Origin: Rhina ancylostomus
Taxonomy: Eukaryota
DNA length: 64,000 nucleotides
Direction: 5' to 3'
Assembly (NCBI GenBank): GCA_030265395.1
Contig: JARFYF010000002.1
Span: forward strand, 31,316,599-31,380,598
The position numbers were made by a program, and so were the translations under genes. Under the pieces are notes generated by a model. It was given only the letters and a program-made list of their open reading frames with translations, was not told the DNA's origin and searched no databases. This document shows, piece by piece, positions 1 to 64,000 of the stretch (the stretch's first letter is position 1; each line of letters opens with the position of its first letter).

Positions 1-110
1 TCTTCAGCCAGAGGTGGTGAATCTATGGAATTCACTGCCACAGATGGCTGTGGAGGCCAAGTCATTGGGTATAATTAAAGCAAAGGTTGATAGGTTCTTG
101 ATTAGTAAAG
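1..110 (+). mobile_element. CR1 LINE ORF2 C-terminal fragment
   Basis: Translates VVNLWNSLPQMAVEAKSLGIIKAKVDRFL, the typical CR1 ORF2 C-terminus. Confidence 0.85.
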
Positions 111-1722
111 AAAAATCACAAAAACTGCTTGACATCAATAAAGCTCCAGGCAGGTTGACAGAGGTGAACAGATTCCTGAAGATTATGATTTGGTGTCGCT
201 GGTCAATCACTGATCATCAGGGTATGAAACATATCACGTATAAGATGCTGAATCCAAGATTCAGCTGAATCCAAAATGGACATTTATATTTCTTGTCATA
301 GGTTTACCAGTTAGCCAACCTAAGCCCAGAAGTTTTCTTGCTTGTTTTCATGCCAAATTGATTTCATTATGTGTCAATGGGTTCACTAAAACCCCTAACC
401 CCTCGAACCCCTAATGCAACTATCTATTTTGGAAAAACTTGATTGAGTAAAACTTTCTTCTAACCTTGTCATTTATGATTAAGATATTTCAAAAAGTTAT
501 TGTTACTGATCTAATTTATTCCTTTTAGTTATTTGAAAATCTTGGCCATTTGAACAGTTGAAAATTTGGTCATTTATCTTTCAGGTGCTCTCCACAGAAT
601 ATCTTCTTTGAAAAGGTGTCTTCTGACATTCCCACCACATGATCTGATATTTCCTGAACCACCTCTGCTGCTGTGAATAGACCACAATCTTTCAAATCTC
701 TCATATCATCTTATCTTTAATGTCATTCCAATGAATCTAAACATTTTCTTCAGTTACAATAGTCCACAATTGGATTACTAAAACTGTACATTACCTTTGA
801 CTGTTTTCTTACCAGATCTGGTCATCAGTTCTTTGTATTGTGATCTACATGTTCTAAAGGCAAATCTCATATTCCCTGTTGAAAACTTATAATGCTTGTA
901 ATTCTGCTTTTAATTACATCTTTCCTCTAACCTTTCAGGGTTTTTTGCTATTTATACCATTTCCATTTCCTTCCTTCAACCACATCATCCTTTGTTAAGT
1001 ACCTATGTTTTATGATATTTGATACATGTATAACTTCACTAGTTGTGCCCTCTCAGTCTTTTGAATTTTTTCTCATATTTTGCTTTGTCACAAATTTTCA
1101 GTACCCTCAATAAGTATGTTCAAATCATTTAAAGTGGTAAGTGCAATATATTCTATAGCAGAACAGTAATATATACCACAAACTACATTATGTCAATCAG
1201 GAAATGTTAACCTTGCTTTGACTCCTTCAGGCAGAATCCTCCAGAAATTCCATTCCTACTTGGTCCATGGTTTCAGGATTTATTATTCAATTTTTTTGTT
1301 TTGTCGTTTTATATTTCCACTTACCATACCTTTTGATACAATTTCTAATTCTAAAGAACTTTGAAAAACATGATTACTGCTTTTACTGTTTTTTAGCATT
1401 CATTGTCCTCAAGTAAAGAACAATGAAGCAGTGGATAATTAATAACTTCAGCTTTAACTCTGCTAAAGCAGATTCTTTTAAACATTAATGCCAATTTGTG
1501 GTTCATATTGTCATTTCTCTGGAAATGACAAAGAAAAATATGAGGGCAAAAAACATAAAAAAAGAACTTTTATTTATATAGTACCCTTCATAATATCAGA
1601 ACATCCCAAAGAGCTTAAGAACCGTTGCTAAACCTGCAGTGATAACATTTGATCTGTGATAAACTGACAGTGAGTGAAATTGCTAACTTGGCATTCTGTG
1701 TGCAATCTTAAAGCTTTTAAGT

Positions 1723-2068
1723 AGAACATAGAACAGTACACCAAAGGAGCAGGCCCGTTGGCCCACACTGTCCGTGTTGACCATGATGCTAATTATAACC
1801 AAACTTATTTGCCTACACATGATCCATATCCCTCCATTCACTGAATGTTCATGTGCCTGTCTAAATGCCTCTTAAGTACCACTATCATGTCTGTTTCCGT
1901 CACCACCCCTGGCAGCACATTCCAGGCACCTATCATTCTCTGTGTAAAAAAAAAACTTACCCNNNNNNNACTCTCTAATCCAGACAACATCCTGGTAAAC
2001 CTCTTCTGCACCCTCTCCAAAGCCACCGCCTTTTTTTTCCAGTAATGGGGCAACCAGAGCTGCACACA
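1723..2068 (-). mobile_element. CR1 LINE 3' fragment
   Basis: ALERVQKRFTRML...FFTQRMIGAWNVLPGVV...LKRHLDRHM peptide; the (agaacat)n tail at 1723 is the reverse complement of the CR1 tail. Confidence 0.85.
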
Positions 2069-2839
2069 AAATGAACTTTGTAAGCAGGTTCAGTTTCAAA
2101 AAAACTTCTGGGGTTGTGAAGACAATAGGCCAATTCACCAGTTCAAGACGAAGGAACCATATTTCACAAACTGACAGTAAACAAACAAAATGACACAATC
2201 AAAAGGTTGGGTGTGTATGAGGGGCGAAGTTGTGTCAATCAAATTTCCCATCAAACACTACCTCAGGGGAAAGGTGAGGAAGAGAAACATAATTGCCAGT
2301 TTGAGACTGTTTTCTGTGAATGTATGTTCTAATATTCAGATTTAACCACCTGCTGAGGAGGGCCTGATTTATGCCAAATAGCAATTCAGAACTTGTTCAA
2401 ATAATTTGATATAGGGTAATAAATGTCATATTTCAGAGAGAATCTGTGTATTTGCTATTTTAAATAGGGCTCTGGGAATGATATCATTATAACCAAGTAC
2501 TAATACACTGATAGATTTCCTTGCTTTGTGAGTTGATGCAGCTAATTCTAAAGAAAGTAGCAAAGTTATGGAGTGTTACAGCGTAGAAATAGGATATTTA
2601 GCATTGAAAACTCTGCTTTTTTTTCTGTACCTAGTCTAGTCCTGGAGCCTTCCAAGGATCCTTTAATATTTTTTAGTGAATGATGTGCTTTTCTTTTTAA
2701 AAGATTTTTAGGACCTTGCACAAGCAGCTTATTGGAGTGGTTTACATATTCAAAACATTTTCTAGAGTGGACTTCTTTGAATCAGTTCATTTCACAGGTG
2801 CTTGACTATAAACTAAGTAATATTGATTTTATTCCAAAG

Positions 2840-2892
2840 GCTGGCACAACATGGTGGGCCAAAGGGCCTGAATTGTGCTGTATTGTTCTTTG
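2840..2892 (+). mobile_element. CR1 3' tail fragment
   Basis: ggcacaacatggtgggccaaagggcctg..tgtgctgtattgttct matches the tails of the other CR1 copies in this window. Confidence 0.7.
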
Positions 2893-2921
2893 AGTTTGGT
2901 CAAAAATATCGAATGTGAGCT

Positions 2922-3003
2922 TGAGTCAAAAATACTGCTAACTGTTGATTACCTCCTGACTCCAGCATCTTATCATAGCTCCAGTATCCAGATCTGGTTA
3001 ACA
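2922..3003. repeat. 82-bp dispersed direct repeat, copy 1 (partner 6736-6817)
   Basis: Ungapped manual alignment, 70/82 identical. Confidence 0.85.
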
Positions 3004-3204
3004 GATCTAGACACTGAGGTTGCATTTACAATATTAGGAAAATCTGTGATCCAGCTGTCCTAGTGCAGAAAGCATCCTGGGATACTTTTGCAACAATATC
3101 ATCAACAATTGCTTTTATCACATAATTTATTAAAATAGCTTAAGGAATTTCAAAGGGGTATTAACAAAGGTGTATCTTTATTCTTAATCTCAATGGACTA
3201 TGCT

Positions 3205-4435
3205 TCCTTTTATTTCAAAAATAAACTTTGTACGTTTTTTTAAAATTATGAATAAAGAAAAAAAGGATAGTGTATGGCTCTTTACATTCATAGTGTCATT
3301 CAGTCTATGCACACATAGTGTTATTGGTACTGTACATTTGTAGTGTTAGAACATTTTTGCACCATTGCCACTCATGTGGCCTCCTGAGGTGATACAAACT
3401 TCAGTTGTTTGAAGGGCTTCTACACTGGACCCAACCCCTCAATGCCCAGTGATGGAAGGAGCCTAGACTGCAGTTCTTCCCCACAAAGCCTTTGCATTGG
3501 CTGCACCATGTTTCCATTCATCTCTCAGCATGTACTCCTGTAGCCTTGAATGTCCCAGTAAGCAGTATTTGTTAATGGACATCTCATTGTACTGGAAGAT
3601 CAACAAGCTTTGGGCAAACCAAAGAGTGTGTCTTTCACCAAGTTGATGATCTTCCACCAGCTCTTGATGTTTTTCTGTATGTGTCCTTGGGAACAGCCTG
3701 TAGATCAGAGAGTCCTCAGTTGCACAGCTGCTTGAGATGATCCTTGACAAGGCAACTTGCACCCTTCTCCAGGCCCTCTTTGCAAATACAGAGACCGCAA
3801 AGAGGTGGGTGACCATCTCCTCCTCATCACAGACACCCCAAGGACAGTGTGTGTTGAATAGAGATTCTGACTGTACAGGAAGGATCTGACAAGGAGGGCC
3901 CCTCTCCTCACCAGCCAAGTGAGGACTTGGTGCTTGTTGGTGAGTTCTGGCAATGAGGCATTCTGCCAGATGATTTGGAAAGTCTGCNNNNNNNNNNNNN
4001 NNNNNNNNNNNNNNNNNNNNNNNNNNNNNNNNNNNNNNNNNNNNNNNNNNNNNNNNNNNNNNNNNNNNNNNNNNNNNNNNNNNNNNNATTCTGCCAGATG
4101 ATTTGGAAAGTCTGCTCAGGGAACCACCCAGCAGGATCCATCATATCTTTGTCCCACAGTGCCAGCAGGATGTTCTGTGCAGGCCATTGTCTGAGGTACA
4201 TGGTTTTTGCATGAGAGATAGGCTGACTTGCACATTGCGTGGCAATGGGGCCAGGTCTAACCTTTCCAACACCAGGGATGGGTAGAACCTCAGTATGGAG
4301 TGACACTTGACGCCTGTGTCCTTAAGTTCCAAGCAAAGCCTGATGCAGCCACATACAAAAGTGGCCATCAGGATCAGGGCAATGTTGGGTATGCTTTTGC
4401 TCCCATTGGCTATGACTGTTGCCAACAAAGTGGTC
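3205..4435 (-). mobile_element. Tx1-like (L1 clade) non-LTR retrotransposon, 5'-truncated and decayed
   Basis: Frameshifted ORF2 C-terminus: PNIALILMATFVCGCIRLC; LTNKHQVLTWLVRRGALLVRSFL; CPWGVCDEEEMVTHLF (zf-RVT-like); ANAKALWGRTAV*. A-rich 3' end near 3210. Confidence 0.8.
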
Positions 4436-4684
4436 TCTAACCACTATGGGTCCACTTGCCCAGACACATGAAGAGTCCTGGATCTGAAATGCTAATAGTT
4501 TCTCTTCCCTTTGATGCTTACCTGCGTTGAGTCTGTATTTCTGTTTTTATTTCTCATTTCCTAAAACTGTCTAAAATTAGTTTATTATTTTATAATCCAA
4601 CTTGTATTTCACTCTAATTTTTATGCATCCTTTCATAAGACAATTTTATATAGTTAAAATAATCATGTGATTCTTAAGTAACAT

Positions 4685-5295
4685 GAAGACAGAAAATGCT
4701 GGAAATATTCAGTAGATCAGACAGTATATGTGGAGAGAGAAATAGAGCTAATGCTTTGGGTCAAAGACCTGTCATTAGAACTGGAAAAAAAGAGTGATAC
4801 AATTGGTTTTAACTAAGTATAACGTTAGGGAAAGAGGTCAGAGATGAAGCACAAAAGGGAAGGCTGATTAAATGCCAACAATGGCATGATGGTGCAATGG
4901 GACAAATAATCAAAGACTGGCATGGAGGAACTGTAAATGACCAAAGGACAGAATTACTAAATGGGGCATTGGTTATGATTTGGAATTGCTGANNNNNNNN
5001 NNNNNNNNNNNNNNNNNNNNNNNNNNNNNNNNNNNNNNNNNNNNNNNNNNNNNNNNNNNNNNNNNNNNNNNNNNNNNNNNNNNNNNNNNNNNCTGAATTC
5101 AGTGTTGGTTCCGGAAGGCCATACCATGCCTAATTGAAAGATGAGATGGTGTTGCTTGAGCTACCAATGAGCTTCATTGGAACAATGTTGGAGGCTGAGG
5201 ACAGAGGGGCCAAACTGGAAATGCGATTAAGAAATAAGGTGACAAATGACTGGAAGCTCAGGGTCATGCTTGGGCATTGGAGGTGCTCTGAAAAA
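4685..5295 (-). mobile_element. Penelope-like element 3' part (GIY-YIG C-terminus plus terminal region)
   Basis: Minus strand 5093-5290 reads FSEHL../KHDPELPVICHL..SVLSLQHCSNEAHW*LKQHHLIFQLGMVWPSGTNTEF, resembling the PLE GIY-YIG tail (LPVAxHFN...KLEEQHLIFRLGTLQPxGLNIEF). The terminal segment has a decayed hammerhead at 4746-4783. Confidence 0.8.
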
Positions 5296-6735
5296 TTTGT
5301 AGTGGTTGTAGATGAAATTTGTTATAAATATTTTAAAGCTAAAAGTTAAATGCACCATTCTCATGTGTATTTTAAGATGTATTTTTATTGATTTTTTTCC
5401 CCCTCATTTGTTCTGTCGGCACTGGTAGTTGACTGTAGTTTGAATCTTTATCACTACTGCAGAGTAATATTCTGATGGAGTTTATTCTGAAGCTTTGGAA
5501 AAATAAATGGTTCTAATTATTCAGTGAATAAATTCATTCACTTTCAAGGCATCAAGTGATTCAGTAAATGTCTTTTTAAGCCCTGTTCCATCAATTACTT
5601 TATTTCCATACTTAAAACAATGACAAATTATGTGCATAGCACCTCAATGCAGGATCATATATATAATTTTCCTTCTGTAAACTTAAATATTTGCCTAACT
5701 ACAAACTTTCTGTAAGATAAACCAACTCCTTAACAGACACATTAATCCCCTAGCCTTTATTGTCTCTGAAGGTGAAAACAAAGTCATAGGTAAAAATAAT
5801 GACATTTGTTCACCTGCCTTAGTCCCTTTCCTAGTTGTTCAGCATTAAACATTATAGCTGCATTGAACTAGAGCTCTTTGTCCCCAAACCTGTACTCTAT
5901 TACTGTACTCTAAGTAGAGCTCCTCTGTGACACTCGGGATAGCTCCCATCAAAACTTGGAGCACTTTACAAATGCTGATTCTACCAGCAACCATTTAGAT
6001 GGGATGATTAATTTGCACTTTAAAGCTTAACTTCATGATTTTAATATGATATTTGTGCCAATGCAAATTTTTAGACACGTTAGTGATTTTGTATCTGACA
6101 GATGCTTGTAACAGGGTGACTCCTTATAATCAGGTCAGCCAATTTGTGCATAACATCTTTCATGCTGCAGGGCCCTGAGGAACATGCTGTGGGGTTTATT
6201 GTTTTTATTGAATAGCATCAGCTTGACATTACCCTGGATCACTGAGAGAAGAAAAGATTCTTAGAGTTGAAAACATTGCAAATATCTTGCAACCTTTATG
6301 TTCTGCTTGTTGAACTACCGACAAGCCAAAATGACATTTTATTAGAAGAATAATTACTGTGAATTACTAGATCAACAATGCTAGCATAACCTGGGGACCA
6401 CTGGATAATACAGTAAATTATAGCTGTGGTTTTAACGTTTTGCAACGTTAAATGAAAATTTCTTCTCTGCTGGTAATGATGCACCTTTGTGTAGTTGGGT
6501 TTGATGGTTTGTAGCTAGGAAAAGTTATACAGAGCTGCCAATTGTTTGGTATCACAGTGGCCTTTAACTGACAGCCTAACAGAGAAGCTAGAAGGTTGAC
6601 TTGATCTTCTTCAGTTGAGTACTGGAATTGAGTAAGTTTATTCACAGAAAATAGCCCATTGTCAGTATTGTAAGCAGGTCATCAAATCCTTAGCCTTCCA
6701 TGTTCTTTATCCTTTAAATGAATTGGCTGTAACCA

Positions 6736-6817
6736 TGAGTAAAAAATATTGTTAAATATTCATTACCTTCTGACTTCAGCATCTTATCGTAGCTCCAGTG
6801 TCTAGATTTGGTTAACA
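6736..6817. repeat. 82-bp dispersed direct repeat, copy 2 (partner 2922-3003)
   Basis: Ungapped manual alignment, 70/82 identical. Confidence 0.85.
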
Positions 6818-7159
6818 AAGAATTTTATAAAACCAATGACACGAGTAGGAGGCCTGAACCAATGTGTGGCTTGGTCTTTTCAGATTCAGGAAGAGCTGCC
6901 TGTTCTATTTGTGCATATGGGGAAGTAGAGTCAGGGAAAGGGATGAGCTGGAGATGGTGGATACACAAACATCTATTGAGAGCTGCTGCTATTAAAAAAT
7001 ATCCTGTACATCTTAAAGGAGCTGTAGGTACAGTTGAACGCAGTCATAGTCATCTTCCTCAGACCCCACTAATACACAATACACACAGCACCAGATTTTC
7101 AGATGGTGCTGTACGAGCTGGACAGCAGCAGAAAGGAGTGCTCCTTTCTTCAGATGTCA

Positions 7160-7575
7160 TGCTCCGTTCACTCATGACCCCTGTGTTCACTGTTCTAAAT
7201 TGTCTCTTGGTTGAATAAACCTTAATTTCAAAATGCTCATTTAGTTTCAATCTCAGCATGGCCTTCCTCCCCACCTGTGTAACCCCCCACTGGTCCTAGA
7301 ACTAACTCTCCATGATATTATTGCTGCTTCAGTACTGGGCTGCAATGTCCCAGACTTTAATCACTCCACCATTACAACATGTGCTTTCAGCCTCATGACC
7401 TGTAAGGTTTGGAACCCATCAAATCTTTCCCTACATCTCTACCTTCTTTATAAATCTCCATCAAACTTATCTCCTCTGATGAAATTTTTCATTTTCTGAT
7501 TTTTTTACCTCCTTTCATACTCCATGCCAAATTTTGTTTGGTAATGACTACATTAAAGATAGCACCATAAATACA
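7160..7575 (+). mobile_element. L2 LINE 3' end, decayed
   Basis: Degenerate match to the L2 ORF2 end (TPVL..LHWLPV..RL.FKIL...HGLAPPYL...AFS...P.LWN). Confidence 0.65.
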
Positions 7576-7617
7576 AAATGTTTTTGAATGGTCCATGGAG
7601 ACAAAAGCGCTCAGAAG

Positions 7618-8620
7618 GATTCAAGATTTACTTTATTGTCATTTCTCTGAGTATTTGCATACACAAAAACGAAATACTGTTTCTCACCAGCTCCTATCAG
7701 TGCAACAAAAAGAATGGTGATAAATATCTAAAATATTCTATAAAAACATCTCTAAAACAAAACTAAAAATGTATCAACACCACATATTCGTATCTGTTAA
7801 AGTGCATTTATGTATTAATAAGTGTTTATTCAGCTGTCAGTGGAAATGGAAGGGGACAAAGTCCATTTATGATCCTGTCTGCTTGTGGGGAAAAAGCTGT
7901 TCAGCATCCCACTAGATCTAAAGCAGATGCTCCTATACCTCTTCCCCCATGGCAGGAGGGAAAACAGATTGTGAGAAGGGTGATGAAGTTTCTTAGTGAT
8001 GGCCGTAGGTCTGCGAATGCAGAGTTGCTGATATGTCTCCATCAAAAAGGGGAGAGGGGCACCAATGATCCTGCTAGCTGTCTTCACCATCCTATTGAGC
8101 TGCTGTTTTTCGTAAGCCTTGCAGCTACCAAACCAGGAGGTGAAGCAGTAGGTCAGGATGCTTTCAATGGTGCCCCTGTAAAAAGTGATGAGGTATGGAG
8201 TAAGGAGGCCTGCCTTTCTGAGTCTTCGGAGGGGGTAAAGCCGCTGCTGGGCTTTTTTAACGATGGCTGCAGTGTTAATAGTGGAGGTCAGATCATCTGC
8301 TAGGTGAACCCCCAGGAACTTAATGTTGCTGACCCTTTCCACAGCAGCACCATCAATGGTCAGTGGTGTATGATCGTGCTTGCCAGACCCCCTGAAGTCA
8401 ATCACCATCTCCTTTGTTTTGTCCACATTGAGGGTGAGATTGTGGAATCTGCACCATGCTGTTAGCAGCTCCACCTCCATCCTATAATGCAGACTCATCA
8501 TTGTCACTGACGAGACCCACCACTTTTGTGTCATCGGCGAACTTAATGATGTAATTGGTACTGAATCTAACAGTGCAGTCATGTGTGAGCAGACTAAACA
8601 GTAAGGGCTTAGACACTCCA
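7618..8620 (-). mobile_element. Rex1/Babar non-LTR retrotransposon, 5'-truncated (RT C-half plus DUF1891-like region), one frameshift near 8485
   Basis: PLLFSLLTHDC..IIKFADDTKVVGLVSDNDESA / YRMEVELLTAWC..NLTLNVDKTKEMVIDFR..KFLGVHL..KKAQQRLYPLRRLRK..FYRGTIESILTYC..HPSHNLFSLLPWGKRYRSI; aataaa near the 3' end on the minus strand. Confidence 0.9.
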
Positions 8621-9624
8621 ATACCAGGCCACAGACAATGCAGCTTGTGACCTGCAGGCCAGGTTTGGACTACTGTTCTCACTAATGTGCCCTTCTTTAT
8701 TGTAGATAAAAGGATCCCTAGTTTCATCTCTCTGGTGGTAGGGCTGAGATTGTGATCCATTAAATTGAAGAAAAAAAAACAACGCTGGAAATCTGAAATA
8801 AAAGTTTGAAAACATTGGCATTCCACAGTGAAACCGTCAGCAGCTGAATGAGAATGAAAGACTGAGGTTTAAGATAGGAAACTTTATCAGATTCTGATAT
8901 CAAGTTCTTTCACATAGTTTGAAAGAGAACCTGCCTCACAATTTCACACAATTTCTATTTATAATTCTACATAATATAGCATGCATGAAATATTAAACAA
9001 AGTGTCATGAGCAATTTATTTTTAATGAGAGTTTGACAGACACATTTTGATACTTGACTGCTTAAACAATTGAAAATGTAAGTATCACAGTCAGGACCCA
9101 TGTGTATGTGACAGTGCAGTTATACCAAAAGTACAACAGCAGAGTGCACACTGCATAAAATGAGAAAATGCATTTATATTTTACACTGCTAAAAAAAAGG
9201 GATTAGACTTAGCTTAAACTTATTTTTCTCTAACTTTCTTTTTGTGTCCTCTTCTTGAGGATGTTGAATTATATTGGCGTACAAACTTACAGTTACCTCA
9301 GACTCTGCAGCATGCCATTTAAGTGGTCCTCCTTCATATGTGAGTCTTGGCAAAGTGCGCCAGAAGCTATTTTACACTAAGCAATCATAACTGGACCCCT
9401 GTGCTCTTGCCTGCACATTATTGCTCTCACCATTGCATGGTGATGAGGAGCAGAATCTCTGTTAATTGTTTACTCTCCTGGACTGTGAACGGTTATAGTT
9501 TTGTGTCCTGTCACATTGGGTAATTTGGCAGGAAGAAAAGATTGAGCTGGACTTTATGGGACATTGTAATGCACGTGGTATGGCATTATTGGGAATTCTG
9601 TAACCACATGCCATGCTCACTTAC

Positions 9625-9778
9625 CGAAGTGCGTAATGTGATAATTTGAGCTGCGTTAACCTTGGTCTAGAGCTGGGGTCAGAGAATATTTTACGGTATT
9701 TGTCATCCATCTCTTCAAAATAATGATATTTGGAACCATAGGCCAAAGAATGGTTACATATTATGTAAGCTTAATGTT
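9625..9778 (-). other. Candidate exon (unverified) with strong donor CG|GTAAGTGAG and ATG at 9710
   Basis: Acceptor ttttttgtgaacag; gaagagATGG start context; open frame MDDKYRKIFSDPSSRPRLTQLKLSHYAL up to a phase-2 donor; unique CpG-retaining sequence; no homology recognised. Confidence 0.25.
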
Positions 9779-10640
9779 CTGTTCACAAAAAACTTATACA
9801 TTTTAGATACGATTTCCTCTTTAAAATTCATAACAATCGTTGTCTTCAGATGTAATTTCTACAGTATAAAGACCATGAATATTACAAATGCTTCTACCTT
9901 TACACTGCTGCTAGCCTATTGATAAACATCCAATTTGGATCGCCATTTTGACCTGTCATGTGTCAGATTAAATCTGCAACCTATGAGAAAATGACGTTCT
10001 TTTAAAGAGTTTACGTCCAATATATAAAATTAGATTATGCAGCTTTCCAAATAGCACTGATTTACAAAGTAAGGCACGCAGGACCAAATGGTTTAGCCAT
10101 ACTTTCCTCAATTATCAGCCAGCTTGGTTTATGACTGCTGGAGGATATATTTGTAATAGAAGCTGTCGAAATCCAAATGATATGCAGTACATCAATGGGT
10201 CTGGCAGTCACATCCTACCTCTTGTTCCATTTTGCTGTATCATTGCCATGCTCAATCTTGCTATAATAGTTCCCTAGAGAAACATATTGAACAATGCATG
10301 CCTTCTCTTAAGCAAATTATTTGAGAATCACAAAGGAAACATAGAAATGATATAATTAATTTTAACTATATTGGATATCTTCAACATCACTTTCCCTCAC
10401 AAAGACAATTGAATCTAATTTATTGTGTTTTGATAATTTTTTTGCTTTTCTTCAATGCAATAATTCAATTTAAATATAAATTTTAGAAACCAATTGTCAA
10501 TAACTCCAGTAATGGTTTATAAGGGCCTGAAATTCAACAAGAAGATGTTATTGTATTAAGCTTAACACATCTGCTAGAATTTCTCTCTTTTCATCTCAGT
10601 GGAGGTATTAATTGATTTAAAATATGGGAAAGATCTTGAC

Positions 10641-10773
10641 TTTGTGTAATAATATGACTGACAGAGAGCCCGCAGGCCAATTTACAACTCCATTTTCATT
10701 CTATTGAATTCAACAGAGTTGAAAAATAGGAGAAACATGAAAGGGGCTGTTATCTCTTGCATTATCACACAAA
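10641..10773. repeat. Imperfect palindrome / MITE-like hairpin element
   Basis: Outer arms tttgtgtaataat / attatcacacaaa; inner arms attttcattctattgaa / ttcaacagagttgaaaaat centred on GAATTC at 10706-10711. Confidence 0.55.
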
Positions 10774-11179
10774 AACAGAGCTGGTCCTAATCAGTTCAAG
10801 CCAATGTTAAAATAGGTAAGAGACGATCTTCAGTTAAGTGTGCTAAGCCCTTGTACATTAGCATTCCATGGCAGAACTTCAGACAAGAGGAAGTTCATCC
10901 TCAGGATTACAATCTTTTAGAGATATTCAAACCTAGATTGCATAGTCTTAAATATTATAAAATACCTTACAAAATTGGTGTAATCCCAAATATTTGTCCA
11001 GGATTTAAGATATTAACATCATACAAATAAATGTTGTGCCCTGTGTTGTCCAGGCTTGACTTCTTAAGTCTCACAAGATACTCCAATTGTTAGAGCAAGT
11101 TATTGCAATAAACCACAATAAAGATAGCATGCAGCATCAACTAACATTTTCTGGAGTTCCACTCTTGTCAAAATATTCA

Positions 11180-12320
11180 CAGAGCCATACAGCACAGAAG
11201 CAGGCCCTTTGGCCCATGATGGCCATGGAGCGCTCATTTATACCAATCTCATTGTGCAGCACTTGGGCCATAATCTTCCATGCCGTGGCAATTCAACTGC
11301 TTGTCGAGATATTTCATAATTCTTGTGTGAGTACCTGCCTCCATCAACCCCTCAGGCAGTGCTTCCTAGAATCCAACTACCTACTCAGTGGGAAAAAAAA
11401 ACTTCCTCAGATCTCCTCTAAAAGTCGTAACCCTTCGATTAAATCTTTGGCCTCTAGTTTTATACAGCTCTGCCAAGGGGAGAAGTGTTCACCCTATTTA
11501 AACCCCTCATTTTTTATACCACAATCAGATTCCCCTCAACTTACTATTCTCCAAAGAAAACAAGCCAAGCTTATCTAGTCTCTGTTCATAACTGTAACAG
11601 TCCATCCCAGGCAACATCCTGGTGAATCTCCTCTGCACTTTCTGCAGTGCAAATACATCCTTCCTGTATTGTCGTGACTTGATAGAGGTGTACAAGATGA
11701 TAAGAGGCATAGGTTGAGTGGACAGTCAGAGACCTTATCCCAGGGTGACAATGGCTAACACGAAGGGACATAATTTTAAGGTGATTGGAGGAAGATACAA
11801 GGGGGATGTCAGGGGTGCATTTTTTTACACAGAGAGTGCTGGGTGCATGCACTGCACTGCCGGCAGAGGTTGTGGAGGCAGATACATAAGTGACATTTAA
11901 GAGACTCTTAGCTAGACACATGAATGATAGAGAAATGGAGGGCTATGTGGGAGGGATGGGTTAGATAGATCTTAGAGCAGGATAAAATGTGGGCACAACA
12001 TTGTGGGGCAAAGGGCCTGTACTATTATGTTCTATGTTCTAAAACTGCTCACAATACTCCAGCTGTAGTGTTGCCAATATTTTATAAAGTTGTGCCATAA
12101 TATTTCCACTCTTATATTTTCTCATCCAGCTAACTAAGACAAGTACCACACCAACTTATCCACCTATTTCTACCCCTTCAGGGACTCTTAGACCTGTACA
12201 CCATGGTCCCTCTGTTCCTCAATATTTCTGAGGATCTCATCATTCATTGTGTATGTCCTCCAAAAATGCATTACCTCCCACTTATTAGGAGTAACTTCCA
12301 TCTGCTAGTGCTCTGCTCAT
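11180..12320 (-). mobile_element. CR1 LINE fragment interrupted by a younger CR1
   Basis: YRKDVFALQKVQRRFTRMLPGMDCYSYEQRLDKLGLFSLE; the element resumes at 12041 (aaaactgctcacaatactcc). Confidence 0.85.
11679..12040 (+). mobile_element. Nested CR1 3' fragment
   Basis: LIEVYKMIRGI..PRVTMANTKGHNFKVIGGRYKGDVRGAFF; (tgttcta)n tail at about 12040. Confidence 0.85.
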
Positions 12321-13119
12321 GAGTAAGGCATAGTGGTTTTTACATTCAATACCAATCCAACTGAAAATAATGCTTTGAAGCTACCTAATACTTGCACTCC
12401 ATTATTTGAATGCTTTTTTAGATTTAGTATTCAGATTGATCTGAAGATATTTCTCAGAATGACTACATTCAAAGAAGTCAGACTGCAAAAATTATCCATA
12501 AACGTTTGGATTTAATTTTTAAATAAATCTGAAATCTTTATTTTAGAGGCACATAGATTAATCAATGCAGAGATCTTTCTTTCAAAATTCAGCAATAATC
12601 TTTTGATTATATTCACTTGGAAAATAACCTTTTACACAGATTTCACTAAACACCTTTTTAAAAAAGAGGAATTAAAAGCAGTTTCAACATCCTATAAAAG
12701 CATAATGAAAACCACCTGAGCCCTGGAGCTTTGTGTAATGGAGGCATATTAATAACTGTACTGTAACTGTACTTTATGAAATAATCCACTTTAATTCTTC
12801 CACATTATGAAGTAACTTATGCTTTAGTGAAAGAAACTTAGAATCGAGGTACATGTATTTTCACATAAAATACCAGAGCCTATAAATTGCTCCATTTTTT
12901 GGGCATTACAGCAATACTGTGAATCACTCTCTGTTGTATGTTAAAGCTGCAAAAATAGGAAGAAGGTTCGCAGTGCAGCATTTCCTGTGTAATGTTGCAC
13001 TGAAACTGATATTGTCCCTTTTTGGGCATCACTTGAAGGAACATGCCACTGTACAAACGGCTACAATGGAATATTGCCAATGAATGAATGGATGCTCCAG
13101 TGATGGGAAGAAGGTACGA

Positions 13120-13310
13120 GAGTGATCTCAGGGAATCAGAAGAACCTGAGCAGGTTGATAAAGAGTAGTATCCACAGGAACCTTTATGCAGGAAGGCTAT
13201 GGAGATCTACTAAGGCAGCATCCCAGTTCTCCTGGGAGAAATTTGCAGGCAGATCATCTAAATATTGTTCTGGAAACCACAAGAAAGATCTCAATGTTTG
13301 TTAGAACCTG
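13120..13310 (+). mobile_element. Possible decayed Myb/SANT-like (PIF/Harbinger ORF2) relic
   Basis: RLWRSTKAASQFSWEKFAGRSS..HKKDLNV resembles the WxxIA..KKFNDL pattern; shares an exact 17-mer (gaaggctatggagatct) with the minus strand near 22715. Confidence 0.35.
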
Positions 13311-14184
13311 CTGAAAACAGCACCATTGAGATCCCATGTGTATTGCCTCTGTTTCAGCATCAATGGGCATTAATAGTCAAATTTCTCAAGCTTCTCGCAT
13401 GTATTCTAACAGGTCTGACCTCAGGATGTAGCCCTTAAAATCACACTATGACAGAAATGCCTTGTGGAATGGTAGGCGTTGCTCCTGCAAGAAGTGTTGA
13501 TCACAAGGTGGCTTCACTCACTTTTCATCTGATGAACATTTGAACAAATTCTCCTTTTGCAGGATTTCTTCAGGCATTTCTGGCTACTAATTTCTGTGGG
13601 GCAATCTGTAGAAGCCACCTGAGGGTGCATTGACTGGGATTCCAGTTGGGTCAGTTGACTTGAGGTTTATTTTGTAATGAGTTAGGCAGTGGTCTGTCTA
13701 TGAATGCATTTAGATAGTCCTGTTGTGGAACCTTTCGCATTAGTAAAAGGTGGTGAGTGAACAGTAAAAGATGCTTATGCCAATATAATTGAAAACTTTG
13801 CTGAGGATATATTTTGGTTGTTGGACTGCAGTTGGAGTCACTTGGGTATGCTGGACATCAAAAAGTCAGCACCAAGAAAACCTGAACCTTAAAGATCATT
13901 CAATTTAATGACTGGTGTTACCTCCCGTAGAAACAGGAACAACATTATTAATGCAATTTTTGTATTGTTTTCACTCAATTGGGGAGGGTGGGGGGATCTT
14001 TACACAAGACATAAAATGGCAGGGGCAATGAAAATCCTGTCAAAAAGTGAGGAGGTGAATTTTCCAACAGATGCCAAGTCATCCAGAAAGGTGCAAAATT
14101 GCTCGAGCTCTGGGTTGAGTTATAGAATCATAGGTCACAAAATCATAGAAACGTACAGCACAGAAATGATTTACAGCTGCATGG

Positions 14185-14500
14185 CACCTTAGCATTCCCT
14201 CAGCAGAGGGGGCCAAAAGCAAGGGCACAGACTTAACGTGATCAGTAGAAGGATGAAAGAAGGATTGAGGAATGTCTTTTCTACCCAGATTGAGATGGGG
14301 CCTGGAACTCACTCCCCTGATAGGTGGTGCAGGCAAAAACCCTCAGCACATTTGAAAAGTACTCTGATGAGTACCTGAAGAACTGTGACCTACAGGGTTA
14401 CGATCCACTTTTGGAAGGTGGGATAGGCTTGTTAGCTCTTGTCTGGCACAGTCCATGGGTCAAATGCCTCCCTCTGTGTCATAAATTTTATACGATTTTA
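14185..14500 (+). mobile_element. CR1 LINE 3' fragment
   Basis: AWNSLP..VVQAKTLSTFEKYSDEYLKNCDLQGY, similar to the CR1 C-terminus. Confidence 0.7.
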
Positions 14501-14989
14501 AGACCTATTTTGGAGTTGTGTGAGAGAATTTCCAGCCCTAGAATTTAACAATTTTACCATTAACATTTTACCATTTCGGCAAATGATACAGATTTATAAT
14601 TAAATTACCCTAGATGTTGTTAATACTTGCAGTAAACCATGTCTCTAATGTTCCAAGGTGGCATGCCAACATTTTCTCTGTTTAAATATTCTTGTCTAGA
14701 AATTCATTAGCTCCATTTTAGGAACATTAAATCATTAAATCACTGCAGTGTTCCAGTGCAGTCTCAAGTCTGTGTACTAGGACCATGGTCATAGATCAGA
14801 ACAATGGTGTAAGCATTTTTTTCAGACGCTACATGTGGATATCAGAAACAGCAAGGCCTCCAGGCACTTCCTATTTTCATTTCCTGCAGCTGCTGGCAAT
14901 TGACCACAAAGCAGCCATAGCAGAGTTTCGGCCTTTAAAGGGACAAGTTCCAGGGCACCTCAACAACAGTAACATTGAGGAGAAAGAGT

Positions 14990-16560
14990 CAGGATCCTCT
15001 GGTTGGGATGCATGAGACCCCTGCCTAGAAAAAGAAGCATCATCGGCAACTTGAGACCGAGATACCTGAGGTCCCTGTGCAGGACAGTAAAAAGAAAAAG
15101 AAGAAACACAATAGCATGGAGCTGTTATTCACTGGGGGAGGATGCAGTAGTGTGCAAGAGGTCTTTAAAAGTCATCACCAACTGAGAGNNNNNNNNNNNN
15201 NNNNNNNNNNNNNNNNNNNNNNNNNNNNNNNNNNNNNNNNNNNNNNNNNNNNNNNNNNNNNNNNNNNNNNNNNNNNNNNNNNNNNNNNNNNNNNNNNNNN
15301 NNNNNNNNNNNNNNNNNNNNNNNNNNNNNNNNNNNNNNNNNNNNNNNNNNNNNNNNNNNNNNNNNNNNNNNNNNNNNNNNNNNNNNNNNNNNNNNNNNNN
15401 NNNNNNNNNNNNNNNNNNNNNNNNNNNNNNNNNNNNNNNNNNNNNNNNNNNNNNNNNNNNNNNNNNNNNNNNNNNNNNNNNNNNNNNNNNNNNNNNNNNN
15501 NNNNNNNNNNNNNNNNNNNNNNNNNNNNNNNNNNNNNNNNNNNNNNNNNNNNNNNNNNNNNNNNNNNNNNNNNNNNNNNNNNNNNNNNNNNNNNNNNNNN
15601 NNNNNNNNNNNNNNGCAAACTCCACATAGAGAGTACTCAAGGTCATGATTGAAACTGGGCCTCCGAAGCTGTGAAGCAGCAGTTTTGACTGCTACATGAC
15701 TGTGCTGCTCTAGAACATTGTTTGTTAATAAGATTCTAGTCTCAGTTCAGTGTCTCAACAACATGTTTCTTCTTTCTGCGTCAAGCCATCTGCTTGCTGA
15801 TTGATGTGATCTGTATCCAATACAAAGAATATAATGCAGCAGTAAGTACAAAATAGCGTACTTTCATCTAACAACCTAGTAATCTAGTTCCTTACTATTT
15901 ACTTACTGTAACATAACATTTATAAAAATGAAAGTGTGCAAGTACGTTCCCCAGAATCACAATGGTTATTCATGTTTTACTCTAATTATTCATCAATGCA
16001 GGCAATTCAGTGAAACCTCTTCCTTTACTCCTCCCCAGCTCAATCACCAGCAACAGGAGGAGAAGAAGGAGAAGGAACAGATGAGGGTTTAGAGGAAGAA
16101 AAATGCACTGAGTCACTGTGGCTGACACTGTTACGGAGTGCTCGAAGGGTGTGTGGCCCATGGAGGCACACCTGACAATAGTGGGTTGCAGGGAGAGGAT
16201 GAAACAGAAAATCTGGTGCGGGGCTTGTCAGGAGAGTCCACATATCGGTACTGCCCTNNNNNNNNNNNNNNNNNNNNNNNNNNNNNNNNNNNNNNNNNNN
16301 NNNNNNNNNNNNNNNNNNNNNNNNNNNNNNNNNNNNNNNNNNNNNNNNNNNNNNNNNTACTGCCCTGCAGCGAAGAGGACGATGGCAGAGGGCACACAGG
16401 GTGGTTGAAGCATCAGTCATGTCTTCATGACTGGATGCAAGATTTGGCACGGGGAATTCCAAGTCACAACTCATGCAGGAAGTTGAAGAGAACCAGGAGA
16501 ACATTGCTTCCATTTGGGAAAACAACAAGCACCACTGTGTATCCAACCCATTTTACAGTA
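14990..16560 (+). mobile_element. Possible decayed Harbinger Myb/SANT gene relic (gapped)
   Basis: Basic PEVPVQDSKKKKKK..CKRSLK segment, then an acceptor-like tcctttactcctccccag at 16038 and acidic QSPATGGEEGEGTDEGLEEEKCTESLWLTL; similarity judged by eye only. Confidence 0.3.
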
Positions 16561-18614
16561 TCCAGTGTCAGCTTCCACTGTGCTTCTTCTGAGACTCAGG
16601 TTGGCGTTGTTAAAACTCTGGGTGGGAAAGTCAGAAGCAGGTTTCAGTCATGTGAATTTGGAGGGTTTTATAATTGTCCATTTCGTCTTTAGCAGGCAAA
16701 GCCATTGCTAAATCTTTGGAAATGCTGCATTTCCCCATCAGCAATATCTGTTGCTTGAGGGCTTGGATGAAGTCCATCAAAGAAGACCATGAATACAAGA
16801 AGTTAGCCAGTTCTATTGGTTGGAAACTTCAAAGTGGCACTCAGAAAGCCAAAGAATTTTTATACTTCATTAACTTTAGTATTATGAGCAGGATGGTTAC
16901 AATGCTTTGTTCAGCCACACAACCATTGCTCCCTTTTGCTTTCCCCTCCCTGAATCTATGCACTATAAAAATAGAAAGATATCACCAACCAACTGGGTTT
17001 GTATCTGCTACTTGCAGGATGTGACAGATGGACAGGGAATATTTTCACAGTGTGGAAATATCAAGGCAGAATTTGATATTAAACTGCAAGGTCACAGACC
17101 AGGGATAAACTTTCAAAGTTCACACCTTAGTTGGCTCATGTCATTCTGTTTTTAAAATATTTATGGAATGACTCAAAAATCTTGCTCTTAAATATTGACA
17201 ATCATTTTTAAAATGTTATTACTCTGATGAGGTGACTTGCTGCTAAATTAGATATCTAAGATTGGAAAAATACAATCTTTGGCAATAAACTCCAAAAGCC
17301 AATGCAAGCTTTGATAAAGCCAAGTCTGGACTGGATTGCAAAGGTGGCAGTAAGATGTTGTAAGTGGAAGAAATCTGCTGGGCCACAATGGGAAATGGGA
17401 AATGTTATGGGCAGGTACCCATTGCTTATTTTACATACCATGTGTTTATTTTTCATGGGTGAGATTTTATTCCCATTGCCTCCATAGCTAACCTTGTTTG
17501 TACTCTTATTTGTAAGGGAAAACACTTGCCTACAATTCATTAATATTTGTAGAGAAGATATTCTCTAGGAAGGCCAAAAGGGGCTAAAATGTTGCTAAAT
17601 GATGGCTTGGATTTAATGAGGTTGAGATTTTTCCAGTGCCTACAAAAATTATTGATTTCTGTGGTGTGGACTTCCACTTTATTGGTCTTGAATGCTGTCA
17701 GACTGGCTTGGCTGTTGTTCAAACCCAATATGGATAACCAGCTAATTGCATTAAAGAACTCTCCTAGACAAATTAGAAAAATGTGCAATTTTTAATTACT
17801 ATTTTTAAACTTTTTACTAAATGTAAAACAAAAGCTAGAAATGTATGTGATCATGGTAAGGGCCAAAATGCCATAATTTTAAAAAAATCAATCCACAGGT
17901 CCAGCACAGGGTCTGTTGGTGTAAATCCTGTATATCTTTTGGTTCAGTCAGCTATCAAATTTCTCAAAAAAGATACTCTGATGTTCAAAAACATTCAAAA
18001 ATGATTTTAAATTATTCAAACCATTAAAGAAAATATAAAAAATTAACCATTAAAACCATTAAAAATATCAAAAGTATTTAAATTAACTTAAAACATTGAT
18101 AAACTAAGTTGTTAACTGCTCTTCTTCTTCTTTCAAATGAATGGAGCTACGGTTCATGTTTAAGGTCTAACCTGACAGAAATTCAATAGGCAGGTTCTCC
18201 AACATAATCTCCAGAGTAATGCAGGACATTTGTGTTCCACCGTTGGAACAGGGTGGTTATCAAAACCCCAAGACACTCCCCCAGGAGTCCTAAACTTCCT
18301 TACTGTTGATTAGTGAAATTATTTCTCTGATTGTGAAGGAGTTTGGTGAAAAGCAGCACAGCTTGTGAAGGGCTGAATTACTGACAGGACTTTTAGGATT
18401 TCTGAACTAAACTGTTCACACCTAGAAATCCCAAAGCTACTGTCACTTTCCAGGCTTAAAGCCAACAGATGCTGAGAGATTCATCAACATTTCATCTGTA
18501 ATATCCAGACCACAATGAGGTAGGTTTTGTGCTACACTTGCAATGTGGCACATGCTGGAATCAAGTACAAATCTCTGGTACCGGACTAACAACAAACTGC
18601 ATGATATACTCAAA

Positions 18615-19075
18615 TCATAGAATCATAGGATGATACAGCACAGAAACAGGTTCTTTCAGCCCACCTTGTCCATGCCGACTGTGATGTCCATCTAAGCTAA
18701 TCCCATTTTCCCGCATGAAGATCATATCCCTCTACCTCTTTCCTATCCAAGCGCCTGTCCAAACGTCTTTTAAATGTTGTGACTGGACCTGCTTCTACCA
18801 ACTCCTCTGGCAGTTTGTTCCAGATATTCACCACTCTCTGTATAGAAAAACTTACTCCTCAAATCTCCTTTGAATTTTTCCCTTGTCACCTTAAACCTAT
18901 GCCCTCTAGTTCTAGACTCCCATGCCCTGGGAAGAAGATTCTGACAATCTGTTCTATATCTGCCCATCATTATTTTATAAACCACCATAAGATTACCCTT
19001 CAGCCTCTTATGCTTCACTAAGCCTATCCAATTCCTTCTCATAACTACAGCCCTCCATTCGAGGCAACATACTTG
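18615..19075 (-). mobile_element. CR1 LINE 3' fragment
   Basis: RLKGNLMVVYKIMMG..NLLPRAWESRTRGHRFKVTREKFKGDLRSKFF; (atcatag)n tail. Confidence 0.85.
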
Positions 19076-19554
19076 CAGCATAGTTTGGAACTAACTGAAT
19101 CAAACTAATTCTATTCTCAAAACTACTTACTTGCCCACTCTGATGTTAATTGTATGCCAATTACTCTATTACAAGGGGATTACTGGAGCAAGTAGGAGTA
19201 AATATGAAGTAAGGAGATTTAATTCTTTTGCACTCACAGGCAGCTGAAGCAAACCTAGTGAGAATACTAATAAAATCTACTGAATAAACTTCTTTCTGTT
19301 GGAATAAAGCTATATCTGTACTTTTACTACAAAAATATGACTTTGTTCTATTTTAAGATTTATTTTCAAATTTCTTTACTTGAAAGTGATTTCCCATTGT
19401 TGATTTAATGATGATTTTCCCTTGTTGTTCTGAAGTCATGCTAGTGCTACATCATGATCTATTAAATCTACACAACAGATGCAGACACCTCTGTACTACC
19501 TGCCTGCTCTTACTGTCTTTAATGGTGGTCACCCATTTTCTCTTTTCCTGTGCC

Positions 19555-19885
19555 CATGGTGACACTGTGTGTAGGGTTATAGAGCCACTGCTTTACAGCA
19601 TCAGAGTTCAGCCCTGTCCTCGGGTGCTGTCTGTGTGCAGTTTGCATGTTCCTCCTGTGAACAAGTGGGTTTCCTCCAGGTGCTCTGCTTTCCTTCCACA
19701 TCCTAAAGGCGTGTGGGTTGGTAGGTTAATTCCCCACTGTAACTTGTTCTGGGGGAGCTGATAAGCATGTGGGGGAGAATAAAAATTGGATTAATGTAGG
19801 ATTAGAGTAAAAGGGTGGTCGATGCTTTGCACAGATTTGGTGTGCTGAAGGAGCTGTTTCCATGCCATATCTCTTTATGACTCAA
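19555..19885 (+). mobile_element. V-SINE (HE1-like) with CR1-derived tail
   Basis: V-domain gtgctgtctgtgtgcagtttgcatgttc..gtgggtttcctccaggtgctctgctttccttccacatcc; tail gctgaaggagctgtttccatgccatatctc. Confidence 0.8.
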
Positions 19886-20712
19886 TGAATTTAAACTGAT
19901 TTTTGCTTGCATTTACCCAGCACACAATTGTCCTCATACCTCCATCATGCACTATCAATATTTCCTATAATTTTATCCCTTATGTGTTTTTCAAGGTTCC
20001 CCACAATTGCATGTCTGATATTTTTTTTACTTATTCCTTATGGTACCCATTCCCTTTTCTTACCTCACCTTGAATAAAGAACATTCCTGGTTGGATTTAT
20101 AAGTGACAATCTTGAAGTTCAAAGCCTAGAAATTCCATTGCACAACTCAAAGAAAATGACAGGTACTGGAAATCTGAAATAAAAATAGAAAATACTGGAA
20201 ACTACATTTTAATATTTCAGTCCTGAAATGCAATATTGCTCCTGAAATATTAACTCTGAGCATTTAAAATCAGAGTAGAGCAATATTGCATTCTTTTCTG
20301 GGTGTCTTACTGCCTATTGGGAAAATTGGGCCTGACTTTTTGGAAGAATTTTCTTGTGGCTTAGCGTCACTTTTCACAAGGTAAAACACTTCAAATGGCG
20401 TCAATAATGTATCATCCAAAATTTGGCTCCATCATGATTTCAACCTCTGAAAAATGGGAATTATGCCTATAAATTTGATTTCGTCTATATCTGATTCACT
20501 GGACCAATGCTATGTTTAGCTTTAATGCCAGGTTGGAAAACCCATTAAGAAATCACTAAGTTGTTGAAATTTATTTTCAAACAATTGTCCGACTGGCTTG
20601 CGTATGCAATGANNNNNNNNNNNNNNNNNNNNNNNNNNNNNNNNNNNNNNNNNNNNNNNNNNNNNNNNNNNNNNNNNNNNNNNNNNNNNNNNNNNNNNNN
20701 NNNNNNNNNNNN

Positions 20713-22025
20713 GCAGATGAGATTCATGGTGACTTTGTAGACTGGATTTAAAATTGGCATGGCCATAGAAAGCAGAGCGTAGAGGTAAAGGGATGTTATT
20801 CTGACTGGAGGATTGTGATGAGCAGTGTTCCACGAGGATCAGTGCTGGGACCTCCATTGTTTGTGAGATGTACTGTATATAAATGATTTGGATGAAAATG
20901 TAGGTGGGCTAATTGGTAAGTCTGCAGATGACACAAAAATTGACAGTTGTCAAAGGATACAACAGGATATAGATCAGTTGGAAATATAGGTGGAGAAATG
21001 GCAGATGGAGTTTAATCTGGACAAGTGTGAGGTGTTGCACTTTGGGAAAGGAAAGTAAGAGGAAAGCATACAGTAAATGGCAGGACCCTTAGGAGCATTG
21101 AAGTACTGAGGCATCTTGAGGTGCAAGTCCATACCTCCATGAAAGTGCCAACACAAGTGGGTGCGGTGGTAATGAAGGCATACAGCATAGTTCATTGGTT
21201 GGGGCATTGAGTAAAAAAGTCAGGAAATCATGCTGCAGCTGTATAAAACTTAGGTGAGGTCACATTTGGAGTACTGTGCAGCTTCTTTCGCCCAGTTACA
21301 GGAAGGATGTGAAGGCTTTGGAGAGGGTGCAGAAGAGGTTGTTTTCTCTGGTGCCTCAGAGGTTGAAGGGTGATCTGGTAGAAGTGCACCAAATCATGAG
21401 AGGCATAGATACGGTAGATGGTCAGAGTCTTTATCCCAGGGTGGAAATGTCAAATGCTTTAGGGCATAGGTTTAAGGTGAGAGGGGAAAAGTTTCATGGA
21501 CATGGCTTTAAAATGATAGGTGGAAAGTTCAAGGGAGATGTCAGAGGGAGGTTTTTCATCCAGTGAGTGGTTAGGACATGGAATATGCTGCCTGAGGTGG
21601 TGGTGGAGGCAGATACGTTGATCAAGTTCAAGAGATTGTTGGATAGACATATGGAGGAATTTAAGATGGAGGGATATGTGGGAGGAAGGAGTTAGATAGT
21701 CTTAGGTATGGTTTTTGAAAGGCGGCACAACATAGTGGGCCGAAGGACCTGTATTGTGCTGTATTGTTCTATGGTTCTATGGAGATTTACAAGGCAAATT
21801 TTTTTTTACACAGAGAGTGGTAGGTATCTGGAAGGCTCTGCAAGGGGAGGGAGTGGAAGCAGATACAATATCAACATTTAAGAGGCATTTAGACAGGCAC
21901 ATAGACAGGCAGGAAATGGAATAGAGGCAGGGAATAGACCATGACAGGCAGCTGGGATTAGTTTAAACAGGCATCTTGGTTGCTACAAACATTGTGGGCC
22001 AAATATCCTGTTCTTGTGCTATCCT
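20713..22025 (+). mobile_element. CR1 LINE RT-to-3' fragment with a nested CR1
   Basis: SVPRGSVLGPPLF..INDLD..KSADDTK..WQMEFNLDKCEVLHFG..YRKDVKALERVQKR; (tgttcta)n tail at about 22040. Confidence 0.9.
21501..21778 (+). mobile_element. Nested CR1 3' fragment with ATGGA duplication
   Basis: A second HGFKMIGGKFKGDVRGRFF segment with its own tail; ATGGA at 21496-21500 and 21779-21783. Confidence 0.75.
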
Positions 22026-22049
22026 ATTGTATGTTCTATGTTCATTAGA

Positions 22050-22800
22050 TGGTTACCAACAGCACCAATGCAGAGAGCTTGCATTTGGCCTATCATTCAT
22101 GGTCTGATCACTGGAAAGTGAGTCAGTGCCTTAAGTTACCCTCTCCAAGGCAGGCACAGAACAATGGTGGCCATGAAAAGTCTGCCATGGAGCTGCGACA
22201 GCACCAGAGACAGAGTGGGAAAATAACATTCTGCATTGGGATTTGAGAACCTTCCAGATGTGGTGGTCTGCCCAATGGATCCCCATACAGCAAATGGCTC
22301 CATCTACTGTGAGGTATAGGAACATGACAGGGCCAATCACCTCTGCATCTTGCATGGACACCATAACACAGAAATGCTGTGAGCTTTATGTGATGCCTGT
22401 GGATCTCCTATCACCTCTACTGCAGATTTCACGTGTGCCTGAGAGATCAAAGTCACAGAGTCTCAGCACGTCCACTCCATCACCACTGATGTCTGCCTCA
22501 ACTCTGCTTGTTTCATTATCTCACCCACACTGCATATTGAAGGAGAGTAGACTCAATCTACTTTTCCTTCAGCCACAGAAGCAGACAGAGAAGGCATAAG
22601 CATTTGGTCACATTAAGATTTCCCCAATGGGCAGGTATTCATTGACTGCACATAGAGAGGTCTTCCAGGCAATTTCCAACTAAAAACATTTAGTTGTAGC
22701 CCTGGAAGATCTCCATAGCCTTCTTACACAAATAGTAGATCTCTTGCTGACATTGTTCTTCATTAACATCCTTGTCCTCTAACCCTCTTGAAGAATTTTC
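22050..22800 (-). mobile_element. Possible decayed Harbinger Myb/SANT gene relic
   Basis: Minus frame VSKRSTICVRRLWRSSRATTKCF*LEIAWKTSLCAV..ENLNV, similar to 13120-13310. Confidence 0.35.
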
Positions 22801-23169
22801 CCATCCCCATCCCATCATTGTGTCATCTATTCATTAAGCAGCAATACTCACCAGTAGCTGGAAGAATGCTGCTTGTATTGTGATATGTCCCTTTAAAGGG
22901 TTGGCTGCTGAGGCTGTTGATGTTAGGCTAAGTGTCAACAGCTCTGGGAGCATGCAACGGATCAAAATAATAGTGCATGCTGAAACAAATACAAGCAATG
23001 TTGTCCTGGGAATATTACAACTGAAGATCATGCTGTTGATAGGACCTTTTATAAACAGCATTAGGGTGATAGATAACAATGTTTTAATCTATTAAACTGT
23101 AAAACAATTGCTCAATAATAATGTCTAGTTTTGGATTTTCTCACATGGAACTATTTTGTCTATGTCTAC

Positions 23170-23205
23170 TGTTACGGACTAGGTTACAATTAGTGAGGTT
23201 CCTTT

Positions 23206-23259
<54 letters not shown>

Positions 23260-23456
23260 NNNNNNNNNNNNNNNNNNNNNNNNNNNNNNNNNNNNNNNNN
23301 NNNNNNNNNNNNNNNNNNNNNNNNNNNNNNNNNNNNNNNNNNNNNNNNNNNNNNNNNNNCTTTTATTTTACTTATTATCATAGGTAGTTATTAATAAAGT
23401 AGTTTTTAACACTTATACATGTCTCGGTGTGTTTCTCTTGTTGCTGGTACGTAACA
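23170..23456 (+). mobile_element. Solo LTR (Gypsy-type) with internal (TG)n and assembly gap
   Basis: Termini TGTTACG...CGTAACA (perfect 7-bp inverted repeat); 4-bp TSD CTAC at 23166-23169 and 23457-23460; AATAAA about 60 bp before the end. Confidence 0.85.
23208..23259. repeat. (TG)n microsatellite running into a gap
   Basis: Direct observation. Confidence 0.95.
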
Positions 23457-25568
23457 CTACCTTCTCAAAAACTTTCAATATCTTCTACTACAACATTTTT
23501 CATAAGTATTGAAGGACTGTGACACTTCTTTTTATGGGTGGGATGGGGTAAGTGCAGGGAAGAGGGGTTGCAGGCATTGTGAATTTAGCATTGAACTTGG
23601 CAATGACTCATCTTGTCAGTAGAGTTCCTTATCAGTGAAGAACGGTTTAGAACTGTGACCTGTGCATTATCTTTACTGCAAAGCTCATATCTCAACAGAG
23701 GACATTTAAAATGGCTTTTAAAATAATATTATGTTATTTTAAATTGTTTGTTGAATAAATTTGTCTTTCTTGTTTTCATTTACCATGCCACTAGGAGGTG
23801 ATATTTACCTATGTATAGAGTTTTACATATTAAGAAACAGAGAGGATACTGTTGGAATAAAATAAAGAGTAAAGAAGAACATTGAAGACAATTTCTCCTT
23901 TTGGTAAATTATTTCATAGTTGCACCATCAAACTAAATCTGGGTTAAATGGGTCGGTAGGTGATTTGTTCTAATGCTTTTTTCTAAGCAGCTAATGGGAA
24001 GTCAATGAGATCATGACTTGCTTTGTGATTGTTTTTTTTATTCCCTGGAGGAAGCATCATGCTTTCTCTGATGTCCTAGCTAACACTATGAAAATAAAAA
24101 AGGTGCTTGAATAGGAAGCAATTACTCTAAACATTGCAATTGTAAACTACAAGGGTGCTTTGGATGAAATTCAAAACCGTCCTACATCAAATAAAATTTT
24201 GCCATTTAAGATATGTATTTCCCCAGCACAGTTGACCTACAGTTACCCTGACACCATTGGCATTCAGTGTTCCTGACACTGACAACTTTTCTATACACAG
24301 TTCTTAGAGGAATCCAAAGACCTGTCTTTATTTTATTTGTATTTTTAAAGCAGAATTCACACTGTCCACAGTTATTTTATGAAAGGAGTTTCACCTGACC
24401 ATACATTAAGCAAGTGTGTGAAAATATGTCAGTGGTCACCCCTTGCAGGATCATTTATTCCATTAGTACAAACTGGATTCAACTCTGGGTACCAAAGCTC
24501 AAGAGGTATAAAAATGTAAAAGCCAAATAGGCAAGTCTGATAAAGATGTGAAGTTCATCTGATCCTGTAATTTCAATGTTCAGCATTTAATACATTGCAC
24601 ATTATTTATGGTTATTTCTCAACATTATGAAGTATTTTTGAAGTTTAGTGCTTCGAGGATGACATTTAATGTTAGATGTTGTAATGCCAGAGTTTATTTT
24701 GACTCTTCGTGATGCCTATTTCACTCAGTAAGTGCTGAATATCTCAAGTATTAGCACATATTTATTTGAAATACTGTTTAACACTTTTTTTGTCACTGTA
24801 TATATGCTAGAGCAATTAGTATGAAAAATCTTTAGATAAGACCAAAAATTTATAATATGGCAAAGAAATGTTTCTGATGAAATATTTTGAGATTTAGCAG
24901 CAAAGTTACTGTATTAAAGATTTCTTGACTGAAATTCTGTAGCAATCTTGAAGCAAGAGACACTTGTGACAAGAGGAACAAAATTTTTATTCTTAGGTCA
25001 TAAAAAATATATCAAATTAATAAAGATAGTGATCTATAGAATTGAATTCATTTTGGAATTAATTTTTATTTCCACATTTATCTCTTGTGCATCAGGCACC
25101 ATTTCCCAACTAGACGGTACAGGTCAGGAACACAGCTTTAAAGCTGTTCCCCTGCACTGCCCAATCAGGTTGCAGAGCATCTCAAGGTGCTCTGGGCTGA
25201 TGCTTTTACCATCCTATGGGGACAGTCTGCTCTTCACTTTGTTCTAGTTATTATTGAAATTATTGAATTGCCCAATATCAAGAATCTGTGTGTGGTAAAT
25301 CATAGCAGAAAANNNNNNNNNNNNNNNNNNNNNNNNNNNNNNNNNNNNNNNNNCCTTTTCTCTATCGTATGGATAGAGGAGACCATGCTCGGGGATCTGT
25401 AATGATGACAATGGTGACAATTCCAATTGCAATTATTACAGACGGGGTCACCCTATTGTCTGCCACAGGGAAGGTCATTGCACTTCATCCTCCTTATTGC
25501 AGTGGTCGAAGACTTTGTCTCAGAGTTACAGTGTGAATCCTGGTTGTCAAAGATATCCCCAATGTTCC

Positions 25569-25699
25569 AGATGTAATGTTTCATTCTTCCTGATGTAATG
25601 CTGATCCTCTGATGTAATGTTGATCGCTGATATTCCTGACGTAATGCTGATCCCCAAACCCCTGATGTAATGCTGATTCCTAGTCTTCCCGATGTAATG
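25569..25699. repeat. Six-copy irregular array of (T)GATGTAATG
   Basis: Cores start at 25569, 25591, 25610, 25637 (TGACGTAATG), 25663 and 25690, with non-identical spacers. Confidence 0.9.
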
Positions 25700-26019
25700 A
25701 AAATCCCTGATCCCAGAGCAGTGCTGGATTTCCCAGACCACCTAACTTCCCATCTCCTAATGTCCCTCCCACCTCCCATTCCTGACAGGCCAATAGCCAA
25801 TCAAGTTCCCCTTTCCCTACCTTCTGATTTACCAGGCTCCAATATCGTCTACCATCCCTGACCACAATTGAGCCTGTGGTAACTGATTTCAACCCCTTTC
25901 CATCCCCTCAATCCAGGCCTCCAAAAAGAACATTGGGCAGTGCACTGTTGGTTCTGAAAATATATAGTTGCTTGCAGTAAGTGTAAAACTTCACTCACTT
26001 CTATACACTATACATAAGT

Positions 26020-26306
26020 ATGGAGACACAAGAGACTGCAGATGCTGAAATCTGGAGCAAAAAGCAAGCTGATGGAGGAATTCAACGGGTCAGGCAGCAT
26101 CTGTGGAGGGAAACAGATAGTCAATGTTTTGGGCCGAGACCCTGCATCTGGATTGAAAAAGTAGAGGGGAGATGGGCAGTATAAAAAGAGGAGAGGGAAG
26201 GGAATCACTGCTAAGTGACAGATGGATCCAGGTGAGGAGGGGTTGATTGACAGATGGGGGAGGGAAGGATGGAGGTAACGACAGAGGCTGGGAGGTGATA
26301 GGTGGA
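26020..26306 (-). mobile_element. Penelope-derived terminal fragment with decayed hammerhead (26118-26155)
   Basis: Same family as 39238-39480; minus strand caatcCAGATGCagggtctcggcccAAAAcattgacta. Confidence 0.75.
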
Positions 26307-26406
26307 NNNNNNNNNNNNNNNNNNNNNNNNNNNNNNNNNNNNNNNNNNNNNNNNNNNNNNNNNNNNNNNNNNNNNNNNNNNNNNNNNNNNNNNNNNNNNN
26401 NNNNNN

Positions 26407-26590
26407 CTGTGTGAAAGTATTGACCCTCAGGTCCCTTTTAAATCTTTCCTCTCTCACCCTAAACCTATGGTCCATTGTTTTGGACTCCACTACCCCAGGG
26501 AATAGACTGTTATCATCCACCTTATCTACGCCTCTCGTAATTTTAAACATTTCTATAAGGCTGCCCCTCATTCTCCTACATTCCAAGGAG
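26407..26590 (-). mobile_element. CR1 LINE fragment
   Basis: SLECRRMRGSLIEMFKITRGVDKVD..LFPGVVESKTMDHRFRVREERFKRDLR. Confidence 0.85.
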
Positions 26591-26594
26591 AATG

Positions 26595-26860
26595 AGGAGT
26601 ATGGTGTTGAGCTTCTTGAGTGGTGTTGTAGCTGCACTCATCCAGGCAAGTGAAGAGTATTTCATCACACTCCTGAATTGAGCCTTGTAGATAGTAGGGT
26701 GGTTTACAAGTTTAAACTCTGTGTCATTAAGGAAGAGGATGAGGCATTCCTTAATGTGTCTTGAATCATCACCAGCACTGTTTGCTGCCAGGGGATAGGC
26801 TTGTGCAGGTGCTGCCCTGGGTCTGTTTGTAGATCCAGGAATCCCCTTGTTTCTAAGCAT
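26595..26860 (-). mobile_element. L2/CR1-group LINE fragment (family of 30040-30935)
   Basis: TIYKAQFRSVMKYSSLAWMSAATTPLKKLNTI. Confidence 0.7.
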
Positions 26861-28339
26861 GTTTTAGGTGTGCTTCCACCCAACACAGTGGCTCAGATTC
26901 GAGATGAGGGAAATGGTAGATAGGACATTTCCTTTGTTTCATATGATTTACATTAATTCTGTTCAGTCAGACACCAAGGTTTACAAAAATTGTACTGTCA
27001 TCTTTGCTTTGATGATACTGGATGGTTGTGACTTTGCCTTTGGAAATGCATTTGGAAAATTAACTGTGCAGTGTTTTAAAATGGTGTTGCTTTATTATGG
27101 AGTTTTCTTTCTCCCAAAAGAAGAAAGTAATGTTACTGCAAAGCAACCTGCTTGAATGATCTTTCTCAGCAAATTGTTTTAATGCACCTTATATACTTAA
27201 TTATGAAAGCATGAAGTGTTGAACATAAAAAGCCTGTTAACCGCAATACCTGGGTTAGCTACATCAGTGATGCTATAACTGGAGGTCTAAAAAAAAGTGC
27301 ATAATTCTCCTTTCTCAGGGGCATTCCTCAGAGTTGAGGATGGCTTCCTTCTACCCCAGTTCTCTGGGTTCTGAGGTGGCTGGGAAGTCCCATACAGGAT
27401 CATCACTGGTGGGACAGGCAATGCTGAAATGGTCAGTGGGTGGTTTGTTACATATGATGTGTGCTCCTTCTGCTGTTTGTGTTTGGTCTCCACGTGCTCC
27501 AGTGGCAGAGAGTTAAGGTTAGGTGTGGTGCTGGGTGAAGTAGAGGGGTGAATTTTTGGGAAGGAAATAAATTGGGTGATAGGAGCTGGGGTTGGCGGTG
27601 GTTTGGAAAGAAGGGTGTGTGTGAGAGGACCTGTACATTAGTATGGGTTGTCCCTGAGATCTAAGGATCAACTTGAGTGAGAAAGGGACTTTGGCTGGGG
27701 TACATCTGCTTGGAAAACACATTATTCAATAAATTGTTCAAGTAACAAATAAATGTGCTCATTATGTATTTAGTAACGTATAAACTTTAAATTGCTAATG
27801 AATTTACTGACTTGTTCTCACACTGACTGAAGTAATAGCTGCTTGTTTCTTTATCTGAAATTCTTAACTTTTCTGAAAGAAAGCCAGTTAAATTTGCTTC
27901 ATAAATATTTCAAGATCCTTAAAGTAAAAATCAATAATGTTCAAAGGAGAAAATACATAACTTCAAAAACCCTATGCATATTACTTATTCATAGAAATTA
28001 CCAAACTGTCAGAATTGCAACACATTAATTAATGTAGAATGTAGTCTTGCTCTGATAGGCCATAGACAAGCCTTTAGAAAAATTACATTCAAAACATGCA
28101 AGGATGAAACTCGACCATGGAGAATCCTACCAAAACATTGTCTTTTTTCTCTAGTGCAACAGTAATTTTGGATGGTTACAAGGAATCATTTGTGGAGAAC
28201 AACTGTTCTTGGTTACATGAATATAATTACATTTAATTTTGTAGCAGTCAGACCATTCCACTCTACACGGACTTTACCTCATTTCACATGATTTAGACAT
28301 TCTTCCATTTTTTTTGCCAGGTTTCCCATAAATATCATA

Positions 28340-28755
28340 TGACTGGGTATCGCATTCTCTTGAATTTAGAAGAATGAGAGGTGATTTCTTTGAAATATAC
28401 AGAATTCTTATAGGACTTGACAGTATGGATGCAGAATTGATGTTTCTTCTGGCTGAGGTGCCTGGAAACTGGATCTCAAAATAAGAACTTGGTCAGACAG
28501 GACAGAGGTGAGAAAAAAAATGTCTTTGCTCAGAAAGAGGTGAGTCTTTAAAATTCTCTACCAAGGGCATCGTGAAGGCTGAGTCTCTCAGTAAATTCAA
28601 GATAGAGATCATTAGGTTTTTAGATATTATGGCTATCAAGGGAAATGTTGTTACAGCGGGAAAGTAACAATGAGGTGAATAATTGTCCTTGATGATACTG
28701 AATGGCAGAGCAGGCACGAGGGCCAAATAGACTACTCCTTGATTGCTTATGTTAT
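28340..28755 (+). mobile_element. CR1 LINE 3' fragment
   Basis: SLEFRRMRGDFFEIYRILIGLD..; tail gggccaaatagactactcc. Confidence 0.75.
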
Positions 28756-30039
28756 CAACACATTATTATATGCATTGCATTGCGGAGTTCAGGGAAAGAT
28801 TGAAATCCTGGAGGTGTTTTTCATTACTTTTGGAAACTGGAACATATTTATATATTGCTTCCCCCTGCAGACTCTGTCCAGGTAAATTCAGCAGAAGAAG
28901 TAGACTTGTTTGAGTGTTCTAGCTTTTTTGATTCAAAGTTTCTTATCATGGCCCAGAGCTACATGTAATGGCTGATATGACCACAAGTGATGTGGGTAAG
29001 GCTGATGTGCTTAACAAATTGTCTTTCCCACTGCAGCATGTTGCCTGGGAAATTTTAACTTCCAGTCCTCATGCGAAAGAACTCCATCTGTCTCCCCCGT
29101 ACACTAGTAGGAAGCAGATGTCAGCTGGCAGGCGGGAGCAGGACTTTATGTTTAGTTGTTCTGTTACTGCTCCATGAAAAGTCAAAAATAATCTGTTCAA
29201 TAGTGTCCTTGAATCTTCCATTGTCAGGAGAATAAGTTCACAAGAAGTTTGTAAGAATATATGACATTTTTTATTCTCTACAATCTATTTTTGGTGTCAA
29301 ATACTTGAGAGCTTTCCCCTCATGTTCTTTTACTTCAAGAAAGAACACCTCATCAATACCAAGCCCATGCAAGTTCCCTTTAATAAAAAGGGAACCTTAT
29401 TTCACAAGCTCTGTTCTCCAGACATTCCCAAGTCATAAACTAGTTGAGTGAGTCTCCTTGAATCTGGAAAGCCTCTGAAGCTGGATGGAAAAGCCTCAGC
29501 AAGGTACTTCAAAAAAATGACGGATTTTAAAAGCCTTACATAATTTTGAACAAACATTCAGTCTTTGCAAGTATCACCACAGGAAAGAAAAGGAGGAAAA
29601 TTATGAACACTGGAAAATAATTCAAGTAAGTATCTTGTTTAGTGAACTTTTCTGAAGGAAGCTGAGTCCCCTCCACTATTTCTTCAGAGAAGTATAGCTT
29701 CGTTGACTTTGTCATTGTGGTCATAGAGAACATTACAGTCACTGAGTTTCAAACAGAATTAACTTATATAAAGAAACAGTAGCTAGTTCAAATGAAAATT
29801 AAAATGACAGTGCGCATCTTACAAAAAACTCTCTGACCTAAGAGTGGGGGTGGGTTGTAATCTGTAATTGTAATGGAATGTTCATTACTTGGGCAGTGCT
29901 CTGATTGCATACTTTCAGATATAATGCTCTCATTTGTTTTGCTTCATAGCTCTGAGGATTGGTTGACCAATAATGACTGATGATTATTCACATGGAAATA
30001 TAGTTCAATTATGTCAAGTACATAAAGAAGCAATCTGTC

Positions 30040-30935
30040 ACAAGAAAAGAGCTAAGTTCCAGATGCAAGGTGAGAGCAACTGGCCTTAACAACAAGCTAG
30101 CATTTGACCAAGTGTGACATCAAGAAGTTCTGGTAACATTGAAGTCAACGGACATAAAGGGGAAAATACTCCAATAGTTGGAGTCATATCTTGCACAAAG
30201 AAAAATGGTCATAGTTGGAGGTCAATCAACCCAGTCCCAGCACATCACTGCAAGAGATCCTTCGGGAAACCCTAGATCCACTATCTTCAGCTATTTTATT
30301 AATTACCTTTCAACATAAGGTCAGAAGTAGAAATGTTCACAATGTTTAATTCCATTCATAACTCCTCAGCAAATGAAGCAAGCTTGCACGCAACAAGACT
30401 CAGACAACTTTCAAGCTTAGGCTGATAGCTGTCAAGTGACTCACCTCCTGACATTCCAGGCCTTTCCTCCATCTACAGGGTACAAATCTGGAGTTTGATG
30501 GAACACTTTACACTTGGTTGAATGAATGCAGCTCCAACAATACTAATGAAGCTCAGTTGCATCCAGGACAAAGCAGTCCACTTGACTGACACCCATCACC
30601 AGCCCTAAAAACTCACTCACTCCAACACCACAGCAGGTACTCAGCCAGACTACTGCAATAGTACTTGCAAAACCTACAACCTCTACCACAAAGGAGGACA
30701 TAGGCAGGAGGTGCAAGGGAACACCACCACCATCAGGTTCCCTTCCAAGTTGTACAATATCCTGGTCTGGAATTATATCATTGTTCTTTCATTGTCACTG
30801 GATCTGAATCCTGGAGTTCCCTACCTACAGCACTGTGGACGTACATTCACAAGAAGAATGGCAGTGATTCAATAGGCAGCTCTTTCTCAAGGACAATAAA
30901 TGCTGGCCTTAGATCCCCAAAAAATGAATTAAAAA
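30040..30935 (+). mobile_element. L2/CR1-group LINE, decayed RT to 3' end
   Basis: KLAFDQV*HQ..LKSTDIKGKILQ*LESYLAQRKMVIVGGQSTQSQHITA..PTIFSYFINYL matches the AFDRVWH..ITAGVPQGSVLGP.IF..FINDL RT motifs; aataaatgctggcc tail. Confidence 0.75.
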
Positions 30936-31579
30936 ATGTAAGTGTGTCTTAAATATTAACGGAATGGACTATTTGGGTACTGCCCAGACTTCATGGTCAC
31001 CCATTCTACCTTTCTCACGTGAGCCACACGGTCTTAAGTATCTTTTGTGACTGTGTGTAATGCAATACCGCTGGCCCTTTGACAAGGTGTTAGTTATGAG
31101 GAGCAGCAGGAAAATGTACCACTGCCCACGGGCTGCCTTGATGACTTTCTGACAACTTTCATTGTCAGAAGGTCTTTTCACTACTCCAAATATCTCCAAT
31201 AATCAGAGACATTTCAAAACAGTTAAAACAATTACATTTTTTAAATGAGTTAAAATATTAGAAGATTAAAACATAATAAATTCACTTAAAACATTTTTTA
31301 TGTTAATGACAGTAATTAAGATTTTTTTTTATAAAAACCCTACTTAACCTTTTTATTGAAGATTCAAATAATACTGCCACATTCAATACAATGTCATGGC
31401 TGCCTTTAAGCTGAGGAACAAAGTACAAAATGTCCAGACTCTTTGTCTCAGTCAACTATCCCTGGACTCAATGATGAGATCGAGGGTTGAACATGAAGTC
31501 AGATGTGATGAATTTGGTTTCTGGTGTACTCCATGCTTCTACACTGCACCGTGCAGGCCCAGCATGTATAAATGTTATC

Positions 31580-31675
31580 AAACAAGATGCTGGAGAAACT
31601 CAGCAGGTGGGCGGCATCTGTGGAGGGGAATAGACAGCTGAATTTTTGGATTGAGACTCTTCAAATGGACTTCAC
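31580..31675 (-). mobile_element. Penelope-derived terminal fragment, strongly decayed hammerhead
   Basis: aagatgctggagaaactcagcaggtgggcggcatctgtggagg family signature. Confidence 0.65.
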
Positions 31676-31819
31676 TTTCGTATAGTATGACCAGAGGGGA
31701 AATCCAACATCTCTGAAGAAAATTTCAGACCATATAACTACACTTCAGGTAAAATTACCTGTTTCTGTTGTAACTGCTTGATATCAATAAATACCTCCCA
31801 AGACATGGCAATGACTAGC

Positions 31820-32025
31820 CTAATATACTTTTTTTCTCTCAAAAAATGTTGAAGAGCCCTTCATGGAGATATAATAAAAAAAAACAGAAATCCAGCCATA
31901 AGAGGAGATATTAGGAAGAGCAGGAGAAAAATCATGTTTAAGGAGATGGGTTTTAGAGAGTGACTCAAAAGGAGGAGGTGGCAGATGGTGAGGTAGAAGG
32001 ATGAATGAAGGGAATTTTAGGTTGT
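31820..32025 (-). mobile_element. L2 LINE 3' end, decayed
   Basis: Minus strand FESLSKTHLLKHDF resembles the L2 C-terminus (FKxLLKTYLF). Confidence 0.55.
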
Positions 32026-33611
32026 TATGATGAGACAATGCATCCTTCCTGTTGATTTCCCTCTTTGTTGGATCTTCCATTTCCCTTCCGCACCAACCTT
32101 ATCCCTGACACCCTGTCCCTTCAATAACACACTTGTTTGCATTATATCCCCCAAGCACTGAAGCTTGTATAAGTGTCCATACCTTTCTTGGCTGATGATA
32201 TGAAGGCCTGAGGGCCAGTATCATTTACCAGGTACAGTGATCACAGATGATCTTTCTGCACATATAAATGTAATGTGTGTTGCAATGAATAAACTAGAGG
32301 TAATTCTAGACTATTCTTGAAGCAAACACAGTGTGAGCGTGGAACAGCCAGGGGCATGGCCAACTGCAATAGTTATTCAGCAGATTCAAATGTCCATATA
32401 TGTGTTAGTGTGTGTTTAATGTGCCCATTCAAACACACTCAAAATGACATCCAGCCATGTCTTTGGGCCCAGTTACATATATAGATTACACACAATACAC
32501 TTGTATATTCATGTTGAAATAACAGAGGCATCTTTACAAGGGCTTGCCATTGTAAAGCTCTACAGCACAAGAAGCCTAAGGTTTCACATGGGAGAAGTCT
32601 TATGCTCAAAGAATTTTTCTCTACCTGCTCCGCAATTGGAGTGTGGGGTTTGGAGTCAGGATTGAGTTGAGGCAATGTGGTTACAACTGCAGGAGGGGCT
32701 GGGGCCTTTGAGGGGAGCTTTTGTGAGGGGTAGATTTTTAAGTTAACATAGATCCATTTGAAATGGGTTTGCAGCACCAAGCTCCACTGCTCAGGACATA
32801 CTCAGCAAACTCTCTATCAATATACAATGAAGAGGGTCTGCTTCTGTACATGTTGCTCATGGGCCATGCATGCAGACCACCACTGGATTGCACTGCACCT
32901 GCTTTTGGGCATTGGGGCATGTGTGAACTCTGGAAGGAAGGTATAAGACTTCACGATCCATTTCGTAAGTGTCCAATATAATTTTATGTAAACTTTTCAT
33001 TGAAGTTTAGTCACACAGCGTAAATAAGTGCTGCACTATGTGATAGAATTTCTAGGCTATTGTTTTGTCAGATTTCAGGGAAAAGTCAACTTAAGGCAGT
33101 AGTATTTTAAGTCAGTTGTTTAATGGCAAGGATTNNNNNNNNNNNNNNNNNNNNNNNNNNNNNNNNNNNNNNNNNNNNNNNNNNNNNNNNNNNNNNNNNN
33201 NNNNNNNNNNNNNNNNNNNNNNNNNNNNNNNNNNCAAGGATTTATGATAAAATTACTGTGGGAAATAAGAATCCTATGAACAAGTTTTGTTTCTTTATAA
33301 GCCTGTCGCAGTGAATTGCCATAACAAGTAACACAATGTTCCAAATGGTGCTAAAAGTTACAATAACTCTTCTATCTTTCCACAAAGCAGCTGAAGTGAG
33401 CCCTTAACATAATTTAGTTGTCATGTGAGTGTGTGCTACCTTCTGTAGTGTACACTGAGTCAGTGTATCACCCCCTCACCAATATCGTAAATGTGATCTT
33501 TATTTCACTGCTTCTTCTAGGAAGGTATGTTGTGCTAATTGGCTGTTGTATTTTGCTGCATTATAAAAGCACCTATTTTAGTTGTGAATTGCATCAGGAC
33601 ATAAAGTCAGT

Positions 33612-33865
33612 CAAAAGGCAAAGTCAAGTTTGTTGTCATATGCACAAGTACATGTATGCACAGGTGCAATGAAAAACCTCTTGCAGCAGCATCACAGGCA
33701 CATTGCATCACATAAGCCACATCCACAAGAAAAACATAAATTAACCATAAATTATACACAATTTTTACAAGAAAGAACACAATTAGAACAAGAAACAACA
33801 AAGTCCAGTGTAGTGCTAAGTGATCACAGTGTTGTTATACAAGGGTAGTGATTAGGGTTGTGCAA
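33612..33865 (-). mobile_element. Rex1/Babar 3' UTR fragment
   Basis: Reverse complement of the 3' UTR seen at 55140-55314/55975-56045 and 60900-61155. Confidence 0.8.
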
Positions 33866-35089
33866 GTTTTTTTACTTTATTCTTTATTCCCTTATTCTTT
33901 AATTCTTTAATTACTTTATTCTTTAAGTACTTTATTCCTGGATTCTCTGAAACAGGAAAAATTGCAGTTTTAATTTGATCATTTGAAACAGGTGTATATA
34001 TGGTGGGTGGGACTGTTAGGTTACCTTGGAAAGAAATGGCACAGATACAATAGCATTCTGCAAGCTCATCATGCTATAAATGTATTAGCTTCTAAAGCAG
34101 CCTACCAATGTGGTTAATCTGCTTCTCTGCACCTGTGTGAGATACTGAGTTCACATTAGAAGTGCAATGGAAGTGTCTACCCTGAATGAGTAAATAGTTA
34201 GGTGCTTCCTCATCTGTTCTCTCAGTCTTTATAAGTCTTATCATGACAAGAATGCGTAGCACACATTTCCCCTGGCTTTTAATACACTTATTGACGTTGA
34301 AGTTAATCTGTGCAGGATAGCACTTCTGAGTTTCAGATGGAGTTCACTGCTGAATAATGACAGAAGGAAAAAAAGAAATAATGTGGACAGCATTTAAATC
34401 CTCTGTTTCCCAGGGAAAAAAATGGCGCAGAAAAAAATTGAAGGAGTTGATGCAGAAAATTTGGTATATCATGGAGAGAAAGTGAAACAAACTTATGCCA
34501 GAACTGTGGACTGCAGCACAGGATGTATGGTGACTGAGAGCTTTGGATCCTTGTCATGTGGAGGCTGGTTTCTCCCTGGAATTCCAAATCTCCAGCAATA
34601 GTCACCTTGAGGCACTTTAATTCTCTTTGAGCAGCGGGAGTGAAATGGGCAAGAGCTGCTATTTTTAATGAGTTGTTTCTAGTCCAACATATTTAAAGGG
34701 ACATGCTCTTCATTAAAATAAAAGAGTGTCTTGCAATCTTTCGTCTTTGTGTTTCTAAGCTAGCCTCAGCTGGTAACAGTTTTGTTTCTGATATTGGAAG
34801 CTGAGACTTGAGTTCATATTCTTATGCATGAGTTGCAAAGGGGTTTATCTAGTCACAATACAGAGCCTCAAGGGCATGTACAATGTTTAACTTCATGTTC
34901 TATTTCATTATATTTATCTTAAAGTGGTGACATTGATAGATCTTATTCAGATTTATTTATCAATGAGACAACAATGCTGAGAGCAGACCTTTGCAAAGTT
35001 CAGTCACAGAAAACCAATAAATAAGTGAATGTAGGGCAGACAGAGGTAGCTGAGTTTGAAAAGCCAGAATTCAGTCACATGACAGCCGC

Positions 35090-35270
35090 ATATGTATGAA
35101 GGGATGCATTGTGCTGAGTCTTGTGTAGGGATGTGGAACTGATCCATATTCCTGTGATTGGGGTGAATATTAAAGATCACATTGTGCTCATTGAAAATGA
35201 GCAGGGAACTCAGTTGGTGTCCCAGTTGCTGACCTCCTCACACAACTATTTTAGCATTAATCTAATTAAT
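35090..35270 (+). mobile_element. Deu-domain SINE relic (SacSINE/AmnSINE-like)
   Basis: ggtgaatattaaagatcacattgtgctcattgaaaatgagcagggaactcagttggtgtccc resembles the Deu core (GGTGGACGTAAAAGATCCCATGGCACTATT..GAAGAGCAGGGGAGTT..GGTGTCC). Confidence 0.55.
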
Positions 35271-35609
35271 AGTCATCATATAAGTGCAGATTGATGTCAC
35301 TTTTCAGTTATTTGAATTAAGGTTCTTTGTTGCAGAAACTTTTATGTATGGCCAATCCTGTTTCTAAATGAAAAATTTCTGCTACTGAAGTTGGATCCAT
35401 TAGGGAGAAACAAAGCAATATCAGTAAAAGCATTATGAATGTTAAAATCACTTTTATTTTTGTTGTAAATTTCTAATATGCAAAATTGAATTTACCAAAC
35501 CTCAACAAATAAGATTTTGAAATATTTTAGGTAATGGTATCAGAGTAACTTTTATGCTGGATGAAATTTAATTTTTGGCATTTTACATTCACAGACCAAA
35601 GAAAAAGCT

Positions 35610-35750
35610 TCTGAAGAATCCTGAAGAAGGGTCATGACCCAAAACGTTGACTGCCTGCTTTTCTCCATGGATGCTACCTGGCCTGCTGAGTTCTTTCAGC
35701 ATTATAGTTTTTCACCTAGATTCCAGCATCTGCAGTCATTTATTTCTCTA
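35610..35750 (+). mobile_element. Penelope-derived terminal fragment with near-intact hammerhead (35616-35653)
   Basis: gaatcCTGAAGAagggtcatgacccAAAAcgttgactg; perfect stem II, with GAAA changed to AAAA. Confidence 0.75.
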
Positions 35751-36049
35751 AAAAACTTCCAACATAGCCCTTCCATCTTACCCCATCATTACTATTTTGG
35801 TCTATTTTTAATCATCCATAAAAAATCTGTAAATTATTGTATCAGGTAATGATGTTTCCAAGAAAATGGTCTGACAAATTTCGTTACAATAATATGTCGC
35901 TTTTATGCATTCAGGTATTGGGATGTGATGAGAAAGCAATATGTTTTCTAATTAGTGTATGTGCTCACTTGCCCAGCATAATAACATATGATACATTTTA
36001 TGCACTTAGCTTTTTGTTTGAATAAATTCATTTCCAAAATTTTTTAGGT

Positions 36050-36380
36050 ACAGTAAATAAGGTTCTGAGGCATCTTGACAGGATGAATGTAAGGAAAATA
36101 ATGCCTCTTGTGAGAGAATCTAGAACTAAGTCCTTGTTTAAAGATAAGGAGTCATCAATTTAAAACAGAGATGAAAAGAATTATTTTCTCTCCGAGGATT
36201 TTGAGTCTTTGGAACTCTCTTCCATAAAGGGTGGTGGAGGCTGAGTCTTTGAATACCTTTTATGGGGTCTTTTATGAAAAGTGACTCCGAGTAAACCAAG
36301 AAGCAGATTGGAGATTACATTCAATGGTGGAACAGACTTGAAGGATCGAGTGACCTACTCCTAATTTGTATGTTTGTCTG
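36050..36380 (+). mobile_element. CR1 LINE 3' fragment
   Basis: PLVRESRT..FKTEMKRIIFSPRILSLWNSLP; tail gaaggatcgagtgacctactcctaatttgtatg. Confidence 0.75.
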
Positions 36381-37959
36381 TTGTATTCCAGTCTACCCAT
36401 CTCTTCCTAATCCACAAGTACCCTTTAGAAATCTTAGCATTCATCTAAAACAAAAGTAGAAACTGTTGGAAACATNNNNNNNNNNNNNNNNNNNNNNNNN
36501 NNNNNNNNNNNNNNNNNNNNNNNNNNNNNNNNNNNNNNNNNNNNNNNNNNNNNNNNNNNNNNNNNNNNNNNNNNNAGCGTATCAGGCAGCATCTGTGGAA
36601 AGAATAACAGAGTTACTTTCAACAGTGTTCTCCGTTTTTGTTTTGGATTTACAGCATTTGCACCTTTTTGATTGACCATTATTCACTTATGTCTCTTGCA
36701 CATTATACAAGGACTGTATTTTCTTCTGAATGATGATAAAGGAAGCCTTTTGACCTGATTATAGTAAACAGATCTTGCAAATCCTTTACACTTCATGATT
36801 TAGATTATTAAGGTAAAATAAAATATCTGATATCTACAATAATAGCAGCAATTTTGGTGAGTGGATGTCAGAATTAAAGTTTCATATACAAATATTCATT
36901 AGAGGGAGTAAACATTAAGGATAAACTTGCTGATGTGTTGCATGTTGACTACATTGCTATGTGGAGGTAAAAGGAGCTAATCATTTCTAATTTTAATCTG
37001 CGTGATTGAATAGGTAGTAAAAAGGGTACTTACATGCGACAGAGTCCTTTTCATATATCCAAGTTAGGTCTCAATGACATCGTTGCATTGCATTTATAGT
37101 TTCAGCTGGAGGACCTACGAGTAAATGGTAGTGGCCATCTTGTCTGTACCTGGAGCCAACCTTCCGCATGTGCCTAATACATGGCAAGCCAATTATGGAC
37201 TCAAAATTGATGAAATTTTGACTCAGCCCAGCAAGCCATGGGGAACCAAACAGGCTGAGGATGGATAGGAAATACTGAAGAACCTGCTTCTCTCAACCTC
37301 TGTGTTGTGATTGTCAATCAGGTTTTACAAGAATTAGTAATGATTTAGTGCTGGTATGACTAGTTATGTTCCCAACAGCCTTTGAAAGTGACTACTCATC
37401 ACCAGAGTCTATCCATCTGTCAATTTTTTAGAATGCTGATAAAGTCAGACATGCTTCTATCAAGGCATTTTAGTTGTGCAAAGGTTGAACATCAGATATT
37501 TCTGATATTAAGCAGTTCATGGTCTTGCATGCAAGCAAACAGGGTGGAGGTGATACAATCAAAGGACAGGTTCTGTTAATCAAATTGCCACGACTATGAT
37601 TTATGTACTATAAAGAAAGGAAGTTTTGGGGCAAAGTTCAGCAAATTGCAGGTAAATGTAGGCAGGGGTATTCACTTGTACATGTGGGCACAGGCTCCTC
37701 CGAGTTGTCATCAAGGTGAGCTATGTTCAAAATTGTCTCCAGTGAAAGAGTGAGTACCATCTAAAATTAAAGACCATTTGTAAGGTTGCTGTCAATGAAG
37801 ATTTACAAGTTAACAAATAAAACGGAAAAACCTGTCCAAGCAAGCTAGTCAAGCAACTGCCTGTCTGCTGACATTCACAGAATGTGTGCCTGGAAATGCA
37901 ACTGCATGGTGCTGGTGGTAATTGTCACTTTTTCCAGGGTGAAACACAATAATGACCAA

Positions 37960-38140
37960 CAAAAGCAGAAAATGCTAGAAAAACACTGCAAGTCAGGCAC
38001 TATCTGTGGAAAGGGAAGCATTCACTGTTTTGGGTCTGTGACCCTTAGTCAAAACTGAGGAAGAGACAAATACAAGTTAGTCTTCAGTGGGAGAGATGGT
38101 GAGGAAGGGATTGTAGAACAAAGGGAACATGAGACCAAAT
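37960..38140 (-). mobile_element. Penelope-derived terminal fragment, decayed hammerhead (38019-38057)
   Basis: aaaagcagaaaatgctag..gtcaggcactatctgtggaaag signature; stem II gggtc-aca-gaccc. Confidence 0.65.
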
Positions 38141-39237
38141 AGCTTAACTGGGGCAGTTATCAGCAGTTTAAGGTTCTTGGTCTGTGTAATGTGTTGTAAA
38201 TGGTTAGGTTCTATGTCAGATTTTCAGCATCTACAATTTAGTTGAATTACAATAATGACAATTTCTGGGTTGCTTCACATTACTGGAAAAATTCAACTCT
38301 TGTGATTCTGCACCGATTTCTGCATCAGTGGCACATGGGATGACACCAGATTCTGTGCAACACTCCCTTTGAAGCATTGCAAGAGAAACTGGACCACTTG
38401 TCTGAAATATGGGCTCCCTCTGCTCCACAATTTCCCTGATGCCATGAACCCAGTGATGTTGGTCCCAATGCAATACTTTCTGAACCCAATCCCTTTCAGG
38501 CATCTTTCTACTCCTGATCTCTTCCCAGATCCAAGTGCCAGCTTTTTCCTGAACTCTTCCTGAACACAAATCTATCTTTTCCCAATCCCTTCCCAAACAC
38601 ATGCAAATGACCTTCCAATTCTTACTCAAATACAGTTTCCAGTTTTCTCCTAACCTCTGTCTGAGCAGTGGTCTCCATCAACAGTTCCCCATCACCACTT
38701 TGGTTCCTGATGTTCCCTTGCTCCCATGGCTCCTCCAAACTGGGCCTATTGTCAATGATTCCCAAAGCCTGGCCATAGGAAAGAAGTGGCATTCTCTCTT
38801 CCAGGCCTCAGTGCAATTGAAGCTTTCATGGGACGATCAATGGTAAAATGGTAATTGGCACCATGCTACAGTACCATTTTAGTGCTCTAGAATTTCTAGA
38901 CACATATCCTTAAGCCAATGTCTTAAGATCCTTCATCATGGTCCTTGTGGATGTTCTTTCCCACTTGTAAGATTGGCTCACCAGAGGTAGCACCACATGA
39001 GAAAGTGTATTATACTGGAATAGTTTTGTCTGGATAAATTAACAACACTTGGGCAGTTTTTCACCATTGGACAAACCAGGCCAATTGATTAGCATTAGTT
39101 CAGCTTATTCATTCACTTCCTCCACATCTACTACAGTATGGCTAGGAAGTGTAGTAGAGGAGGAGGAAGTGAATGAACAAGGTGAACTAATGCAAATTCC
39201 CATGATAGACTGTGACAACTTGCCAAGACTTAGCAGT

Positions 39238-39480
39238 ATGGAGACACGAGAGATTCTGCAGATCTGGAACCTGGAGCAACACACACAAAATGCTGGAGGA
39301 GCATAAACAAATGGAGGGAAGTAAACAGTCGACGTTTCTGGTTGAGACCCTTCATCAGGACTGGAAATGAAGAGGGCAGAAGCCAGAATAAAAAGGGAGG
39401 GGAGGAGCCCCAGCTGGCAGGTGATAGGTGAGTCCAGGTGAGATGGTGGAAGGTAGGTGAAAGGGAATGATGTGGGTATG
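39238..39480 (-). mobile_element. Penelope-derived non-autonomous terminal fragment
   Basis: Family signature plus hammerhead core. Confidence 0.8.
39326..39363 (-). ncRNA. Minimal type-I hammerhead ribozyme motif
   Basis: CAGUC-CUGAUGA-agggucucaacca-GAAA-C-GUC-GACUG: stem I 5 bp perfect, catalytic core intact, GUC cleavage triplet, stem II partly damaged. Confidence 0.7.
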
Positions 39481-39909
39481 ATGGACTGTATGTATCTCCC
39501 AAGCTGTCAACCTGATGGACAGTTCAGGCCACCATATGCAAGACTGCAGCAACGCTTGCAACTTCCTGTTTAAGTCACAGACCATTAACGATTAGGAAAT
39601 TCATCACCATTTTTTCAGCCTGGGACACCTAACCATGCAGCACTGTGGCACTGCTGTCAGCTCAGGACCCCAGCAGTTCAGGAAAGCAACAAATACACAT
39701 TAAATGCGGGCTGTGCAAGTGATGTCCACATCATGAAGTATTCAGAAAGATGGTGATAAAATCTGATTTGTTGTTTGTGGGGCAAATTCTGGAAGATCAG
39801 GAAATCATATTTGAAAAAATACTTTTTTCAATAAGACCATGTGGAATCAGAAAAATATATTGCGGCCATAAAGCACATATTGTAAAGAATTTTTAATAAG
39901 TTAAAGGCA

Positions 39910-40012
39910 TTTTGGTGACAGGTCATCAACCTGTGACATTAACTCTGTTCTCCCTCTTCAGATGCATTTTGACCTTCTGAGAATTTCCAGCATTTTCTGT
40001 TTTTATTTCAGT
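39910..40012 (+). mobile_element. Penelope-derived terminal fragment, decayed hammerhead
   Basis: tgacaggtcatcaacctgtgacattaactctgtt..gatgcattttgaccttctgagaatttccagcattttctgtttttatttcag. Confidence 0.65.
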
Positions 40013-40319
40013 ACCTGTGGTACATCTTCTTGGAAATTGGATCAGAAGATACACTAAGCACTAAGGACTCAAGAAAAAATTGAATAAAAGAAAACAAAAT
40101 CTATTTAATATTTCAAATATTTCATTAATTATCCTTGGAAATGGAAGATAATAATATTTCAAAAGGAGTGAGGCAGGAGCCTAGAAGACTATAATGTTTT
40201 AGGTTCACTGTTGCAATCACATTCATCCAAAGGTTACACAAACCAAAGACATTAATGAGTAATAGAGCATATCCTTAAGGAGATATCCTTGCAACCTCCT
40301 TGTTTGTTTATATCAACAA

Positions 40320-40630
40320 GCCAGACAGTATTTTTCCCAGGGTGACAATGGCTAACACGAGGGGCATAATTTTAAGGAGATTGGAGGAAGATATATGGGG
40401 GATGTTAGGGGTAAGTTTTTTAGACAGAGAGTGTTGGGTGCGTGGAACGCACTGCCGGCAGAGGTTGTGGGGGCAGTATCCATTAGGGACATTTAGATAG
40501 ACACATGAATGATAGAGAAATGGGGGGCTATGTGGGAGGGAAGGGTTAGATAGATATTAGAGCAGGATGAAATGTTGGCACAACATCATGGACCAAAGGG
40601 CCTGTACTGTGCTGTAATGTTCTATGTACT
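40320..40630 (+). mobile_element. CR1 LINE 3' fragment (same subfamily as 11679-12040)
   Basis: IFPRVTMANTRG..; 3' UTR very similar to 11900-12040. Confidence 0.85.
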
Positions 40631-41984
40631 TGTGGTATTAATTTTTCATATTGATGACCTTTCATTAGAACTAGAGTGTGTTTGATATTTATAGTCTTGG
40701 ATGTGGGAGAGGGAGTGGGTGGTGGGTGCAGGAGTGGGAGAATAGGAAAGGAGAAAAGGGGAGCTCAGAGATATGGTGGAAGGCAAGAATGGTTAAATCT
40801 TCAAAGGTAAGGTAATAAGCTGTATAAAGAAACAAAGACGGTTTTAGAAAAGGTGAAAATGGCAATAGATGAGTCAATATCGGTAATGTTTGGAAATTGA
40901 GGAGTAATAGGAAAAGGAAATTGCTTGGGAATAATCAAGCTATCAGTTCCATGCTTTCAGGAGAGGATATTGAATTGGAGAGGGCCGAAACAAATTTGGC
41001 ACCCAGGGACATCTTCAAATGCAGCTAAATCAAGCACAGCATGACCTTGCTCTATTGTGTTTCAAGAGTTTCTTTGACCATCCTGTCATCCATTCTTTTG
41101 CCTTAGAGGAAGACTCCATTCTGCATCATTGTAATTTTGCAGAAGCAAGCCTGGTGGATTCTCCAAAGGACCCAGCCAATTTATTACTGATATGTTGAAA
41201 CTGAAGCAAATTCCATGCTGTTAGTCAATGTCACTGGAAATTGGGTTGAGACTGGACATATCCATTTCATAAGGGAAGACTACATCCAGCAAGAGGTTTC
41301 TTTTATCCCATTAATCTGGGCTGAATCCCAGTGGAGAAAGCAGCATTTTAACCAATTTATCATTCATGGTCCCTCTGAGAATTATTGTTGTTAGGGTTGG
41401 GGGTTATAGAGGTATTAATAGCAGGAAGACAATTGGCTGGTAGCTGAGAAGGAATTCCATTGTCAAATAATCCAATATATGGACAAGATGGAACAAGTTT
41501 GAGGGCTAAATTGTCTTTGTCTTGCTCTCATCATCCTTTGGTTTCAATTCATTCTGATTAGATTTTATGAAGGAACAAAGAAATAATTTAGTCATGTGAT
41601 TCCTTGTATTGAGGAGATATTTGAGTTTTGATTGAGTGAACTGGATCCCTAATTAATGGAAAATTGTTGCAAGGTAACTGAGTTGTAACTGTCTTCAGAG
41701 ACTTTTATGTTTAGTTTGCATTGCATGTTACCTTCACTTTATGGGTTCTGTTGTTGCAATTCAGTAAATGTTTAACTCCTGTGCACCATGCTCTAGACAG
41801 GGCAAAGAAAGGACAGTGGTTGGACTACTTGCATAGAATGAAGCCTGCACCTGCCTGAACTCTTCAAATTATGTAAGTAGATTGGCCAACCATAAGAACA
41901 AGAGAGGTGAACTGTAATTATATTGAAAATATGTTAAAGAACATGTGAATGGAATAATGTTTTCCTAATATCAAAATTTTAATT

Positions 41985-42760
41985 GTACATCCACCCATTG
42001 CCTTTGATAGTACATGTCATTTCTTCAAAGAAATCCAATAACTTGGTCAAACATAATTTCCCTTTCTCAAAACCATGTTCTCTTTGTCTGATTATGTTGA
42101 ATTTCTGTCTTTAATGACAGCTTCTAACATTTTACCTATGACTGATGTTAATGACAACAAACATTAAACTAGCTGACTTGATCCTTCCTTCATCTTCCTG
42201 CTTTCTGTCTCCCTTATTTTTCAAATAAAGGGTTACAATTGCTATTTTCCCAGTCTAATGGAGCCTTCTCTGAATTCTGGAAATCCAAAACCAATGCATC
42301 AACTATCTCACTTGCCGCGACTTTCAAGATTCTCAAAATCTCAAGATTTTCAAGATCCATCAGGACACAAAGACTTGTCTATCTGCAGCTCCAACAATTT
42401 TGTCAGTATCACTTCCCAGTGATTGCAATTTTCTCAAGTTCTTTGCTCCCTTCCTGTTCTTGATTTACTACTATTTCTTGGAAGTTACTTGTATTCTCGA
42501 TAGTGAAGATTGAGGTGAGTATCTGTTTAATTCACCTAATATCTGGTTGTTTTCTACTTAACATTCCTAAAACTTCTTCTAGAGAACCAATATTCACTTT
42601 GTTAACTCATTTTTTAATCATCTACAGAAGATCCCACAATCCGTTTTTATATTTCTGTCTAACTTTATCCTATACTCCAGTTTTCCTTTCCTCATTAATC
42701 TTTTAGTCATCCTTTGCCGATTTTTTACATCCTGTCCAGTCCCATGACCTGCCACCCCTC
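41985..42760 (-). mobile_element. Old CR1 ORF2 fragment (upstream of and into RT)
   Basis: Minus strand IVTLYLKNKGDRKQ..QVS*..; HGFEKGKLCLTKLLDFFEEMT (HGFxKGxSCLTNLLEFFE). Confidence 0.7.
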
Positions 42761-43919
42761 TTTGAAGTGATGATCTTGTTGAATGATACTGCAGGTTCAA
42801 GAGGATGAATGGAAGATTCTGCTTCCATCTCATGTTCATGTGTTCTTGATGTTGGATTTTTCTAGTGTGTTTTCCCTTTAAGGTTAGAGTTGGCCTGGAA
42901 CAGTGATCACAGCATATTTTTCAGGATGAAAAATTATTCTATGTTTTTGCTGTATGTACTTGTTACAGTGCAGTCAGATTGGAGGGATATGAAAGTATAG
43001 AACAATTTCTGGTGGTACTCCTGGGAACAGGCATCAAGTGACAGGTCTCCCCATTCTATTTTTTTTCCTTCCTTTACAATTGTTTCACTTGTTTCCAGGT
43101 AGTAGGATGATGAATATATAAAAGAGTGCTGATCAATGGTCTGGTTTAACCAGATCTATGCAACTCCTGTTACATTTGAGCCCCTACTTCAAAATATATG
43201 CTTCCAGTTCTGTTCTGAGTAGCTGTTGCATTTTTATGTGAAGAAGTACTTAGCTTTCCTTCCATTAACCTATCATTGGGGTCTGGAATATAGAAAATAT
43301 ATATCCTTCTTACTGTTATATCATTACTTATAAATATACCAAGACCAATTGGTAATAGTGACTTCAGATAAGATTAATGGAGTTAAACTTTCTATCTTGC
43401 CCTCAAGTTGTATGTGTAACTGCAACCCTCCAGGATGGAAAACTTGAACAAGCATGATTTATAAATAGCTTCATATTTTGCTGTGGATTAATATGAACTC
43501 CAAAACTGCCATGTTATTTGGAGGCTGATATTCCTGGCCACCATTTATCACAGGATAAAAGAGTAGATTGAAACTGGGGGCTATTGTCAGAAACAAACTC
43601 TTCAGGTATGCTGTAACAAATGTACATTCAGTGATGTTACATGAAATGATTTTTTGAAATGATGATATCTATCTGTGCCTTCATGTGATATGGTAAAATA
43701 CCAGTTTTGGAAGGCTCTTTCTATCACTGTTGCTAAAGGCAAAGGAATGGTTTGGGTCACCTCACTGTCTATTCAGCCCCCTCTAAACATTCACTCCCTC
43801 CACCACCAAATGTGTGCCATCCACAAAATGCACTAGAGTTACTCCAATTAAAACTTCCTAGCCTGAGTCTGAATATTTACCACACTAAATATTCATTCCC
43901 TTCACCACCATTGTATTAC

Positions 43920-45345
43920 AGTTCAATCCACGTTCAGCAACAACTGATCAGTTTCAATAAATTGTCATTGCTTTTTTCCACAAAGGCCAACAAATGCTCT
44001 CTGAAAGGTTCTGATGGACTACGACCATGACAGCAAGGGAGTGTTTGGTGTTCTGTTTCTACAACATAACAGTTACTGCATTTGCTTACCAGTGATTTGA
44101 GGTCACTGTTTAAACAGGGCTAATTATATAAAACTTCTGGCATTTGTGTTCATACTGACTATTGATGTGTGTTTGTGAAGTTCACTTCATATCTTTTCTC
44201 TTAAGAAGTATCACTGCTCTATTACAACCCTTGATGCATCTGCTCAAATAATAATTCATTATGACATCTGGGAAATGTTTGCAGATCCTTATCTGTATAC
44301 TGGCCTAGTTTTGTTCATTCCTTCAATGCCTGTTTATAGCCACTTTTCAAAAGTCTTTCTGGAGTCTACAAGTTCAGATGCAGTTAATGGAAAGTTTTCA
44401 CTGGTCATATTCAACATGTTGATCATACTTTCACTTCCAACATGTGGCTGTGACAGAGCATCAGCAATGATATTCTGCTTGGAACTCATGTAACTGATTG
44501 TATATTACAGCACAAGTACAGAGTCTTTGATCCCCTGATAATGCCTTTGTACGTATCATTGATTTGAGACCTTATAGTGGCTTAAGATTTGTTACTAAAT
44601 TGAAAAAAGGATTTGCCTGGTATAGATGTGGAACTTCTGGATTCCAAACACTACTCCAAGTGCTTCAATTTATGCATAATTGCACTTGCTCTTTGTGAGC
44701 GTATGAGAAGAAAAACTGATGCGTTTCTCCTGCTCATATCAATCACAAGACTTAACACCATATCTTGATGCATCACAAGCCAACTTCAACGCACATATAG
44801 CATTCAGATGAACAAGTAAATCTTCACTTGCTGAGCTTTTCTTTCCTTTATTGCATGAAGTCCATATCCTTTTTCAATAGCTGATGCCATAGATTGAACA
44901 TTGTTGTAAGATCTGGAAGGAACCATAGGTAATACTGCAACATGTAGGGAGCAACACTAGCTCTACTTTCAGTCTTTGGCCTCCACTTTTCATTGGTTCT
45001 ACGCTCTTGGCATCAGCCTTCAAATCAAGGTACATTACTTGCTGTAAAAACAGGTATTTGCTGTACATCAAATTTACATTGTTCTTATGAAATCCCTTGA
45101 ACTCTTCTTCCAAAATCATTTTTGTACATGGTTACACATGCAATGATTCATTCCTTGCAAGATTTTATCCATCGTTGTATTAATGTAACATGGTACTAAA
45201 ATCTTGGGTGAAGATTTGTCTCTGTAGAATTGCCATGTAAATGTGTAAGGTCATTCTGTATGTGCTAATGGTCAGGTACATTTTTCAACATTCATTTACA
45301 CATAAGCATGGAGAAGCTCCAATTTTGTGAATACCATTGGTCCTG
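43920..45345 (-). pseudogene. Decayed Ty3/Gypsy pol (RT - RNase H - integrase N-terminus)
   Basis: Ordered motifs on the minus strand: AGPMVFTKLELLHAY, KMYLTISTYR, TMDKILQGM, NLMYSKYLFLQQVMYLD (RT); LKLACDASRYGV..RISFSSHTLTKSKCNYA*IEALGVVFGIQKFHIY, FNLVTNLKPL, NIIADALS (RNase H); ELHKHTSIVSMNTNARSFI, TPLLSWS*SIRTFQRAFV (IN). Many stops and frameshifts. Confidence 0.85.
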
Positions 45346-45354
45346 CTAATTTCT

Positions 45355-45482
45355 ACAGGCCCTTGAGTCCTGGCAATATTCTCACAAATCTTCTTTGCAT
45401 TATTTCCATCTTAATGACATCCTTCCTAAAACAGGGTGACTAAAACTTGTACACAATACTCCAAATGCGTCCTCACCAATGC
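45355..45482 (-). mobile_element. Short CR1 fragment
   Basis: LVRTHLEYCVQ..SPCFRKDVIKMEIMQRRFVRILPGLKGL. Confidence 0.8.
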
Positions 45483-46113
45483 ATAATGTCTGGGGACACC
45501 TGGATTTTCCCTCATTATTCTGCAATTTACTTACAAGCATTTATGTTAACTTGTATTCTTTTTTCTTTTTCTTTGTGAGTCTTTATAGAACATTATAGAT
45601 CTTGCATATCTCTTTAATGTCCTGGAAGATTTGCTTCTCTATCTCCCTGTCACTAGTTGGTGGCCTATTGAACACTCTCAGAAGTGTGAATAAACCCTTT
45701 TTGCTTCTAACTCTAATCAAATGGATTCTGTCATTGTCACTTTAAAGATATTCTCTATTTCCAAAACCAAAAATTCTTCATTAATCAGCATTACCACTTC
45801 ACCTCCCTTTTACCCCTCCCTGCTTTTCTGCACAGTCAGTAATAGGTTTCAACTTCAGCTATCTGTCGTATGGCAAATGTCATTGAACATCTTCCTCTCT
45901 GCATAAAATCAGATATTTTGGGTGGAAACTTTGGTAAAGTTCCAGTCTAAGGGAATTGCGTTTCTGACTTAAATCAAACGCACCATATTTACAACCCTTC
46001 ATTTCATGAAGCATTACATGCTAAATTCCAGCTGAAGTGCCCATCCCCAGAGGGTGCTTGTATGTAAATAGCAGAATAATGAGGGAAAATCCTGGTGTCC
46101 CCAGACATTATGC
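45481..46113. repeat. 59-bp inverted repeat (45481-45539 / 46055-46113)
   Basis: 56/59 identity between the left arm and the reverse complement of the right arm. Confidence 0.9.
45560..45835 (-). mobile_element. CR1 APE endonuclease fragment
   Basis: GGEVVMLINEE..ESI*LEL..VFNRPPTSDREIEKQIFQDIKEIC (GGGV..ESIW..YRPP). Confidence 0.7.
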
Positions 46114-48464
46114 TATTTATAACAGGTCACTGCTTCTCCTCCAGTGTACGTGTGTTAAAGGCAGAGAAAATATTTCTCTTAATGTGGCAGATTTAAATGT
46201 GCAAGAATTCTGAATTAATGGTGAGAAAAATTGAAACTGAGTTTTTATTTCTCCTAATGGGACCGTAGGGAAGCAGCAGAATGGACATTCACAGCAATGG
46301 CAGTAATTTAGAGATCAGTCTGCTAATCTCCAGTCAGTACTGAAGCCAAAGAGGTCACAGTTTCATGGCAATTTCTGTAAACGGAGTCATCTGAATCAAT
46401 AATTCCATCACTCATTCCATTATCAAGTTATTTGCTAACCAGACGAGTTGGAGGACCTATAAGATGTTGGTACCAGTCATTTAGTGAGTTTTGAGCTTAG
46501 TTCTTTATTTTTAAGAGTTGTTAATCCAGAAACTGGGAGAATGGCAGGAAGGTTTGCCATCACCAGTGCAGGAAACCTCTTCCTTCAGCAGTTTGATTTT
46601 TGCTCCAGGAAACTTCTTCAATGATCTGATTATTGTTGTGGTGAAGGTAAACTTACTTAATTTTTTTCCAATCTAAAGTTGTGATCTGATACTACTGGAA
46701 AGCAAACACTTTTTAATCTCTTTGTTTGCTGCTGTCCAGTGGCAGTAATATGGAAATGATTGTTGAAAGGCTCATGACTGGCTTTTAATAAGAAATAAAA
46801 ACAGAAAAAGAAAGGGTCTTTGATCTGACTCATTCCTCATTCCACAGAGGCTGATTTCTTCCAGCATTTCTGTTTTTGTTTCACATTCTGGCATCCGCAA
46901 TTTTATTTGTTTTCCTTTTATGAGAAATGTTGGATGAAATTCTTAATTTTCACATTTAAGGGCTGTCGGTCTCGCTGGCAAAGCCAACCCTGATTGCAGG
47001 CAAGGCCAGCCACTGAGTGTCTTGCTTGGCCAATTCAGTAAGCAGTCACATTGATGAGGGCCTGGAGTCGAGCACTGGCCAGACAATTTCAGGACATTCG
47101 TGATCCAGTTTGGTTTTTATGACAATCTGGTGGTTTCTTGGTCATTACTGATGTTACCTGTTTAGTCCAGATTATTTAATTAGATGAATTTAAACTTTCC
47201 AGCTGTGTAGTGACTGCTAGACCAGAAATTGAACTACAATGTTCATGTATCTCTAATCCTCAGTTAATTCTCTCTACATGTAATGGAGTGTTTAATGCTT
47301 ACCTGGAAATCTGCAGCAGTAGCTCAAACAGTAGTAATATTGTTTTCAGTACTAGGCTGTCTCCACCCATGAGACATCAAGAGATTTAAATTTCCCCTCA
47401 ATTAACGAAAGGCTACTTCAAAGTCTGATATTGAAGGTTTTGAGTTGTCCCAATTTTACACTGGCCTATTCTATATTCTACTCTTTTTAACATTAATGAT
47501 CTTACACACTCTTCATGTCATAAATGTCTAAAGCATTACTATATATCTGCTTTTAGGGTTTAAATATCTTATAATTCATTCTTGTAAAAGTATATCTTAG
47601 CACAATCTTCAAAAAAGTAATCAGATTCAACAGTTTTGTTTCATTATTGCAGAGGGTCTTTGTTCAGAAACAAGGAAGAGCTCACCAGAAATGATTTGCT
47701 CAATGGGATCCAGGCATTGTTTATTGCTGGGTGATAAACTGGATTTCAATTCAACAACTTCTAGTGCATTGCATTTACTATTACCCAGTTCATTTGCAGA
47801 ATATAAATCATTGGTGTAGAATTACCATGAGATTTTTCTGATCTCCTGCTGTCACTTCAGTGGAATAATGACAAAGGCCCTGGAGAAGCAACAAAATGTT
47901 TTACCCATTTATACTCACTCTCTGGAGGAATTCATCAAACTTCTATCAAAGTTTTAATAAGAGATTGGAAGAGTCTTTTCCAATTCTGTCTAATCAAATA
48001 TCCAACAGAAGGGCCAAGGCACGCAGTTGAAATTTATATTTGAGTGGCAGGTCTATCTGGATTCTAAAATTTCTTGCTTTAGTCATATTTTGAAAAGTAT
48101 TTCTCAGCATACCTTGTCCCCATTGAACATTCCATGTGAAGCCATTAGAGAGTGTAGATCAACTGGAGAAACATGCATGGATAATCAGCAACAAACTGTC
48201 ACATAAAGATTAATATTTAACAGCCTCAACTTGTCAGGTCCACACTGCAGTTGAGCAGATGTGTCTGCTTTCTGAGGTCAGTTACTTTCCACTCTCTGAG
48301 ATTAGCTTGTCTGTAACTAGGGTTGATCCACAATATTTTCTTTTGTTCACATACTCAGTTATGGTTTAATTAATCTCTCGCAGTTTATAGCCAAAGTTAC
48401 AACCAAATGAAATGTTTATTTTACCTTCTTTAAAAGTTGATGATCATCTGAGGTCCTGTGATAG

Positions 48465-49285
48465 AAGTATCAGAGTGAATATAGGAGGTATGATTGGTAA
48501 CTTTTCAGATGACGTGAAACTTGGTGGTGTTATGTATAGTGAGGAAGGCTACAGCAGGATATAGTTGAGATGAAATGTTGGTTGGAGTGTTAGCAGATGG
48601 AATTTAGTCCTGACAAGTGTGTGATGATGCATTTTAGGAAGTCAAATAAGGGTAGGACATATATAGTAAGTGGATGGGTGTTTGGGAATGTGATGAACAA
48701 AGGGACTTTGGGGTTCAAGTCCAGAGCTCCCTGAAGGTGACAACTTTCAGAGGAGATAGTGATTAAGAAGGCAGATGGCATGCTTGTCCTTAAAGGCCAG
48801 GGCAAAGATTATAATAGTTGGGACGTTCTGTAGCAACTTTACAAAGCACTGGAGTATCGTGTGCAGATCAAGTCATCAGACTATGGGAAAGATGTGGTTG
48901 CACTGGAGAGAGTGTAGAGGAGATTCACCAGGATCTTGCCTGGTCTGGAGCACTTTAGTTATGGAGAGACTGGATAGGCTGGGTTTGTTTTCACTGGAGT
49001 GGAGTGGCTGTGGGTGATCTGATGAGGTATATAAAATTATCAGAGGCACAGATTGGGCTGATAGTCAGAATCTTTTTCCTGAGGTCGGGATATTAAAAAC
49101 TGAAGAGCATAGGTTTAAGATGAGAGGAAGGAGTTTTAAAAGGGATTTGATTGGGAAGAGTGTGGTTGATATATGGAACTTGATGACAGATGAGGTGATG
49201 GAGTCAGACACAATCACAACATTTCAGGGATATTTGGACAGACACTTAAATAGGCAAGGTGTAAAAGGATATGGACCAAATGTAG
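48465..49285 (+). mobile_element. CR1 LINE RT-to-3' fragment
   Basis: GNFSDDVKLGGV..QMEFSPDKCVMMHFR..ALERV*RRFTRILPG..ERLDRLGLFSLE..FQGYLDRHLN. Confidence 0.85.
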
Positions 49286-50289
49286 ACAATGTTTTCGTCC
49301 ATATATTTTGTGGTTGCTATTTACCACGTGTTTCCCATTTTTTTTATCTTTATTACTCAGTTCAGGGTCAAGAACTGGTTGTTTCCCTGCTGGAGCTGCA
49401 CAATAATGGAGGTTAAATGTATTGACCAGGAACTGGGCATGATCTGTGGAACATGAAACCAAGGGATTTCAGAATCGAGAAACTTAGAGGACTATCTTCA
49501 TTTGGCTCTTCATCATCACCACCAGATATACAGTGAGCTTTGATGTTAAATATGTTTATTGTTATTCACATGTTTTTATGTTTATGGTTATTATTCAGTT
49601 CAATATTCAATGCAATAATTGAAATTTCGATTTCTGTCACTTACAAATTATCATCATGGGACAAAACAGAAGAATCATGCTAAGTCACAACTGGGAATAA
49701 ATGATGACCAAATTCTGTCAGTATGAAACTTAGAATTTAAGATTAGTTTTCTGTGGATGGCTGAACTTTAATCACTTTTTGTGATTCTGATTCTAATTCT
49801 GAAACTTTTGGTTGAGCTTTACCTTTTTATCTAAATTAATAAAATTCAGTGCAGAAAAATATATTTTTGCTTCTTCATCACTACTTTGCTGCTTCATTCT
49901 TTCCTTGGTCTTGTAGTAATGAGAAGTGATAATAAACCATACCTATTGTTGGAGAACAGTGGTCACACAATTATCTAATAAATGCATTATATTGCTCCAG
50001 AATAAAACTTGTAACAGAGATTGGCAAAAGTCTTGCTGCTGTGAGGCCTAGCAGTGAATAAAAGGAAGGCAAGCTCTTTTTGAAAGGAACAGATCATCAT
50101 TAAAACTGTTAACAGCTCAAGAAAAGCTTTGGAAATATGCTTAGTGGGTAGAAGGTTAAAGGGAATCGTCCATGGATATTGAGAAGATTTTTGTAACTTG
50201 AACTGCAGTTGCATTCCAATACTAACTATTTGCATTGTACAAAAATGACTTTTTTTTTATTATGGGCCTCATAAATATTTTGAAGTAGA

Positions 50290-50640
50290 TAAAAAAACAT
50301 TGGAGTAAAGGAAGGTGGATGTGCTATTTAGTTCTTTGACTCTATTCCTCTATTCATTGTGACCAAACTCCTTTGTCACATTTTCCTTAATTCCTTTAGT
50401 TAACAAAAATATATCAATCTCAGATTTCAAAATTTGGTGTTTTCAATTCAATTCCAAATTTGGTGTTTAGAACTCTTTTCTGATCACTCTGTCTCTAATA
50501 TTTAGACCATGTCCCTTCATTCTTGATTACCCAGACCACAGAAATTCCTTCCTATCTATCCTATTGGTTCCCCTTAAAAATATCTTGATAACTTTGCTTA
50601 ATTTAACACCTAACCTTCTGAATTCCATGGAATCTAATCC
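50290..50640 (-). mobile_element. Old CR1 3' fragment
   Basis: Minus strand MEFRRLGVKLSKVIKIFL; tail similar to other CR1 copies. Confidence 0.6.
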
Positions 50641-52514
50641 TGTGGGTTTTAAATGTGGGATGTGTATTCTTTACAAAATGTGGGGAAGGGGCATCTGTTG
50701 CTTGAATCTCCAGAAAATATTTATCTTTGACATGTGCGTGTTGAAAGACAAAATTGTGCAACCCAATTTATGGTCCTAAAAAGGACACAATGGCCTGAGC
50801 CAAGTATCCATGAGAGAGTTGGCCACTGCTAAATCAGTCAGGGCTTTTTTTTTATGTGAGCTTGGCAGCTTCTGGAAATGAGGGGATTAGTGATCAAATG
50901 GAGTGAACTCAGCTTATGCCAGGATTGATAAACTGTTCATCTCATTGAAAGTTGAGAATTGCAATGCCTGACTTGTGGACCAAGGAGATGGTTACATAAA
51001 TTAATTATCAGTGTGACTTGAAGGTTGGATCAGGGTATCAGGGACAGGGATAAAGAAGCAATAGACTGCTAGATGTTGGTGTAAGCGTCATGATTGAGTG
51101 TGTGGAGTCAGGAGACAAGTCTTTGTGGTGCCTGAGGATCAGTAATGTGATTGAGCTGGGTTATGTTGAGGAAGGGTGGGGGGATCCAGGAGACATGGAA
51201 TAAGAGGTAAGGGCTTAACTTAAATGGTTCCAGTCACTGGACTCCATAGCATTGACTTGAGTGGATGTGTCGCCTCCAAGTCTTGTTGGAGCATGTCTTA
51301 AAAGATAGAGAAGGCCTCCTTCTGCTTGAGGGGCCATGCTTGTGTTTAGCAGAGGTGTTGTTCAATTGCTGCACTGTGCAATAGAGTTTCGCGAACAATG
51401 ATTTTTTTTGGGAATGGTGAATGACAGCAGTAACCTGAGAGAATTCAGCTAAATGGAGTTACTATGCAACAGCAACATTTGTGGGAAAGTCCCTATCATA
51501 GAAATGAAACTTGGCATACAACTACATAATACTTGGTTAAAGCCAGAGGTTGTAAATACATACCACAGGGATACAAGTCAAAGTGGATTGGCTCCAGAAT
51601 TACAGGCAAATTGATGTGTATTTCATGGTGCTGAATTTGACAGACTATGCAATAGCTCTTATTTTGATTGCATCCACAGGGATAGGCAGCAAGTGAAAGG
51701 TCAGCCAATGTGCTCATGCATGTATTCTTTAAGTACCTCTTCTGAGAGTTGAAGCAAAATAATATTGTCCTAAAATTTACATGTGGCAGAAATGGTATTG
51801 TACACCTCAAGGCAAAATATGAGCATGTGCAGCTTGAAAATAATATCCAGTAAGCAGATGACAAATGAGGCAAATTCAAAGCAGTTACTCAGTGGCAGTA
51901 GGGCTTCTGCCCCCTAGCATTGTTAAGTATAACTGCTTATGGAGAAATGTCAACGTATGCACAGTTATGATATTTGGGTACTTTACAAAATGAACCAAAA
52001 TTGAGTAAGCAAAGATTTGGATACGACTTGTGCTGCAAAAAAAATTGCTTTATGTCTTTTTCAGATTAATCAACAATATGAATTAAAATGGCAGAAATTA
52101 AGCAAGTGAATTAAATCTTTTCCTTTGGGCTGCATTGAGGCCATGGTTAGAATCTTTTGGGTCTTCACTGTGATTTTTGATGTTTTCTGTGCGAGGTGGG
52201 GAGGTTAAATAAGGTGACAGATAAATCATAGTCTGCTTTGTCCCTGCTTCCCTCCAATTCCACAGTACTAATTCTGACTCAATGGGATTGAAACTGTAGG
52301 GGAATGGGATAGAGCAAAGTGTTGTGGACCGTGCTATAGGATTGAGCACAAAGTTTCTTTAGTGACAGGTTATAAATCAAATTATAACTACATTCAGATT
52401 TGTGGAAATGGGAAAATATATAGAAATATGTTCAGCATCATAAATATCCATGCCCACGGAATAGGTTGTAAGGAGTGAGCTCCTGAATGGTGAGCTGCCA
52501 GGAAGCAGTGGGGA

Positions 52515-53265
52515 ATGGTGCAAAGGAGCAAAAGAGATTTACTAGAACAGTCCCAGGGATGAGGGATTTAAGCTACAAGGCTAGACTGGAAAAGCTGGGC
52601 TTGTTCACTTTGGAGCACAGGACCTTGAGAGGGAATTAGTCATATGTATGTAAAGTCAAGATTGATTTGATAGAATAAATAAAGTGAAGCTGTTCTTATC
52701 AGCAGATGCCATAAGGACCAGGGGACGCAGATTTATAGTGGGCAAAAGGTCCACAGCAGTTAAAATGAAAAGTTTGCTTTTTAACATTGGAAGTGGTGGT
52801 GACTTGAAGTTCACTGTCTGCAAAGTTGGTAGAGCAGAATCAGTTAGGGCTCTTGGAAAGGATAATGGATAAACTTACTTGAGGGATAGTAACTTACAGG
52901 ACTAAGGGGAATGAAATTATTCCTCTACAGCGTGTCCACATGGACTTTATGGGTGGAGTTTGACAGGATGGATGTGGGGAGGATGTTTTCTCTTATGGGA
53001 GAATATTTAAGAAAATAGGGGATTGCCCATTTAAGGAAGAGAGAACTCTCTTCCACAAAGGCCAGTGGAAGCCGAGTCTTTGAATATTTTTAAGGCAGAG
53101 GCAGATAGATTCTTCATAAATTGGGGAGTAAAAGATAACCAGGGATAGGTGGGAATATGGAGATAAGGTAACAGTAAGATCAGCCATTAACTTATTCAAT
53201 GACAGAACAGGGTGGAGGGGTCAAGTGGCCTATTCCTGATCTGAATTTGTATGTATTTGTATGTT
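52515..53265 (+). mobile_element. Two adjacent CR1 3' fragments (about 52515-52930 and 52960-53265)
   Basis: EQKRFTRTVPGMRDLSYKARLEKLGLFTLE..RTRGRRF; the second has SLNIFKAEADRFF and tail ggtcaagtggcctattcctg. Confidence 0.75.
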
Positions 53266-54089
53266 CATCTCATCCTGTGCTGTGATTCAGTTCTATGAGA
53301 AAGCAAGGGAACAACCTTTGAGCCAGTCAGACAGAAGGAACACTTAATTCCCCAGTAACCCCACCAACTCCCACAACAATAGCAGTGAAATTGTCTTGCC
53401 TTTTTCTTTGTCAGTAAGATTGGTTTGCATTCTCTATTTCGAGCCTCAGAAAGCGATATGTATTTTTGAAGAGGCTGACTGTAATTGCTGCTGTTGGATC
53501 AGTCCAACAAATGTTTCCAGCAGCTTTACACCAGCCAATCCACTGCTGCTCAGGTGGGTGCTGTGGAATTACATCAAATATAAATTCACTGTTGTTATTT
53601 CTCATTGTGCCATAGAATGCCTGCAGTAATTCCTGTGTTAGTTTCAACTTTAGTCTTTTTGTCAACAGGGCAGAGAGCAAAACCCAGCAATGTTGCCAAA
53701 CAATTTTTAAGATGGGCACATGGCAAAAAGAAAATCCAAGATGCACACTTCTTTTCACCCTATCTCTTGCATATTAGAATGCAGAGTTCTTGAGAGCATT
53801 ACTAAGACGCTAAGGGTTAAGATTTCAAGGAAAAACATGAAGGAAGTGCCTCGTCTTATTTTTCAGTAGGTGGGGTTTCTAAAGGAAATGTGCGTAAACA
53901 CTTCAAAATAAGTGTGGCATGATTTTTAAGTGCCATATACATGCAAAAGAGTGAAAATAATTTCTTTCTAGTTTTTTTCTACTTTCTTTCCAATTTCTAG
54001 ATTATAATACTTAGTCTACTAAGGATCTATGAAATAAAATCATATTCAATTAGATCAATAACAAAATTATAGTTCCATCTGGAATAAAA

Positions 54090-54352
54090 GCTATTACAGT
54101 GCCAGGGACCTGGGTTCAATTCTGGCTGCTGTCTGTCAGGAGTTTGTATGTTCTCCCCATGTCTGTGTGGGTTTCCTCTGGGTGCTCCGGTTTCCTCCCA
54201 CATTCCAAAGACGTACGGGTTAGGAAGTTGTGGGCGTGCTATGTTGGTGTCGGAAGTGTGGTGACACTTGTGGGCTGCCCCGAGAACACTCTATGCAAAG
54301 ATGTATTTCACTGTGTGTTTCGTACATGTGACTAATAAAGATATTATCTTAT
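54090..54352 (+). mobile_element. V-SINE
   Basis: B-box-like gggttcaattc; V-domain gagtttgtatgttctccccatgtctgtgtgggtttcctctgggtgctccggtttcctcccacattccaaagacgtacggg; tail actaataaagatattatcttatc. Confidence 0.85.
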
Positions 54353-55314
54353 CATTCCCCTGAATTCAGAACAATGGCTGGTCTGATAGATTTGAATCCA
54401 GAATTTCTGGGCCCACGTCCACATCTCACAGCAACTGAACCATTGAACAGGAGACAAACTATTCAAAATAGTGTAAATCTTTCTTGACAGCAATGAAAAT
54501 GCATGTCTGCTGCTGTCCATTCACAGATCTCTGCGTACATCCACGCCTTGTACTGGGCTGCTGCTGGATAAAGCTCATTTTCACGGCATTCATACCCTGT
54601 GTGTATATGCCTATGACAACAATAAACTTGAACTTTAACATCCTAATTCTAACACACATCGACATTCTAATCACACTTAAAAATGTCAAAAGTCTAAAAA
54701 TAGAAAAAGCTAATCATTCCCACTGTTTTCTGATCAGCCCTTGGTGTCCAGCAGTCTCCAGGAAGTGCAGGGTCTGGGAATTTACCAGCAGCTGCCAATC
54801 TATAGAGACTTGCCTCCACAAACAGACCTTAGGACACGCCAACACAACCAGACACCATGGTGTGGTACAGCAATTCAAATATGCAGGAACATGAAAAGCT
54901 GCAGAGGGTAGTGGACTCTGCCCAATTCATCATGGGCACATCCCTCCCCACCATCGGGAGTATCTACAGGAGGTGCTGCCTAAAGAAGGCAACATCTATC
55001 ATTAAAGATCCCCACCATCCGGGCCGTGCTATCTTCTCGCAGCTCCCATCAGGCAGGAGGTACAGAAGCCTGAAGTCCCACACCCCCAGGTTCAGGAACA
55101 GCGACTTCCCTTCAACCATTTGGTGTTTGAACCAACCAGCAAAACCCTAATCACTACCTCAGCAGAGCAACACTATGACAACTTTGGTCACTTTGCACTA
55201 AAACAGACTTTTTGTTTGTTCTAATTGTGTTCTTTCTTGTAAAAATTGAGTTCATGTTTTTTCTTGTGAATGCTGCTTATCTGATTGTGATGTTATGTGC
55301 CTGTGATGCTGCTG

Positions 55315-55818
55315 TGTATTGTGGAGAGTCGTGGCTGTCAAGTGACAGCACTGCCCCCACCTGGTCGGAAGATGCACCACTGCCAATCGAGGTTTGGCCC
55401 CGCCCCACCCATCAGCGCACACCTGACTATTGACCTTTGTGATCGATTAGTCCTTGCTGCTGCTGGGCCATTGGCCTCTGTAAATTATCTGGGCTGGAAC
55501 CCCCAGCCCTCCAGCACTATGAAGAGTGGCACATGTGCTTGTCTCTCTCTCTCTCTCTTGCCTGCCTTGAGGCATCACCCTGCTTCATCCGAGGCCGGGT
55601 ACTGTGGAATGGCGCTGGAGAGATCGTTGCTGAGGTGTGCACTGTTGAAAGGGTTGGGAGCATTTTAGTTAGCGTCCCTAGTAGCATGGAGCTGTGCCTG
55701 CACTGAGTCAAGGGGTGGTGGGTATCATATTGTTTTTCCTTGATTGTCTGTACCTAGTTCGTTGTGTGTGTGTGTGTGTGTATATTTTACCCCGTTGCGA
55801 TATTCCCATGCTCGCTAT

Positions 55819-55870
<52 letters not shown>

Positions 55871-55974
55871 CCCTGTTACCATTTTCCCATGTTTGTCTTC
55901 TGTAAATAAATCATTCCTCTCCAGACTGTGTTCAGAGTCCTTACCTTCTGAGACCCTGAATCTGTTTCACAATA
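55315..55974 (+). mobile_element. Solo LTR (660 bp) nested in the Rex1 3' UTR
   Basis: GCTG duplicated at 55311-55314 and 55975-55978; termini TGTATTGTG...CACAATA; AATAAA near 55905; internal (CT)n and (TG)n; GC/CpG-richer than the flanks. Confidence 0.7.
55823..55866. repeat. (TG)n microsatellite
   Basis: Direct observation. Confidence 0.95.
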
Positions 55975-56044
55975 GCTGCAAATAAGTTTTTCAATGCACC
56001 TGTGCTCACAAGTACTTGTGCATGTGACAATAAACTTGACTTTG

Positions 56045-56607
56045 AACAATTGGGTCCCCAGCACCAGTCCTTGCACACCCTGCCAATCACATCTTCCCAA
56101 CTTGAAAATTACCCATTTATCTCCACTCTCTGCTTGGTTAATCAATTCTTAATGCCAGTATATTACCTCAAATACTGTGCATTCCAAATTAGTTTTGTAA
56201 GTTCGTGTGCAGTATCTCATTGATGACCTGAAAGAGTAAATACAGCACTTCAACTGGTTCACCCTTTTCTATTCTGCAGGCTGCAGCCACATAACGTTCC
56301 AACAGATTTCTCAAACATGATTTCCTTTTCTTGAGTTCATGTTGACTCTGCCCAATCCTGTTATTGTATCTGAATCAGGTGCACGAGTGGACCATTCAGC
56401 CTCTCAGACCTGATCCTATCATTTGAAAAGTTCATGGTTTATCTGACTGTTTCCTCAACTCCATATTTTGGCCTACCCTTAATCATTTCTCACCCTTTAT
56501 TTCTTGTGTCCTGTAACCACTTCCTTCATAATTGATTCCAACATCTTCCCAACCACTAATCACGGTCTAACTGGTGTTTGGTTCCCTATTCTTTCTTTCC
56601 TTCTCTA

Positions 56608-56643
<36 letters not shown>

Positions 56644-57880
56644 CTCCTGCCCCCCTCCACACTAATGTACTACCTATAAAATGTCAGAAGATGACAACCA
56701 GTGCACTCACCATCTCAATAGACATGTCCTTCAAAACCCTGTGATGCATGTCATCAGGTCCTGGGGACTTACTGAGTTTCAATCCTATGAATTTTTCCAA
56801 AACTTTTTTTTAATGAATGCTAATTTCTTTCAACTCCTTATTCACCGGACCTGCAGTTCCCCACTATTTCCAGGTTTTCTGTGTCTTCTTCACTGAAGAT
56901 GCAAATAAAACATATTTAATTCTCTGCCATTTCCCTTTTTCCAATATAATTTGATGCATTTCAGTCTGTAAGACACTCACAGTAATCTCTTCCATTTTAT
57001 ATATCTGCAGAAGCTCTTAAGGTCTGTTTTTATATTTCTTGCTAGAATACTCTTGTATTGTGCTTTCCTTTTCCTTACAGTATCAATTTGTTGATCCTCT
57101 TTCGATAAATTCTGAAATTTTCCCAATACTCAGGTGTAATGCTTTTTTGTTGCAATATTATTGCATGCATCTTTCGATCAAATCCTTAAACCCTAGATAA
57201 TCATGCCTGGACCACTTCCTGTATTGGATTTTTTGCCTGAAGGGAATATCTATTACTTGTAAATTATGAATTAATTCTGCAAGTGTTAGTCAATGCTTGA
57301 ATATTGTTGTACCTTTCAATAAAGTTTCCCAATCCACCATAACCCACTCAAGACTTGTGCCTTTGTAGTTTGCTTCATCCAGATTTAAAACCCTGGTTTC
57401 AGATTGAACTAAAGCACTTTCAGTTTTTATATAAAAATCTATCATATTGTGGTCATTGTTCCCAAAAGCTCCTTAAACACCAGATTATGGATGAATTGAC
57501 CCTTTCTCATTACACACTGCTTGATGTGAAATAGCCAGTTCCCTCCCTAGTGCATTGAATAAGGAAGCTTTCCCTCATACACTCCACAAATTCATCCTTC
57601 ACACCAATACTGCTTTCTGAGTTTTCCCAGTCTACAGTAAAAGTCCGATAATCCGCCTCGTGAGCCACCTCTTGATTTTCAGAGTGAAGTTCCTTCCTCT
57701 CCCCTACCTTTATCCCATTCTCTATTATCTAGGCTATCCTGCCTTCTTTTCAATGTCGGCTATATCTTCTAAAATTATCTTGGAATAATTAATTCCCAAT
57801 CTTTGTTGCTTTGAAATCATGTCTTTATGAAGACTATTGAATCACACACATTTGTGACGTTAATTCACTATCTTGTTGCA
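56045..57880 (-). mobile_element. Long old CR1 ORF2 fragment (endonuclease to RT), decayed
   Basis: Minus strand QHELKKRKSCLRNLLER, TPVRP*LVVGKMLESIMKE, KSPGPDDMHHRVLK, QGLVLGTQLF; contains (CT)n at about 56600-56647. Confidence 0.7.
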
Positions 57881-57884
57881 ATAT

Positions 57885-58605
57885 TTTTAATTTGAAAAAT
57901 AAGGTTTATTCATTATAAAATAAAATATTTATTCTATAAATAGGGCTCTTTACATTCTTAGTGTCATTTGGTCAATACTTTCAGGGTTGCTGGTTCTACG
58001 TTCAGTAGTGTTAGCACATCTGTATGTACACACAGCAGCCCTAACACTCTATGGGCTCCTGGGGTGATACACCCTACTGGTGTGTGAGGGGTTTCCCCAC
58101 CAGATCAGCCCCTCCATATCCCGTCGCAGACAGATCCTTGACTGTGGTCCTTCCCCACTTTGCATTGGTTGCACAGAGACTCAGTACGTCCCTCAGCACG
58201 TACTCCTGCAGCCCAGAATATGCCAGTTGGCAGCATTCCCCCACGGACATCTCACATCCTGCCTGTCGCTAATTGCCCCGAGAGGCTGGTGGTGCTGGAA
58301 GAGCAGAAAATTTCGGGCAGACCAAAGAGCATCTTTCACCAAGTTGATGACCTCCCAACAACACTCGATGTCCATCTGTGTGTGTGTCCCTGGGAATAGC
58401 CCACAAATCAGAGTCCTATGTTAGTTGCTTGGGGTGAACCTTGCATCCTTCTCCACACCCTCTTAGCAAATCTAGTCTGCAAAAAGGTGGGCAACTGCTT
58501 CCTGTTGCAACCACCTAGAGGGCAGTGTGTGTTGGGAGTGATATTCCAACTGTGTGGGAAGGATCTGACTGGGAGTGACCCTCTCACCACCAGCCAAGCA
58601 GGGTC
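57885..58605 (-). mobile_element. Second Tx1-like 3' fragment
   Basis: LPVRSFPHSWNITPNTHCPLGGC..FAKRVWRRMQG..DIECCWEVINLVKDALWSARN; colinear with 3210-3930. Confidence 0.8.
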
Positions 58606-58999
58606 TTAATTCGCCCACCTTGTTACAAGTGCTGCAGGCAGGCAGGCAGGCAAGCAGGCTAAGAGCCTTTAGTTTTTATCTGCTCTTCCCTTCTCTAACC
58701 CTGACTGGAGGTACATGCTTACGTTTGTGTGAACTGTCTTTTGCTGACAGATTTTGCAGCAGTTTATCCTTTGTACTTAACGTTGGAAACTTCCCCTCAA
58801 ACCCATCCCTCACCAGCCCTATTTAGTCTAAAGGATTACCCATGACCCTACAGCACAGGAACAAACCAGTAGGTCCACCTGGTCTGTCCAGGTGTTCTTG
58901 CTCCACACCAACCTCCTCCTCCTGCCCCATCACTGTACCTCTCTGTTCCATTCTCTCTCTTGTCATCATCAGCTTCCTCTTAAATGAATAAACTGTTTT

Positions 59000-59270
59000 C
59001 ATTTCAGTGCTGATACATTTCTGGCGAGATCATCATTTCTTGCCTGTCACTAATTGCCCCAAGAAGCTGGTGATGGGCCGATGCAGACCTCCTGACGAAG
59101 GTACTCCCAGCAGTGTTGGGGAGGGAGTTCCAGGATCTAGATTGAGCAAGGATGAAGGACAAGTGGTACATCCCCAAGTCAGGATGGTGTGTGCCCTGGA
59201 AGGGAACCTGTGGATTGTGATGTTCCCATGTGACTGCTGTCCTTGTCCTTCCTTGTGGTCTGGGACAGGT
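59000..59270 (-). mobile_element. L2/CR1-group LINE 3' end
   Basis: Reverse complement of 30690-30930 (ccttccaa..catcctg..tggaac tccct). Confidence 0.7.
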
Positions 59271-59964
59271 ACCTGGGCAGTAAACAAGTACATTGTGTCG
59301 ATGGCACACACTCCGTGCTTTCTAACTAAAGTACTCGTTATAACAGTAATTTCACATTCTCCCAATCCTCTGGTACACTATTAAGAGCTATTTTATACTA
59401 TAAATAGAAACATCATTTCTAAATCTATCCTATCAATTTTTTTCATAATATTAAAATCATTGACCCATGGGGGATCTTGCTATGGAGAAATAGTGATTGT
59501 GCATGCATCTGTGTCACAATAATGACATGTCAAGGTACAAAATGCTTTGAGATGACTGAAATACAGTATTAGATATAATGGTAATTCTTCTCTTCATTGA
59601 GACCAAATCTGTATCTTGATGATAGTTAGTAATAACAGCCAGCGGCGCCCTGAGGTGGCCCTGATTTGTGACTGTAACATGCAAATATCCATTCCCACTG
59701 ATTTCAGGTAACCTGCTCCCCCTCTGCCTTTCTCTCTCCTCCTGGTCTATCCAGTACCTCCTACACCCAGCCCAGCCCTGAATCACCAGTTTCTTGCCTG
59801 TCCTCCACCCATTCTATCTGTCCATCACCCTCACACTCCTCCTATTGGGTCTCCTTGCCCTCTTACCCCCACTGTTCCCGTTTGCCCTCCCCACCTCCCA
59901 TATTTGGTTCCATGCTCCACCTTCCTCTTCTCAGATTCCACCATCTGCAGCTCATGTCCGATGC

Positions 59965-60560
59965 CCATGTCCTTCTTGGTAGTAGCAGTTGTAGGATTTG
60001 GGAGATGCTGTTGGAGTACCTGAGGAAAGTAACAGCAGTGTATTTTCTAGGAGGTACACATTTCAGCCACGGTGTGTCAGTGGAAGAGGGAATGTATGGT
60101 TAGGGTGGTGATGGGGCACCAGTCAAGCTGAGTGGGTTTGAGCTTCTTGAGTTGTTGGAGCTGCATTCATTCAGTAAAATGGAGGGTACTCCTGACTCGT
60201 GCCTTGTAGATGCTGGAAAGGCTTTGGGTTGTCAGGGTGTAAAATCACTTGTCACAGGATATCCAACCTCTCACCTAATTTCTCAGCCTCTGTCATTGGT
60301 TCAGCTGAGTTTCTGGTTAGTGGTGAATCCCAAGATGTTAATGGCGAACTCAACAATGGTAACAACATTCAATGTCAACATCTGAGGAGATGCAATTGGA
60401 ATTAAACATTGTGCAATCACTAGTGAATCACCACACGTCTAGCCTTAGGACAGCAGGTCATTGATGAAGCAGCTGGAAACATTTGTGCTGAGGAAGCTGC
60501 CCAGAGGAACTTGGCTATCAATCTCTATCAATGAATCTACAAATGATCCAAAAGGAGCTA
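59965..60560 (-). mobile_element. L2/CR1-group LINE fragment
   Basis: Minus strand AFPASTRHES..EYP..MNAAPTTQEAQ, similar to 26595-26860 and 30440-30700. Confidence 0.65.
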
Positions 60561-60762
60561 GTGGAGAACTTTGGAAAGATCCCATTCCTCAAAAGCATTG
60601 TTATATTTACCACATTTCATGTCTGACATCACTCAAGCTTACTTAATCCTAAACTTTTTTATTCATTTAAGAAAGGTACCTGATTTTGTGACTGGATGAA
60701 TCAAAGCTGCCATATTGGCCCAGATGGTGGCTGATATGTGTAACCTGTGCGTGAATTTGAGA

Positions 60763-61155
60763 GTCAAAGATCCCCACCATCCAGGCTATGCCATCTTCTC
60801 ACAGCTACCTTCGGGCAGGAGGTACAGAAGCCTGAAGCCCCATGTCACCAGGTTCAGAACAGCTACTTCCCTTCAACCATTCGGTTCTTGAACTGACCAG
60901 CACAACCCTAATCACTGCCTCAGTACAGCAACACCATGACCACTTTAATCAGTACAATGGACTGTTTTATTTTTAGTTCTAATTGTGTTCTTTCTTGTAA
61001 AAATTGTACACAATTTATGTTTAATTTGTGTTTTCTTGTGAATGCTGCTTATCTGATGCGGTGCAGTGATGCTGCCATAAGTAAGTTTTTCATTGCACCT
61101 GTGCATACACGTACTTGTACAGATGACAATAACCTTCACCTACACTTTGACTTGC
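60763..61155 (+). mobile_element. Rex1/Babar 3' fragment
   Basis: KDPHHPGYAIFSQLPSGRRYRSLKPHVTRF plus uninterrupted 3' UTR. Confidence 0.85.
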
Positions 61156-61249
61156 ACATGGGAAAATTCCCACTCTCCAACTATTCTTGGCCTCATCGCT
61201 TCCACCTTGCATTTTCCACTTTTCCTTTAGTAGACACTTTTCTTATTGA

Positions 61250-61650
61250 AAAACACTATGATGCTGGAGGAACTCAGCCGGCCAGGCAGCATCCGTAGGG
61301 AACAGCAGGCAGTCAACGTTTCGGGACAGAACCCTTCTTCAGGACTGAAGATAGGAAAAGGGGAAGCCTAATATATAGGAGGGAAAAGCAGAGCAGTGAC
61401 AGGTGGACAGAAGAGGGGAGGCGGGGTGAGCACAAGGTGGTGATAGGTAGATGCAGGTAAGAGATAGTGATAGGCAGGTGCGGGGGAGGAGGGAGAGCAG
61501 GTCCACCAGGGGATGCGTCAAAGGTAAGGGTAAGGAGAGTAAAAAAGGAGGCCAGAAGAAAGAAAGATAGGCTAGGAAAGAGAATAAAAGATGAGGCATG
61601 GATGGGTGGTGGTGGGGAAGTGGTGTGGGGATTGCTTAAAGTGGGAGAAT
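61250..61650 (-). mobile_element. Penelope-derived terminal fragment (young, CpG-retaining)
   Basis: gatgctggaggaactcagccggccaggcagcatccgtaggg signature, hammerhead, and a pyrimidine-rich upstream tract on the minus strand. Confidence 0.8.
61310..61347 (-). ncRNA. Minimal type-I hammerhead ribozyme motif (intact)
   Basis: CAGUC-CUGAAGA-a-GGG-uucugu-CCC-GAAA-C-GUU-GACUG: stem I 5 bp, core CUGANGA/GAAA, stem II closed, NUH = GUU, loop-less palindromic stem III (AACGUU). Confidence 0.75.
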
Positions 61651-61750
61651 NNNNNNNNNNNNNNNNNNNNNNNNNNNNNNNNNNNNNNNNNNNNNNNNNN
61701 NNNNNNNNNNNNNNNNNNNNNNNNNNNNNNNNNNNNNNNNNNNNNNNNNN

Positions 61751-61918
61751 CGGGTGCTCCGGTTTCCTCCCACATTCCAAAGACGTACGGGTTAGCAAGT
61801 TGTGGGCATGCTATGTTGGCGCCGGAATCGTGGCGACACTTGCAGGCTGCCCCCAGAACATTCTATGCAAAAGATGCGTGTTTTGATGTACATGTGACTA
61901 ATAAAATATCTTATCTTA
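61751..61918 (+). mobile_element. V-SINE 3' part
   Basis: Highly similar to 54180-54352. Confidence 0.85.
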
Positions 61919-63389
61919 AAAGGAAGCAAACACATTTCATTTAAGCATGTGAAAACATCAGTGCAACATAATTTCAACCCTTTAAAGTTTACTATTGTTA
62001 ATGCATCATGTGGTTTAAGTGTAATTTAAAGAAGTATCTCTTTTTCATGATTTGAATGGTAAACAAAACTTTCATTGATCACCACCATAGAAGTTAGCCT
62101 CTAAATTATATGGCTGTTGTGGTGTGCAGTTGCAATTACAAGCAGTATAATAGAGTGAATTATAATGTTGTGGAGATTACTCCAATCACTTGTAAGTAAA
62201 ACTGACATGGATTTCTAATGCATATTGCATAGACAAATATATCAATAAAATGAATTCTAGGCTAAAATGTTCTACTTGTAAAAAATGACTTTGAGTTTAT
62301 GCAATGAGTTAGGATCATTCACATTAATTACAATTTCAATGTTTAATCTTTTAAAAATTGATATTAAATTGCCTTAAATATTGTGATTGAATACTGACCT
62401 AGTCATTGACAATTTGCTAGTCACTAATCTGGATAATGTGGAATTGCTTATTATTCTCTTGGTAGAATGAGGCAATAGAAGGAAGCCAGGAATGATGGGT
62501 AAACATTTTTGATCCAGTTAGTTAGTTAATTGGGTTTGCACCTCATAAGTGTGCATAAACAGTGATGGTAGGGAAAGTTCTGTGCACAATTCTATTGAAG
62601 CTCAGCTTAGCTACACACTGAAAACACTGGTGTTCACGACTGTGTGCACTTGGCATGCTAACATATTTGCCGCCTTAAGCAGACTGACAATCTCCACAGC
62701 TGAGTAATGTCCACCGGAATGATGAAACACTTTTCCAGGAGCAGGATGATGGCAAAACAGAAGATGGAAGCTGGAACTTCACTTAAAATTCCTTTGCTTT
62801 TCATTCATTTCCCCAGCTCAGACAATGCCTGATGGGCAAGTTTGCCCCATGCGCAGAGAGAGAGCTAGAGCTGACTTTGGTGGGAGTCTCTGGAGCTCTG
62901 AAACTCAGAGGTTCTAGGCTAAACACCTCTCAGCAGTCAGAGCAGGGACTTGTATGACCTGCATCATACTGGTGCTGAAACCACATGGGAGACACTGAGA
63001 AAAAGTGGTAGGATATGCCATTCAAAGAAATATTAGTTCTTGCTTGTATTTCTTAATTCTAAAGTATAGACGTGGCTATTTAAATTATTTAAAAAAGGAA
63101 ATATATTGATACACCAGTGTTTACTAACACACATGTGCACACTCTAAGTGAATCCCCATACATAACAGGACTGAATAAGGATTCAGACAATGGCTAGATG
63201 ATTGGACAAAGCATTGCTTCTTACAAAGTGATGAGTGTGGGGTAGAATTTGTGCCTATGATGGGAACAGACTGCAGATTTCATTTGGTATATTTCACATT
63301 AGATGATTAGTTCTCTTGCTCCACAAGCAACCTGATCAAGTGTGCAGGTGAGATGCCACAATGGCCATCACAACAATGTGAATTTCAGT

Positions 63390-63880
63390 TTTATCTACTC
63401 ATTTTTTTAGGATGTGGGCATTGCTTGCGAGGTCAGCTTATAGATTGTCCATCTCTAATTGCCCTTGAGAAGATGGTAATGAGCCGACTTCCTGAGCTGC
63501 AGCAGTCCTTTGTTATTGGGTGGGAAGTTCCAGGATTTATTGTGGAGGTTCAGGTTTTGATGCTCCTGCATCATTGATACCCTCACTCTTCTCGTTGGTG
63601 GAGCTCACGGGTTTTGGAGGTGCTATTCGAAAGAACCTCGGATGTAACTTTCTTGCATTTTGTGAGCAGCATCATCTGCGGTGATGGTGCCCTAGTGGTG
63701 GATAGTATTAGTCAAGTGGGCTACTTGGTCCTAGATGGTGTTGAGCTTTCCATGTGTTGTTGGATCTGTGGTCATCCAGGTGAGTGGAAAATGTTCCATA
63801 ATGCTCCTGATTTGTGCCATGTTAATGGTGGAATGGTTTGGGATGTCAGGAGTGAAGTCACATCACAGGAAACACTAAAA
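63390..63880 (-). mobile_element. L2/CR1-group LINE 3' end, decayed
   Basis: taattgcccttgagaagatggtaatgagccgacttcctgagctgcagcagtcc..catccaggtgagtggaaaatgttccat, same family as 59000-59270. Confidence 0.65.
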
Positions 63881-64000
63881 TTTCCAGGTCAATCTCCTTT
63901 AATAATATTAATTGTGAAATAAGTATTGACAAGGATGCCCCATTGAGTCTACAGTGACCATCAAACACCCATTTTTACACTGAATTTTACTTATGTTCCC

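Follow-up and report, generated by a model that had tools for sequence, protein, structure and literature searches.

The motif on the minus strand at 61347-61310 of the window, by which we mean the whole 64,000-nucleotide stretch of Rhina ancylostomus DNA that was analysed, is genuine and not a product of chance. It is an ordinary, decaying copy of a known class, one among over a thousand look-alikes. Very probably we are dealing with a minimal hammerhead that sits in the terminal repeat of one copy of a Penelope-like element (PLE), came in as a passenger, decays as its flanks do and is likely inactive where it lies. On its own this copy is of little consequence, being one of more than 1,000 core-intact fossils; the family view could matter.

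Sequence and layout of the motif

The minus strand reads CAGUC CUGAAGA A GGG UUCUGU CCC GAAA CG UU GACUG (38 nt; Table 1), exactly as a preliminary description of this DNA had given it. A descriptor of minimal hammerheads matched once in the window and in none of 300 Markov-shuffled windows, and a looser motif pattern matched twice against 0.01 expected. The layout shares its defining features with the minimal hammerheads of metazoan PLEs: a CUGANGA...GAAA core with a UH site in type I order, a base left unpaired between A9 and 10.1 together with a G10.1-C11.1 pair, and a palindromic 15.2-16.2 without an intramolecular helix III. Since the motif also follows the end of a GIY-YIG retrotransposon ORF at a distance of about 285 nt, and thus lies in a PLE terminal repeat, its assignment to a minimal type I hammerhead in a PLE end is upheld, as is the proposal that helix III could form only between two motifs. 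Of the self-complementary AACGUU put forward in the same description, the palindrome proper, which takes the place of helix III, is ACGU, at 61319-61316 (positions 15.1-16.1 in the numbering of PMC4209133).

Table 1. Coordinates of the motif, of its host element and of the neighbouring genes (window positions unless a contig or locus is named).
Feature	Position	Strand	Basis or remark
Stem I, 5' strand CAGUC	61343..61347	-	sequence, folding
Core C3-U4-G5-A6-A7-G8-A9 (CUGAAGA)	61336..61342	-	sequence
Unpaired extra A between A9 and G10.1	61335	-	marks metazoan PLE minimal hammerheads (PMC4209133)
Stem II GGG/CCC with 6-nt loop	61323..61334	-	pair G10.1-C11.1 is G61334-C61323
G12-A13-A14-A15.1-C15.2-G16.2-U16.1-U17	61315..61322	-	ACGU palindrome replaces helix III
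Predicted cut site	between 61315 and 61314	-	after GUU
Stem I, 3' strand GACUG	61310..61314	-	subfamily majority GACCG
UCUUCA arm, predicted to pair with core 61341-61336	61346..61351	-	folding; shared across the subfamily
Visible 3' part of PLE copy (ORF end, 3' untranslated repeat, hammerhead)	61247..61650	-	83-87% identity to relatives
Last codons FSHFK of RT/GIY-YIG frame	61632..61650	-	frames of relatives end FSHFK-stop
Element end, at the first of the two favoured 3' ends and lacking the 34-nt 'tail'	61247..61309	-	72 ends compared
Sorting-nexin-17-type gene (PF18116)	L049:4075-4215	-	left of window
eIF2B-family gene (PF01008)	contig 31295039-31298478	+	left of window

Taken alone, the 38-mer folds into a 5-bp stem I and a 3-bp stem II at -9.6 kcal/mol, a stability that is not out of the ordinary (z -1.1). 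The Rfam search that had been recommended gave no hammerhead family at E up to 5-10. This silence is expected for a motif without helix III and does not count as evidence against it; the marks of a canonical type I hammerhead of the Rfam kind, namely a covariance-model match, helix III and loop 1-loop 2 contacts, are absent here.

The host element

In the 2.2-Gb genome, 5,320 candidate relatives of the 401 bases at 61250-61650 were found; the best 40 of them, with the self match excluded, share 83-87% identity. The protein end of the PLE has 43,496 candidates genome-wide. An assembly gap of 100 N (61651-61750) conceals the 5' side of the window copy, whose visible coding part is limited to the last five codons and in which the family stop codon TAA is replaced by CAA (61634), a difference from nearly all reads aligned to it. 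It is in the relatives that a single ORF with a reverse transcriptase (RT) followed by a C-terminal GIY-YIG domain is found, as in endonuclease-bearing PLEs. Particularly, relative L074 has an open frame of 363 aa that takes in an RT IDD motif, a cysteine-rich linker and a GIY-YIG-type domain, in this order; its ten best atlas matches are HTH_animal/GIY-YIG retroelement proteins (PF26215/PF01541, scores 0.94-0.97), and Pfam gives a weak GIY-YIG match (E 0.12). The linker, CPxHxCNTCP-like in L074, L075, L077, L081 and L082, precedes the endonuclease as described for Neptune/Nematis (PMC8557442), which makes the element a candidate member of the Neptune clade.

The 3' ends of the family are bimodal. 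After one of 73 copies was dropped for lying beside N, 72 ends were scored, and 32 of these fall at 85-103 nt and another 32 at 118 nt or more past C3, with peaks about 34 nt apart. In addition, inverted second copies occur in 7 of 20 long loci. An optional tail of 30-40 bp and adjacent inverted, 5'-truncated copies are thus both present, and a tail with an inverted copy is among the described marks of endonuclease-bearing PLEs (PMC8557442). None of the 20 long loci holds a same-strand pair of the window copy's subfamily or a full-length element with two repeats; 19 of the 20 contain N gaps, and the window copy is itself cut by a gap.

These ends suggest how the motif may have come to lie where it does. 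Reverse transcription would have begun at one of the two preferred ends, some 65 nt past the cut site on its 3' side, and the cDNA would therefore have run through an uncut hammerhead, fixing the motif in DNA. In an active element, helix III would need a second copy, supplied by a tandem precursor RNA, and cleavage would probably be helped by the element's protein. The lone window copy would have neither partner nor protein, and UCUUCA is predicted to trap its core.

Six further PLE-end copies lie in the window, at 39311-39368 (-), 35617-35704 (+), 26069-26159 (-), 31585-31670 (-), 37972-38066 (-) and 4696-4785 (-); they belong to several subfamilies and the motif is broken in all of them. Right behind the gap, at 61751-61931, a different high-copy repeat starts, which is not a continuation of the PLE copy and which presumably resembles the 3' part of a SINE. 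Short tandem repeats with a period of 22-26 lie next to gaps at 25565-25677.

The window copy and its subfamily

For comparison we used 72 relatives, 29 gathered for their similarity at the DNA level and 43 solely through the endonuclease protein; for the latter, 91 of 150 matches were taken, one duplicate was removed and 47 were dropped for gaps, truncation or a motif that was not spanned. The NUH site GUU, reported earlier and present, is the subfamily state (68 of 72 relatives), which rules out that it arose by CpG decay private to this copy; GUU is among the cleavable NUH triplets listed in PMC3138052. The perfect 5-bp stem I that had been described is there and folds as such, but it is a product of CpG decay: at the CpG site 61311 the relatives carry C in 55 cases, T in 16 and G in one, and the majority stem I has an A-C mismatch. 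Stem II is closed, as claimed, by three GGG/CCC pairs, one fewer than in the subfamily (GGGU/ACCC), since a private A>U change at 61326, where 71 of 72 relatives have A, has removed the fourth pair. The copy carries two private changes within stem II and loop 2. Reads and contigs of related species show the same subfamily states.

Fixed core variants in sister lineages

When 188 motif copies are sorted by what follows stem I, several subfamilies emerge, the window copy's being the least diverged (median 8%). Another has CUGAUGA, GUC and a true 5-bp stem I; once two CpG columns had been restored in its majority sequence, the correct fold was predicted with the flanks included (stem I probability 0.86-0.93). 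Two lineages depart from the consensus in the core itself. U4A (CAGAUGA) accounts for 173 exact copies, against 6 with U4G and 43 with U4C (examples L183-L197), and A9C (CUGAUGC), or a C inserted before A9, for 135, against 6 with A9G and 7 with A9U (examples L198-L212). Each lineage has its own downstream sequence, and the core changes were therefore already in the templates that multiplied. An endonuclease frame is joined within 1.5 kb at 2 of 15 U4A loci and at none of 15 A9C loci. Some natural core variants retain low activity according to section 8 of PMC3088659, which does not name U4A or A9C there, and a literature search found no account of these two variants, the figures of PMC3088659 (S6-S7) and of PMC4209133 lying outside its reach.

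These observations bear on what the motif does for the element. One possibility, in our judgement less likely than not, is that PLE lineages have multiplied with crippled hammerheads fixed in their master copies, namely U4A, A9C and the youngest subfamily, that of the window copy, in which GUU goes together with a mismatched stem I and a hairpin that traps the core. The spread of the U4A and A9C lineages hints that cleavage may be dispensable for spread. If this were so, it would be natural evidence for such dispensability in vivo, and the variant lineages would form a ready panel for testing it; lineages with a non-consensus core would mean either that retrotransposition does not require cutting or that supposedly inactive cores are rescued by the protein of the element. 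In this regard, PMC8557442 describes as unclear what the hammerhead does in endonuclease-bearing PLEs.

A further reading, which we hold to be rather unlikely, is that the motif serves the element as a protein-binding or RT-priming structure, and that its likeness to a hammerhead is vestigial even in the master copy. It draws on the subfamily's putative master state (GUU, the A-C mismatch in stem I and the core-trapping hairpin), on a stem I probability of 0.00 with flanks for relative L029, on the sister lineages that multiplied with U4A or A9C cores and on the finding that hammerhead mutants do not impair insertion in vitro (PMC11167929). Against it stands the retention of GAAACGU, of G10.1-C11.1 and of a paired stem II in every lineage, together with a full core in the majority class of lineages. 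For the window copy itself, a role of this kind is compatible with our preferred explanation of a decaying passenger.

Two side observations concern the same lineages. A set of 43 CCGAUGA copies may be a third lineage with a fixed variant, and at L200:1408-1566 (contig C1, near 120.93 Mb) lies a tandem array of 4.5 copies whose 35-nt unit is the A9C-type motif alone. This array would allow the dimer fold, and it resembles a minimal retrozyme.

Folding, partners and transcription

Whether the window copy cuts depends on its fold and its company. The computed probability of stem I falls from 0.998 for the bare motif to 0.39 with flanks of 12/8 nt, 0.065 with 25 nt and 0.001-0.003 with 50-300 nt, by programs that disregard tertiary contacts, proteins and co-transcriptional order. 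In the native flank context the upstream UCUUCA (61351-61346) is predicted to trap the core, to which it is complementary, with 6/6 pairs kept in 51 of 72 relatives and 5/6 in 17 of 72. We do not claim that the hairpin is selected, because a pyrimidine-rich tract beside a purine-rich core pairs easily by chance, and the pairing may have arisen in this way. Two bare 38-mers could adopt the active dimer at -17.5 kcal/mol, a stability that both two monomers (-19.2) and the best dimer (-21.2) surpass. In addition, with U17 present, AACGUU could pair A14 with U17 and so disfavour the active core.

No intact partner was found in the assembled sequence within 3.9 Mb. Among the matches listed, the two exact-intact motifs closest to the window copy on its contig lie at distances of 3.9 and 4.8 Mb, and the same-strand relative at 39,311-39,368, 22 kb from the motif, has lost the 10.1-11.1 pair. 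A tandem partner could be hidden in the gap at 61651-61750, which conceals the 5' side. As to published activity, single minimal motifs showed no detectable cleavage and dimers cut little (PMC4209133), the hammerhead of an anole PLE, dispensable for insertion in vitro, cuts only with the element's protein (PMC11167929), and of nine retrozyme dimers from Xenopus, one was cleaved strongly in vitro and eight were not cleaved (10.64898/2026.07.22.740005).

A search for RNA runs containing the stretch itself listed none. RNA was searched in three raw runs of a related species from one study, about a fifth to a quarter of each run being covered. The PLE family is present on both strands, and read ends do not pile up at the cut site in any of the three runs, nor does any other position show many molecules starting or stopping, a result that ordinary libraries, which can miss 5'-OH ends, would also give for cut RNA. 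Over window positions 61385-61500, in the 3' untranslated part, plus-strand first mates exceed minus-strand ones about 2-3 fold in the related species; in most stranded libraries this excess would mean more sense than antisense family RNA.

Host genes were sought by Pfam on 145 of 1,467 candidate frames, a splice-site scan and three family searches, which found no exon in the window and genes only at 18 kb or more to its left. The nearest, of the eIF2B family, is on the plus strand and ends 18 kb from the window; the sorting-nexin-17-type gene, on the minus strand, lies beyond it. With no exon found in the window and the nearest genes found 18 kb off, nothing points to a host transcript on the minus strand, though a transcript that is non-coding or has a long intron may run through the motif. 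A GC-rich island left of the window (L046:6400-7300) separates the two genes, which are apparently head to head.

The preliminary description had further suggested that the copy may still self-cleave and cut a minus-strand transcript running through it. We consider it very unlikely that this occurs in vivo, whether by a dimer with a partner hidden in the gap or with the element's protein in trans. The full core, GUU site and 5-bp stem I, the dimer open to isolated 38-mers, the family RNA on both strands and the one strongly cutting Xenopus dimer speak for it. They are met by an active dimer that is outcompeted even for the bare motifs, by the core trap predicted in the native flank, by the distance of the nearest intact motifs and the broken relative at 22 kb, by a window in which no exon was found and by the eight uncut Xenopus dimers. 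Because there is no known partner nearby and misfolding is predicted in the native surroundings, the window copy likely does not cut.

Decay of the copy

The same description had called the hammerhead intact. The copy is not specially preserved: it differs from the subfamily majority by 8.9%, an average value next to the 6.1-10.9% of the 29 other copies, and neutral mutation has reshaped its stems. It does retain CpG sites, keeping three of four CpG columns, but three or four are kept in 16 of 72 relatives, and the lost site is the very one whose loss made stem I perfect. The 13 core bases and the palindrome are intact in the window copy and in 9 of the 72 relatives; with a 5-bp stem I required as well, the count among relatives is two. 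Genome-wide, an intact core with 3-bp stems has 1,212 exact matches, against none in a reversed control. The window copy is the only strict-intact one among 39 relatives within the surrounding 237 kb, and 362 kb of arbitrary stretches gave 0 of 48; the preliminary description had therefore picked out a better-than-average copy.

Core positions might be expected to be better conserved than neighbouring bases across genomic copies if the motif were at work. The 72 copies show 69 core changes, where near flanks matched for base class predict 72.0 (P 0.39) and wide flanks 79.4 (P 0.13), an outcome that goes against the idea of a working copy as it was originally framed. The core CpG bases C11.1 and G12 are changed in 30% of cells, flank CpGs in 26%. 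Non-CpG G/C core bases of the 43 protein-selected copies are changed in 4 of 158 cases against 59 of 782 in the flanks (p 0.022, uncorrected), a stratum that is one of 18 comparisons and whose effect is absent in the other 29 copies. Overall, the copies thus appear to decay like unselected DNA, the core like its flanks. Across subfamilies the stem I pair is C-G in nine, C-A in four, U-G in two and U-A in one, a sample too small to read for covariation, and the U2.1-A1.1 that replaces C-G in the majority of an older group (12 copies) amounts to one event at most.

That host selection has preserved this copy as a domesticated regulatory ribozyme is scarcely credible: it is the sole strict-intact copy of its 237-kb neighbourhood, but about one in eight subfamily copies (9/72) is equally intact by chance of age, its overall divergence is ordinary, its two private changes fall in stem II and loop 2, and it has no helix III, which a stand-alone ribozyme needs.

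Comparison with known systems

The closest counterparts are the minimal hammerheads described in the pLTRs of metazoan PLEs (PMC4209133; Cervera and De la Pena, 2014), of which a fish, coelacanth or frog genome carries thousands. Neither the text consulted nor two searched supplement files of that paper mention cartilaginous fish, and a literature search on hammerheads of shark PLEs gave a single review. Like the published motifs, the window motif is of type I, with a short helix I (4-5 bp), an extra base between 9 and 10.1, the G10.1-C11.1 pair and a palindromic 15.2-16.2 without helix III, and like these it belongs to motifs found mostly as single dispersed copies from truncated elements. 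It differs in its GUU site and, with respect to the Schistosoma motifs of the same study (stem II of 7-8 bp), in a stem II of 3 bp, or 4 bp in its subfamily.

The hammerhead of PAc, a Poseidon element of the anole (PMC11167929; Frangieh et al., 2024), offers a functional parallel. It lies in the pLTR just 5' of two reverse-transcription starts that define a 30-40-bp tail, recalling the two end peaks about 34 nt apart in the window copy's family, and in both systems RNA-seq ends are absent at the cut site. In contrast to PAc, of the Penelope/Poseidon clade, the window copy's element has a cysteine-rich linker of the kind described for Neptune/Nematis, and whereas the PAc ORF starts at the motif, N7 is A in the window subfamily and no AUG is found there.

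Finally, non-LTR retrozymes, which are tandem repeats of type I hammerheads reported in one chondrichthyan genome (10.64898/2026.07.22.740005), share with the window motif an origin from PLE terminal repeats. The window copy differs in that it stands outside any tandem array and is joined to an ORF end, and for these two reasons we reject a retrozyme at this site and regard the copy as part of a truncated element.
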